A stretch of 64,000 nt of DNA from an uncultured Planctomycetota bacterium (lineage in GTDB: Bacteria > Planctomycetota > Planctomycetia > Isosphaerales > Isosphaeraceae), in the NCBI GenBank assembly GCA_963823665.1, contig CAWGMQ010000007.1, positions 960,001 through 1,024,000 on the forward strand, written 5' to 3'. A program made the position numbers and the translations under genes. Shown here one piece after another: positions 1 to 64,000 of this stretch; position 1 is the first letter of the stretch; each line of letters begins with the position of its first letter. Below the pieces are notes generated by a model. It ran no database searches. It was not told where the DNA came from and saw only the letters and a list, made by a program, of their open reading frames with translations.

Positions 1-444
1 GCCATCGGACCGTCCCAAACCGGAAGGCAGACCCACACGAACTCCACCAGGGACTTTCGACCTGCTGGCGTTCACCCATTACTGGGGTCGCTCCCGGCAG
101 GGTCGCTGGGTGGTGAAGCGCAAGACGTCCAAAAGTCGATTTCGCCGCAGCCTGCGAACGTTGGCGGATTGGTGTCGCAAAAATCGCCATCAACCGCTCA
201 AGGTGCAGCACCGGATACTAGGTCAGAAACTGCTAGGCCACTATGCCTACTACGGAATCACCGGCAACTCCAAAATGTTGTCACGGTTTCGCAGTGGTGC
301 CACCTGGCTCTGGCAGCACTGGCTGTCGCGCCGCGGCGCGGCCGTCGGATGACGTGGGATCGGTTCGCTCGTTTCCTGAAGCATAAACCGCTTCCGGCAG
401 CGATCGCGATCCACTCGGTATGCCGTCTCGTAGCGAACAAGTGA
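1..444 (+). CDS. ltrA: Group II intron reverse transcriptase/maturase, C-terminal part (5' end outside the window; frameshift near 335)
   Basis: Frame 2 from the window start reads PGTFDLLAFTHYWGRSRQGRWVVKRKTSKSR...KLLGHYAYYGITGN...WLSRR, then MTWDRF...PLP in the 169..444 frame. This matches the RT7/maturase X-domain pattern, and DV/DVI follow immediately. Confidence 0.9.
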   Translation, partial: AIGPSQTGRQTHTNSTRDFRPAGVHPLLGSLPAGSLGGEAQDVQKSISPQPANVGGLVSQKSPSTAQGAAPDTRSETARPLCLLRNHRQLQNVVTVSQWCHLALAALAVAPRRGRRMTWDRFARFLKHKPLPAAIAIHSVCRLVANK

Positions 445-450
445 CATGAC

Positions 451-524
451 GAGCCGGGTGCCTGAATTGGGCAAGCCCGGATCTGTGGGAGCCTTGGGGG
501 AGCGATCCCCCAAGGCGACCCGGC
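451..524 (+). ncRNA. Group II intron domains V and VI (3' end of the intron RNA)
   Basis: DV-like hairpin GAGCCGGGTGCCTGAATTGGGCAAGCCCGGATC with the AGC triad, then a DVI stem CCTTGGGGG-AGCGAT-CCCCCAAGG and GACCCGGC, 6 nt after the maturase stop. Confidence 0.88.
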
Positions 525-897
525 GCCTTCCCTTGTTAACATCAATCTTTGCGGTTTCCCTCATCACTTAACATGCAAGAAGTATGCCCCCAAAAGATCG
601 TCGATCTCACGCACCTGTTGCAAGACTTCGTTTGCAGTTGGGAGTCGACCTAGAAGTTGAAATCGAATACGAAATAGGGTCCAAAGATCATTTATCTTAT
701 CATGAACGTTCCCCGCAACGGCAACTAGATTGCCTGGGTTGTTGTATTCCCGCGAGGAAGACCTGTTCGCTGCCCTCGATAAAGCAATCGCGCAGAGGTC
801 GAAAGAGGTGGGAGCCACGGACAGTTGATACGCCAGATCGTCCTGAGAAAGCCCCGCTCGATCGCTCGGCTCATGCCGATCGCCGGCTTAATCCGTT

Positions 898-919
898 GAT
901 GGGTGTCTGGAATCCCTTG
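898..919 (+). repeat. RAYT-associated end motif copy (GATGGGTGTCTGGAATCCCTTG)
   Basis: 20/22 identical to 2720-2741; related to motifs at 2587, 5831, 6035 and 7725. Confidence 0.7.
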
Positions 920-939
920 AAGCTCACGACTGTGCCGGA

Positions 940-1744
940 TTATCGCTTGCGCTTGCGAGCGCGAAGACGCCCCGCATCACGAAGAAGTTGCGCTGTCCAA
1001 CGTGCCGCGGCCGGCGGTAGGGGCGGTTGCGGAGCTTGAGTGTAATCGATGTCGTCGTAGCCGCCATTCTGATAGCACTGCTCAATTAGAGCTTGCAAGT
1101 CGAGCGGAACGTCGGAGTCAGTCGCCCGCAATGGCACTTTGATCGTGGGCAGCCGATCGGACAGGGCGATGGGGTGGTACTCTGCCTGCAAGCGCCGCCC
1201 GCCCCGGCGCACAACCACCCGATACTCGGTAAGCACATTCGGCTCAATCGCATCCATCGGCAGTGCGACGACCCAGTCGCCCCCACGCAACAAGTCGATC
1301 TCCACGAGATTCACACCCGCCAGACGGAGCTCCTGCTGCTTCCGTAAGTACTGTTCTTGGCCGTCGCCGGGCCTTTTGTTTGAAGGACTCAAGACCTCCA
1401 AGACGGTCACGAGTCGCGAATCGGACGAGACTTCTCGTATCTCGAGGAACCGCTGAGTCTCGGGCTCATCGGCCAGCTCGATCACGAGCGGCTGGGCAAC
1501 GGCTATGCTGCCGGCGCGTCCGGCCGCTCGCCTCGATGTGCGCTCCGTTTCGATGACGCGCACGTCGGGGAAGAGCGAGCGGGGGCGGTCAAACAGCGAA
1601 ACAACCACTCGCTCTTCAACCCTGGCGCAAATACCTGGGCAGCAGCGTTTGCAACCGGTCGCGCGCATATGTTACCAAACTGGTGTGAACATCACCCCAG
1701 TATCGCTCCAGGTAAGGGTCCATACCGGGAAAGGGACTGGGCAC
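940..1744 (-). CDS. DUF4058 family protein (frameshift near 1625)
   Basis: N-terminus (GTG) MPSPFPGMDPYLE..WGDVH; body FPDV, FLEIRE...LVTVLEVLSPSNK...YLRKQQE...NLVEIDLLRGG...LPTIKVPLRATDSDVPLDLQ...IDY..PPQPPL. Confidence 0.9.
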
Positions 1745-2084
1745 TTGAATCCTCACGGAAACCGCTGATACGAAACGAGCGAACACACGATTTGACCCCT
1801 CGTGGGCGAATTGTGCCCAGTCGGAAGTGACGGGAGCGTCGCCGCAAACCGATCACACCAGAGCATTCGAACCATTGTTGAGTACCTCTGGCAAGCATCC
1901 GGCCGAGCACCGCTCGTACCAACCAGATTCTAAGCGAGTTTAGCACGTATTGCCAACGCTGGTGCCCAGATCGTTGGCAAGAAGATGTGACGGACTGCGA
2001 GCTCCGAGTTCCTCACCCGAATCCGCCGACCAAACCGACGACAAGCTCGAAGCACGATGCGTGTCCTGGCCCTTCTGGACCGGG

Positions 2085-2345
2085 TTAGAACTTCGGGGCC
2101 GCCTCGACCCGGACCAGGACATCCAGGCTCACCGCCTGGCACACCCGGGTCCCGTCCCAGCGCACGTAGACCATGCCCGCGCGAGGCCCGTCTGGCCGGG
2201 CAAGCCCGACCACGGTCCCGGGCCGTTCGGCGGTGCGGCCGTGGCGCGAGCTGGTCGCGAATGCGGCCAGGTCCAGGGTTACGCGGTCGCCTCTGTCGAA
2301 CATGGGCGGGGTCCTGGGCTGCGTTAGCGTTTGGGAGAGCGGCAT
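2085..2345 (-). CDS. Small hypothetical protein, possibly an SH3-like barrel
   Basis: ORF MPLSQ...FDRGDRVTL...PGTVVG...GMVYVRWDG; the pattern resembles small beta-barrel (DUF4314-like) proteins but was not verified. Confidence 0.45.
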   Translation of the reverse strand: MPLSQTLTQPRTPPMFDRGDRVTLDLAAFATSSRHGRTAERPGTVVGLARPDGPRAGMVYVRWDGTRVCQAVSLDVLVRVEAAPKF

Positions 2346-2384
2346 CTGCTTCGCAGTGATGTCCCTGAAGACGAAAGGTGTTAG

Positions 2385-2590
2385 GATCCATCTCAAGCGC
2401 GTGCATTCTCATGCCTACCTCAGGTTTATCGGCTATAAATGGCATTTCCGTGAGTGCCGAAAGAGCCAAGAGGTGATTTCCATAATCTGGGTGGCCAGCT
2501 TGAATGTGCCGAAGTTCATGGCCGAGCAGAAAGATCATGCAATCCCATGCGAGATACTCGGTCACGAGTTGACGAACGGCGTCAGTAGGG
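2385..2590 (-). pseudogene. Internal fragment of an HExxH metallopeptidase-like gene
   Basis: Lower-GC ~200-bp piece reading ...CMIFLLGHELRHIQAGH...HALEMD, with no start or stop of its own and bounded on both sides by GACACC-like motifs. Confidence 0.5.
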
Positions 2591-2741
2591 ATGTCAGACA
2601 CCCACCGTTTGCCGAGTGTCGGGCACTGGCCTTCTGCGTGTTCGAAATGACCAGAAGCCGTGGTTTTGCACCGAACGAGCGAGCCGCGAATGAGTGGATG
2701 CGGAGGACCGTGACAAAAGGATGGGTGACTGGATTCCCTTG
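2587..2741. mobile_element. ~155-bp non-autonomous mini-element with imperfect inverted ends
   Basis: Left end AGGGATGTCAGACACCCA, right end TGGGTGACTGGATTCCCT (14/18 inverted match); same end motif as the RAYT-like element at 5831-7744. Confidence 0.6.
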
Positions 2742-3024
2742 CTCGCAAGCCTCGTCAAACTTGCCCCCCATCGCATCAAGAACCGCGAGATCATTCTGAA
2801 CGAGCGCCCGAAGCCGGGGGTTCGTGCCCCTCGCAAAACCGCGCCAGCCGCAGATACGCTGCCCGAGCGTCATCATATCGCCCCTCGCGCGCCAGCTCGC
2901 AAGCCTTCCAATACCCAGCCGGCAGGCCATTCCTGGCACGGCCCGCCTCGCCATCGCCCTTGGCCACCCGCGGCTCCTTCGCCTTCTTCTCACCCCGCCC
3001 AGATGCCTTCCCGCGCTTAGACAT
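2742..3024 (-). pseudogene. 5' part of a TPR-like protein gene, truncated at the end motif (frameshift near 2830)
   Basis: MSKRGK...YWKACELAREGRYDDARAAYLRL.../...LRALVQNDLAVLDAMGGKFDEA runs straight into CAAGGGAATCCAGTCACCCA. Confidence 0.55.
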
Positions 3025-3216
3025 CGCCGCCCCCGACCAACTCTGGATTCTAGGTTGCCGAGCTCAAGCTGCGATTCGGTCCGACTCCGTGGCGCCTTCG
3101 TGATCCCCTTCGGCATCGCCCGGGTCAGCGACGATTCAGACCCAGCTCGGCCCGCGCTCGACCCGCTCCTCTCCTTCGCCCGAATTCATTCGTGAAGATT
3201 CGTGCCATTCGTGGTC

Positions 3217-3464
3217 AACCAGCATTTCATACCCGCACATTCCCGACGCCCTCGCACCTTCCTCGCCCGTGTCATCTCATCTGCGTCCCATCGGCGTCAT
3301 CTGCGGACAAATCTCCGGTCCCTCGTCGTTCCCCTATCTCCGTTCAACGCGATCCGTGATTAACCAGCATTTCATACCCGCACCTTTCCGACGCCCGCGC
3401 ATCTTCCTCGTCTTTGTGATCTTATCTGCGTCCCATCGGCGTCATCTGCGGATAAATCTCCGGT
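3217..3464. repeat. Two ~103-bp direct repeats (3217-3319, 3362-3464) containing ATCTGCGTCCCATCGGCGTCATCTGCGG
   Basis: Direct comparison of the copies; preceded by an ATTCGTG x3 repeat at 3188-3213. Confidence 0.85.
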
Positions 3465-3519
3465 TCGCCCATCGCTTTCCCATCCCCGTCTAACAAATGA
3501 TCCGCCATCGTCCGTTCGC

Positions 3520-3903
3520 TCAAGTCGGTCCATTCGGTGGAGCAGGCCAGTGCGCCAGCGCATCCTTGAGCGCCCCGATCGCCAGTGCCGGGCAATGCAG
3601 CTTATCCGGCGGCACGCCATCCAGCGCCTCGATCAGATTCTCGACCGTCAAGTCCCGGCATTCCGCGATCGATTTCCCATTGATCATCTCCGTCAGCATT
3701 GATCCACTCGCGGTCGTCGGCCCGCAACCCACTGTGTGGTACTTCGCAGCCGCGATTCGCTCGTCCTCAATCCTCAAATAAACGATCATGAACGCCCCGC
3801 GGCCTGGCGCACCAGCATGGCCGGTCAGGTCGGGGTTCTCGATCGCCCCGCCGTTGCGAGGGGCCATCACGTGCTCAGTGAGCCTGTCGGAGTACTTCCC
3901 CAT
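3520..3903 (-). CDS. IscU/NifU-N family Fe-S scaffold-like protein (atypical)
   Basis: YSDRLTEHVMAPRNGG...VGCGPTTASGSMLTEMINGKSI...LDGVPPDKLHCPALAIGAL; the CGD motif is missing. Confidence 0.88.
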   Translation of the reverse strand: MGKYSDRLTEHVMAPRNGGAIENPDLTGHAGAPGRGAFMIVYLRIEDERIAAAKYHTVGCGPTTASGSMLTEMINGKSIAECRDLTVENLIEALDGVPPDKLHCPALAIGALKDALAHWPAPPNGPT

Positions 3904-4022
3904 GTTCGGCGCTCACGCACCGGGACCCTTGAACCCAAGCCTCGTCGAATTATGTTGAAAAGACGTCTGACCGCCTGAACGGCCATTGCGCCGCCGGGCC
4001 GCCGGGGCCGACAGAGCCGTCC

Positions 4023-4364
4023 TCAGCCCTCTCGCTGCTCGCGCCATCGGTACACATGCACCGGCCGGCCGTCTTTGGACGCCGCCCGCAGTTCGCCGGT
4101 CTGGGGATCGGGCTCGACCACAAGATAGCGCACGGGGTTGTCGCGGAACAGCTCGGTCGTACCGTCCGGCTGGGTGACGACGTACAGGCCCCTGGTGCGG
4201 TCGTGGTCGAAAGAAAAATGCCTGGGAGCTTCTCGAACCTCGTAGGTGCATGTGACCACTCCGGGCGTCGCCTCGTAGCAGACAGGATCCGGCCATCTTG
4301 CCGGCGCGTCGGCCCCGCCTGGATCCATGGGCCGACGGCCTTCGGCGTCAAATTCGGAATTCAT
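4023..4364 (-). CDS. Hypothetical protein upstream of IscU
   Basis: ATG preceded by GGAGG; plausible composition; co-oriented with the IscU-like gene. Confidence 0.6.
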   Translation of the reverse strand: MNSEFDAEGRRPMDPGGADAPARWPDPVCYEATPGVVTCTYEVREAPRHFSFDHDRTRGLYVVTQPDGTTELFRDNPVRYLVVEPDPQTGELRAASKDGRPVHVYRWREQREG

Positions 4365-4594
4365 TGCGGGCACCTCCAGAGAAACGGGTCAACGGAACGA
4401 GTGTGAAAAAGAAACGTCGCGCTAACACTCTCTTCCTGGCTGAGGGGAACAGGGACGCGGGAGCGAAACAAAGACGCGATCATTTCGTCTATGAATCTGA
4501 CTGCCGGCTGGAATCCGCGTAATTAGATTGTCGCCTCGGTCGCCGATTCGCTCGCTTTCCGCGGGCGGCCTTCAGGAGAAACGGTCTGCTCCAG

Positions 4595-4742
4595 GGCGAG
4601 ATGTTGCCGCAGGTGAGCCTCATCATCACACGCTCGAACGCCTCAAAGTCGGACTCCTTGTGGAACATACGCATCTCGCCGACGGATCGGTTCAGGACGT
4701 CATAGACAGACCCCCAGGTGCTACTCTCGCCGTTCTTGGCAT
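4595..4742 (-). pseudogene. N-terminal remnant of a REP-associated tyrosine transposase (RAYT/Y1)
   Basis: MPRTARVAPGG/VYDVLNRSVGEMRMFHKESDFEAFERVM matches the usual RAYT N-terminus (MPRxxR...YHVxNRG...F..D.DF..F); frameshifted and truncated before the HUH motif. Confidence 0.75.
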
Positions 4743-4807
4743 GACAACATCCGCCTGCAGAACTGACGGGTTCCGTCAATACTAATCGAGTCGCTGTTTC
4801 CGTCCGA

Positions 4808-5577
4808 TTAAAGGAGATTGTTGCCCACGTAGGCCCTTATCTGGATTCCAGGTATCGCATCAAGAAGGGCCCTTACTCCGGCTTCAGTCACACGCGTCTC
4901 CGTTACGTCTAGGGTCCGCAGGTTGCTGAGAACCCCTCAAATGGAGCAGACCTGCATCGCTGACCTCAGTGTCGCTGAGGTCTAGCTCGCGGAGATTAGT
5001 CAGTCCCTTCAGGTGCACCAATCCCGAATCCTTGATTCTGGCCGAGAACCAGAACGAGCTGTTGCAGTTGGGTCAATCCACGCAGATGAATCAAGCCCGC
5101 GTCAGTGACGTTGCTCCCATAAAGCAGAATCCGTTGCAGACTCGTCAGCCTATTCAGATGAACGAGGCCGGCGTCCGAAACCGACGACGCCCTGATTTTC
5201 AACTCGACTAATCCGGTCAGTCGACCGACAGGGATCATATCGTTGTCGGTAAACGTGAGCGAATGAGTTAGCCATCCCATCTGCTCAACGGCCACGGCGG
5301 TGTCGAAGTAGTCGACTCCAAGTGCATTGATTAGCCATCGTGGAGCCCGAGACTCGCTGATCCAACTGCGTGAGGCAGTCCCCTTTTTGTACTGCCATCC
5401 GTACCAGACACTGCCATCGGCTCTCCGGATCGCATCTACCGCGTCGCGCTGGACTCGGGCACAATGGACCATCCACCCAAACCCGCCCCCCAGTATCAGA
5501 ACGAGCAGAACGAACGCGCCGATGCTGATCTGGAAGTAACTTCGCCAGTAACCAGTCGCCTGCTGCGCGCGCATCAT
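4808..5577 (-). CDS. Membrane-anchored leucine-rich repeat protein (frameshifts near 5040 and 4940)
   Basis: N-terminal TM helix (FQISIGAFVLLVLILGGGFGW), QRDAVDAI..G motif and repeated VSDAGLVHL.RLT.L..L units. Confidence 0.85.
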
Positions 5578-5815
5578 ACCGCCTTCACTGACCACTAAAT
5601 CACAGTTTCGGGGACGCTCTGCTTACTTGGACGGCCGTCGGCTCGGTCCGCGTTTGTGCCGTTTGACGGTTGTGTTCAGTATTCTTCGGGCCAGGCCAGA
5701 AAGATTACTTGGTCGTGCACTCTGCCCGTTTGTTGGTGACCACGCATCAGTTCCACTTCTACCTCCGGAATGACGATCGCAACGAAGACAAACCGGTGGG
5801 CGCTAAGTCGAAGAG

Positions 5816-5840
5816 AGGGACTCAGGGACTCAAGGGACTC
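5816..5840 (+). repeat. AGGGACTC x3 micro-array abutting the element end
   Basis: Copies at 5816-5823, 5824-5831 and 5833-5840, directly before AGACACCCA. Confidence 0.85.
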
Positions 5841-6227
5841 AGACACCCACTCACTGGAGTGGGTTCCGGGGAAGGCGGACGCAGGTGAGTGGCACCGATT
5901 CGCGTACCTCGGTTGCTGGGTGACCCGCGGCCCTTCGCGGCCGACGCCGCGCACAGTAGGCAATGTACCACGCTCAGTCAGCGATCGTACGCGCTTGGGT
6001 AGGTTGCCGGCCACTGCACGCGTCGAAGATGCAAAGACACCCACTCACTGGAGTGGGTTCCGGGGAAGGCGGACGCAAGTGAGTGGCACCGCTTCAGGTA
6101 CCGCGATTGCTGGGTGACTCGCGGCCCCTCGCGGCCAACGCCGCGCACAGCAGACGCTGACCACGCTCGGTCAGCGATCGTATGCGCCTTGGTAGGTCGC
6201 CGGCGCTTGCATGTGTCGGTGCTGCGA
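5841..6227. repeat. Two tandem ~194-bp structured repeats (5841-6034, 6035-6227) downstream of the RAYT-like gene
   Basis: First 43 nt identical, remainder diverged; each copy begins with GACACCCA plus the hairpin ACCCACTC-ACTG-GAGTGGGT and contains TGGGTGAC (5917, 6111). Confidence 0.9.
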
Positions 6228-6363
6228 ACCGATCGATATCGACGGCGGTGCTTCTTCGCTTGCCGCGCCGCGCAGGGAACGAGGCTCGCCGACCTCGAAT
6301 TCAATTGAATTCCGGGTCCGTTGCACCGACTGGCGCTCGGGAGAGAGCGAGCGAGCCTCTTAC

Positions 6364-7580
6364 CTACAAAAACGCGAGTTGAGCGGCCGCCTTGCCCTGA
6401 AACCAGCGCCGTGAGCAACGCAGTGCAGCACGTATAAGCGAACTCGCTCGACCTGCCGCTTGCTTGAACATGCGACCGAAGTCGCGCACCGTCTCCACCC
6501 AATTCGTTCGATCCACTCCCAGCCGGTCCAGAATGGGAGCCAGGTCTTCCGCAATTGCCCCGCGCTTGTCCCGCCTGATTTCCCGGCCCGTCGATCGAGC
6601 AGCATGACGTACTTTCTGGTCTCGATCGGCAGAAATCCTTGATTCGACGCCCGCACAGGGAGCGGCCGTTTTGACGCCGCCTGGAGCGGCACGGCCGAAA
6701 ACGTGGCTGAAGAACCAGCAGGTGCCCGACGCCCCGCAGCATCGACATGGTCACCCGCGATCGGTTCGCACGCCTCAACCGTTTCTGAGGATGCAGCCGG
6801 CGAGCCTTCGGCCTGCCTGGTTATGGGAACGACCTCGTTCTCCCGCAACGTCAGTTCGCACAGCCAGGGACCCGCGCGATTGGAAGTTTCAGTTGAGCCT
6901 TCCTCGCGCGATGAACACAATCCACCCGGAGCGCCGACCAGGTCCAGAATGCGGTCAGCCCCCGACGTGAATTGCGATTTCTCCGGCGTAGTGGCGATTC
7001 CCGCCCGAATCGGGTTGAGATCGATATAGACGCTGCACGCCAAAAGCGCCGCCTCATCGAGCAGCGGCTGCGACTTGAAGCGGCCGGCCCAGAATCTCCC
7101 GGGCGAGTCGTCCTCGCGATTGGCCGCTCGGGCGACCCACTCGCACAAGCACCTCATGAACCACGACAGACTCGACAGCCGGCCGCGCTGAGCCGCCAGC
7201 CTCTCAGCATCGCCCATGAGCATCGCAAGGTCTTGGTCGTCGGGCTCCGCCGGCTCGCCGGTGACATCGTCACGTTGCGGACAGAGCTTGCGCCAGCGTA
7301 GTGCGACTTCGGCGTCGGACCAAAGCTCAACACTGTCGGGTCGATTGCGAAGCACCAGATGCAGGTGGTTACTCATAATGGCATAACCGCACACCTCAAC
7401 GCCGAAGAGTCCGGCGAGGTGGCGCAGCCGATCGAGAATCCACGCCTTACGGTGAGAGTAATCACGACCTGAATAGCAGTCGGTACCGCAAAGAAAAGCT
7501 CTTCGAACCCACCGAGCGATGCAGTGATAAACACCGACTTGATCCTCGTGGACGATGTCGCGGCGAGCAGAGGCTGGCAC
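6364..7580 (-). CDS. Long RAYT-like (Y1 HUH, DUF1568-type) transposase (frameshift near 6590)
   Basis: VYHCIARWVRRAFLCG, YAIMSNHLHLVL (HUH), SLSWFMRCL..ARAANRED..GRFW.GRFKSQ.LLDE.ALLACSVYIDLNPIRAG (catalytic Tyr); C-terminus in the shifted frame GREIRRDKRGAI..LAPILDRLG. Confidence 0.9.
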
Positions 7581-8145
7581 GTAAGGCTCCATCACCAGGC
7601 AGGTGTAGTACGTCAGGTGCATATCCACACGAACAGTAATGGACAAAATACCAATACTGCGGCGGTTGTCAAGCGTGTTGGGAAAAAAAGTCGACAGCAC
7701 ACACGTTCTACTCGAAGCGAACGGTGGATGTCTGGCTTTCCTTGCGCGCACTCGCACGATGCCGGTGAGCTGGTGGTCACTGCACGCGGCAACCGGCTGG
7801 TGGCACCGGCGGGGTGGGAATCTGCAAACGCGCTGGTGATTCCTGCGGCGGATTACAACGGGGGGCGGGTGCAGAACCGCAAGCTGGCGCTTTCGGATGA
7901 CGGTGCGGACGCGCGGGCGACCTCGCGCACGGCGGGCAAGAAGCCAGGGACTCGCGCGCTGAGTGGCTTGGGCGGTTCGGGGACCGCGGGCGGCTCACCG
8001 CTCGTTGAAGTCGTCAATCACCCGTCGGTTGTTCGGACGTCTCAATCAGCGTAAGCTACGTCTCTTGACCGTATCATCGTCCTGACGCGGTGAACGGGCA
8101 CGTTTCGCCCGACGCTTAACGCTTGCGGACAAACCGAGGATCTGA

Positions 8146-11100
8146 ATGGACCGTCGAGTGGCGGCATCGCGAGCGGAGCGGAGGCGCAGCTTTCGGAGGG
8201 TGCCGTCCTTCGAGCCCCTGGAAATGCGATGGTTGCGCGCGTCGATCGCGGCCTCGGCCGTTCCCGTCATGCCGCTGAGCGCGTCAGCCTGGACCTCGGT
8301 GGGACCGGCGCCGATCCTCGACGGCCAGGTCCCAGGCAACGGGCCGGTGACAGGGCGGATCCGAGCCGTGGTGCCGGACCCGGCCGACCCGAGCACCTTG
8401 TACATCGCGGCGGATGGCGGGGGCGTCTGGAAGTCCGCGGACGGCGGGACGAGCTGGACGCCCCTGACCGATCACGTCGATGACGGCAGCGGCAACCCTG
8501 TGAACCAGGCGATGGGGGCGCTGGCCGTTGCGAGGAGTAGCCTGCCCTCGACCGGGCCCGGCGGCGAGATCCTCTATGCCGGCCTCGAATCGGAAGACAC
8601 CCAGGGCGTCCTGGTCTCCTTCGATAGCGGCGCGAGCTGGACTCTGGAGAACGATGGCGGTGCGTTCGCTGGCTTGGGCGTCGATAAGCTCGTCGTCGAT
8701 CCGACCGATCCGACGGGTGAGACGGTCTACGCGATGATGAACAACCTGGATTTCAACGGGGTCGTCGGTGGCCAGCCGGGCATCTACAAGTCGTCCGACG
8801 GCGGCCGGACGTGGATCGATTCGGGCGCCGGCATCTCGACGGATGACACCTTCACCGACTTCGTCGTCGACCCCTCGAACGGCCTGGTCCTGTACGCGGC
8901 AGTCGGGCCCCCCATGTTCCAGCAGGGCGCGAGCGGGATATACAAGTCCCTCGACGGCGGCGGCACCTGGACCGAGCTGTCCGGCGGGGCCCCGAGCGGC
9001 GACGCGGCCGGGAACATCGCGATGGCGATTTCGCCGTCGGATCCGCAGACGCTCTTCGCCGTGAGCACCGACCCGACGACCGGCGCGTTCCGGGTCGTGC
9101 GGACCGCCGACGGCGGCACGGCCTGGACCGACGCGACCGGCAATGTGAAGTCCGCCGGGCCTCCGTACCTCATCGCCATCGACCCGACGAATCCGAGCGT
9201 CGTCTTCCTTTTCGGCGGGGGCCAATACGCCGGGGAGGCGACATACGACGCCGGTTACGACATGGAGACGACCGACGGCGGGGCGAGCTGGAATGACATC
9301 TCGATCGACCCGGCCGGGAACGGCCCGCACATCGATGACCATGCCTTTGCCTTCGACGCGAGCGGGGACTTGCTCATGGGCAATGACGGCGGCCTCTGGG
9401 AGCTCACCAAGCCGACGAGCCTGACGACCCAGCGCTGGATAGATCTCAACGGCAACCTCGACATCACCGAGTTCTACGGCGTGGCCCTCGACCCGACGGA
9501 CGCCGGCATCGCCTACGCCGGCTCGCAGGATCAGGGCATCGATAAGGTCCAAGCCGGCGTCGGCTGGGTCCAGCTCCAGCAGGGCGATGGCGGCTATGCA
9601 CGCGTCGATCCGTCCCACCCCGGGACCGTCTACATGGAGATCTATGGCATTGATCTCAAGCGCTCGGACGATGGCGGGCAGACCTTCACGGAGATTTCGC
9701 CCGGGTTCGACCTCCAACTGCTGTCCTGGGGCGATGGCTCGGGGGTGCCGACCACGGGCCAGAACCTCGTCATCGCTGGCACCGACAGCGACGGCCTGCT
9801 CCACATCCGGACTTTCGATTCCGCCCGCGTCCGAACCGACACCTACGAGGCACTGGAGGGCGGCACGCTCCATCTTGTGTCGGCCGACGCCTCGGGCAAT
9901 GTCCTGTCGGACGCGGCGGAGTCGAGCCTCTCCGCGGCCGCGACCGAGTCGATCACCGACCTCAAGCAGCAGCTACCCGGCTTGTTGCCCCCGCACGTCC
10001 TCACCCAGGCCGAGGACACGCAGGTCAACTTCGAGGCGACAACAATCACCGGTGAGACCCTCGGCGGCAAGTTCTTTATCCCCTTCGTCCTCAATCCGTC
10101 TGACCCCTCGGAGGTTCTCTACGGGACGGCAACGCTCTACCAGTCGACGGACAGGGGCCAGACGTGGACGAGCATCGGCGACTCCCGGGGCGTCGTTCAA
10201 CCCGTTCGCCGCGCCTATCGACGCGTTGGCCCTGTCGGGCACGGGGAGCGACACCACGATCTATGTCATGGCCGGAAACGACATCTACACCTCGAAGGAC
10301 GACGGGGCCACCTGGCAGGGTCGCGCGGTCCCGGGTTATAACAGCTTCCACTACGGCGACGCCTCGCTGGTGATCGACCCGACCAATCCGATGGTCGCCT
10401 ACGCCGTGAGGTACCAGTCCAATCCGGCCGGCACTGCGCCGATCGAGACCGGACACGTCTTCCGCACGGCCGATGGCGGTGGGACGTGGACAGACATCAC
10501 CGTCGACCTGCCCGATACTGCCGTCAACGCGATCGCCGTGAACGTCGTCGGGGGCACCACGCAGATCTGGGTCGGCACCAATCGGGGAGTCTATGCCTCG
10601 ACTGACCTGGGAGCGAGCTGGTCGACCTTTGGCGACGAGCTCCCCAACGCGACGGTGACGTCGCTCGAATACGTGGCGAGCTCGAACATCCTGCTAGCCG
10701 GCACGTACGGCCGGGGCGCCTGGGAGATCCTCGACCAGGGCGCTCTGCTCGTGCCCCCCGCGCCTCAGCTCGCGGCCGGGAGCGACACGGGCGTGAGTAG
10801 CACCGACGGGCTCACGCGGGACAATGGCTCCTCCTCCGCGCCAGTGACGTTTACCGTCAGCGGGGTCAGCCCGCTCAACGGCTTCGTTCAGCTCTATGAT
10901 GTCACCGATCCCGGAGGTCCCCTGCCGCTGGGCGGGCCGGAGCAGGCCATCGGCGGGATTGCCACGATCACCCTGGGCGGCGGCGGCGACCTCCCCCTGG
11001 CCGACGGCGTCCATCGAATCGCCGCGACGGCCGCGGTCACATCCGGCGGCGCTCCGAGTGCCGTCTCGGGATCGACCGCGGTCACGATCCAGACGAGCGT

Positions 11101-12084
11101 CCATATCGTCTCGACCACCCCGGCGGCCGGCTCGTCGGTCGCCGTACTGCCGGGCGGGCAGGTTACAATCCTGTTCGACCACACGCTCGCGAACCTGACT
11201 GACGGCGGAGGGGCGCTGGGACCGAATGATCCGAACGCCTTGACACTCACCACTGCCGGCGGCCAGGCGCTGGCGATCACCACGGTCTACCACGTCGACA
11301 CGGCGGATGGCACCTCCAGCATCGTGCTGACCCCTGTCTCGCCGCCCATGGCGGCCGTCGAGACCCTCCGAGTCACTCCGGGCGCGTTCACCGACCTGGC
11401 CGGGAATACCGTGAGCACCCGGGCGGCGGCCGGTTCACGTTCACCGTGACCGGCCCGAGCAACGCCCCCGTGGCGCTGAACCCGGTCCCGAACCAGACCG
11501 TGATGCCCGGTGGCCTGCTGCACGTCCAGTTCACCGCCAGCGACCCCGACATCGGGCGGACGCTGATCTACAGCCTGGGACCCGGCGCGCCTGTGGGTAC
11601 CTCGATCGACCCGAGTACGGGCCTGTTCACCTGGACTCCCGGCCCGGCCGAGGCTGGGCAGACCTATGACATCGCGGTGACCGTGGCGGTCCAAGGCGTG
11701 CCCGGAGTGAGCGACACACAACCCCTGATGGTCACCGTTCTGGCACCGCCGCAGGTCGAGAGGATCATGACCACGCAACGCCGTCGATCCGGGATCGATC
11801 AGGGAACGAGCGCGATCACCATCCTCTTTAACGAGCCGATGGCTCCATCGGCGGGGCTCGCGAGGTTCTATGCGGTCGAGACCCCGCGCAGGGTTCGCGT
11901 CGGCAAAAGAATTGCGACTCGCCTCGTTCCCGTCCGCTTCACCGCGAAATTGACCGCGGCAAACGGCGTCGCGCTGAGGCTCGCCAAGCCGTCGAAGGCC
12001 CACCTCGCGTTGATTGTCCGGGCCGGCGTCCGGGCTGCCAACGGCCTGACCATGGGCCAGGTGTTCAGCGAAAGCGTGCAGTGA
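8146..12084 (+). CDS. Large secreted BNR/Asp-box (VPS10/GH74-like) beta-propeller protein with Ig-like C-terminal domains (frameshifts near 10190 and 11420)
   Basis: Planctomycete leader RRVPSFEPLEMRWL; WTSVGPAPI...VTGRIRAV; many S.DGG.TW boxes; AGTYGRGAW; SDTGVSSTDGLT Big-like domain; FTASDPD..LIYSL..GAPVG.SIDPSTGLFTWTP putative Ig domain. Confidence 0.85.
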
Positions 12085-12257
12085 CCCGGCGAGAATGCCG
12101 CGAGGACCGAGACGTGCCGGAAGGCTGTAGTCGCAGGGCCACCTGATTTTGGGGGGGCGCTCGTCCTCCTTGCCCGACCCCGTCCGGAGCCGTAGACTCG
12201 ATCGGCCTTGACACTGCGACGCCTCGATCGATCCTCCGACGCACGGGCGGGATGGGC

Positions 12258-13452
12258 ATGGACCGGAAGATTCGGCGATTGTTTGCGCACGCTGTTGTGG
12301 TCGTGCTGAGTTGCGGGGTGATTGCGCGGCGAATCGGGCTTCTGCAAGAAAGTGGCCATTTTTCCGATCAATGCCAAACACAATCACGCCTCCTGCGTGG
12401 TGCAGACGAGGGATGGAAGCCTGCTGGCGGCGTGGTACGCGGGCAGCGGGGAGCGGACGGCGGATGACGTTGTCATCGAAGGAGCGTGGCTGCCGCGGGG
12501 CCAAGCTGCGTGGGGGCCGAAGTTCTTGATGGCCGATACGCCGGGTTATCCGGATTGCAATCCGGCGCTCTTCGCGGCGCCGGATCAATCGCTGTGGCTG
12601 TTCTGGCCGACGATTCTCGACCACCGGTGGGAGGGCGCGCTGCTCAAGTTTGCCCGCTGTGAGCAGCCGGTTGGTCCTCAATCGCCGATCAACTGGACGC
12701 GAAGTGGCGTGCTGCACGTGACTCCCAAGGGGTTTGCCGACGACATGAAGCGGGCGATCGCGAGCTTGAGCGCGGAGGAGACGGGGCGATATGGGGCCTA
12801 TTTGAAGCGCGAGGAGGACCGGTCGCGCGATGAGCTCTATCAGCGGCTGGGCTGGATGCCGCGGGTGCATCCGGTCGTGCTGCCTTCCGGGCGATGGATC
12901 CTGCCGCTTTACACGGACACGTTCTCAGCGTCGATCATGGCAATCTCCGACGATCGGGGGCAGACATGGGCAGCGAGCAAGCCGCTCTTCGGTTTCGGCA
13001 ATATTCAGCCGAGCCTGGTGCGCAAGAACGACGGAGAGCTGGTGGCGTTCATGCGGGACAATGGTCCGCACAAGAAGATCCGGTTGAGCAGCTCGCGCGA
13101 TGACGGTGTTTCGTGGACGCCGGTGGTCGATTCGCAGTTTCCCAACCCCGGTGCCGGCATCGAGGCGATCCGGCTGGCGAACGGGCACTGGGTTTTGATT
13201 TACAACGATTTGCCGCGTGGCAGGCACTCGCTGGCGGTCTCTGTTTCCGAGGATCAAGGGTTGACGTGGAAGGCGACGCGGCATCTCGAGCAGGTGGCGG
13301 CTGGGGGCGGGCAGTTTCACTATCCTTCGATCATCCAGGCGGCCGACGGGTCGATGCATGCGACGTATACGTACAGGATGACCGGGGAGGGGAGCACGAT
13401 CGAGCACGCTCACTTTGACGAGGCGTGGCTTCTCGCCGGCGATCAAAAATGA
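12258..13452 (+). CDS. Exported sialidase-like BNR_2 family protein (probable frameshift in the signal peptide near 12320)
   Basis: HNHASCVV...LLAAWYAGSGE..DDV, CNPALF, Asp boxes SDDRGQTW/SRDDGVSW/SEDQGLTW, FPNPGAG, HYPSIIQ. Confidence 0.88.
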
Positions 13453-14779
13453 CACAGGGAAGTGACGGCGGTGGGAGCCGTGCCGAAGCTCATGGTTCCA
13501 TCCGCGAGCGCCTCGGCTCGAACCGACATTATCCGTGGCTGGTAGTAGGGCTGCTCTGGTTTTGCGGGTTCTTCAACTACGCGGACCGGCAGGCGGTTTT
13601 CTCGGTTTTTCCGCTGATCAAGAAGGAGTTTCACCTCGACAACACGACCGTGAGCTTGCTCGGCTCGGCCTTCATGCTGGTTTACGCGGTCGCGTCGCCA
13701 TTCACGGGCTATGTGGTGGATCGCATTTCGCGCCGATGGTTGATCGCCTCGGGGCTTGCGCTCTGGAGTCTGATCTGCGCAGCGACGGCATTCTCGCGGA
13801 ACTTCGGCCAGCTTGTCTTCTTCCGCGCGGCCGAGGGTCTGGGCGAGTCGTTTTATTTTCCGGCGTCAATGTCGCTTCTGGCTGACTACCACAGCCGGCG
13901 CACGCGCTCTCGGGCGCTGGGCATCCATCAGACGAGCGTGTACCTCGGCACGGCGGGAGGAGCGGCACTTGCGGGCTTTCTCTCGAGGCGCCAAGGATGG
14001 CGGTCGCCGTTCTGGGTACTGGGGCTTACCGGGACGGTGTACGCCGCGTTTCTGATTCTGAGCCTGATCGAGCCAGTCCGCGGTCAGGCAGGAGGTGAAA
14101 CGGCTGAGGCAGATCCGCGGCAGCGCGAGGAAATGAGCCCGACGCGAGCGGTATCCGCGCCACTGAGTGCCAAGATTGCGCGGCTCATGAGCAACCGCGC
14201 GGCCGTTCTATTGTTTGCCGTGTTCGTCGGCGCGAACTTTGTGGCGGCGACCTTCCTCACGTGGCTCCCCACGTTCATTTTTGAGGCGTTTGATGTGGGA
14301 CTGCATAATGCCTCGTTCACATCGACGTTCTGGCCACTCGCGAGTCTGCCTGGCGCACTCCTTGGAGGGTTTGCGGCTGATCGGGCTGCGCGCGGAAGAG
14401 CGGAGGACGTATCCGCGTGCAGAGCCTGGGCCTTCTGCTGGCGGCTCCATTCGTTTTTCTGGCTGGTTGGTCGACGTCGGTGCCGTTCTTGATCGCCGGG
14501 TTGATTGGAGCTGGTCTTTGCAAGGGGATCTACGACTCGAACATCTTCGCGTCACTCTTCGACGTGGTTGCACCGGAGGATCGCGGCAGCGCGGCGGGGA
14601 TGATGAACTGCCTGGGATGGGTCGGCGGGCTCGCCGCCCCGTTTGTCGTCGGGTTTGCGTCGGACCGGCTTGGGCTTGGGGTGGTGATCGGATCGACTGC
14701 GGCCGTCTATTTGCTAGTGGGCTTGCTGGCACTCGTGGCGGCGCGACTGGCGGAGACGCGCGCGCACGAGCCGGCGTGA
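13449..14779 (+). CDS. MFS transporter (frameshift near 14395)
   Basis: NYADRQ, G..VDRISRR, RAAEGLGESFYFPA and multiple TM helices; ATGA overlap with the upstream gene. Confidence 0.9.
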
Positions 14780-14815
14780 CTCGTTGTTCCTTCTCACATT
14801 GCGGGGGCTTCGAAA

Positions 14816-16491
14816 GTGAAATCTGGGGCGGTCGAAAGCAAAGGTGCTTCCCGGGGCTACGCGTGGGCGGCCTCGGGCGATGTGAATGCGTTCTTCGGAC
14901 TGATGCTGGACAACATCGGCGTCATGATCCTGATGGGGAGCCTGCTGGTCGGGGCGTTCGGGATGCCCAGGGAGTTCGTGCTCACGCGGATGATCCCCGG
15001 CACGGCGGTCGGGGTGCTGGTCGGTGATTTGATTTACACGGCCATGGCGTTTCGTCTCGCCCGGAAGACGGGCGCAGGGACGTCACGGCGATGCCGCTTG
15101 GCCTTGATACCCCGAGCACGTTCGGCACGGTGTTCCTGATCATCGGTCCAGCTTACCAGAACGCGATCGGCCGCGGTCTCGACACTGAAAGTGCGGCACG
15201 ACATGCCTGGTTCTTGGGCATCACAATGTTACTTGCATCCGGAATCTTCAAAATCGCGTGTGCACCGTTTTCGGGTTGGATTCGGAGGAGTGTGCCGCGT
15301 GCGGGGTTGCTGGGTTCACTTGCGGCGATCGCGCTGGTATTGATCAGTTTCCTGCCGTTACTGCATATTGCGGCGCATCCGGTGGCTGGGATGGTGGCGC
15401 TGGGATTGATCCTTGCGACGCTGACGGCGAAGTGGCGGCTTCCGGGTAACTTTCCGGGTGCGCTCGCGTCGGTTGTGGTCGGGTGTGTCGTTTTTTACGG
15501 GCTTTACGCCGTCGGGTGGGGACCCGGTGCCGGGAGCGAGGGGGATGCACCGGCGTTGGCGATCCGGGCGGTATTGCCGATGCCGATCCAGGAATGGCTC
15601 GCGTGGTTTGGCGATGCGGGCCGCGATGCGCTGCGGTATCTGCCGGTGGCTATTCCACTTGCGCTGGCGACCGTGGTGGGGGGGATTGACTGCACGGAGA
15701 GTGCGGCGAGCGTGGGCGATGAGTATCCGACGGGGCAGATCATCGCGGCCGAGGGGTTCTCGACGCTCGTCGGGGGGCTGTTTGGCGGAGTGATCCAGTC
15801 GACGCCGTACATCGGTCATCCGGCTTACAAGGCGATGGGAGCACGATCGGCCTATACTCTGGCGACGGCGCTCTTCGTGGGGGCGGCGGGGATCTTCGGG
15901 TTTTTTGACTGGATCTTCTACTTCATTCCCGAGGCGGTCATTTTCCCGATCTTGATCTTCGTTGGCCTGGAGATCACCTCGCAGTCGTTTCACGCGACGC
16001 CGGTGCGGCACTATCCGGCTGTCGCGCTGGCATGCGTGCCGGCACTCGCGTATCTGGCGGTGCTTTCGTACAAGCAGCTTTTGCCGGAGCTGAAGCCGTT
16101 TACCGAACTTCAGCCGGCCACGCAGCACTGGATACAGACGGTGACGGTGCTGGCGGGCGGAGGGGGGTTCATCGTGACGAGTTTGTTGTGGGCGACTGCG
16201 CTCGTGCATATGATTGATGGGAGGATCCGGCCGCTGGTGACGACGCTATTGATCGCTGCCGTTTTCTCCTGGTTTGGCGTCATTCACTCGCCACTCCAGT
16301 CGAGCCCGATCAGTTCGCCGGGGGCGGTGATCCGGCAGCTCGAAGCGGAAGGGCGGGCCAAAATCACTTCCCAACAGACGCCGTATCAGTGGGCTGGCGC
16401 TTACGTGCTCACGGCGATCGCGCTGCTGGCGCTCCACCGATTCGGGAAACCGCCGGAGAGTGCGACGGCAGAGGCTTCGCACGCGGGTTAG
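14816..16491 (+). CDS. AzgA/NCS2-like permease (frameshift near 15075)
   Basis: GDVNAFFGLMLDN, TAMPLGLDTPS, VPRAGLLGSLA, ESAASVGDEY, TPYIGHPAYKAMGAR. Confidence 0.85.
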
Positions 16492-16762
16492 CGTAGGTGG
16501 ATCAGGCGTTCGAGAACGTCGCGTCCTACTGCTTTGGCACGAGTAAGATATGGACGGGACGATCGACTGGAATTAACCTAGTCACGAGAGACACGCCGGC
16601 CGCGGTTCGGGTGGTGATCGGCAAATGAACCCGGTGGTATGAAAATTGCTCTACAGCCGGGGAACCTACCCCGAAGTCATTCGGACCAGCCCGTCACATA
16701 CAGAATTCCGCGGCCCCGTTTGCTTTTATTTAGGCGTTCGCCCAGATTGAGACTCGCTCGAC

Positions 16763-18549
16763 ATGCGTAAGGGAATTGGGGTCAGTCCGGGGGTCGTGGT
16801 GGGTGTGGCCCATCGGGTTGAGTCAGTTTTTGGCGAGTTCGAACAGCAGACGCTGGAGAGTCCGGGTCTGATCGCGGATGAGGTCGAGCGGTTTGAGCGG
16901 CGCTCCTCGACGCGGGGACGATGTACGAAGCGCTGATTCAGAACGTCGCCGAGAAGGTGGGTGATTCGTCGGCCGAGATTTTCAAGAGTCACCTGCAAAT
17001 CGTCAATGATCCGTCGCTGCGCTCCAAGGTTCGTGGTCTGATCGAGAACCAGCGTTTGACGGCGCTATCGGCCCTGCAAGCGGTGATGAACGGCTTCGCA
17101 GCCCAGTTCGCGCAGATCAAGCAGGAGAATTTCCGCGAGCGGGTGAATGACATCCGGGATGTGATCTTGCAGATCGAATCGCACCTGCGCATGCACAACG
17201 TCGCTCCGGCCGACTTTGCGGGCGCCTCGCGCAACGGGTCGGGGAACGGCAACGGTGATGAATGCATCATCCTGGTGGCGCGAGAGATTCTGCCGACCCA
17301 GGCCTTGAGCATGGGCGACTTGCCGATCGCCGGGATCGTGACGGAGCTGGGGGGCGGCACCAGCCACGCCGCGATCCTGGCGCGGAGCCGCGGCATTCCG
17401 GCGGTCTCGGGGCTCGAGGGAATCATGTCGGAGGTCGAGACCGGCGACATGATGGTCGTCGACGGCCGGGACGGGATGGTCATCGTGCGGCCGGACAAGG
17501 AAGCCACCTCGGCCTGGCGGAAAGTGCAGCGGGAGTTCTTCAACTTCAAGGACCGGCTGTTTGCGAACCGGGACCTGCCCGCTCGCAGCGCCGACGGCAC
17601 GCAGGTCGAGCTGCTGGCCAACATCAACAACCTGGCCGACGCCCAGTCGGCGACCAAGGTCGGCGCGACGGGCGTGGGCCTGTTCCGCACCGAATACCTG
17701 TTCATGACCCATCACGACGTGCCGGGCGAGGAGGAGCAGTACGAGTATTATCGACAGATCATCATGAACTCACCTGGTCAGTCGGTCACGATCCGGACGC
17801 TGGACCTGGGTGGCGACAAAACGGTGCCTTATCTGGGGCGCCGGGGTGAGGCCAACCCGTTCATGGGCTGGCGGTCGACGCGGATCTTCTTCGAGAACTC
17901 CAAGCTCTTCGTCACCCAGATCAGGGCGATTCTACGGGCCGGACGTCATGGGAAGGTTTCCATGCTCTTTCCCATGATCACGTCTCTCGAGGAATTGCTG
18001 TTCATCAACAACCTGGTGCAGGAGACGCGGAGCAACCTGCTGCGCGAGGGGATTCCTTTCGGCGAGGATGTGAAGCGAGGGATGATGGTCGAGGTTCCCG
18101 CGGCGGCTGTGTGTATTGATTCCTTCCTGCGCGAGACCGACTTCATCTCGATCGGATCGAACGATTTGATTCAGTACCTGGTTGCCGCGGACCGAGACAA
18201 TCCCAAGGTTGCGCATCTGTGTGAATCGCTGGCGCCGGCGATCTTCCGGGTGCTGCGCATCGTGCTCGACGCCTGCCAGAGGACCGGCACGCCGGTCACG
18301 CTTTGCGGCGAGATGGCCGGTCAACCGCGCGCCGTGCTGGTGCTCTTCGGCATGGGGCTGCGGCGGTTCAGCATGAGCCCGGCGTTCATTCCGACGGTCA
18401 AGGAGCTGCTATCGTCGGTGACCACGGCACAGGCCGAGCGGTTTGCCCATCACGTGCTGCAGCTCAGCACCAACGAGGAGATCCGCTCGTATCTGACGGC
18501 GCGGCTGCACGAGGTGTCGAGCGCGCTCGAGGTGTTTGACACGAACTGA
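16763..18549 (+). CDS. ptsI: Phosphoenolpyruvate-protein phosphotransferase (PTS enzyme I); frameshift near 16900
   Basis: MRKGIGVSPG start; GGTSHAAILARSRGIPAV (phospho-His), GVGLFRTEYLF, IRTLDLGGDK, EANPFMGWRS, SIGSNDLIQY, LCGEMAG. Confidence 0.95.
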
Positions 18550-18562
18550 GTTCTGAACTGGT

Positions 18563-19686
18563 TCATTTCGGCCGGGCGGGTTTTGTCTGGGCGACCCGTC
18601 GCTGCAAGAGCTGGCAGAGGTTCTCGATTTTCTCGAGTTTTTCCGGGTCGTCGAAGATGGATGCAGCCCGGCGCTTGAGGTCCTGGATGTTCCAGTCGCT
18701 CGAGTCGTCGAGTGCGTTGTTGGCTTCGCTCAAGCTGGGCTGGAACCGGTAGTACAGGTAGGGATGCTTCACGACGTGCGTGAGCTGGCGCATGTGGCCG
18801 TCGACGGTATCGCTCGAGCCGTCGTAGGCGATATCGATCAGCGGGCGGGCCCAGTGCAGGCTTCCCCAGCGCCTGGCGTCTTCGTAGCGGATGCGGACAT
18901 TGAGCTCGCCGGTTCCCAGGGAGAGGACGACGTATTCCAGCGGTTCGCACGGGTCGCCATCCGCCGCGCGGACCTCGACGGGCCGCTCGCTTTGCCTGGA
19001 GCTGCCGGGAGACACGTCGGTCGAGGGCATATCGCCGGGAAGGTTCTGCATGCTGACGGCCTCGGCGTAGGCGCAAAGTGTCGGGTTGTTCACGAAAATG
19101 CCGGCGTCGATGAGTGTGAGCGGCGGCAGGTTGGACCGGCGGGCGCGCTTGATCTGAAACGGGGAAAAATAGGTGGGCGCAGCGGACGTGCAACGCGCGA
19201 CTTCCCACATTCGAGGGTTGAACCGGCTGGTTTTCTTGCGCGTGCCTTTCGTCGGGTGAAGAAGAAAGGGCGGCACGACTCGATTTCGTAGCTGGTGATC
19301 AGGACTTCGGTCAGGGCATCGCTCAGCCGAGTGTCTTCGCCCATGTACCGCTTGAGGATTTTCTCGAAGCGCTCGGACGGGTATTTCTCTTCGAGCAGGC
19401 CGTGCAGCGACGTGATGTTCTGCCAGAATGAATGAAAGACCTCCTTGCCGTCCTTCTCGTAGAAGGAGACGAGCTGAGAGGCCCTGTACTTGGGCCGTTC
19501 GACGTCGATGCTCTGGGGAATGGTGAGGCCTAGCGCCAGGACACCGCCGGTTGACGTGCCCGCGATCAGGTCGAACATCTGCGCGATTCGGTGGCCGGTG
19601 CGGCGCTCGATTTCGGCGAGAATCATGGCGGGGATGATCCCGCGGATTCCACCGCCGTCGATGGAGAGGATGGTGAATAGGGGCAT
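18563..19686 (-). CDS. Patatin-like phospholipase (frameshift near 19250)
   Basis: ILSIDGGGIRG, AGTSTGG, TSAAPTYF, LIDAGIFVNNP, VLSLGTG. Confidence 0.93.
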
Positions 19687-19689
19687 TGA

Positions 19690-19717
19690 TTAGTTGTCAG
19701 TTGTTAGTTGTTAGTTG
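19690..19717. repeat. 7-bp tandem repeats (TTAGTTG-like x4) just upstream of the patatin start
   Basis: TTAGTTG TCAGTTG TTAGTTG TTAGTTG. Confidence 0.7.
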
Positions 19718-19845
19718 CTGGTCGATCGTGCTCGCGCGGCTTCAATTGGGTGGTGGTGATCGTGTGCGGGGTCGAACCGAATCTAGTGCTCGTGGGGGAG
19801 AGAAGCAATAATGCGGGAGGGGTTGCGCGTCAGATGGAGGCAGTG

Positions 19846-20408
19846 ATGAACGCAAGAGCTTGCTGGAATGGGTGTGACATTGTCGTCGAAGCGGGTGATA
19901 TTACCAAGCTCGACACGGATGCGATCGTCAACGCGGCAAATTCCGGGTTGTGGGCTGGTGGCGGGGTGTGTGGGGCGATTCATCGCGCGGCGGGGCCGGC
20001 ACTTGGGGAAGCGTGCAAGCACGTCGTGGCGGAACAGGGACCTGTCAGGGTGGGGCAGGCGGCGATCACGCCTGGAGGTGGCCTTCGGGCCAGGTATGTG
20101 ATTCATGCGGTGGGGCCGGTGTATGGTGAGAATCCGGCGAAGGCGCCGGAGCTGCTGGCGTCGGCTTATGTGAATTCGTTGCGGCTGCGCGCGAGAATGG
20201 GCTTTCCAGCATCGCCTTTCCGTGCATCAGCACGGGGATCTTCGGCTATCCGGCGGACGAAGCGTGCGAGGTGGTGATCGATGCTGTGCGGCGCGATCTG
20301 GAAAAGCACGGGGGGCTCAAGACGGTTGTGTTTTGTGTTTTTGGGAAGGGGGATCTTGAGCGGTATGAGCAGGCGCTGGGGCGGGGGCCTTCGCCAGACC
20401 CAGCATGA
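19846..20408 (+). CDS. Macro-domain protein (MacroD/YmdB-like ADP-ribose hydrolase); frameshift near 20190
   Basis: GDITKLDTDAIVNAANSGLWAGGGVCGAIHRAAG, VIHAVGPVY, and in the shifted frame SIAFPCISTGIFGYP; GGAGG RBS. Confidence 0.92.
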
Positions 20409-21795
20409 TCATGCGCCGGCTGCGTTCGGGGCGCAGCACGCTCGCGGCGGGTGAGAGGCACGAGCGGTGCGAGTAAGGCGCCGCAGTCCGGCGGCGAGGA
20501 GGGCGAGCAGGCAGTGGCCGGCGGTCAGGAACGGGTCAACGTAGATCGGTGTCCGTGCGCTTTCCACGGAGGTGATGAGGAGCACGCCGTCTCGGATGCT
20601 GTAGGCGAGGTCGAGCTGGGCGAGGTAAAGTCGCAGGGTCGTCTTGAGCGGGACGCCGTCGAGGTTGATCGTGCCGCTGGACGTCATGGTCTTGTCGGCT
20701 TCTGAAATGCCGATCGGGTCGGCGTAGATGGGGATGCCCTTGCCGTCGGGGCCGCGTGTCGTCTGCTCAACGTATTTCAGGACGTGTTCGAGCGGCGTCT
20801 CGATGCGGAAATGCATCGGCACGGGCTGCTCGAGCGCCCGCCAGATGCGCAAGTTTGCTGCTGCGGTGCCGCTCCAGGAGGATGGCAGGCCGCCCACACC
20901 GGAAGGAAACCAGCCGCGGATGGCGTGGAGCAGTTGTTCGGTAGGAAGCTGTGGCACCAGAGTATCCATGTCAGGGTGACGGCCGAAGGCGAGGGTCATG
21001 TAGCCGGAGCCCATGAGCGCGGCTCCGAGCCAGATCTGGCGGCGGCTACCTTGCTCGCCGGCGGCGCCCAGGATGGTCAGGCCCAGCAGCGCACATGTCG
21101 ACAGGAAGGTCGCGCCGGCCCAGAAGTCCGGGGCCGATGTGGAGAGGAACGCGACGAAACTCATGGCAACCACGCAGGCTGCCAGCCCGAGGATTGCCGA
21201 CCAGAGCCGCCGGCGCGGGGAAGTTGGAGGTAGGGCGCTCATTTCGACGTTGGGCTGATCGGCATTTTTCTTGCGGCCGCCGAAGAGCAGGGTCGAGAGC
21301 GTGCCGCCGAGCAGGGCGGCGAGCAGGGCCCAGAGGCAGTGGGCGATCTGCCGGAGGACGTGGTCTGGAGGAGGGCTGGGCGGCCCGCCGCCGAACCCGC
21401 CGGCAATCATGCCTGTCATCTGGAGACCGGCGCTTCGCATTCCACCGAGGCCTCCCATGCCGCCTCCCATGCCACCCATGCCTCCGCTGAAATGGGCTTT
21501 CGCGCCGAGCCGCGTTCCGATTGCGTCGAGCAGAGCCATCGTGGGCAGATCGAAGGAGGTCCAGAACGCCAGAAACAGGTAGCCCCAGCCGAAGAGCGCG
21601 AAGCCGAGCCACCAGGCGCGCTCGGAATCGCCGCGGCAGACGACGCCGACGATCGCGAGGCAGAGCACGGCACATGTTAATAGAAACGTCGCGCCCGCCC
21701 AGGTTCTCGGAGGCGTTGCGAAAGGCCGCCAGGCTGAGCGCGATGACGAGGACGGCCGCCATTAACCCTGCGATCGGAAAGCGGACCTTGCGCAT
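20409..21795 (-). CDS. Planctomycete-type multi-pass membrane protein with an internal duplication and an STN-like domain (frameshift near 21700)
   Basis: MRKVRFPIAGLMAAVLVIA leader; two (W)AGATFL..C...RAWWLGFALFGWGYL / QIWLGAALMGSGYM units; ETPLEHVL.....LDGVPLKTTLRLYLAQLDLAYSIRDGVLLITS. Confidence 0.7.
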
Positions 21796-22289
21796 GATCA
21801 GGCCCTCCGCGAGCGCCGGCAAGGGAGTTGCGCGCTGGGTGAGCGGGAACGCCAACGTTGCCGCGCTGGTCCGGCTCCCCAACGCCCTCAGACGTGTATG
21901 CTCCGGAACTTATTCGGACATCGCCCGCTTTGTATCCTTTCAAGTGATGGCACCAGGATGTTGCCGGGTCGCGGGCTGGCTGCTAGTCTATGCCGTTCGA
22001 GTCGTCACGAGGGTGCTCATCGCGGCGCGGCTCTGCGAGTTTGCGCTGCACTGAGTTTCTTCGATCCGGGAATGCCGGGTGGCTGGTTTCTCAAGAACGG
22101 GAATGGGCGGCGAGACGGCCGCATTGGATTTCGTCCAGAACTTGAAACTCTCTCGAGACTTAGGTATCTCTCCATGTTCTGTGTGATCACGGCATCGACT
22201 TTGCCTTTAGAAAGTGCCGCCCGTAGACGATTCGTTCCGCGCGCGTTGACTGGGATGCATGGTGGTTTTCGGGAAGGCAGCGCTGATTG

Positions 22290-23531
22290 ATGGCGAAACG
22301 TCTTAGCACCAAGGAAATTCTCGAAGCGGCCCGTAGAGGTGGGGCGGCGAAGCCGGCTGAGGAAGCCGCGCCTGCTACGGAACCGGCCGAGGACGCCGCA
22401 GAGGCTGTGGCCGCGGCGGAAGCATCCGAGCCGGCGGAAGCGGCGGCGGCCAATGTGCCGACGCCGTCATCGCTGGGGAGGCCGCTGACGCTGAAAGAGA
22501 AGCTGGCGGCGGCGAGGGCGGGGGGTGCACCAGCACCAGCGCCTGCTGCTGCGCCTGCCCCGAAAGCGCCTGCTGCGGCCAAGGCGGCTCCGGTTGCGGC
22601 GGAAGAGCCGGCCGAGGAAGCCGCGCCTGCGGAAGCAGCGAAGACCGTACCGGCGCCTGCCAAGCCGCTGGGGCGGCCGATGACTTTGGCGGAGAAGCTG
22701 GCGGCGGCGCGCGGTGGAGGAGGCGGGGCGGCTCCGGCCGCGGCTTCCGGGGCGGCCAAACCGACGGCTGCCAAAGCGCCTGCGGCCGCGGCCAAGACGG
22801 CAGCGCGGGCCCTGCCGCCGCTCGAGAAGATGAGCGATCCTCGCGATCTGGCCGAGGCGGCTCGCCAGGCGTCTGCCAAGAAGGCCAAGGAGATTGCCGC
22901 GGAGGCGGCGGCGAAAGCACCGCCCAAGCCGGCCGCGAAGGCGCCGGCCAAGCCGCAGACCGTCCCGCCCAAGCCGACACGCGAGCTGGCCGGTGCCGGT
23001 GCGACGGCCGGGGCGCAGCAGGCGAGTCGCCGCAATTTCTTGACCAGCACCATGACATGGATCATCGCGGGCTGGTTCACGTTCACGGCGGCACTCTCGG
23101 CCATGACGCTGATGACGGTGCGGTTCATGTTCCCGAACGTGCTGGCCGAGCCGCCCACCACGATCAAGATCGGTCTTCCGTCGCAGTTCGATGCCGAGGA
23201 TGTCAGCGACCGGTACAAGGCCGAGTGGGGATTCTGGGTCGTGCGGTCAACCCGGTACAACGGACAGGACATCCTGTACGCGCTTCAGTCGATCTGCACG
23301 CACCTTGGCTGCCCGCCCAACTGGCTGGCGGCCGAGCAGAAATTCAAGTGCCCGTGCCACGGCAGCGGTTTTTACATCTCGGGAATCAACTTCGAGGGCC
23401 CGGCGCCCCGGCCGCTCGAACGGTTCAAGGTGTTGCTCGCCGACGACGGGCAGATCATCGTCGACAAGAGCCAGAAGTTCCAGGAAGAGCTGAAGCAATG
23501 GACTGACCCGGACAGTTTTATTCCGGTTTGA
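22290..23531 (+). CDS. Rieske [2Fe-2S] subunit of a cytochrome bc complex with a long Ala/Pro/Lys-rich N-terminal extension
   Basis: Tat-like SRRNFL plus TM helix; CTHLGC and CPCHGSGF boxes; GPAPRPL. Confidence 0.95.
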
Positions 23532-23658
23532 TCTCGACCGGCTTGATCTCGATCGATTTGCGAAGAGTGTGAGCCGGCAGGGAGCTCGACTGCCCGGTTC
23601 AAAACGCAGCCGAGCAGAACATCACGCCTTGCAGGAAAGCATCCGAGAGAAATCGCCC

Positions 23659-24432
23659 ATGCGGATCATGGAATACATCGCGGAGACCCAGCTCTGGAAG
23701 AGTGTCTTCCGGCACCCGATGCCGACCGACCGGCGCAACCGGGTGGTGGTGATGCTCACCAACTTTTTCCTGCACCTCCATCCGGTGAGCGTGCGCAAGC
23801 AGGGGATCGCGCTTTCGTACACGTGGTGCATGGGAGGGACGACGTTCTTCCTGTTCATCGTCGAGACGGTCACCGGCGTGCTGCTGATGTTCTATTACCG
23901 GCCGACACTCGAGCATGCGTATAACGACATCCTGGCGCTGCGCGACGTGACCACGCTCGGGATCCTCCGCGAGCTGCATCGCTGGGGGGCGCACGCGATG
24001 GTGATTGCAGTCTGGCTGCACATGTACCGTGTGTTCTTGACCGGGAGCTACAAGCCGCCGCGCGAATTCAACTGGGGGGTCGGCGTGATCCTGCTGGTGC
24101 TCACGCTCTTGCTGTCGTTCACGGGTTACTTGCTGCCCTGGGACCAGCTTGCGATCTGGGCCATCACGGTGGGCTCGAACATGGCGCGGGCGACGCCGGG
24201 ACTGGGGGTGGAAGGCCCGGGGGCGTCGATGCTGGCGTTAAACGGCGTCAAGCTGATCACGCCGGCGTCGGACGCGAAGTTCGCGCTCCTGGGGGGCCGG
24301 GCCGTGGGCGAGATGACGCTGAACCGGTTTTACGTTCTGCACTGTGTGGCAATACCGCTGGCCGCGGCGCTGCTCATCATGATTCACTTCTGGCGAGTGC
24401 GCAAGGACGGCGGGATCAGCGGGCCGATGTGA
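23659..24432 (+). CDS. Cytochrome b6-like subunit (N-terminal half of a split cytochrome b)
   Basis: [61 protein letters not shown]; all four heme His present. Confidence 0.95.
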
Positions 24433-24457
24433 TTGCGGCGGGTTTGAGGCAATACTC

Positions 24458-26049
24458 ATGCATCATCCAGATTTGTCGGGACCAGTGCTGGCTGGGCTGG
24501 CGTGGTACTACCTGCTGGCCGCGATGATGAACGCGGCTGCCGCAGCCTATGTCGCATACGGCGAGATGGTCTCGCCGGGGGCATCGCGGCTGGGACTGGC
24601 GCCCAAGACACGGCGGATGCCGGGGTGGCTGGTCGGCAGCTTCTTCGCGCTATACGGCCTGGCGTTCGTGCTGGTTCTGTTTCGCGAGGCGCTGCCGGGT
24701 GCGCTCAAGGTTGTATACGCCTTGTGTGCGGCGGCGAATGCGCTCCTGGCCGTGTTCGCCGGTGCGGATGCCGCGCATTTCGCGGAGTTGAAAGCGCACG
24801 GCCACGGCGAAGGCGACCCGAGCAACCCGCCGAGCCTGGACGATCACCAGCCGGCCGTCGGGCTGGGGGGGCCGATCAATCGCACGCTCTGGACGCTGAT
24901 CTGGAGCGTGTGCGCCGTGATTTTCCAGGCGATGGGGATCACTTACCTGCTGGGAGGCGAGATCTTCCTGCCGCAGTTCGCGCGTGATGCGGTGGACTTC
25001 GTCGCCGGGCCGACCACGTTCTTCGTGGGGGCGACACTGGCCTTCGCGGCGTTCCTGCGGTTCAGGCGGTTCTTCGCCAACGGGCTGGTCGGGTGGGCGA
25101 TGGTGAACCTGTTCCTGCTCTATTTCGGTCTCTCCATGACCGACTACGATTTCCGCGACATCGTCACCAAGCCCGACAATGTGCCGATCGTCGGCCTGCT
25201 CATTCTGGTCGGATACTTCTACTGGTTTGCGCAGCGGCGGGCTGTGATCAACGACGCTCGGACTCGACCAGGGCCAGCCGACGCTCGAGCATCTCGAGCC
25301 GGAGAAGACCCTGTGCTGGCCCGACCTGGTTTACACCGAGCTGATCTGCATGGTCGTGTGGACGATCGTGCTGGTGGTCTGGGGGATCGCGCTGCGGGCG
25401 CCGCTCGAACAACCGGCCAGCTCCACGGTGGCGCCGAACCCTTCGAAGGCGCCGTGGTATTTCCTGGGTCTTCAGGAGATGCTGGTTTACTTCGATCCGT
25501 GGATCGCGGGCGTGCTGCTTCCCAGCCTGATCATCGTGGGCTTGATCGCGATTCCGTACATCGACACGAACAAGAGCGGCAACGGCTATTACTCGTACAA
25601 AGACCGCAAGTTTGCCTACATCACGTTTCAGTACGGGTTCGTGGTGCTCTGGGTCGTGCTCGATCCTGCTGGGCACCTTCCTGCGCGGGCCCAACTGGAA
25701 TTTCTTCGGCCCCTATGAGTTCTGGGACCTGCACAAGGTGATTCCGCTCAACAACGTGCAGCTTTCGGACATGCTGTGGATCCAGATGATGGGGACGTCG
25801 AAGCCCCAGAACTACTTCGTCCGGGAGTTTGCCGGAATCTTGATTGTTCTGGGCTACTTCCTGATCACGCCGTACTTGATGTACGTGTTCTTCTTCAAGA
25901 AGTATGCGAAGGAAGCGGGCATGCTTCGCTTCATCACGCTGTCGATCTTGATCCTGTTCATGGCGTCGCTGCCGATCAAGATGGTGTTGCGGTGGACGAT
26001 CAACCTGAAGTACATCGTGGCCATTCCCGAGTTATTCTTTAATATCTAG
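24458..26049 (+). CDS. Subunit IV-like protein with extra N-terminal membrane segments (frameshifts near 25270 and 25660)
   Basis: KPDNVPIV, WPDLVYTELICM, APLEQPA...APNPSKAPWYFLGLQEMLVYFDPW, IPYID, GTFLRGPNWNFF. Confidence 0.88.
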
Positions 26050-26088
26050 TCGTTCTTCCATATCCAGGCGAACCGAGATTCAAACACG

Positions 26089-29000
26089 ATGCCGGCAACC
26101 GAGGAAACCTACAGACACCAACCGATCTTGCATCTGGTCTTCGCGATCTCATCGATCGCGATGCTGCTGGTGACGATCTGGATGGTGATGGCCGACCACC
26201 TTCGCCCCTGGAAGGGCGTCCAGCGCGAGTTTCAACGGGTCGAGCGGGAGAAACTCAAGGTGTCGGAGCAGGAGAAGCAGGAGGAGCTCGACACCAAATA
26301 CAAGAGCCAGCTTGACGGCATTGATGCCAAGATCGAGGCGGCGAGCAAGGCGGCGGAGGAGCATGCCGCGCGGCTGCGGACGGTTGATAACGAGCTCTCC
26401 ACGCTTGATGGCGATAAAGAGCGGCTCGACATGGCGAAGCGGTTTGCGAAGACGGAGCTCGACAGCAAGCGCAGTCTTTACGACGGCATGATCGACCGTG
26501 GGGAGGATCGTGGGGCGAGAGAGTATCTTGCGGGCGTAGTGGCCGATGCCGAGAAAGCGCTTCTGGACCGATCCAAGGACTTTGAGGCCGCGCTGGCCAA
26601 GTACGACGCCAAGAAGAACGAGAAGGAGACGCTGCTGGGCAATGTGACTGTGCTCGAGAAGGAGAAGGAGGGACTCCGGCGCGAGTTCGAGCGTGTGCAG
26701 CGGCTGATCAAGCAGAAAGACGACCTGTACGGGCTCGGCGGCATGTGGGCCAGTGCCAATGCGTTCCTCCGGGACCTGCCGGGCATCGACATCATGGCGC
26801 CGACCAAGATCCAGCAGATCAGCCTGCCCGAGCTCTTGATCAACTACAATTTCAAGGAAGTTCCTCGGTACGACCGCTGCCAGACCTGTCACCAGGGGAT
26901 CGACAAGCTCGGCTATGAAACGACAGCCGACGGCAAGGAGATGCCGACCGTCTACAAGACGCACCCGTTCTTCACGAGCGGTGCGACGTACATCGACCCG
27001 CGCGGCAAATCGATGAAGGCGGGACTTTACCTGGATGCGAACGGTCCGCACCCGATCAACAGCTTCGGCTGCACGATCTGCCACGCCGGCCAGGGATCGG
27101 GGACCGACTTCACGTTTGCCTCGCACACGCCCGACTCACTCAAGCAAGCCGAAGATTGGAAGAAGGACCACGGGTGGGAGGATTTCCACTTCTGGGACTT
27201 CCCGATGCCTCCCGACCGGTTCATCGAGTCGCAGGTTGCTTGAAGTGTCACACGCGGATCACGGATATTCCGCAGGCGACCAAGCTGCAGGCCGGGTATC
27301 AGCGGATTGCCAAGTTCGGGTGCACCGGGTGCCACCAGATCGGCGGCGAGGGAGCCACGGGAGGTCCGGACCTTTCCGACGAGCGCCAGGTCGGCCCCAA
27401 CCTCTCGCACATCGCGGCCAAGGATTCGAAGGACTGGGTGGTGAAGTGGATTGCCAACCCGCATGCGTTCCGCCCCGATTCGCGAATGCCGCGGTTTTAC
27501 GGGCTGACGAACAATGGTGCGGAGGAAGACCGGGCCAAGAACTTCGCGGAGATCTACGCGATCACGCACTACCTCTACGTCAAGAGCACACCGCCTCCGG
27601 ATTTCACCGATCCTCCGGCGGCGACAGACAAGGCCAAGGGCAGGGATCTATTCCTGCAGAAGGGCTGCCTGGCCTGCCATCAGCATCGGCCTTACACGGA
27701 TGAAGACATCCGGCGGCCCAACAAGCTGGCCGAGAAGAATCCGGCCTACAAGGTGGACGTGGCGCTCACATTCGACCCGACGACCTTCCCGCCCGCGGTG
27801 CAGCAGAATGCATTGGCTGATTTCGGGCCGAACCTCTCGAACATGGCCGCCAAGTTTGCGAGCAAGGGGCAGGGGCTCAAATGGCTCTCGAACTGGATCC
27901 AGGCGCCGGAGCGATATCACCCCAAGAGCTTGATGCCGAACCTGCAGCTCACGTCCGAGGAGGCAGGGCACATCGCGAGCTGGATCTTGTCGGGGACCGA
28001 GGAGTGGCCGGTGAAGGTGGAGGTGCTGCCGGCGGAAAGCAAGGAAGTGACGCGCGGCCCTGGACGAGCTGGTGAAGCTGTATGTTTCCAAGAGCGGCAG
28101 CTTCAAGACGGCAGACGGCAAGTCGATCGTCAAGTCGCTCAGCGAGCTTGACGAATTCGTCGAGAAGGAGCTGAAGCCCGAGGACAAGCTGTTGTACCTG
28201 GGCGAGCGGACGATCTCGCGGCTGGGCTGCTTCGGCTGCCACACGATACCCGGCTTCGAGAACGCCAAGCCGATCGGCACGGCGCTCAACGACTGGGGAG
28301 TGAAGAACCCGGCCCGGCTGGAATATGGACATATCGCCGAATATCTTGCGGACCAGCCTCAGGACACGGAGAAGGCTCGTGACGGCACCGATCTCTTCTA
28401 CCAGGAGAAGATCACGCACGAGACCCGGATGGGGTTCCTGTACCAGAAGCTGCACCGGCCGCGGAGCTATGACTACAAGAAGAAGAGCGAGAAATACAAG
28501 ACGTGGGACGACCGGCTGCGCATGCCCCAGTTTGCCTGGGCGAATGATCCCAAGGCGATCGAGGAGGTCATGACGTTCGTGCTGGGCTTGACCGGTGAGA
28601 AGGTCAATTCCAAGTACCTGGCAACCACGAAGACGACACCGGCGAAGACGGCCGTGGCGGAGGGAGCGAAGATCCTGAACCGGTTCAACTGCGACGGCTG
28701 CCACGTGCTGGAGATGCCCAAATTCAAGATTGCCAAGGGGACGAAGGTGGCGGAGGCCATGCCCGATTTCAAGGGCAACCTGATGTCTTCGTACAAGGGC
28801 CGCGCCAACGATTATCTGGCCGAGCTCGATCCGTCGCTCAAATATGACCCCACGAAAAAGCTGGGGGCCAATGAGATCGAGCAGGAGCTGGAGATCGGCA
28901 AGGATGACGGCGAGGAGATCACGATCGAGGGTATGCCGACGGGGCTTTCGGAAAACGAGCTGACCGTGCAGCTCTGGCAGCCGGTGAAGATCCGGGGGTA

Positions 29001-29823
29001 TACGTTCAGCGTGGCGGACAACCTCACGCTCGATCAGACGCGGATCGAGAAGACGCCGGGCAAGGGGGGCGATTTCCCGTTCCTGTACGCGGCGTATCAG
29101 AATGCTAACACCAACGCGCCGGTCGAGACGTTCTGGAACCGGCTGCCTCCGCCGCTGCTGCGTCAAGGTAACAAGGTGCAAACGCCGTGGCTATCGGCGT
29201 TCCTGCACGATCCGCACATGATCCGGCCGGCGGCCCAGTTGCGGATGCCGCGGTTCCATTTCGGGAAGGACGAGAAGGCGAGCTTCAAGGAGGCGGCTGC
29301 GCTGGCCAATTACTTCGCTGCGCGGGATCGGGCTCCGTTCCCGTATCAGTCGATTCCCGAGCAGACTCCGGCCTATATCGAGGAGCGGAAGAAGGCCCAT
29401 CCCGACTACCTCGGGGCGGGCTGGACCATGATGACCAACAAGGCCTCACCGTGCCTGCAGTGTCATGCGATCGGGCAGTTCAAGCCCAGCGGGGGGGCGT
29501 CGGTGGTGAACGGGCCCGACCTGCGGCTGGTTGCTTCGCGGTTCCAGCCGGGGTACCTGGAATCCTGGATTGCCAACCCGCGGCGGATGGTGCCGTACAC
29601 CGCCATGCCGCAGAACATCGCGCCGCACGGGGACATTCAGATTCAGGTTCCCAAGACGTTCGAAAACAAGCCCATCGACATGGTGCGGGCCGTTCGCGAC
29701 ACGCTGCTCAACTACGTCAATGCCGTGGAGCTTCAGCTTGCCTCAACAAGTGCTGCCCCCGTCCCGGCGGGCGGCTCGGCGGCGGCCGGAACGCCGGTCA
29801 AGGCGCCCGGCACTGCTCCTTGA
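26089..29823 (+). CDS. Membrane-anchored multiheme cytochrome c, 8 CxxCH motifs (frameshifts near 27235 and 28050)
   Basis: CQTCH, CTICH, CLKCH, CTGCH, CLACH, CFGCH, CDGCH, CLQCH; N-terminal TM helix and coiled coil; repeated GP.L....W..NP....MP cytochrome c units. Confidence 0.9.
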
Positions 29824-29894
29824 CCTTTGGAAACTCGTCCCAAACTATCGCGCCAGGGGGCAATTCAATTCCTGGTGCCATTCGAGGAGAGGCC

Positions 29895-30857
29895 ATGTTC
29901 ATGTTAGCTCATCTTTTTTCAGGCAAACGGGGATCTGTCGGGCTCGCCTCTGCGCTAATGCTCGCGGCCGGTATTGCCGGCTGCGGAGGGGGGACGCCGA
30001 CGGATTCGAGTGATGTCAACGTGGTGTTGCCGGAGCCGGGTGTGAACGTGTCGTCGTCCAAGGCGGCAGCGCCCGGCGCGGCTTCCGGGAACAATGCCGC
30101 TGCGGCATCGCCGTCCGCGGCGGCCCCGGCGGCGGCGGGGGCACCTGCTGTTGCTTCGGGGTGGGGAACGTTCAAAGGGCGGGTCGTGCTGGACGGTGCG
30201 GCGCCGTCTCCCAAGATTCTTCAGGACAAGGGCAAGGCGGAGAAGGACATCACGGTGTGTGCGGTCGACGCACCGATCGTGTCCGAGAAGCTCGTCGTCG
30301 ATGATGCCAGCAAGGGTGTCAAGAATGTACTGGTCTATTTCCCTCGGCCGTCGGCTGTCAGTGACGACGCCAAGAAGGCAAAGACTGGTAAGACCGTCAC
30401 GTTCGACCAGGCGAAGTGCATCTTCGAGCCGCACGTGCTGGGGATGATGGTGGGTGAGACCGTGGTGCTCAAATCGAGCGACCCCGTGAACCACAACGTG
30501 AACGTGAAGCTCAAGGCTTCGACGTTCAATCAGACGATCGCCGGGGGGCAATCGCAGAAGTACCCGCTCACGGGTTCCGAGCGGACCCCGGGCCAGGTTG
30601 TCTGCGATATTCACCCGTGGATGAGCGCGTGGTGGATGGTTCTCGACAATCCTTATATCACGGTGACGGACAAGGCTGGTAACTTTGAGATCAAGAATGT
30701 GCCTGCCGGAGCGCAGAAGGTTGTCGTCTGGCAGGAATCGGTGAAGGGAGGCGGCTTCGTGACGGCACCTTCGGGAGAAGAGGTCACGATCAAGGCCAAC
30801 GACACGACGGAGAAGGAATTCAAGATTGAGTCGAGCAAGCTGCTTCCCCCGAGCTGA
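29895..30857 (+). CDS. Exported lipoprotein with cupredoxin-like and carboxypeptidase-regulatory-like domains
   Basis: Lipobox-like IAGC; FDQAKCIFEPHV, SSDPVNHNVN, CDIHPWM, TDKAGNFEIKNVPAG. Confidence 0.8.
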   Translation: MFMLAHLFSGKRGSVGLASALMLAAGIAGCGGGTPTDSSDVNVVLPEPGVNVSSSKAAAPGAASGNNAAAASPSAAAPAAAGAPAVASGWGTFKGRVVLDGAAPSPKILQDKGKAEKDITVCAVDAPIVSEKLVVDDASKGVKNVLVYFPRPSAVSDDAKKAKTGKTVTFDQAKCIFEPHVLGMMVGETVVLKSSDPVNHNVNVKLKASTFNQTIAGGQSQKYPLTGSERTPGQVVCDIHPWMSAWWMVLDNPYITVTDKAGNFEIKNVPAGAQKVVVWQESVKGGGFVTAPSGEEVTIKANDTTEKEFKIESSKLLPPS

Positions 30858-30923
30858 GGGCTGTGTCATGAGTGGATCGGTTGCTGTTGCGCGACGGTCG
30901 TGTAAGCTTGGGCACCGGAATGC

Positions 30924-30957
30924 ACCCCCCCTGACCCCCCCTTTTAAAGGGGGGGAA
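30924..30957. repeat. REP-like GC hairpin CCCCCCCTGACCCCCCCTTTTAAAGGGGGGGAA
   Basis: CCCCCCCTTT/AAAGGGGGGG inverted pair in the intergenic space. Confidence 0.6.
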
Positions 30958-30966
30958 GTATGGCGC

Positions 30967-31852
30967 ATGCTCCGCGGGAGGCTATTGGCGCTCGTTAGGA
31001 CTAACGTCTGCGACCAACCACGAGCCGGGTTCACGCGTCGGCTGATCGTTTGGCTCTGCGTGGCGATTCCGCTCTACGCTCCGTTTTCGGCTGCGGCGGC
31101 GGGTACCCCGGCGTGCTTGCTTGCTGGCCGCCGGCGCGGTCGGCCAGGCGGACACCGGGACGATCAAGGGGCGGTTGGTGTGGGGGGATGACAAGATCCC
31201 CGAGATCAAGGAGCTGGTCTCGAAGGGGCAATCTGACGTGAAGGATTCGGCTGTGTGTGCGACGTCGTCGATCAAGTCGCGCGAACTGGTGGTTGACCCG
31301 AAGACCAAGGGGGTTTCGTACGGGGTTGCCTACCTGCTCAGGCCCAAGGGAGATCGCACGGAGCAGGTGAAGGCGCTGCTGGCCAAGAGCCCGAAGGTCG
31401 AGCTCGATCAAAAGAACTGCGAGTTTCAGCCGTATGTTCTGCCGTTCCACAAGGACCAGAAGCTGGTGATCAAGTCGAGCGACCCGATCGGGCACAACGT
31501 GCGGTTCACGGGGTTTAACAATACGGGCGTGAACACGATGGTCGCGCCCAACGGCGTGTTCAACGTTCCCGCTCTCGAGGGCGAGACGCGCCCCATGAAG
31601 CTTCAATGTGATATTCACAATTGGATGACAGGTTACCTGCTGGTGCTGGACCATCCGTTCTTCGCGACCACGGCTGTGGACGGCTCGTTCGAGATCAAGG
31701 GTGTTCCGGCTGGAAGCCAGAACCTGATCGTCTGGCACCATACCGGGTATGCCAATCCGGGCCTGGGACGGGGAATGCCGGTCACGGTGAAGGCGGGTGA
31801 GACGACCGACGTGGGCGAGATCAAGATGGACCCGGCCACCAGGATCAAATGA
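30967..31852 (+). CDS. Second cupredoxin/carboxypeptidase-regulatory-like exported protein (frameshift near 31115; start uncertain)
   Basis: GTIKGRLVW, LDQKNCEFQPYV, SSDPIGHNV, CDIHNWM, DGSFEIKGVPAG; paralog of the upstream gene. Confidence 0.78.
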
Positions 31853-32036
31853 CGGCGACTTTCGTGGCGTTATCGGGTCGGCCGCGTGCTCCAGCTCATG
31901 GGTTTGCTCATCTTGCCGTTTGCGATTGCGTCGGAGCTCGATGGAGAAGGTGCACCTGGGGCAGTCGATGCTGATTGCCGCGGGGGGTGCTGTGCTCTTT
32001 TACATGGGAGTGCAGCTTCAGCGGCGCGGGATGTAG
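31849..32036 (+). CDS. Small two-TM membrane protein (frameshifted)
   Basis: LQLMGLLILPFAIASEL / MEKVHLGQSMLIAAGGAVLFYMGVQLQ; ATGA overlap with the upstream gene. Confidence 0.6.
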
Positions 32037-32059
32037 GGAAAAGGTTCCTGACACCTTTT
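32036..32059 (+). repeat. 24-nt hairpin repeat GGGAAAAGGTTCCTGACACCTTTT, copy 1
   Basis: Identical to 35457-35480; stem AAAAGGT/ACCTTTT. Confidence 0.9.
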
Positions 32060-32605
32060 TCAGTGGCAGTCCGAATAGCCGCCCAATTTTCCGCAGTGGC
32101 GGCAGCGAAAGATGTATGCCGTCGGGCCATGATCCCGGTGCAGCGCCTGGAAATAGGAATCCCATTCCTCCCCGTCGTAGCCGCACTCCTCGTGGATTGC
32201 GGCGGTCGCCGCGGCACCGAGGGCTTCGAGCTCCGGTTTACCGACGATTGCCAGGAACTCGGCGGCATCGCCGCAGTGGGTGAACCAACGCTCCTGTTGC
32301 CACCCGGTGAAGCCTGGCGTGCGATAGGCGACCTCTTCCACCACCGTGCGCGGCACCTTTTCCCAGACTCCATAGCCGCCGACACCGCTCGCATCGGCGA
32401 ATTCAACGCCAAGCTTCTCGTGGGCCGTCCCGTCGGCGATGCACCATGGGCAGATTGCCTCACCGTAATCTTCCTCGCCGCCATAAACGGGGCCGGTGTA
32501 GATGAGGCCGCGGGCCCGACCGCATCCCTTACAGGTGGCTTCCGATGGCTTGACGCTGCCTGTGGCGATCGGGTCGGGATGGTAGCGGAATGAAGGTGAT
32601 GTCAT
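32060..32605 (-). CDS. CbrC/UPF0167 family protein
   Basis: FRYHPDPIATG, CKGCG..R..IYTGPVY, ICPWCIADG.A, RTPGF.GWQQERW..HCGDA..F, YIFRCRHCG. Confidence 0.92.
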   Translation of the reverse strand: MTSPSFRYHPDPIATGSVKPSEATCKGCGRARGLIYTGPVYGGEEDYGEAICPWCIADGTAHEKLGVEFADASGVGGYGVWEKVPRTVVEEVAYRTPGFTGWQQERWFTHCGDAAEFLAIVGKPELEALGAAATAAIHEECGYDGEEWDSYFQALHRDHGPTAYIFRCRHCGKLGGYSDCH

Positions 32606-32774
32606 GGTGGAGTGCCCCGGAAGAAGGGGGTCGGAAATTGGTGATGCAGTCAGGCAGCGGCGAGCCCTCGACACTTTGATATAATGTGCCCGCACTAACG
32701 GACGCAAGCGGCGACTGTCCCGTTCTGGGCTATCCCGGCCGAGCGTGGGTGCGTTTAAAGGCTCGAAGGACACA

Positions 32775-35384
32775 ATGACCATTTCGCCCACGCCAGCCGG
32801 CCCGCCGCGGTTTCTGCCTGTGCTGCTCTTACTTTTTGTGGGCAGCGGCTGCGCGGCGCTGATTTACGAGGTGGTGTGGCTGCAAGTCTTGCAGCTCGTG
32901 ATCGGGTCGACGGCGATCTCGCTCGGGGTGTTGCTGGGGACGTTCATGGGCGGCATGTGCGCCGGGAGTCTGCTGTTGCCTCGCGTCGTTTCGGCGCGGC
33001 GGCATCCGTTGCGGGTTTACGCGGTTCTTGAGCTGGGGATCGGTGTCATCGGGCTGGCGGTGTTGTTCGGGATGCCGCACGTCGAGGCGGTGTACTCGCG
33101 GTATGCGGGGCACGGGATGGCGGGAATCTTGCTGCGCGGGGCGGTGGCCGGGGTGTGCTTGCTGCCACCGACGCTTTTGATGGGTGCGACGCTGCCGGCG
33201 ATCGCGCGGTGGGTCGAGACCACGCCTGTCGGGGTGTCATGGCTGGGGTTCTTCTACGGGGGCAACATCGCCGGGGCCGTGATCGGCTGCCTGGTCGCCG
33301 GGTTTTACCTGCTGAGGGTGTGGGACATCGCGGTGGCGAGCTACGTCGCGGTGGCGCTCAACGTGCTCGTCGCGGTGGTTGCGCTGGCGCTGGCGGGTGG
33401 TCCGGCGCGATACGAAGCGGCGGCAAACGCGGCAAGGGGATTGAGCGCGGGGCACACCGGTGGCACGCGGGCGGTGTATCTGGCGATTGCACTCTCGGGG
33501 ATGTCGGCGCTGGGGGCCGAGGTTGTGTGGACGCGACTGCTTTCGCTGTTGCTCGGCGGAACGGTGTATACGTTTTCGCTCATCCTGGCCGTCTTTCTGA
33601 TCGGCCTGGGGATCGGCAGCAGCCTCGGGGCAGGTCTGTCGGGGCGGATCGCGTCGCCGCGGATGGCACTGGGCGTCTGCCAATGGCTCTTGACCGCGGC
33701 GATTGCCTGGACGGCGCTGATGATGTCGGAGTCGCTGCCGTACTGGCCGATCGTCCCGGCGCTTTCGGCGAGCCCGTGGTATACGTTTCAGATCGACCTG
33801 GTGCGCTGCCTCTGGGCGGTGCTGCCGCCGGCGTGCCTGTGGGGGGCGAGCTTCCCGCTGGCGCTGGCGGCGGTGGCTGTGCGCGGGCAGGACCCGGGGC
33901 GGCTGGTGGGAGGAGTGTATGCGGCCAACACGATCGGCGCCATCGGTGGTGCGCTCGCTTTCAGCCTGCTGGTCGTTCCCGCACTCGGCACGGCGGGGGC
34001 AGAGCGCGTGCTGATCGGCGTTGCTGCGCTCGCGGCACTGGCGGCTTGCTTGCCGCTGTTGCGCACGGCGGGGGACGGCGTGCGCGCGCGCGTGCCCGGT
34101 GCGGCGGCGGTGGGGCTCGTGGCGATGACGGCGGCGGCGGGCGGTCTGGCCTGGAGGGTGACGCCGGTGCCGTGGCCGGTCGTGGCGTTCGGCCGGCAGT
34201 CGGCGAGCTGGCTCCAACGAGCGGGCGCCGGAATCGTGAAGGACGTACCGAGCGAGCCGGGCAAGGCGGAGATCTTTTGCAACTACGTCGGCGAGGGGAT
34301 GAACGACTCGGTCGCCGTCACGCTGAACAAGGATGGCGTGCGCAGCTTCCACGCTGCCGGCAAGATCCAGGCGTCGACTTTGCAGTACGACATGCGGGTG
34401 CAGCGGATGCTGGGACACATCCCTGCGCTCGTGCACAAGAAGCCCAAGTCAGTGCTGGTCGTTGCCTGCGGCGCGGGAGTCAGCGCCGGTTCATTCCTGT
34501 TGCATCCTGATGTCGAGCGCGTGGCGATCTGCGATATCGAGCCGCTGGTGCCGAAGCGGGCGACGCCGCTCTTCGGCGAGGAGAATTACCACGTCGTCGA
34601 CGGCATCGCGCGAGAGAACCCCCACACGGTGAGCGGCAAGCAGGTCGAGGTATTCTACGACGACGGCCGGCACTTCCTGCGCACGACACAGGAGAAATTT
34701 GACATCATCTCTTCAGACCCGGTCGACCCGTGGGTCAAGGGATGCTCCGCGCTCAATACCGTGGAGTATTACCAGATGTGCCGAGATCACCTGAAACCGG
34801 GCGGGAACATGTGTGTCTGGATCCCGCTCAACCAGAGCAACCTGGCGACGACGAAGAGCGTGATCGCCACGTTTTTCCAGGTGTTCCCGCACGGCACGTT
34901 GTGGAGCAACGAGCGCGAAGGGGAAGGCTACGACGCCGTCCTTTTCGGCGAGCTGGAGCCGACGGTGATCGACGTCGACCTGCTGCAGCAGAGGCTGGAT
35001 CGTCCCGATCACAAGCTGGTGAAGCAGTCGCTTCGGGAGGTGGGCTTCGGGGAGTTGAGGACAGAGACGGACGGCATGGTGGTCGAACCGGAGGAGGGGA
35101 TTGACCTGCTGGCGACGTACATCGGCCAGGCGCCCTTGATGACGGAGTGGTCGCGGGGGGCACAGATCAACAGCGACCGGACGCTGCGGCTGCAATACAT
35201 GGCCGGGTTGTGGCTGAATTCGTACATCGGGGAGCGGATCCTGGCGAGCATTCTGGCGGATTACCGCTTCCCCGACCAGACATTCGTCGGCCCGAAGGAG
35301 AAGCTCGACGAACTGAAGCAGCACCTGGACCGCAGGAATCGGTGGTTTCAGGAGTTTTTTGCGAACAAGGAATCTGGCGAGTGA
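32775..35384 (+). CDS. Fused membrane domain / spermidine-synthase-like (SAM-dependent fold) protein
   Basis: SGCAALIYEVVW, LPPTLLMGATLP, YAANTIGA, C-terminal PKSVLVVACGAGVSAG, CDIEP, DDGRHFL...KFDIISSDP.DPW. Confidence 0.88.
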   Translation: MTISPTPAGPPRFLPVLLLLFVGSGCAALIYEVVWLQVLQLVIGSTAISLGVLLGTFMGGMCAGSLLLPRVVSARRHPLRVYAVLELGIGVIGLAVLFGMPHVEAVYSRYAGHGMAGILLRGAVAGVCLLPPTLLMGATLPAIARWVETTPVGVSWLGFFYGGNIAGAVIGCLVAGFYLLRVWDIAVASYVAVALNVLVAVVALALAGGPARYEAAANAARGLSAGHTGGTRAVYLAIALSGMSALGAEVVWTRLLSLLLGGTVYTFSLILAVFLIGLGIGSSLGAGLSGRIASPRMALGVCQWLLTAAIAWTALMMSESLPYWPIVPALSASPWYTFQIDLVRCLWAVLPPACLWGASFPLALAAVAVRGQDPGRLVGGVYAANTIGAIGGALAFSLLVVPALGTAGAERVLIGVAALAALAACLPLLRTAGDGVRARVPGAAAVGLVAMTAAAGGLAWRVTPVPWPVVAFGRQSASWLQRAGAGIVKDVPSEPGKAEIFCNYVGEGMNDSVAVTLNKDGVRSFHAAGKIQASTLQYDMRVQRMLGHIPALVHKKPKSVLVVACGAGVSAGSFLLHPDVERVAICDIEPLVPKRATPLFGEENYHVVDGIARENPHTVSGKQVEVFYDDGRHFLRTTQEKFDIISSDPVDPWVKGCSALNTVEYYQMCRDHLKPGGNMCVWIPLNQSNLATTKSVIATFFQVFPHGTLWSNEREGEGYDAVLFGELEPTVIDVDLLQQRLDRPDHKLVKQSLREVGFGELRTETDGMVVEPEEGIDLLATYIGQAPLMTEWSRGAQINSDRTLRLQYMAGLWLNSYIGERILASILADYRFPDQTFVGPKEKLDELKQHLDRRNRWFQEFFANKESGE

Positions 35385-35425
35385 CGCGCGCGCGCTTGAG
35401 GTGCGCTGGAGTCGCTATCGGAGGG

Positions 35426-35454
35426 GCGGGCGGCACACGGAGTGTGCCTGATAC
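35426..35454 (-). repeat. GTAG-type REP-like element (GCGGGCGGCACACGGAGTGTGCCTGATAC)
   Basis: Hairpin GGCACAC-GGA-GTGTGCC; same family as the copies at 63058-63139. Confidence 0.8.
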
Positions 35455-35456
35455 AG

Positions 35457-35480
35457 GGGAAAAGGTTCCTGACACCTTTT
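35457..35480 (+). repeat. 24-nt hairpin repeat GGGAAAAGGTTCCTGACACCTTTT, copy 2
   Basis: Identical to 32036-32059. Confidence 0.9.
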
Positions 35481-35481
35481 C

Positions 35482-35715
35482 TCACTCGAGCGGCCGGTTT
35501 GCCAAGTCCCCGATGACTTGGGAGACCCCCTCATGATCGAATACGGAAGGGATGCCCCCCGGACCGACGAAAGTGCCCACTCCGTCCCGCACGGCGATCG
35601 CATCCGGATGATCCACCTCGAGCCGCTCGCCATTGACCAGCGCCAACGTAAACGGGCGGAACGGTGCCTGGTGCTTGAACATGCGAATCGTGGCATCGAA
35701 GGTATCGGGATCCAT
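35482..35715 (-). CDS. Small conserved hypothetical protein
   Basis: PFRPFTLALVNGERLEVDHPDA pattern, typical of small planctomycete proteins. Confidence 0.75.
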   Translation of the reverse strand: MDPDTFDATIRMFKHQAPFRPFTLALVNGERLEVDHPDAIAVRDGVGTFVGPGGIPSVFDHEGVSQVIGDLANRPLE

Positions 35716-35827
35716 GCTGAGGTCTCCGGGTATTCGTCGGATGATCTATTGTATCGTAGCCGCGTTGAGTCGACGGGGCAATTGACCGTAGACGATCTCG
35801 TCGGATCTTCGCCACAGCCGGCTGGGC

Positions 35828-38800
35828 TCATTTCCCATTTGTGAGGGCTTGGTCGATTGCTTCGGCGAAGAGGAACTCCTGGATGCGCCAGACCTGCTCG
35901 AAGAGCTTTTCTTCGGGTTGTTTTTCGTTCGGGGGCCAGGCGATGGAGAGGGAACGGGCGGCGCGTTCCATCATTTTCATGCCGTCTTCTGCGGACGGTT
36001 CCCGGCTGCTCCACGCGACCCGGCCGTCGCGGGCGATCAAGACCAGCGTGGGATAGCCGGTGACTCCGTACTGTTTCGCGGTTTCATCCTCGCCTGCGTC
36101 GACGGCCGTGGGGAGGTTGAATTTGATGTGCTCCAGGAAGTTTCGCACGTCGACCAAATCCGTGCCCGCGGTGTGGATGCCGATGAACACGACGTCGCGG
36201 TCTTTGTACCTGGCTTCGAGGTTCTTGATGGCCGGCATGGCGTATCCGCAGGGGCCGGACCAGATCCCCCAGAAATTGAGGGCCACAACCTTGCCCTTGT
36301 AATCAGCGAGCGACCTGGACTTGCCGTCGGACCATTCCTTCACCGAGAGGGGTGGGGCCGGTTTTCCGCGCAGGCTCGGGGGGTTAACGTTGGCGCGGCG
36401 GTCGCGGGCGGAGGTGTCGAGACCGGGTTCTGCTGGGGGATCGGAGTTAGACGGACGGTGAGTGGGTTTGTTCCATCGCCGGCGAACGCGGTGGTATTCG
36501 CGTAGGAGTCGCCGTAGGAGACGTACAGCTCGGTGGCGCCGGCGGGCAGATTCCGGATCTCGCACTCGCCGCGCTCGTCCGTCATCGCGATCTGGGAGCT
36601 GGAAGCCCATGACCTCGACGGATCAACCCAGGCGCCGCGGGCGGGCTTGCCGCTCGGATCGAGAACGCGCACGCGGATGGATTTTCCAGGCAGCAACACA
36701 ATGCGGCCGAAATCAATGGGAACGCTGGGATCATCCGGGCGCGCGATCGGCCGGGTGTCGACTCCGCCAAATCCCTCCTTGATCACGGCGAGCCGGAGTT
36801 TCGTGCCGGGCTCGGCGGCGGTGCGAATCCAGTGGTCACGCAGGGAGAACCGGCCGTCAGCGGCGGTGAGGCCGGTCGTGACGATCGAGTTCGCGACAAG
36901 GCCGACGCGGGCGCCGGGTACGGGTTGACCTTTTTCATCGACGACGGTTCCACGGACATCGCCGATCTTGGCCGGGTTAACCGGCTTCAAGTCGACGTCG
37001 ACGAGTAACTCGCCTTGATCCAGCCACGCCCGCGCATGGCGCAGGGTTGCGACCTTTCCCTGGGCGTCGGTGATGCGGTACGTCGAGGCCTGTTGCTCTG
37101 GAGCGACCTGGCGAATCTGGTCGATGCGGCGGATCTGGTCGATGCGGAAACCGGCCTCGATCGAGAGTGTTGCCGGTTCCGGCCGCGACTCCCACTTGCC
37201 GGTCGGTTCCCAGAACTCAACCACGACGAGCCGGAATTCGCCGTGAAAACCCGGTAGCGTGACTCGCGCAATTCCGACCGAGTCGGTGTCGCACCAGGAC
37301 ATTGTCCGCGGTTTGGGATCCAAACGCGTCGCGATGCACTGGATGCCGGGGATGCGCTTGCCCGTGGGGAATTCGAAAGCGCGCAGCCGCAGCGGCGTAC
37401 CCCGGCGCACCGAGAAGTCCTTCGTGAAAACGGGCGACTCGGGGGATGTGACGAGATTACTGGCGGCGCCTCCTTCGGACCAGTATCCCGGCGGCGCATC
37501 GAACCGGCCGACGCTGACACTTCCGAAGGGCACGTCGATCGAATAATGGCCGTTCGCGTCCGTCTGCCCGGTGACCGCGTCGTGATAGATGCTCAGGCCT
37601 TTGGAGGTCTTGCCGAGCATGAACCGGACGGTCGCACCGCTGACGGGCTCATCGGTTCCGCTCACGGTGACGGTGCCAACGATCTTTCCTTGCGCCACGG
37701 CCGCGGCTTGTGCTTGGCCGGGCTTGTTCTGTGGTGGCGATGCGGAAGGGGGCCGAGCGTGGACCGCCTGGACGGACGGCGCGACGGAGGGAAGCAACAC
37801 GATGGCAACTGCCGCGAGCGCGAGTGCAGCCCAGGGTGAAACCTGGCGAGGCAGGCGGCCCTCGAGCACGGCTTCGATCCGCCCTTTGAGGACGCCGCGA
37901 TTATTGAGGAAGGGGCTGGCGAGTGCCGGTGCCCGGCGGTGCGCTCGAGAGGCAAGTGTGGCCGCTTTGAACAGAGCTTCGGCGTAGCATTTCTTGCTGT
38001 CGGGAAAGGCCCAGGCGACCCAGGCATCACAGCACAATTCTTCGAACTCGTGCAGCTTGCGGCGGACGCTCCAGACCAGCGGGTTCCACCAGTAGATCAA
38101 CGAGATCACGAGCTCGAACCCGCGGACCCAATGATCGCGCCGCTTCAGATGGGCCAATTCGTGCGCGAGCACCATTGATGTTTGTTGTTCGTCAAGCTGG
38201 CTCGAGAGCCTCGCGGGCAAGGCGATGATTGGCCGAGGACCGACACACCAGACCATGGGGATGTCGACGCCATCGACGAGTCGAAGATCGGGTACGCGAC
38301 GGAGGCCAAGCTTCCTGGCAAGGTTGGCGGCGATGGTTTGCAGCCGCTGTGGGGCCGCCAAGGTTTGCAGGATCATGCGATTGAAACGGATGATGCGCCA
38401 GAGAGCGATCGCTGCGCAGAAGCCGAGGCCGGCGATCCAGGCGATGAATACCGCGATGATCGCTTCGTTTGTGCGCCGGCGGATGAAATTGAGTGATGTT
38501 GTATACATAGTTATGAATGTTGTAGGCCGAGTGCCCGTAGACGATGGTGCGTCGGGTTTGTCTTTGTCGTTCACGATGAGTTTGTCTGTTCCTCCGCCGC
38601 GGGGAACGGAACCTGGGAGAGACGCGAACGCTGTATGGGAGTCGGCGCCAGGGAAACTGCTTTCTCGCGCCAGGTCTGGACCGCTGCCGCGGGCCTCGAT
38701 CGTGGGGTGGCGGGCGAGAAGGCCTGTGACATCGACCTGGAGTATCGGCGGGCCGATCAGCTTGGCGAGCACGAGGAGCCACAGAATGTGGGCTACGGGT

Positions 38801-38895
38801 GGGCGTCGCCAGAGGCGCGTGAGGCCAAAGACCAGGATGCCCAGGATGCCGGCGACGATCGTGTTCTGTGCGGCAATCGCGAGGAGTTCATTCAT
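35828..38895 (-). CDS. BlaR1/M56 family metallopeptidase with carboxypeptidase-regulatory-like repeats and a C-terminal TlpA/redoxin domain (frameshift near 36385)
   Basis: HILWLLVLAKL, LAHELAHLKRRDH, WWNPLVW, EELCCD, LKGRIE; GTVVDEKGQPVPGARV repeats; SLADYKGKVVALNFWGIWSGPC...YGVTGYPTLVLIARDG. Confidence 0.9.
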
Positions 38896-39289
38896 GGGTG
38901 GGCTCCGGTCGCTTCGCGTAGTTGTCGAGGATTCTGCGGATTTCGGCCGCTTCTTGCGTCGTGAGCCGTTTTTCTTCGACCAGGTGCATGATGAGAGGGG
39001 CGATTGATCCATCGCCCAGTCGATCGGCCAAGGCCGACAGTTCGCTGCCGACGACGCTCGCCTGGGACACAGCCGCGGAGAACATGTGGACTGCGGAACT
39101 TCGGTCACGCGCGACGAGACCCTTGCGCTCGAGGCGCTGGAGGAACGAATGCACCGAGGCGAATTCCGATTCCGCACCGCCGGGGTAGATCGCCTCGGTG
39201 AGCGCCCTCGCCGTCTGGGGCCCGTTCTGCCACAGGGCTTTTAACACCGCCAACTCGGCGTCGGTGACGGTTTGAGGACGCTTGCTCAC
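38888..39289 (-). CDS. BlaI/MecI/CopY family transcriptional regulator
   Basis: VTDAELAVLKALW...SVHSFLQRLERKGLVARD...LIMHLVEEKRLT; overlaps the start of the M56 gene. Confidence 0.93.
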   Translation of the reverse strand: MSKRPQTVTDAELAVLKALWQNGPQTARALTEAIYPGGAESEFASVHSFLQRLERKGLVARDRSSAVHMFSAAVSQASVVGSELSALADRLGDGSIAPLIMHLVEEKRLTTQEAAEIRRILDNYAKRPEPTHE

Positions 39290-39641
39290 TTTGAAAACCC
39301 CCCGTTCAGTTCCTTGCGCAGGCATCACGCCTATTCACCATAGGTGGTATGCCTATGCGCGTCAAGTGAGCGGTGCGGCATCTGAATCGATTTTTCGCGT
39401 AGTTTGTGCGCAGGCGGGTTTCCGGTTGCGCGGGATGTGCGGATCACACAGTCGTGATAATCTCGGTCAACTTTCTGAAAGCGGTGATTTGAACCTTATA
39501 TTGCTGAGTGAACGGGGAAGAGCCCTTGATAAGAGAGGCCACCCTCCCTAATTACACACCATTTTCACGTTTCTGAATAGTCGGTCGATTGCGGGCGGAG
39601 TTACTGGACGCTCGCGCGACGGAGAGGTTTATGGTGATGCG

Positions 39642-40915
39642 ATGAGTGAGCAGCAGGGTGGGACGGTTGTCGGAATGAACGATCAGCGAGCTTCGACTGG
39701 CAATGCCTCGCGGTTTAATGCAATCAAGCATGGGCTCACGGCGAAGACGCCGGTTTTGCCGGGGGAGGATCCGGCGGAGCTTCAGGCGAAGATTGATGCG
39801 TATAGAACGGGTCATAAGACTCGAAATGAAGCCGAGGGAGATCTGGCCAAGCTGGCGGCGATGGCTTACTGGCGGGCCATGCGGGCTAACCGTTTAGAAG
39901 TTTTTCGCGTGACCGGCGACATGGTGAGGCGATCGCGAGCGGAGGCGCTTCGCGAGGCAGACGCGGTGATCGCGCTCGGGGAGCGCTTGCTCTTTGACCG
40001 TCGCGGACCGGAGCAGCTCTATCCGTCGCGGGACTATGAGCACAAGGAGCCGCGGACCTCGTGGTCGGGGGAAGCCGATGACCCGGATAAACCGGGCAGG
40101 CTGGTCCTTCAGCTCGAGGCTACCCGCGCCGGCCGACGCTGGCTGCGGGAGCGGCTGGGCGAGGTGCGGAAGCCGATCGACTCGGGAGAGGGCTGGGTGT
40201 CGTGCCAGAAATTCATGGCTCTCCGGTTGCCGGGAAAGCAGCCGCTCGATGCGCTCTTCGATCGAGAGGCCGCCTTGGTGTTCCTTGCGAGCCATGCCAT
40301 CAGGCCGGCCTTCAAGTCCGCCTTCCGCGAGCTCCGGTGCGAGATCCACTATGATCGGGTGAAGTTCCATGAGGGCCAGCTTACGCGCCCGGAGTTACGC
40401 GCGATCACGCCGTCCGATGCAGGGGCAGGACTGGCTGTGCTGCTTGCGATCATCGACAAGGCCATCGAGCGCCTGTGGAGGCTCGAAGCCGAGAACGCGG
40501 AAGCTGACGAGATTCTCGAGCTGGCCGAACTGATCGTGGGGACGGGGGCGACCCTTCGGGTGCCCGAGACCCGGGCCGAACTCGCGTGGGTGAAGAGGAG
40601 ACCTACGGTCGGGCGGACGGCGGGGTCGGAGACCCGCGCCGAACTCAGAGTGTGGACGGCGGCGACCCTTCCGGTGCCCGAGACCCGCGCCGAACTGGTA
40701 GCGGGGACGGGGGCGAGCCTTCAGGTGCCCGAGAGCCCAAGCGCGAGAGACGACGGCGGCGGCGGCGGGAGGTGGCGAAGAAGGAGATCGAGCGCAGGGG
40801 CGGGGCGAGCAAGATGGGACGCAACGTGCCGAGCGATGCGGTGCTTGACAGCATTGAGTGGATCATGCCGAACTCTGTTGCGTTTCTTCGGAAGCACTCG
40901 AAGCGGTCGCCATGA
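39642..40915 (+). CDS. Hypothetical protein of the NA.KHGL.A type with in-frame repeat insertions (probable frameshift near 40735)
   Basis: SRFNAIKHGLTAKTPVLPGEDPAEL; probable C-terminus ...REVAKKEIERRGG...LRKHSKRSP in the 40586 frame. Confidence 0.6.
40521..40738 (+). repeat. Cluster of about four REP-like units ending GAGACCCGCGCCGAACT
   Basis: GCCGAACT at 40524, 40575, 40638 and 40689 (spacing 51/63/51). Confidence 0.8.
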
Positions 40916-41370
40916 TGGTGTCTGCTTGTTGGCGGGTCGAGAGAAGTCTCTGCATGATTTCTGAGCAGCTTCGGCCCTAACTGATGCATTGTGTCGCTTG
41001 ATTTCTGATATGGGGGCAGGCTTTGGGGAACGGTATCGAATTTGCCGTTGCTAACGCATTGGGAATTAGTGTCCAATGATTGGGAAGGCGCGATCTGGAA
41101 GTCCATGAATTGGCCGTGTGACCGTGTTCTCTACTTGCTTGCCGGCATCGAGACAAAAGCAAGCGGCACCCGTCGCGCCGATCTCCGGCAGGTTGTCTGC
41201 CGTGATTCCAGGAAGGGAGCCCAAACAGCTTGGCACTTCTGAACCGATCGCGGGGTTCGAGCGCGCTTCCGAGCGACCTGGTTGAATTCGCCGCGAAACG
41301 CTGGGGCGGGTGCGAGAACAAGACGAGCTTGTTCGGGTCGGGTGGCAACGCGCGCCGGGTGCGCGTTCCG

Positions 41371-44300
41371 ATGCGGCTTGGCGTCTTTACCGGTCTGGCG
41401 GTCCTTGTCTTTCTCTTTGCCGGCGGTCTGGCGGGTCTGGCGCTGGGCCAGTTCGGGCAGTTTGGTCAGTGGAACAATCGCGGGGCGCCGCCGTTTGACC
41501 CGAACTCGAGCGGTCCGGCGGCGAAGCACCTGCAAATCGCAGCGGACCATGCGCGGGGCGCGCACTGGTCTGAAGCGGTGCAGATGTATCAGAAAGTGAT
41601 CGAGCAGTTCGGCGAGCGGGTGACCGTGCTGCCGGCGGAGGGGGGGGCTTTGGCCGGTCCGGGAGCGGGAGCGGCCAATGCGAGCGAGTTCGTGCTTTAT
41701 GTGGACGATCGCTGGTATTGCCACCGGGCGATCTCGAAGCTGCCGCCGGAGGCGCGAGCGATTTATCGCAGACGGGTGGACGGGACAGCAGAGCGCTGGT
41801 TTGCCCAGGGGCAGAGCGGGCGCGACCTGACGCTGTTGCGGCGGGTGGTCGATCAGATGTTCTGCAGCTCCTGGGGCGACGATGCGCTCGAGCTGCTGGG
41901 CGATCTGGCGTTTCAGGATGGACGATTCGGGGAGGCGCGGACGGCATACGGGCGGATCGTCGCGGACCATCCCGAGGATCCACACGTGCTGGTGCATCCC
42001 GATCCGTCGGTCGACCTGGCGCGGGTTGCCGCCAAGAAGCTGTTGTGCCGGGCTGCCGCGGGGGAGGATCCGCCCGGCGCGGCTGATCTGAACGAGCTTC
42101 GCCGCGCTACCCCGGCGCGAGCGGCAAGCTGGCGGGCCGGAACGGCCTTTATGCGGAGATCGTGGCGCAGGCGCTTGAGCTGGACGGGCTGGGCCCGGCG
42201 CGCGAGCGGGACAATAGCTGGCCAACCTTTGCGGGGTCGTTCGCGCGGACGCGGATCGTGCCGGCGCCGATCGATGTGGGCTCCTTGCAGTGGAAAGTGG
42301 ACCTCGAGAAAGTCGTGGTCTCGCAGGCGCCGACGTTCAATCCGCGAACCGGAATGGGCGGGGGGCCGGTGTCGGTTGCGCCGGAGCGGCTGCTGGCGTA
42401 TCATCCGATCGTGCTAGGCGACCAGGTGATCGTCTGCGATGGCTTCCGGGTGCAGGCATTTAACTTGAACGACCGGCCGCAGGAGGGGGAGAACAGCACG
42501 CCCAGGCTGATCAACCCGGTGTGGAAGTATCCGCCTGACGACGATCCCACCGTTCCGCACGTGCGGCCTGGGGGCCAGGGAATTCCAAGGTACACGCTGA
42601 CGGCCGCCGGGAACAAGATTTACGCGCGGATGACGCTGCACGGGGCGACGTCGGCGGGGACTTTCGGGAGCAGGTTGGCGTCGAACTCGATCGTGGCGCT
42701 TGACTGGAGCGCACAGGGGAAGATCTTGTGGGAGCAGCGGTCGAGCACGCTGGCCTTGCCCAACCGGCCGGCGGACCGGCTGGGGAACCGGCTGGTCAGC
42801 TTCGAGGGAACGCCGGTCGCGGACGAGCGCAATGTGTACGTGGGGGTGACGGATCGGCGCGACAAGACCGAGATCTACGTCGCGTGCTTCGACGCGGATT
42901 CGGGCAACGTGCGGTGGATCCGGTACGTCGGCGCCGGCACGCCTGAAGGCGAGATCAACAACTTCGGGTTCGGCGGGATGCAGCCGCCCGCGATCTCGCC
43001 GCACGACTTCAATCACAGATTGCTCTCGCTGGAGGGGTCGACTCTTTACTATCAGACGAATCTGGGGGCGCTGGCGGCGATCGATGCGGCGACCGGCGCG
43101 ACCATGTGGGTGGCGACTTACCCACGGCAAGACCTGCATCAGCAAGCGGGGGCACTCGAGCGCGATCTGAACCCCGCCGTGATTCACGACGGCCGGGTGT
43201 TCATTGCTCCGGCCGACGCGGACGCGATCTTCGCGTTTGATTCCTTGAGCGGCCGCATGGTCTGGAAGACGGAGCGAATCGCCGAGGACATCAAGCTGGC
43301 GCATTTGCTGGGGGTTGCCAAGGGACGGCTGGTGGCCACGGGCAATCGCGTGGTGCTATTCGACGTGAAGACGGGGGAGGCGCGTCAGGTCTGGCCGGAC
43401 TCGGGGAAGGCGGTTGAAGGCCACGGGCGCGGGCTGCTGGCGGGGAACATGATTTACTGGCCGACCCAGAACGAGATCCGGATCCTCGACCAGCGCACCG
43501 GGCTGCCGCCGGCGGAGCCGCCAATCCGGCTGATGGAGGCATTTCATGCGAAGCCGGGAAACCTGGTGGCCGGCGACGGCTTCCTGATCGTGGCGCAGGC
43601 AGACGGCCTGGCGGTCTTCTGCCAGAACAGCCGGCTGATCGAGCGGTACCGGCAGCAGATCGCGGCTGCGCCTGAGGATGCCGCGAACTACTTCCGGCTA
43701 GCGCGGGCGGCGGAGTCGGTCGGCAGCAACGAAGTGGCGCTCGAGATGTATGGCAGGGCGGTCGAGAAGGCGCGCGCGAACGAGACGATCGACGGGCTTT
43801 CTCTCTCCGGGGTGGCGCGGAAGCAGGAATTCCGGCTGCTGGTGCGGCTGGCGTCGTCGGCCCGCAAGGCGCCGCGAGTGGGACGTCGCCGCCCTACGAC
43901 TCAAGACGGCCGCGGATGTCGCCCGGTCGGCCAACGAACAGCTCGAAGCGCAGCTCCTCCTGGCCGATGTGCTGGTGGATGCGTCCAGGCCGCGCGAGTC
44001 GGTGGCGATCTGTCAGCAGCTTCTGGCCGACGACAGATTGCGGAGCCTGCCGGTGGCCGCGGCGGACGGTCAGCGGACGGTGCGGGCGGACCTCATGATC
44101 GGCGACCGGCTCAAGTCGATCCTGGAGCAGAGCGGCCGAGAGGTCTATGCGACGTTCGAGAAGGAGGCGGCGGCGCTCTTCGAGCGCGGCAAGAAAGAGC
44201 AGGACGCGCGGGTTCTCGACGACGTTTGCCGCGCCTATCCCGAGGCGCGAGTCGTGCCGGAGGCGCTGCTGGAGCTGGGCAGAGTCTACGAGCGTGGCGG

Positions 44301-45863
44301 GCGGCTTGCCGATGCCAGCCACACGTACAAGAGGCTACAACAGAATGTCGGGGCCGATGTAGACCGGCGAGTGCTGGCGCTCTGGCGGCTGGCGCATGTG
44401 TACGAGGCAAGGAAGCTTCTGGTCTCGGTGCGCGATTGCTACCTCGATCTGCTGGCACGGTACCCCAAGCAATCGCTGGAGCACAACGGCCGCAACGCGA
44501 GCGCGGGCGAGCTGGCGGCAGCGGAGCTGGAGCGGCCGATTTACGCGGCGATCGTGGCGGACCGTCCGGAGCCGCCGACGCCGCTGCCGCTGTTCCGGAA
44601 ATGGCACTGGCAGCCGGAGGACAATCTGCCGGTGAAGGCGCTTTTCGCCTGCGGCGTGCTGCCGTCGGTGGATTCAGGGCGGGTGTTCCTGGTGGAGAAG
44701 ACGGGGCTGCGGCTGCTCGACGCGAACACCGGTGCGCCGCAAGTGGGTGTCGGATCTGGGCGGACCGCCGGTCTGGGCGGGCTATCTCTCGGACAAGCTG
44801 ATCGTGGCGACTTCGCGGCAGATTGCGGCGCTCGAGCTCTCGCAGGGGAGCGTTCAATGGCGGTTCGACGTGTCGAAGGCGGGCAAGGACACGCGGCGGC
44901 CCGATCCGTTTGCGGGCCCGGCCGAGGCCGTGCCGGGCCCGGGGCCGGAGGGTCCGTACCTTTCGGGGTTCCAGATTGCGAAGGGGCGAGTCTTCTGTGT
45001 GCGGAGCCACAGCGAGCTGCTACGCGATCGACGGCGACTCGGGCGCGCTTGAGTGGTCGTTCACATCGCCGCCCGGGCAGATCAGGCCCAACCTCTGGAT
45101 CGGCGCCGAGCAGGCGGTCTTGCAGATCGACAAGCCGAACCAACTGCTGGTGCTCTCCACCGCAGACGGCCGGGTGGTGAACCACACTGCGCTTCTAGGA
45201 AAACGAGCAGCTTGAACGGCCGCCGCTGCCGATCGATGAGACTTCGGTCGTCCTGGTGTCGGATCGCTGCACGGTCAAGCGATTCGACCTCAAGCACGGC
45301 CAGACCTCGTGGGTCTTCCAGGAGGCCAAGCGCCCGCCCGACAACGGGCCGCCCTTGCTGCTTGGCAGTGCCGAAGACGCTGCTGGTGGTCCACGACGGG
45401 TACACGCTGATCCGTCTCGACGCGGCAACCGGCAAGAAGCGCTGGGAGAAGGTGCTCGGAGAGAACCTGAGCCAGCGCCCGGGCTCGATCGCGGTGGACC
45501 GGCGGAACCTGTACTGCGTGACCTATGAGACATTCTCGGGGGGCGCGGCCGGCCTTGCGAGCGCTCTCGCTCGAGGATGGCTCGCGAGTGTGGTCGTGCC
45601 CGCTTTCCGGACCGCGGAACGCGGTGTGGTCGATCACGCTTTCGGAGCGATCGATCTTCGCGTTTCCGAGCGCCGCGGAGTCGACCGGCGCAGGAGATCT
45701 GGCGAGCTGGCCGGTGATCGTGCACAGGCGCGAGGACGGCGCGCTGATCGAGCGGCTGGTGTTTCCGTCGGCGGTTTCCGAGGTGACGTTCAAGGTGGAC
45801 CCGCGGCGCGCGATCGTGGCGACGGACAAGGACATCTGGGCACTGAGCTCCAAGACCGAATGA
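41371..45863 (+). CDS. Large exported PQQ-like beta-propeller / TPR protein (frameshifts near 42105, 43870, 44740, 45020, 45195, 45375, 45545)
   Basis: Signal peptide; DALELLGDLAFQDGRFGEAR TPR; WPTFAGSFART; repeated ACFDADSGNVRW, AIDAATGATMW, AFDSLSGRMVW blades. Confidence 0.8.
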
Positions 45864-45888
45864 ATTCACATCAACAGGAGACCCTAGC

Positions 45889-46971
<1,083 letters not shown>

Positions 46972-47847
46972 CCTCGAGGGGCTCGACCTGCAGGCGCGGA
47001 TGGTGGTCGAAGGCTATGTCGCCGGGATGCATCCCAGCCCGTATCACGGCTTCTCGGTCGAGTTTGCCGAGCACCGGGAGTACGTGCCGGGCGACGACAT
47101 CCGCCACGTCGACTGGAAGGTCTGGTCCAAGACCGACAAGCTTTACCTGAAGCAGTACGAGGAAGAGACCAATCTCCTTTCGTATCTGCTGGTCGACACC
47201 AGCGAGTCGATGGGTTATGCGTCGGGGCAGAACGTCACCAAGCTCGATTATGCCCGGTTTCTTGCGGCGGCCCTGGGCTACATGATTCTTCAGCAGCAAG
47301 ACTCGGTGGGCCTGGTCGTCTTCGACGACGCGGTGCGGCGGTACTTGAAGCCTGCGGGCAGTCCGTCGCAGCTCAAGGAGGTGGTGCGGCTCTTGGACGT
47401 GACGCCCGCGCGTGAGAAGTCGGACCTGGGGGCTGTTTTTCACGACCTGGCCGAGCGATTCAAGAAGCGGGGAGTGGTGGCGATCTTCTCCGACCTGTTT
47501 GACGACGTCGAGAAGGTGACCTCCGGGCTCAAGCACTTCCGGCATCGCCGGCACGAGGTCATTGTCTTTCACATCCTCGATCCGGCTGAGATCGACTTTC
47601 CGTTCCGGGACACGACGCTGTTCAAGGGCCTGGAGGATGCCTCGCAAGTGCTCACGGATCCGCACGCTCTCAAGAAAGCGTATCAGCAAGAGGTGCAGTC
47701 GTTCCTGAAGCAGGTGCAAAAGGCCTGCCGGATGACGGACATCGATTACGTGCCGCTGCGAACCAACCAGAACCTGGGCGTTGCACTGGCGAGCTACCTG
47801 GCGTCGCGGGCAGCGAGGGTTCGATCGCTTTGAGGGCGGGGATTGAG

Positions 47848-47925
47848 GGGGAGTCAGGCTGAAGCCTGACGTACGTGATGCGGGATCGGTGTCGGAGCGG
47901 GGAGTCAGGCTAAAGCCTAACCTAC
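47848..47925 (-). repeat. Two GTAG-type REP-like hairpins (GTCAGGCT(G/A)AAGCCT(G/A)AC(G/C)TAC)
   Basis: Copies at 47853-47874 and 47904-47925, in the gap between DUF58 and BatA. Confidence 0.8.
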
Positions 47926-47953
47926 TCAAGGCGGCGAAGGTTCGAGCGATCTA

Positions 47954-50164
47954 ATGGAGGAAGAGCACTTGTTGTCGGCGGTCTTATGGGCCCTGGGTTT
48001 TGCCAACATTCCGCTGCTTTATGCGCTGGCGGCGGCGGGGGTGCCGGTGCTGATTCACCTGCTCAACCGACGACGGTTCAAGGAGGTGTCGTGGGCTGCG
48101 ATGCAGTTTCTGCTGGCGGCGGTGCGGAGGAACCGGCGGCGGATCCGGATCGAGCAATGGCTGCTGCTCCTGTTGCGCACGCTGGTGGTGATCCTGGTTG
48201 TGATGGCGATGGCGAAGCCGTTTCTCGAGACGTTCGGCGCGGTGATCTCGGGACGGCAAACCCATCGGGTGCTGGTGCTGGATGATTCGCTGTCGATGGG
48301 ATACACGTCGGGCGAGTCGAGCCGGTTCGATCAAGCGAAGGAGCTGGCGTCGCAGCTTGTGAAGGACTCGCGGCAAGGGGATGTGATCAGCGTGATCTTG
48401 ATGGGAGAGCCGCCCAAGGTCGTCATCGGCGATCCCTCGCCGAGCTCGGTCGAAGTGCGGAAGGAGATCGCCGAGCTCAAGCTCTCGCATGGCGGCACGG
48501 ACCTGGCGGCGACGTTCGAGAAGGTTGCCGCCGTGCTCGAGGTTTCGCCGATTCAGCAGAAGGAAGTGATCTTTCTCACGGATCTGCAGGCGACGAGCTG
48601 GCGACCGCCGGCGGAGGCTGCGGGGCCGATCAAGGAGATACTGAAGCGGGTCGAGGAGCGGCGGGTGCGGTGGGTGGTGATCGACCTGGGAAAGACGGGG
48701 GGAGAGAACCGGGCGGTGACCGACTTGAAGCCGGGAGCGCCGTTTGTTCCGGTGGGGACCAATGCACTGATTCGCACGGTGCTGCGCAATTTCGGCAGCA
48801 CGCCCTCGGATGGTGTGCGGGTGCGGCTGACGGTCGACGGCCGGCTGGGCCCGGAAGAGTCGTTCGACCTGCGGCCGGGTGAAGACGTGCCGGCGGTTTT
48901 TCCGTATCCGTTCTCGAGCCCGGGCGATCATCTGGTGGAGGTGTCGATCGACGACGATCCGCTTTTGCTCGACAACCGGCGATACATGGTGGTGCCGGTG
49001 CGGGAAGCGCTCAAGGTGTTGCTGGTTGACGGCCATTTCAAGTCCGAGCCGTATCAGGCCGAGACGGATTATCTGGCGCAGGCGCTGGCACCGACGGAGG
49101 AGGTACCGGGGCAGCCCAGGCTGATCCGGGTGGAAGTGATCCCGGAATCGCAGTTCCTCAATCGGGAGCTTGCCGACTACGACGTGGCGGTGCTGTGCAA
49201 CGTGGCGCAGTTCAGTGCGCGGGACGTGACGGCGATCGACGATTTCCTGAACCAAGGAGGGGGAGTCGTCATCTTCGGGGGCGATCAGGTCGTGGCCGAG
49301 AACTACAACCGGCTGCTGTACGCGGACGGGAAGGGGATTCTGCCGGCGGAGATGGGCCCAAGCGTGGGGGATGCCTCCAAGCGGCAGGGAGGGTTCTTGT
49401 TCAATCCGCTGGGATACCGGCATCCGATTCTTTCGGAGTACCAGGGAGAGTCGGACCCGGTGACGGCGGGCCTCACGCTGAACCGCACGTGGCAGTATCA
49501 CAAGCTGATCTTGCCGAAGCAGTCGAGGGCCGAGGTGGTGATGGACTTCGACAACGGTGATCCGGCGATCGTCGAGCTGGAGCGTCGGCGAGGGACGGTG
49601 ATGCTGGTGGCAACCTCGGCCGATGCGGGCTGGACCGACTGGCCGCTGCACCAGAGCTATTTGCCGGTGATGCAGCAGATTGTGATGCGGGCCTCGGCGG
49701 GCCGGTTCGCGGAGCGGAATATCCAGGTGGGGCAGTTTTTCGACCAGGCTTTTCCCGCGGCGGGTGCGGGGGCGGCGGTGACGGTGGTGACGCCGGGGGG
49801 CCAGACGATCGCGACCAAGCTGCAATCCTCAGGGGGCGTGAGCCAGTTTCACTTCGAGGACACCGACCTATCGGGGCGGTACCAGGTGAAGATCGGGCCG
49901 CCGCTGTCGGTCGAGTCGTCGTTCGCAGCCAACCCGAACCCGGCGGAGAGCGACATGACCAAGCTCGATCGCGGGGGGCTCGAGGAAGTGGTGCCGGGGT
50001 GGAATTTCCTGTACTTGACGAACTCGCGCGAGCTGGCGAAGGATGCCGGGTCGGTGGGGCGGCGCGGGGAGCTGCATCGGCCGCTGTTGTATTGCCTCTT
50101 TGCCCTGCTGCTCGTGGAATCATTCATGGCGTGGAGGTTCGGTCATCATGAAGCAGGTGGGTGA
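47954..50164 (+). CDS. BatA/VWA domain protein with CARDB and GATase-like regions
   Basis: PVLIHLLNRRR....WAAMQFL...LLLLLRTL (BatA), LDDSLSM (MIDAS), LTDLQ, C-terminal TM helix. Confidence 0.92.
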   Translation: MEEEHLLSAVLWALGFANIPLLYALAAAGVPVLIHLLNRRRFKEVSWAAMQFLLAAVRRNRRRIRIEQWLLLLLRTLVVILVVMAMAKPFLETFGAVISGRQTHRVLVLDDSLSMGYTSGESSRFDQAKELASQLVKDSRQGDVISVILMGEPPKVVIGDPSPSSVEVRKEIAELKLSHGGTDLAATFEKVAAVLEVSPIQQKEVIFLTDLQATSWRPPAEAAGPIKEILKRVEERRVRWVVIDLGKTGGENRAVTDLKPGAPFVPVGTNALIRTVLRNFGSTPSDGVRVRLTVDGRLGPEESFDLRPGEDVPAVFPYPFSSPGDHLVEVSIDDDPLLLDNRRYMVVPVREALKVLLVDGHFKSEPYQAETDYLAQALAPTEEVPGQPRLIRVEVIPESQFLNRELADYDVAVLCNVAQFSARDVTAIDDFLNQGGGVVIFGGDQVVAENYNRLLYADGKGILPAEMGPSVGDASKRQGGFLFNPLGYRHPILSEYQGESDPVTAGLTLNRTWQYHKLILPKQSRAEVVMDFDNGDPAIVELERRRGTVMLVATSADAGWTDWPLHQSYLPVMQQIVMRASAGRFAERNIQVGQFFDQAFPAAGAGAAVTVVTPGGQTIATKLQSSGGVSQFHFEDTDLSGRYQVKIGPPLSVESSFAANPNPAESDMTKLDRGGLEEVVPGWNFLYLTNSRELAKDAGSVGRRGELHRPLLYCLFALLLVESFMAWRFGHHEAGG

Positions 50165-50167
50165 GAC

Positions 50168-52578
50168 GTGATTGACTGGTTTTTACGTCTGCTGGCGGAT
50201 CAACTGGGTGTGGCGCCGGCCTTGCCCGGGGAGGCGGCGACTCCGCGCATTCGGTTCGAGGCGCCGTTCCCTCAGCAATGGCTCTTCGTGTTCGTGCTGA
50301 TCGGCAGCGTGGCGCTGATCATCTGGCTGTACTGGCACGAAGGCAAGGCGTCGCGCCTGGTCAAGACCTGTCTGGCGGGGGTGCGGCTGGCGCTTGTGCT
50401 CTTGGCGATGTTCATGCTGTCGGAGGCGGTGCTCTCGGTGGAGCGGAAGGGGCTGCCGTACCTGACGATCCTGGTTGATGATTCGGCGAGCCAGCGAATT
50501 GCCGACCAGTACGAGAAGCCGGAGGTGAAGACGGCACTCGAGGCGCTCGCGGCACCAGCAAAGGCCGAACAAACGTCCCGGCTGGCGATTGCCAAGGGGT
50601 GGATCCTCAAGGACCACTCGCGGCTGATCCGGGAGCTGGAACAGAAGCACAAGGTGCGGTTCTATCTGGTGTCGAACTCAACGCGGCTGCTCACCGAGGT
50701 GGATACTCCGGCACAGATTCCGGGGGCAGAGCGGAAGCTGCTGGAGGTGGAAGCATCGGGCAGCCAATCGCGGCTGGGGGATGGGGTGCGTCAAGTGCTG
50801 ACGGAGCTGCGCGGGGCGCCTCCGACGGCGATCGTGCTGCTTTCCGACGGGCAGACCACCGAGGGTGAGCCGCTGGCGAAAGCCGCGGAGCTGGCGGGGC
50901 GGAAAGGGGTGCCGCTGTACGCGATCGGGCTGGGGAGCGCGGAACCGGCGCGGGACATCGAGCTGACGGAGCTTCTGGTCGACGATGTGGTGTTCGTCGA
51001 CGATGCCGTGCGGTTTCAGGCGAAGCTATCGGCACGCGGCTTTGCGGGGGAGAAGGCGGTGGTGCACTTGAAGGAGCTCGAGCCGGGGTCGAAGGACGCG
51101 GCTTCGGGCGCGAGATCGACTCGAAGGAGGTCGATCTGCCGCGCGATGGGCAGTCGACGCGGGTGGAGCTGGTGCATCATCCCAAGGAGACGGGAGAGCG
51201 TACGTTCGTGATCGAAGTGGACAAGCTGCCGCGCGAGCTGCAGAGCGACAACAACCGGCTGGAGCGGGTGGTGAACGTGCGCAAGGAGAAGCTGCGTGTG
51301 CTGGTGGTGGACAGCGAGCCGCGGTATGAATTCCGGTACCTGAAAAACTATCTCGAGCGAGACGAGACGATCGATCTCTCCGTCGTCCTGCTCTCCTCGG
51401 ACCCGAATTACAGCGAGCAGGACCGATCGGCGATCCCGACGTTTCCGGCGTCGAAGGAAGACTTGTTCAAGTATGACGTCGTGCTCTTCGGCGACGCGGA
51501 CATCAGCTACCTGAGCCAGTCGCAGTTGCAGGGTTTGGTCGAGTTCGTGACGGAAAAGGGAGGGGGCGTGCTGTTCGTGGCGGGGGACCTGTTCAACCCG
51601 CTCCAGTATCACGGCACGCCGCTCGAAGTGCTGTTGCCGGTCGAGCTTTCGGACGCGCGGAACCCGACGGCGGTGGGAACGAACGTGGCGGCGTTCCGGC
51701 CGGAGCTCACGGTCGAAGGGCGGGCGAGCCCGATCTTCCGGTTCGGCGATGACGACGCCTCGAGCATGAAGATCTGGGAAGGGCTGCCGGAGCTCTTGTG
51801 GTACTTCGAGGCGCCGCGGAAGAAACCGGCTGCGCTGGTGCTGGCGGAGCGTCCGAGCGTGACCGGGTCGGAGGGCAAGCTGCCGCTGGTCATCTACCAG
51901 TTCCTGGGCCTGGGCAAGTCGATGTTCCACGCGTTCGACGACACGTGGCGGTGGCGATTCCGGTCGGGCGACCGGTACTTCGGGCGGTTCTGGGTGCAGA
52001 CGATCCGGTTTCTGGCGCGGTCACGGCTGACGGGCGGGCGAGGAGCGGAGATCGAGACCGACCGGCGGCGGTATCAGCGGGGGCAGGCGATCCAGTTCCG
52101 GGTGCGGTTTCCGAATGCGGGGCTGGCGCCCACAACAGGGGACGTGACGGTCCAGGTTGGCCGTGCGGGGGGAACGTCGCGGAAGCTGGCGCTCAAGCTG
52201 GTGCCCGGGACCAAGAATGTTTTCGAAGCGGCGCTGCCGCAAGCCGCAGAGGGAGACTACGAGGTGAGGCTGCTGCCGCCGCCGGTTCTTCTGGGTCCGA
52301 TTCCGACGACTTCGTTCCGGGTGGATGCACCGGTCAATGAGTTCGAGCGCATTGAAATGAATGGGCCTGAGCTGTTGCGTGCGGCGGAGTTAACGGGGGG
52401 CAAGTTTTACACGCCGCTGGAGGCGGATGGGCTGTTCAAAGACCTGCCCAAGCCGTCGCCTGTGCTGCTGGACACGGACCCGCCGATCCCGCTGTGGAAC
52501 ACATGGCCGGTGCTGTCGCTTTTCCTGGGGCTCTTAACTCTCGAGTGGGTGTTCCGAAAACGCAACCAGATGGTATAA
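50168..52578 (+). CDS. VWA plus glutamine-amidotransferase-like membrane protein (frameshift near 51110)
   Basis: VDDSASQ, VLLSDGQ, PRYEFRYLKN.LERD, DTWRWR......FW.Q.IR. Confidence 0.88.
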
Positions 52579-52699
52579 TTGCTATTTGATCGATCCGATC
52601 CCGCAGCCGCGCGTGCAGTCAGAGGCGCCCTTGCACCAGAGTTCCTGGTGCTCTCACCATTCGATTTGAGTCCGGGTTAACCGGAACGAGGAGGCCGAA

Positions 52700-55600
52700 G
52701 TGACTCCGCTTCAGCTTGAATCGCGAATCAAGGGGCTGCGCAACTCGCTGCGGCGACTGCTGGCCTTGCACGGGCTTGCCTGGCTGGTGGGCGTGGTGGT
52801 GCCGATCCTGATCGTGGCGGGTCTGGCCGACTGGCAATTCCACCTCGATTTCGTGGTTCGGGGTGCGCTGCTTGCGGTGGTGGCCGGCACGGCGCTCTGG
52901 CTTCTTTACCGGGGGATCATCCGGCCGCTGGTGGTGCGGTTTGACGATCTGGACATTGCGCTACGGATCGAGGAGCGGTGGCCGGGGCTGCACGATCGGC
53001 TGGCGAGCACGATTCAGTTCTTGCGGCTGGATGCCAGCGACGAGCGGCTGGGCTCGCCGGCGTTGCGCGAGGCGACGGTGCGGCAGGCGGTCGAGGAGAC
53101 AAGCAAGATCAACTTCCGCGAGGTGATCGAGCCGAAGCCGGTGATCAAGGCGCTCTTGGCGGGCTCCGCGGCGCTACTGGCGGCGACGCTCCTGGTGGTG
53201 GCTGCGCCCGCCTCGGTGCGGATTGCGATGACGCGGTTGTTTCTGCCGCTGGGGAGGGCGACCTGGCCGCAGCGGACGCATCTGGTTCTGGACGAAGGCC
53301 AGACGACGCTCAAGGTTGCGCGGGGGGATTCGTTCACGTTGGCGGTGAAGGTGCGACAGGGGGACAAGATTCCGGAAGCGGCAGAGGCGACGTATCAGTT
53401 TGCCGACGGCGATTCCGCGGGCGAGCCGCTCAGGGCGATGGAGGGGGGAGAGTTTCGGGGGAGGATCGAGGCGGTCAATCAGCCGTTTCATTTCACGGTG
53501 ACCGGCGGCGACGACCGGTCATCGATCAGAGACGTGCCGGTGGAGGTGGTGCCACCGCCGACGCTGAAATCGCTGGTGATCCGGGTGAGCCCGCCGGCTT
53601 ACACGGGAATTGCCTCGTCGGTGCTGGCGCCGGGGCTCACGCAACTGAAGGCTCTCGAGGGAACGAAGCTCGAGCTGGAAGCAACCGCGAATAAGCCGCT
53701 TGCCCAAGCGGTGCTCAATATCGGGCAAGTGCCATCGGGGGAGAAGCTGGTCTTCGACTCAGGGCGAACCCGCTTTCGCGTGGAATTGGCGGTCAAGAAC
53801 AATTTCAATTTCTGGTTTGACCTGCGAGATACCGAGGGCTTCCGGAACCGCGAGGCGGTGCGGTACGAGGTGCGCGGCTATGCGGACCTGCCTCCGCGGG
53901 TGGTGATCGACGAGCCCAAGAGCGACCGCGACGTGCCGGCGGAAGCGACGATTCCGATCCGGGTGATGCTGGACGACGACTTCGGCCTGCAATCGGGCAA
54001 GATGGTTTACCAGCTTGCGACGGGCGATTCCGAGCCTCAGGCGGCGGTGGTGATTCCGCTCTGGTCGGCGCCTGAGCCCGGTGGTCAGGGCCCGGAGGTC
54101 GGGTCGTTTGTGAAGCACCAGGAAGTGACGCACAACTGGCAGCTCGGGCCGCTCAAGCTGCCGGTGGGAACGGTGATCACCTTTCATGCCGAAGCGCTCG
54201 ACTTCGACCGAATCAAGGGGCCGAACCTGGGCAAGAGCCGCGAGCTTCGCCTGCGGATCATTTCCAAGGAGGATGCGGCCCGGCAGTTCGACGATAACCG
54301 GCGCGAGCTGCGTGAAGAGCTGGCCCGCGTGCTGACGATGCAGAAGCAGGCGATGCCTCCGGTGGAGAACGCGATCCGCAGTCTGAAGGAGGCGCCCGAA
54401 GCTACCGCAGGTGCAGCGCGACGATCTGAACAATGCCGGGATCATTCAGCGGCAGGTTGGCGCTCGCCTCAACAACCGGGATGACGGAGTGGGCGCGCGG
54501 TTGAGGCGGTCGCTGGAAGACCTTCAGAATTTCAAGCTCGACATGGATGACGCTCGCAAGCAGATGGAGGACATGCTGGCACGGCTAACGGAGATTCGCG
54601 ACAAGCATCTGGGGCCGGCCGAGCAAGGGATCTCGCGCGCGGCGAAGAACCTGGACCAAAGCGACACGAGACCGGGGCAGCAGCCGGTCGAGGCAGCCAG
54701 GAATGAATCCGGCGGGGCCGAGCACAAGCAGAAGCAGGAGCCGGGCGCTGGGCCCGATCAGAAGGCTGCGAATTCGTCTTCCTCGGCGGACGCGAAGAAG
54801 TCGGACGCGGCGTCCGAGGCCACGAAGGGGCGTGATTCGTCGCAAAAGGCGGGGCAGGAGGCGCGGGGCAAAGCGAGTGAGAAGTCGAAGAGCGCCGAGG
54901 GAGCGGCTGATTCGGCGGAGGCGGGCAAGTCGTCGTCGGAGGCGGGCAAGTCATCGGCTGAGGCGGGCAAGTCGTCGTCGGAGCAGGCCAAGAATCGTGG
55001 CGAATCGGGCAAGTCGGCGCCCGAGCGAGCGGGTGCGCGTTCGCCGTCGAGCGAGCAAGTGAAGCCCGGCGCCCGCTCGGCGCAAGCGGAGCTGGCGGAG
55101 GCCAAGACGAATCAGAAGGCGATTGCCGACGAGCTGAAGAAGATGCTCGACAGCCTGAGCGAGTTCGAGACTTACCGGGGCGTGGTGAAGGATGCGCAGG
55201 AACTGCTCAAGCAGCAAGAGCAGACGATGAAGCAGACAGCGGAAGTGGCGGACAAGCCTGAGATGGTGGGCAAGCAGCGGGAAGCGCTCTCGCCGGAGCA
55301 GAAGGGGGAGCTCTCCAATCTGTCATCGCGGCAGGGTCTGATCGGCAAGGGCTTGCAGGGCCTGCAGGAGCGGATGAACGAGATGGCGGGCCGGACGGCG
55401 GAGGAGGACCCACTCGCGTCGGCGACGATGCGGGAAGCCGCACAGAAGAGCGAGCAGAAAGGGACGGTGGGCAAGCTGGCCGATGCGGCCGATCGCCTGG
55501 AAAACAACCAGATGAATGAAGCGCGGGCGCAGCAGCAGCAGGCGCGAGAGGAGCTGAGGGACCTGGTTGACGCGATCCAGAACCGGCGCGAGCGCGAGCT

Positions 55601-56650
55601 GGCACGGCTGGTGAAGGAGCTGAAAAAGGAAGAGGCTGAGCTAGCCAAGACGCGGGCCCGGCAGGCGCAGAACTTAAAGAGCACGCGGGAAGCGCAGCGG
55701 AACCCGAATGCCAAGGAGCGCAAGGAGCAGCTCAGCCGGCTGGCGAAGGAGCAGGCGGAGATCAAGAAAGATCTGGACCGGCAGCTTCAGCGTTTGGCCA
55801 AGCTGAACGCCGAGCGGGCCGCGCGGGCGGGTGAGAACGCGCGGGGCCGGATGGAGCGGCGCTCAGAGCCATCTCGATCAAGACGACGGCGCGGAGGCCG
55901 GTGATGAACAGGAAGAGGCGCTGGCGCAGCTCGAGGATGCGCAGGACGAGCTGGAGGAGGCGCGGCGTGAAGCCGAGGAGCAGCTCGCGGTGGAGCAGCT
56001 CGCTCGGATGGGCGACCGGATCAAGTCACTGGCCGAGCGCCAGGAGAAGGTGGTGTCCGAGACGGCCTCGTACGAGGCGCTGCGGCAGAAGGCGCAGGGC
56101 AGGCTGACGGTTGCCCAGCGGGCGGGGGTGAAGGGGCTCGGGCAGGTTCAATCTGGCCTGAAGGAGGAGACGGGCGAGATGATCGAGAACCTGGAAGGGG
56201 CGCCGGTGTTTGCGCTGACGCTTCGGCGCGCGTCGGGGAGCATGGAAAAAGCCGCGGAGCAGCTCCTGGATCTCAAGACCGACAAGACGACTGAAGATGC
56301 CGCGCGGGCTGCTTCGGATCGATTCAAGCAGCTTCTCGACTCGCTCAAGGCCGATGGTGCCGGAGGTCAGGGCGGCGGCGGTGGAGGCGGTGGCGGCGGT
56401 GGAGGAGGTGGCGGCGGAGGGGGCGGGGGCGGCGACGGCATTCCGGCGACTGCTCAGCTCAAGATGCTCAAGTCGCTCCAGAAGGAAATCAACGATCGAA
56501 CCGAGGCGTTTGACGAGCTGCGCAGGCGCAACAAAGCGTTCACGCCCGAGCAGAATCGGCGAGGTTCAGCGGCTGGGCGACGAGCAGGGAGTTCTGGCGG
56601 ACCTGGTGCGCGACCTGACGCGACCGAGACGGGACGATGGGGAGGAATGA
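52700..56650 (+). CDS. Large membrane-anchored coiled-coil protein, DUF4175-like (frameshifts near 54400, 55855, 56555)
   Basis: ALRIEERWPGLHDRLAST, PPAYTG, D.PP.V.I..P, DDDFG, then long Gln/Glu-rich helices. Confidence 0.8.
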
Positions 56651-57657
56651 TCATGATTGCGAAGTCCATTCGACTGGCCTGCGTGGCGGCACTTGCGCTT
56701 TTCGTTGGCTCGGTTGCGCGCATGCCCAGGAGCCCGGCAAGAGCAAGGATGCGGCGCTCGATTCGTTGCTCGAGGACTTGAAGAAGGACGATCCGGGCGC
56801 CGCGAAGAAGGCCGCCAAGAAGGCGGAGCCGGCACGGGCGAAATCGTCTTCGGACGGATCGGGATCGGGGCAGAAATCGAAGGACGGCGCGGGTCGAGCT
56901 CGGGGACCGGCAAGGCCGGCTCGGCGGCTCAAGGAGGGGGTGGCCCGGCAGGCAAGGCGCGGAAGGCGGCGCCGCTTGCGCCCAAGGACCAGGCACTCGA
57001 CGATCTGCTGGGCAAGCTGGGGGAGAGCAAGGACGAACCGGCGGCGGAAGAGCGGCCGCGAGGGCAGGCGCCGGGCGGCGGCGAGATGACGAAGGGGGCA
57101 AGGGGCGGCGAGCAAGGAGCGAGCCAAGCTTGGCGGCAAGGACAAGGAGATCGACGACCGGCTGGAGCAGCTTGCGGGGCGGAAGCGAAAGCGGCCCAAC
57201 GGCGACGACGGAGAGCGAAGCGGGCCGATCGGCGAGATGATCAAGGAAATGCGCGACGTGGAAAAGCGGCTGGGCAAACCTGATTCCGGTGAAGACACGC
57301 AGGCCAAGCAGAAGCAGATCGTCAAGCACATTGATACGCTGATCGAGCAAGTGAAGCAGTCGGGATCGTCGGCGGGTCGGCTCATGATCAGGCGGCGGGT
57401 GCGGCAGGGCAATCAGCCGGGGCAGCAGGAAGGCGATCAGCAAGGGGCGCTGCCGCAGGGCGCGGGCGATGAAGCCGGAGAAGCCGACGAGCCAGCACTC
57501 GACGGCCGGAGGCAAGGGTGTGTGGGGGCACCTCCCCGACGAGCTGCGTCAGATCATGGACAACACGTTCAAGGAGCAGCCGCTGACCTCGAAGTCGGAG
57601 CTGATCAGCCGGTACTTCCTGTCGGTCGGCAAAGGCACGCTGGTCCGTGAGGAGTGA
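56647..57657 (+). CDS. Exported low-complexity hypothetical protein (several frameshifts)
   Basis: Signal peptide; MRDVEKRL..DSGEDTQAKQKQIV..IDTLIEQ; WGHLPDELRQ.M......LISRYF. Confidence 0.65.
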
Positions 57658-57661
57658 CGTG

Positions 57662-58772
57662 ATGCCCAGGTTTTCGGTGTCTGCGAAGAGCGGGTATTGT
57701 CGCCGCCATGTCGTTTTTGCCCGCGATCATTCCGGCGGGCGGGCGGGCGGTGGCCCAGGAGACTGTTCGCGACGACGGCAAGTCGGTGGCGGGTTTCGGC
57801 GAATCGCGTCGAGGCGACGTTCCGGAAGGAACGGCCGAGATGATGACGCCCGAGACGGACAAGGCGATCAAGCAGGGGCTGGCGTGGCTGGCGCGGAGCC
57901 AGAACGCGGACGGGTCGTTCGGCGCGGGGACGTATCGCGGCAACATTGCAGTGACGTCCCTGGCCGCGCTCGCGTTCATGGCGTCGGGATCGAGTCCGGG
58001 GCGGGGTCCATACGGGGCGCAGATCGACAAGGCGCTCGTGTATGTGATGGACAACACGTCGCAATCGGGGTTCATCGCGGTGTCGGCATCGTCGACGCAT
58101 GGTCCGATGTATTCGCACGGGTTCGGAACGTTGTTCCTGGCGGAGGCGTATGGCATGACGCATCGGCCGGAGATTCGAGAGAAGCTCCAGAAGGCGGTGC
58201 GGCTGATCATTGACTCGCAGAATCTGGAAGGGGGATGGCGGTATCAGCCGGTGCGGCGTGATGCGGACCTGTCGGTGACGATCTGTCAGATCAATGCGCT
58301 GCGGGCGGCGCGGAACGCGGGGCTGTACGTGCCCAAGGAGACGGTCGCGGCATGCATACTGTATGTGAAGCGGTCGCAGAACCACGATGGCGGTTTCAAG
58401 TACATGCTTCAAGGTGGTGCGAGTGCATTTCCGCGATCGGCCGCAGGGGTTGTGGCGCTGCAGTCCGCGGGGGAGTATGATACCAAGGAGGTGCGGGACG
58501 GGATCAGCTATCTGCGGCAGTACATTCGCGAGATCAAGCTGGGGAATCGATACAGCCACTATTACTACGGGCATTACTATGCGGCGCAGGCGATGTGGCT
58601 GCGGGGTGGGCCGGAGTGGGCGGAGTGGTACCCGGCGATACGCGACGAGCTGATCAGGCGGCAGATGCCCTCGGGCTACTGGTCGGACACGATTTGCAAT
58701 GAATACGGCACGGCGATGGCGCTCATCATCCTGCAGATACCGAACAACTACCTGCCAATCTTCCAGCGATAG
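57662..58772 (+). CDS. Exported prenyltransferase/squalene-oxidase repeat (alpha/alpha barrel) protein, paralog 1 (frameshift near 57687)
   Basis: GLAWLARSQNADGSF, MYSHGFGTLFLAE, QNLEGGWRYQP, DADLSVT.CQ..ALRAARNAG, QMPSGYW, YGTAMA. Confidence 0.9.
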
Positions 58773-58788
58773 CGATCGAGGTCAGTCA

Positions 58789-59958
58789 ATGCTCATCTTA
58801 GCTTTTGATCAATCGCTCGATCATGCTTCAAGCGGCCGCCTGCCGGACTGCCCTGGATCCCCGAGGTCCTGGGCGCGTGCGGCTCGGATGGCTGCGGCGA
58901 TCCTCGTCGCAGGCATTTTCGCGGGCGGCAGTGCGGCAGCCCAGACGGCGGACCGACCGAAGGCGATCGATGGTTTCGGCGAGGCGCGTCGCGGCGACAT
59001 CCCGGAGGGGACAGCCGAGCTGATGACGAGCGATACGGACAAGACGATCAAGAACGGTCTGGCCTGGCTGGCGCGGAGCCAGAATTCGGATGGATCGTAC
59101 GGTGCGGGTACGTATCGCGGCAACATCGCGGTGACGTCGCTCGCGGCGCTGGCGTTCATGGCCTCGGGCTCGAGCCCCGGACGCGGGCCGTACGGATCAC
59201 AGATCGACAAGGCGCTCGTGTATGTGATGGACAACACTTCGCCGTCGGGCTTCATCGCGGTGGCGGCTTCTTCGACGCATGGTCCGATGTATTCACATGG
59301 ATTTGGCACGTTGTTCCTGGCGGAGGCCTACGGGATGACGCATCGGCCGGAGATCCGGGAGAAGCTGCAGAAAGCGGTGCGGCTGATCATCGACTGCCAG
59401 AACGTGGAAGGGGGCTGGAGGTATCAGCCGCGGCGCACGGATGCGGACCTGTCGGTGACGATCTGTCAGATCAATGCGCTGCGAGCGGCGCGGAATGCGG
59501 GACTGTATGTTCCCAAGGAAACGGTCGCGGCGTGCATCGGGTATGTGAAGCGGTCGCAGAATCCGGACGGAGGGTTCCGGTACATGCTGCAGGGAATTGC
59601 GACCTCGGAGTTTCCGCGCTCGGCGGCGGGAGTGGTGGCGCTTCAGTCGGCGGGGGAGTACGATTCCAAGGAGGTGCGTGACGGCATCGCCTATCTGAAG
59701 CATTACACGCAGGGGTTCCGGCCGGCGCGGCGGAATCATCATTTCTTCTACGGCCAGTATTACGCGGCCCAGGCGATGTGGTTGTTCGGGGGGAGCGAGT
59801 GGACGGAATGGTACACGGCGATCCGGGACGATTTGATCCGCCGGCAATCGCCGGGGGGTTACTGGCAGGACCCGGGGGTGTGCAACGAGTATGGCACAGC
59901 GATGGCCCTCATCATCTTGCAGATTCCCAATGATTATTTGCCGATCTTTCAGCGGTAG
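58789..59958 (+). CDS. Exported prenyltransferase/squalene-oxidase repeat protein, paralog 2 (start may be 58888)
   Basis: Same motifs as paralog 1; identical C-terminal YLPIFQR. Confidence 0.9.
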   Translation: MLILAFDQSLDHASSGRLPDCPGSPRSWARAARMAAAILVAGIFAGGSAAAQTADRPKAIDGFGEARRGDIPEGTAELMTSDTDKTIKNGLAWLARSQNSDGSYGAGTYRGNIAVTSLAALAFMASGSSPGRGPYGSQIDKALVYVMDNTSPSGFIAVAASSTHGPMYSHGFGTLFLAEAYGMTHRPEIREKLQKAVRLIIDCQNVEGGWRYQPRRTDADLSVTICQINALRAARNAGLYVPKETVAACIGYVKRSQNPDGGFRYMLQGIATSEFPRSAAGVVALQSAGEYDSKEVRDGIAYLKHYTQGFRPARRNHHFFYGQYYAAQAMWLFGGSEWTEWYTAIRDDLIRRQSPGGYWQDPGVCNEYGTAMALIILQIPNDYLPIFQR

Positions 59959-60004
59959 GAGTTGTTAGTGGTCGGTTGTCGGGGTCAGTCGTCAGGTTAA
60001 CTCG

Positions 60005-61237
60005 GTGGAGGTGGGCGTGCGGTTTGTGGCTTGGTTGTTGTTGTTGTTGTTGTTGTTGTTCGCGGCGGGTGCTGCTCCGGTGGCGGGTGGGGGGACAGCG
60101 CAGCCAGATCCGAGCTTCACTGCGCTCTTGCTTGACGGGCGCACGGAGAGTGGCCGGCTGGTGTCGCTGGGGCCGGGGGTGATCACGCTGGCTTCCGCGG
60201 AGGGGGCCAAGCACGAGCTGCCGCTCGAGCGAGTTTTCAAATTGACTCGCGAGGCGGCGGAGACGGTTGTTCCGCTCGATCGTTCGATGGTGATCCTGCC
60301 GGAGGGTGATCGTCTGAGGCGGCTCGCGCTGGGGTCTGCGACGGAGACGGCGCTCGAGGTGCAGTCGGACGCTCTGGGCAAGTTGTCGATTCCGCTCGAG
60401 GCGCTCTTGGGCTGGATCACGGTCGAGCCGCGTCTGCGTGACGACGTGGACGCGATCTGGGACCGGGTGCGGACCGAGCCACGCAAGGACGAGGTGGTGT
60501 GGCTTTCGAACGGCGACAGGCTCTCGGGGGGCTTTCTGGGGTATGACCGGGTGCTCAAGCTGCTGTGCGACGGCAAGCCGCGCGAGATCGACCCAGCGCG
60601 GATCGTGGCGGTTGGCTTTGATGCGTCGCTGGTTCAGTATCCGCGGCCGAAGTCGGGATTCCTGGAATTCTTGCTGCACGACGGGACGCGGTTCGGCGCG
60701 ATTGACGGCCGGATCGACCAAGGCAACGTCGAAGCGACTGCGCGGTTCGGTGGAAAGGTGCGGTTTCCGCTGGGCGAGCTGATCGGGGTGTACGTGAGAA
60801 GTGCATCATACGAGTATCTTAGCGAGCGAAAACCGGTGAAGGCGAGTTATTCTGCGTACGTCGGCCCGACGCGCGAGTACCGGCTCGACCGGATGGTCGA
60901 CGGCCATCTGATCGAGCTGGCCGGTCAAACGTATGACCGGGGAATCGGGACGCAGAGCCGAACCTTGCTGGCCTACCGCATCCAGGAGGGCGATCGGCGA
61001 TTCCAGGCGCGGGTGGGGGTGGATGAGCGCGCCGGGCCGGCCGGGAGCGTGGTCTTCCGGGTGCTGGTCGATAAAGAGCAGCGCTACCAGAGCCCGCCGC
61101 TCTCGCATCGTGACGCGCCTCAGGCCATCGACGTGGATCTCGCCGGTGGTAAGTTCTTGATTCTGGATACCGATTTCGGCGAACGAGGCGACATCCGCGA
61201 TTTTGCCGACTGGGCTGAAGCTCGGATCGTGCGGTAG
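60005..61237 (+). CDS. Exported NPCBM/NEW2 domain protein
   Basis: Signal peptide; L.NGD.L.G repeats; YLSE..P; YDRGIGTQS..L.Y......F.A.VGVD......GSVVFRV.VD...DFADWAEAR. Confidence 0.88.
   Translation: MEVGVRFVAWLLLLLLLLFAAGAAPVAGGGTAQPDPSFTALLLDGRTESGRLVSLGPGVITLASAEGAKHELPLERVFKLTREAAETVVPLDRSMVILPEGDRLRRLALGSATETALEVQSDALGKLSIPLEALLGWITVEPRLRDDVDAIWDRVRTEPRKDEVVWLSNGDRLSGGFLGYDRVLKLLCDGKPREIDPARIVAVGFDASLVQYPRPKSGFLEFLLHDGTRFGAIDGRIDQGNVEATARFGGKVRFPLGELIGVYVRSASYEYLSERKPVKASYSAYVGPTREYRLDRMVDGHLIELAGQTYDRGIGTQSRTLLAYRIQEGDRRFQARVGVDERAGPAGSVVFRVLVDKEQRYQSPPLSHRDAPQAIDVDLAGGKFLILDTDFGERGDIRDFADWAEARIVR
60035..60058 (+). repeat. (TTG)8 microsatellite encoding poly-Leu in the signal peptide
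   Basis: Eight consecutive TTG codons. Confidence 0.9.
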
Positions 61238-61354
61238 ACGCTCAAGCGGTGCGAGAGGCGTGCGCACGAGCTGCTTCTTTGCCGGTTGCCTTTTATCGTC
61301 ACTTCTCACAGGCGGCCCTTGCGGCCGTGAAGACCATGGCGGGAGCGAGTAAGA

Positions 61355-62100
61355 GTGGCGCCCGATTCGAGCGATCGGCTGATCGAGCTTGCTCATCTTT
61401 CGTCGGCGGTGGGGCATTACTTGATCAATGCTTATAGTGCGACGGTGAGCAATGCGGAGCTGATTCGCTCGCCCCTGGTCCGGGCGACGGATGTGAGGGA
61501 ACAGGCAGTGCTTGCGAGCTCGATCATCGAGACGGCGCTGCTATGCCTCGAGTGTGGCACGGAAGTTGATCGATCGGGCGCGAAGCGACGGGTGCGCTCG
61601 AGCTTTATGAGGCGAGCGGTGAACCTCGGTACGTGGATTTGAATCAACTGGTGGGTGAGCTGGTTGAACGCGAGCGGCGCTCGGGTGAAGCGGGCATCGA
61701 TTGGCGAATCAACCCGGGTGCGATCCCAGCGATTGCCGGGGACCGACAGCAGCTCGGGGCGATGCTCGAACGATTTGTGCAGAATGCGAAAGAATCGCTG
61801 CCGGGGGGTTCCGGAACGATCGACATATCGACGAGCGTCGACTCTCGAGGCTGGGTGGTCCTCACGATCGGCGACTCAGGGAGCGGGATGAGCCAGGAGG
61901 TCCAGCGGCGAGCAGGCGAGCCGTTCTTCACTACGAAGGATGGACACGCGGGCGTCGGGTTGACGATCGCACAGCTTATCTGGCGGAGGCACCGGGGTGC
62001 GTTTTCGATCGAAAGCTCTCCGGGCGCCGGAACCCGGGTGCGACTGTCGATCCTACCGTCTGTGAGCGTCCCTGAACAGTCGACGAGACCAAAGGCATGA
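61355..62100 (+). CDS. Sensorless histidine-kinase-like protein (HisKA-like helix plus HATPase_c; frameshifted near 61540-61630)
   Basis: LSSAVGHYLINAY H-box-like segment; FVQNAKES, IGDSGSGM, EPFFTTK..HAGVGL, SSPGAGT. Confidence 0.75.
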
Positions 62101-62705
62101 TCGTGATCATCGACTATGGAATGGGAAACCTGAGGAGCGTGCAGAAGGCGATCGAGGCGGTGGGCTCGGCTGCCCTGATCACCTCCGACGCGGCACGGGT
62201 GCGGCAGGCGCGGAAAGTGGTGCTGCCGGGGGTGGGTGCGTTTTGCGACGCGATGGCGGAGCTGCGGAGGACGGGACTCGGTGAGGCATTCTGCGAGGCC
62301 GTGCGGGCGGGCAAGCCATGTTTGGGGGTGTGCCTGGGGTTGCAGCTCCTGTTCGAGAAGAGCTACGAAGACGGCGAGCACGAAGGCTTGGGCCTGCTGC
62401 CGGGTCACGTCGAACGGTTTGCTTCGCGCCCGGGTCTCAAGATTCCGCACATGGGTTGGAACACGTTGCGAATGCTCAAGCCGGTGCCTCTGCTGGCGGG
62501 TCTTGGTCCGGATCTCTCGGTTTATTTCGTACACTCGTACCATGCGGTACCGGAGAACCGAGAGCACGTGGCGGCCGAAGCCGACTATCCCGACCCGTTC
62601 CCGGCGATCGTCTGGCATGAGAACCTGATGGCCTGTCAATTTCATCCGGAGAAGAGCCAGTCGCTGGGGCTGGCGATGTATGCGAATTTTGTGGGGATGG
62701 AGTGA
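62097..62705 (+). CDS. hisH: Imidazole glycerol phosphate synthase subunit HisH
   Basis: IIDYGMGNLRSV, LPGVGAF, GVCLGLQLL, IPHMGWN, YFVHSY, CQFHPEKS. Confidence 0.98.
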   Translation: MIVIIDYGMGNLRSVQKAIEAVGSAALITSDAARVRQARKVVLPGVGAFCDAMAELRRTGLGEAFCEAVRAGKPCLGVCLGLQLLFEKSYEDGEHEGLGLLPGHVERFASRPGLKIPHMGWNTLRMLKPVPLLAGLGPDLSVYFVHSYHAVPENREHVAAEADYPDPFPAIVWHENLMACQFHPEKSQSLGLAMYANFVGME

Positions 62706-62793
62706 GGGTGGATGTTGCGCGGTGTAACCGGAGCTATCGGCATAATCGACGGGCCCGTCCGTGATTCATTGCAGGAAAATGCCGGCAAAAATC

Positions 62794-62920
62794 AAAAGTG
62801 CCGTCAGGCGTAACCTTGGAGTGTGTCAAGACTTGCTTCAATTCCCCGGAAAAGCTGAAAATGGTGCCGTCAGCGGTAAGTCCAATGCCTGTAAGGCGCT
62901 GACGGCATGACGGCACTTTT
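62794..62920. repeat. Nested perfect inverted repeats built on TGCCGTCA
   Basis: AAAAGTGCCGTCA (62794-62806) pairs with TGACGGCACTTTT (62908-62920); TGCCGTCAGCG (62865-62875) pairs with CGCTGACGGCA (62897-62907). Confidence 0.8.
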
Positions 62921-63057
62921 GGGGGGTAAGCGGCGCTGTGTGCGGGGGGAGAGGGGCTGGCAGGAGTGTCGGCCCGGCGCTGTCTAAATGGCTTTCCGTG
63001 ATTCCGGGATGGCGATTCGCCCGGGCATTGCCCACCGGCGTAGCCAGTGGCACGCAT

Positions 63058-63168
63058 CCAGAACTTTCAGCGGGCGGCACACGGAGTTGTGCCTGCTACC
63101 AGAACTTTCAGCGGGCGGCACACGGAGTGTGCCTGCTACACCAGAGCACTGGCAACGTCAGTGCCACC
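63058..63168 (-). repeat. Tandem GTAG-type REP-like units (two ~40-bp copies) plus a GCACTG..CAGTGCCAC hairpin
   Basis: CCAGAACTTTCAGCGGGCGGCACACGGAGT(T)GTGCCTGCTA at 63058 and 63099. Confidence 0.85.
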
Positions 63169-63322
63169 TACCGCCGTCACATGATCGTGCAATGTTATTC
63201 GGGCCGACAGGAGTATCGGCCCCACCGCGGCGGACCATGGTCTGGCGACGGGTGCATCAGTTCGGTTAAGTTATGATGTCAAAACGCGGACAGAGCGGTT
63301 CTCCATGACAGGAAACTCCGTG

Positions 63323-64000
63323 ATGGAAGCCTATTTGAGAGTTACCTCGGGGCCGGACGCGGGGCGCACGATCAACCTGAAAGAGGGAGTGAAGCTCACT
63401 ATCGGGCGAGGCGAGAAGTCGGATACGCGGCTCACTGATCTGTCCATGTCGCGGCTTCACTGCGAGCTGACCTGGGAGAACGGCAAGTTCCATCTTGTCG
63501 ATCTGAACAGCGTCGGTGGAACGATGGTGGAAGGGAACCAGATCCAGGAATGCGATGTGAAGCACGGGCAGGAGATTCAAATCGGGGGCACGCGGCTCAA
63601 GCTGCATACGACGGGTATTCCCGATGCCCATACGCTGGTCGCGGCGCAAAAGCCGGCGCGAGAGCTCAAGGCCGACGAGGGGGTGCTGACGGGCAAGAAG
63701 GTGTCGAATTACGAGATCGGGGCGCTGATCGCGAAGGGCCGGACCGGCACAGTTTACAAGGGGCGCGATGCGCGTGACGGCAAGGAGGTGGCCGTCAAGG
63801 TGCTGCATTCGGACTTCACGAGCGATGAGGAGGACGTGCAGCGATTCGTGCGGGCGATGACGACCGTGTGCGAGCTCAAGCACCCGAACCTGGTCGCACT
63901 CTACGGCGCTGGTAAACAGGGCGATACATGCTGGCTGGCGATGGAATACGTCGACGGGGAGCCGCTCACCAAGGTGATCGAACGGATCGGCACGCTGAAC
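63323..64000 (+). CDS. FHA-domain serine/threonine protein kinase (runs off the window end)
   Basis: TIGRG....RLTDLSMSRLHC...VDLNSVGGT (FHA); YEIGALIAKGRTGTVYKG...VAVKVL...LKHPNLV.LY..G....LAMEYVDG. Confidence 0.93.
   Translation, partial: MEAYLRVTSGPDAGRTINLKEGVKLTIGRGEKSDTRLTDLSMSRLHCELTWENGKFHLVDLNSVGGTMVEGNQIQECDVKHGQEIQIGGTRLKLHTTGIPDAHTLVAAQKPARELKADEGVLTGKKVSNYEIGALIAKGRTGTVYKGRDARDGKEVAVKVLHSDFTSDEEDVQRFVRAMTTVCELKHPNLVALYGAGKQGDTCWLAMEYVDGEPLTKVIERIGTLN

Follow-up and report, generated by a model that had tools for sequence, protein, structure and literature searches.

Features of the Locus

The window analysed here is a stretch of 64,000 nucleotides from an uncultured planctomycete. 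Its first 7,954 positions hold a transposase gene, short repeated ends, pieces of other genes and part of a group II intron, as follows.

1..532 (+): 3′ part of a group II intron, encoding a reverse transcriptase; the whole intron is 2011 bp and lies inside the left-end motif of an upstream transposase copy
533..540 (-): outer half of the intron-split end, position 0 at 540; minus-strand sequence GGGAAGGC
899..916 (-): solo 18-nt stub of a 151a-type end, PWM score 30.0
940..1744 (-): DUF4058 gene, frameshifted near its start; Pfam PF13267, E 6e-53, profile positions 41-253 of 254
2023..2587: module also present in genome G001 (87%), joined there to the 151-bp element at the same junction
2588..2738: non-autonomous element of 151 bp (MITE/REPIN-like) with inward-facing ends GGGATGTCAGACACCCA and GGGAATCCAGTCACCCA
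2739..3024 (-): 5′ fragment of a TPR-containing multi-copy gene, ending exactly at the element end
5816..5849 (+): outer right end; two head-to-tail stubs from 5816, then the motif at 5833
6027..6220 (+): inner right end; repeats the outer copy at 87%, restarting about the core
6360..7592 (-): TnpA-Y1 HUH transposase gene, assigned to subclass 2.3; NHLH and YIDLNP, 113 aa apart
7725..7741 (-): left end, position 0 at 7741, PWM score 21.0
7745..7954 (+): 3′ fragment of a gene that is broken off 3 nt beyond the left end

The upstream transposase copy that hosts the window's intron is internally deleted. The intron matches NCBIfam TIGR04416 over 2-352 (E 2.7e-09, below the cut-off), and Rfam RF02005 matches its 5′ part upstream of the window. 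It is 99% identical to its other copies, and all 13 group II intron copies found are located in the motif. The end that it splits is a seventh end in the window, absent from an earlier note on this DNA, and the core half of this end lies before the intron start (C7:958514). Inward of the solo stub at 899..916 lies unrelated DNA, and the inner sequence matches no end class. The motif does not cut the 3′ end of the DUF4058 gene, as the stop codon is 23 nt away from the end, on its outer side, and the Pfam match extends to profile position 253 of 254.

The module at 2023..2587 holds a conserved 72-aa ORF (2085-2302, minus strand), and no Pfam family was found in it. An orphan HExxH fragment had been described as starting at 2587, a reading that was rejected. 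Its frame lacks coding constraint (3 synonymous and 15 non-synonymous codon changes relative to G001), with H changed to Q within the motif; no longer homolog was found in a search limited to proteins of 129-2000 aa, which is weak on its own. The copies at 2588 and 2738 belong to one 151-bp element, of which they form the inward-facing ends. The junction at 2587 and the element are common to G001, and the DNA at the other end is different. There, the TPR-like gene is cut between 2739 and 2738, as had been claimed: seven homologs (four in G000, three in G001) continue for hundreds of codons. TPR Pfam matches in this gene and its long homologs are weak and below the cut-off, and a glycosyltransferase label for the long homologs was dropped because Pfam gives only weak TPR.

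At the transposase element, 5841-6025 is repeated at 6035-6218 with 87% identity, and alignments to paralogs start at 6035-6052. Beyond the left end, the gene at 7745-7954 has an 86% homolog 14 kb upstream and an ortholog in G001, and both continue. The 210-bp repeat formed by 7745-7954 and C7:953981 was considered as a target duplication and rejected, as its identity is only 86% and G001 synteny resumes at window position 12161. Both 2588..2738 and the left end at 7725..7741 are matched over their whole length, with 0 differences, by contig sequence from run X1, possibly the source sample.

The Transposase

By published signatures, the gene at 6360..7592 is placed in subclass 2.3 of the Y1 HUH transposases. 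The window copy and its paralogs carry NHLH and Y[IV]DLNP, and the HUH-to-Y distance is 113 aa in the window copy and 109-117 among the 23 ORFs listed. In an alignment of 132 sequences, N75, H76, H78, Y189, D191, L192, N193 and P194 are invariant, T209 and S210 are nearly invariant, and conserved positions of the C-terminal part extend up to 400. The planctomycete proteins are about 405-409 aa long. Relative to three paralogs, the window copy lacks one base at about 6594, by which its C-terminal domain is frameshifted (a broken gene or a sequence error).

No Pfam match was found for the transposase protein, the core of which is of the long 2.3 type, and a sequence search for a solved structure found none. 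The predicted model of paralog L032 (pLDDT 77) matches the E. coli TnpA-REP structure 4ER8 (Foldseek E 2e-05; VIA Z 13.2, rmsd 2.5, 159 aligned), which indicates that the enzyme shares this fold; the whole-model search gave no separate fold match for the C-terminal domain. G000 contains 38 protein matches of the enzyme, with motif flanking examined at a subset of these loci. A protein search with one homolog, in which 8,000 candidates were scored, returned at least 7,901 proteins.

The Repeated Motif Is an Element End

The six motif copies of the earlier note are all present near the positions given there, and a position weight matrix (PWM; seeded with 51 strict matches) recovers all six. It places position 0, the first element base, at 916(-), 2588(+), 2738(-), 5833(+), 6027(+) and 7741(-). 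The match at 6027(+) is weak (score 11); the reversed-sequence control gives 2 matches of score 10-12. One further PWM match, at 18124, lies in host coding sequence common to G001; this match and another at 8596 are coding and were rejected as ends. In the logo, made from 189 sites, information content is at background from position -1 outward and position 3 is A in 86%, which gives the consensus 5′-GGGAWNCCAGACACCCA. The motif therefore begins with GGG. The earlier 20-mer does recur with up to 3 mismatches at 900-919, 2722-2741 and 7725-7744 (all minus; expected 0.00), and its 'CAA' part is flank. The logo lacks a GT[AG]G foot.

Background frequency had been named as a possible refutation of the motif. 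A genome-wide scan for GGGADDCMAGACACCCA with at most 1 mismatch gave 152 matches (79 forward, 73 reverse), against 0 for the reversed-pattern control. Only 7 motif matches were found in forty 20-kb regions of backbone away from clusters, so the motif is concentrated in islands. In 151 genomes of the class, a 16-mer has 88 matches in G000 and at most 2 in each other genome; this pattern is lineage-specific, and its co-occurrence with the enzyme over the 151 genomes is thus uninformative. No description of these ends came up in the literature searched, which took in few subscription papers.

The motif had been called non-palindromic. This is right for the single end, as four of five folded single ends did no better than shuffles and one reached z -2.4, and wrong for the whole 151-bp unit, which forms a long hairpin (-31 kcal/mol, z -3.29). 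At least 41 genome matches to the 151-bp element are listed (40 of 98 candidates scored). Gene-less elements have fixed lengths of 140, 151 and 165 bp, and the transposase element is about 1800 bp long.

Junctions and Target Sites

Homology breaks were compared at 179 ends and 1790 control points in G000 and G001. A flank homolog was found for 36 of the 179 ends: 12 have the junction in common, 21 break within 5 nt of position 0 and 3 break elsewhere. Controls with a homolog numbered 329 of 1790; 8 of these broke within 5 nt and 271 were continuous. Unshared breaks within 5 nt of the terminus account for 21/24 at ends versus 8/328 at controls. The loci were selected for carrying the motif, are drawn from two related genomes and are non-independent. 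Among 16 clean junctions, the break lies at position 0 in 9 and within 1-2 shared bases in 7. The start of each end at position 0 is sharp, and the GACACCCA core, conserved across phyla, follows about 9 nt further 3′. The idea of a breakpoint mark stands insofar as unrelated DNA is joined exactly at the motif; the copies themselves are ends of discrete elements, not independent or free breakpoints.

The ends are joined at position 0 to arbitrary DNA without target duplication. For 69 elements, no target duplication rose above shuffled pairing: the longest flank repeat was 0, 2, 3 or 4 bp in 47, 15, 6 and 1 elements, compared with 37, 22, 7 and 2 after shuffling. The comparison of orthologous loci that had been suggested yielded no contiguous empty site among these 69 elements, 31 of which have a flank homolog. 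The last four acceptor bases show no sequence preference except low T. Some stubs break on their inner side into foreign DNA (window 899, C3:196956, C5:1402495 and C11:698404), which requires a second, distal cut. Public contigs gave no informative alternative joints, with runs X2-X4 holding small shares only.

Reiterated Ends and Arrays

Head-to-tail reiteration of ends, starting at position 0, is frequent, and the elements cluster in arrays of one orientation. In an unbiased tandem scan, made without an anchor on position 3, the second copy starts at -1, 0 and +1 in 12, 29 and 13 cases, and at every other position in at most 5. Stubs at 136 ends repeat the own end in 22 cases and the opposite end in 1. 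Neighbouring elements have the same orientation in 49 of 53 pairs, and an element-plus-cargo repeat of 3.7 kb starts at an end in G001. At 15 of 21 loci, the elements are oriented in agreement with the local GC skew; the skews are small.

Between the elements of arrays lie one to few intact-looking ORFs, and cargo ORFs occur in both orientations. Fixed-boundary cassettes were not seen among the modules, most of which are exact at only one side. Some modules are 94-98% identical between G000 and G001, in a backbone of 81-88%, and one of them has an end junction in common. Thirteen inward-facing intervals exceed 500 bp; those that can be assigned lie at HUH gene matches or hold an intron, and no other transposase was seen in the thirteen.

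Homologs in Other Genomes

The inverted bracketing of the HUH gene by the motif, as claimed for the window, is also found at homologs in other phyla. At around 80 metagenomic homologs the core points inward in 73 cases and outward in 1. The core was found in only 26/62 upstream flanks and 23/52 downstream flanks, and on both sides in 11/41. A relaxed-pattern count at 35 loci included several per genome and about 25 opposite-orientation background matches, so the 80-homolog count is relied on. The exact core faces inward at five of eight gammaproteobacterial loci.

The complete genome G138 has 14 strong motif matches; all motifs there are direct repeats on the same strand, offset by 11 nt, and its copies carry a left-type spacer on a right-type inner end. 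Four copies were compared with G175, and a fifth has no syntenic left flank. No empty site was found for the four, which sit at orthologous loci in G175, so no new insertion is demonstrated there.

A Nick-Copy-Rejoin Reading and Its Rivals

The motif is probably the terminal signal of mobile elements that are driven by the subclass 2.3 Y1 HUH transposase and joined by nicking, copying and rejoining. The enzyme would be the maker of the joints, and we infer the cut strand and polarity from the footprints. The enzyme would recognise the core and nick the GGGA...GACACCCA strand at position 0 (±1-2 nt), about 9 nt 5′ of GACACCCA, with the nick position set by distance and not by sequence. Its tyrosine would keep hold of the element's 5′ end, and the freed 3′-OH of the flank would be extended by host polymerase. 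The nascent 3′ end, or another nearby 3′-OH, would then resolve the tyrosine link. Short extension would leave stubs of 7-103 nt, long extension would duplicate the element with its cargo and produce same-orientation arrays, and joining of a distant 3′-OH would give one-sided joints, truncated genes and patchwork islands. Since the two ends would act independently, the flanks of one element are proposed to come only rarely from a single locus. Several observations weigh against this reading: the stubs that break inward into foreign DNA, the one-strand direct repeats of G138 and their orthologous positions in G175, the presence of the core at only some of the metagenomic flanks, and the frameshift in the window's own gene. 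Resolution of the 5′-phosphotyrosine of HUH enzymes by an added 3′-OH is described (PMC8266576), and the same nick-prime-rejoin scheme was proposed in 2012 for BIME amplification (PMC3333891, Fig. 7B).

Ordinary two-ended transposition of elements with terminal inverted repeats, whether by this HUH enzyme or by a different transposase, is an unlikely alternative with some points in its favour. Deletions beside the elements and recombination among their copies would later have erased target duplications and left one-sided joints, and stubs would be insertions into a sister end. The elements do have fixed lengths (140, 151, 165 and ~1800 bp), inward ends and precise outer boundaries. In ordinary insertion sequences, such deletions and recombination also erase target duplications and commonly account for their absence (PMC11708052), and the locus C10:2569372 resembles an adjacent deletion. 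What counts against it is that 69 elements (31 with a flank homolog) gave 0 empty sites and no duplication signal, that own and opposite stubs are expected about equally and were seen at 22:1, and that 49/53 neighbours share one orientation.

An integron-like process appears still more doubtful. In it, gene cassettes of fixed extent would leave as circles formed between two like-oriented ends and re-enter the DNA at a different element, which would make the arrays ordered cassette stores. Same-orientation arrays with intact-looking ORFs between elements would fit it, as would the 94-98% identical modules in an 81-88% backbone with one end junction in common and the G138 copies, whose right-type inner end bears a left-type spacer of the kind that a circle junction would produce. 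Cargo ORFs, however, are oriented both ways, many joints cut genes, transposase genes and elements included, and most of the shared modules have an exact boundary at an end in just one of the two genomes or in none. Least credible is that the enzyme is not the cause of the joints, and that hairpin elements stall forks or invite slippage and repair, with the host making the stubs and rearrangements. The 151-bp unit folds well, and the islands are rich in other mobile DNA, group II introns among them. Slippage needs no fixed start, yet starts pile up at -1 to +1, and the 1.8-kb transposase elements and solo ends, neither of which can form the long hairpin, have joints and stubs as well.

Relation to Known Systems

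The enzyme resembles published subclass 2.3 proteins in its NHxH and Y[VI]DLNP motifs, the long spacing between HUH and Y, the TS motif that comes next, an additional C-terminal domain and several diverged copies per genome (PMC6006769). Quentin et al. 2018 report no REP-like sequences beside subclass 2.3 genes, and GACACCC/GGGTGTC is absent from two text supplements of that paper (PMC6006769). As published, the subclass is described without flanking repeats and with a median length of 325 aa, whereas here there are defined ends, non-autonomous families and proteins of ~405-409 aa (PMC6006769). TIRYT/TIRtron elements also have a Y1 gene between terminal inverted repeats and dispersed repeats as singles, dimers and clusters (PMC3733652). 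Their consensus GGGGWSAS differs from GGGAWNCCAGACACCCA; 20/26 examples belong to subclass 2.1 with a C-terminal HTH and none is listed as 2.3 (PMC3733652), and TIRYT was equated with subclass 2.1 by Quentin et al. (PMC6006769). Subclass 2.1 is marked by a short core and a C-terminal Bac_DnaA_C/HTH domain; the protein here has a core of the long 2.3 type and no Pfam match. The passages of PMC3733652 compared here describe neither a junction nor a cut position, and neither reiterated ends nor movement of cargo; some overlap with the sequences of its Figure 9 is possible.

REPtrons, BIMEs and REPINs share the fold (4ER8), the hairpin doublet and the lack of target duplication, and nick-prime-rejoin and flank capture have been proposed for them (PMC3333891, PMC8266576, PMC3116915). 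The 151-bp unit is likewise an inverted doublet with a hairpin and fixed length. Unlike REPtrons and REPINs, the present elements have no GTAG foot or short REP palindrome. Boundaries at CT dinucleotides in REPtrons and BIMEs contrast with a fixed distance from the core here, and, in a further difference from REPtrons, the transposase gene is multi-copy and the elements, which cut genes, are clustered in accessory islands.

The 69 elements, with no target duplication or empty site, differ from MITEs of DDE insertion sequences. IS200/IS605 elements have strand-specific ends with subterminal hairpins and an orientation bias towards the lagging strand; the present ends are inverted copies of one motif, with the GC-skew agreement given above. 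IS91, ISCR and Helitron elements use HUH chemistry and have one-ended events, adjacent capture and no target duplication; they have distinct ori and ter ends, larger Y2-type enzymes and, in IS91, a fixed target tetranucleotide. In the present system, by contrast, the same core lies at both ends and acceptors have no consensus. Integron arrays and attC-targeting group IIC introns combine same-orientation repeats between accessory genes with an intron that targets the repeat. Same-orientation repeats and a group II intron in the repeat are found here too, but the cargo is neither cassette-oriented nor cassette-bounded, and no integrase was seen. IS91, ISCR and Helitron elements are also named as acquiring neighbouring genes (PMC3333891).

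Significance

The published classification assigns subclass 2.3 no DNA substrate; a candidate substrate with a predicted strand and cut position is offered here, which makes the activity directly testable. The spread of REP-type repeats is a long-standing open question, and the reiterated ends would be footprints of the 2012 nick-prime-rejoin model. More tentatively, it is possible that subclass 2.3 is a widespread one-ended joining system that binds an 8-bp core, sets the nick by a ruler and ligates to any nearby 3′-OH. Miniature elements would then seed the building and reshuffling of same-orientation accessory islands, end-bounded modules would cross species and resident copies would be homogenised in place, in an HUH-driven counterpart of the integron without a fixed cassette boundary and with a dedicated group II intron parasite. 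An enzyme that joins a short end to an arbitrary 3′-OH in vivo would be a candidate single-strand joining tool and, in several phyla, would contribute to gene truncation, duplication and the building of islands.

Motif and elements

The six motif copies proposed from the sequence alone are all real, and a position weight matrix (PWM) recovers 6/6. In the window, three matches to the earlier 20-mer were found at ≤3 mismatches (expected 0), and a 17-mer version gave 152 matches in the whole genome (16.5 Mb) versus 0 for the reversed pattern. Over 189 sites in the fetched loci, conservation begins abruptly at a G, the first base of the element (position 0), with GGGAWNCCAGACACCCA and then a weaker YCSTTT, and is at background level from position -1 outward. 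The 'CAA' previously counted in the motif thus belongs to the flank. Motif copies are the inward-facing ends of discrete elements. The 578 kb of source-genome loci contain 45 facing pairs, which group by length at 140, 151 and 165 bp and at about 1.8-1.9 kb.

Features of the window
1-532: 3' part of a group II intron, which fills this stretch
533-540: seventh end, split by the intron
899-916: 18-nt stub of an end
2588-2738: gene-less 151-bp element, at least 41 matches among those listed
5816-7741: long element with the HUH gene inside
7592 to 6360, reverse strand: HUH gene

A long, imperfect hairpin is predicted for the 151-bp element (z -3.29). Contigs of one public run, possibly the source sample, cross two of the window junctions with 0 differences.

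Junctions

At three window junctions the central idea of the earlier note is borne out: unrelated pieces meet at the motif. At 2739|2738 a TPR-containing gene ends at the element; seven homologs continue, and their continuation has no match to the other flank of the 151-bp element. At 2587|2588 a related genome (G001) has the identical junction and element with other DNA at the far end. At 7745 the 3' piece of a gene starts 3 nt beyond the left end, and two homologs continue. The note's observation is confirmed, but its interpretation is supported only in part. Compared with G001, the supposed orphan HExxH fragment shows 3 synonymous versus 15 non-synonymous codon changes, H being replaced by Q, and no longer homolog of the frame was found. 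A cut of DUF4058 by the motif is likewise unsupported: its 3' end is complete. An 18-kb island (window -5809 to 12161; C7:954191-972161) that contains the whole mosaic, including the BNR-repeat gene at 8146 and the two copies of the transposase, is absent at the syntenic G001 locus.

Several other features were seen in the window. The module of the TPR gene and a nifU-like gene (2739-4431) occurs in at least four further places in the source genome and several in G001. Between the TPR-like gene and nifU lies a 140-bp tandem duplication (3204-3343 and 3349-3489, 84%, within 3141-3489), whose copy number varies in paralogous modules. The stretch 4448-4805 is repeated at several loci. Its translation may be the N-terminal part of a shorter transposase of RAYT type; the overlapping ORF has no NCBIfam match. 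Single frameshifts in several genes (940-1744, 2791-3024, 4780-5595, 8146-12084) could reflect either decay or errors in the long-read consensus.

Junctions were surveyed in 1.0 Mb of loci from the source genome and G001, picked for carrying the motif. Of 236 outer ends, 57 were left out because they scored low or were flanked by element DNA, and 179 were tested. A flank homolog was found at 36/179 ends, where the junction was shared in 12, the break lay ≤5 nt from position 0 in 21 and elsewhere in 3. Control points had a homolog at 329/1790, with 8 breaks at ≤5 nt, 271 run through and 1 shared. No target duplication was detected at 69 complete elements, flank repeats being no longer than in shuffled pairings; nor was an empty site, since both flanks were contiguous in none of the 31/69 elements with a flank homolog. 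The joints are therefore one-sided, with an exact position in the element and an arbitrary one in the partner DNA.

The HUH enzyme and its ends

Intact paralogs of the HUH enzyme have 405-409 aa, with 113 aa from NHLH to YVDLNP; the window copy is one base short at about 6594 relative to three paralogs. A paralog model resembles E. coli TnpA-REP (4ER8; Z 13.2, rmsd 2.5, 159 aligned). Judged by the published sequence signatures that define subclass 2.3 (Quentin et al., 2018; PMC6006769), the enzyme is a TnpA-Y1 member of that subclass. The same study reports that automatic and manual searches alike gave no REP-like sequences next to genes of subclasses 2.1 and 2.3 (PMC6006769). The source genome has 38 protein matches, 4 near full length, and the closest transposase relatives are from Isosphaeraceae and other Planctomycetota. 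A second subclass 2.3 lineage, 45% identical, lies at C3:289k and C10:189k of the source genome (loci L047 and L048); no end motif was found by PWM in these 3.6-kb loci.

Near 80 metagenomic homologs, 73 copies of the core G[AG]CA[CT][CT]CA point inward and one outward. The core is present in 26/62 upstream flanks, 23/52 downstream flanks and on both sides at 11/41, and the commonest inward 8-mer is GACACCCA. Of eight gammaproteobacterial loci, five carry an inward-facing exact core, one a variant and two neither. Conservation between phyla does not extend to the 9 nt 5' of the core, suggesting that distance sets the element boundary.

Footprints and proposed mechanism

In the 1.0 Mb, 84 of 333 tandem runs lie near an end; their second copies start at -1 (12), 0 (29) or +1 (13), with units of 7-103 nt and no consensus in the acceptor bases. 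Outer stubs at 136 ends of 68 elements were of the same end in 22 cases and of the opposite end in 1 (none 109, skipped 4). Orientation is common to 49/53 neighbouring pairs of one family. In G001, an element-plus-cargo repeat of 3.7 kb shows the layout of the stubs on a larger scale. The stub, start-position, orientation and repeat patterns would be expected if the enzyme nicked at position 0 and kept the 5' end of the element on its tyrosine, the 3'-OH of the flank were extended, and the new 3' end then resolved the tyrosine link. The element boundary, joints, stubs and common orientation are themselves observed; the cut, its polarity and the role of the enzyme we infer from them. This scheme was proposed for BIME amplification, with flanking-gene capture noted as possible (Ton-Hoang et al.; PMC3333891), and the TnpA-REP link was resolved in vitro by an added 3'-OH (PMC8266576).

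Ordinary adjacent deletions could also lie behind the absent target duplications, which they likewise remove (PMC11708052), but they leave the counts of 22 versus 1 for stubs and 49 versus 4 for orientation unexplained. The nick-and-extend scheme has misfits of its own. Some stubs run inward into foreign DNA (e.g., window 899), so a second cut further out would be needed. Element orientation showed no clear association with GC skew (agreement at 15/21 loci, skews small). In a further genome, G138, every motif is on one strand at an 11-nt offset, with variants GGGACACTCA or GGCACCCA. Among the copies at G138 loci L174, L175 and L179, about 170-250 bp of the downstream flank of one is also present at the other two, followed there by a fresh motif. 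The G138 transposase copies at L173, L176, L177 and L179 sit at loci orthologous in G175, the genome of another species, with flanks 81-88% identical; their identity is 98-99% inside G138 against 84% across the two genomes, which points to concerted evolution or in-place replacement. In-place replacement may thus equal new insertion in importance. The ends in G175 contain long periodic arrays.

Cargo, intron and known systems

Rough ORF calls place one to a few intact-looking ORFs, in either orientation, between elements of arrays. Several modules are 94-98% identical between the source genome and G001, where the backbone is 81-88%; one shares its junction at an element end, whereas the rest have exact limits in just one of the genomes or in none. 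Those at 97-98%, all between elements (C11:561757-563640, C11:552184-553324, C6:916371-917056), suggest recent transfer between the two species. Module identities, junctions and ORF orientations support DNA that moves and accretes at ends rather than cassettes of the integron type, which have fixed limits. A bolder reading, tentative and rather doubtful, is that HUH enzymes drive the building of islands whose cassettes have no fixed limits.

A group II intron family (RF02005) has a 733-bp ORF-less form and a 2011-bp RT form. Copies lie at window 1-540, C3:130352, C6:911026, C10:1458546, C11:571327 and elsewhere. In 13/13 copies found genome-wide, the intron is directly preceded by TGGGTGTC[TC], which is the core read on its reverse strand. 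A predicted hairpin has the complementary AGACAC at its tip (intron 220-225), a candidate EBS1. TIRtrons have a like architecture, but their GGGGWSAS consensus is absent here (Di Nocera et al., 2013; PMC3733652). REPINs share the hairpin doublet, but their GTAG foot is absent.

In the literature searched, mostly outside subscription papers and for Di Nocera et al. limited to text passages, neither the ends and their miniature elements nor the reiteration of ends and the end-targeting intron were described. Judged by that literature, this large HUH subclass has an end system that had not been described. This end system bears unusually clear footprints of a one-ended nick-copy-rejoin activity, in which the cut itself would be made at the element boundary.
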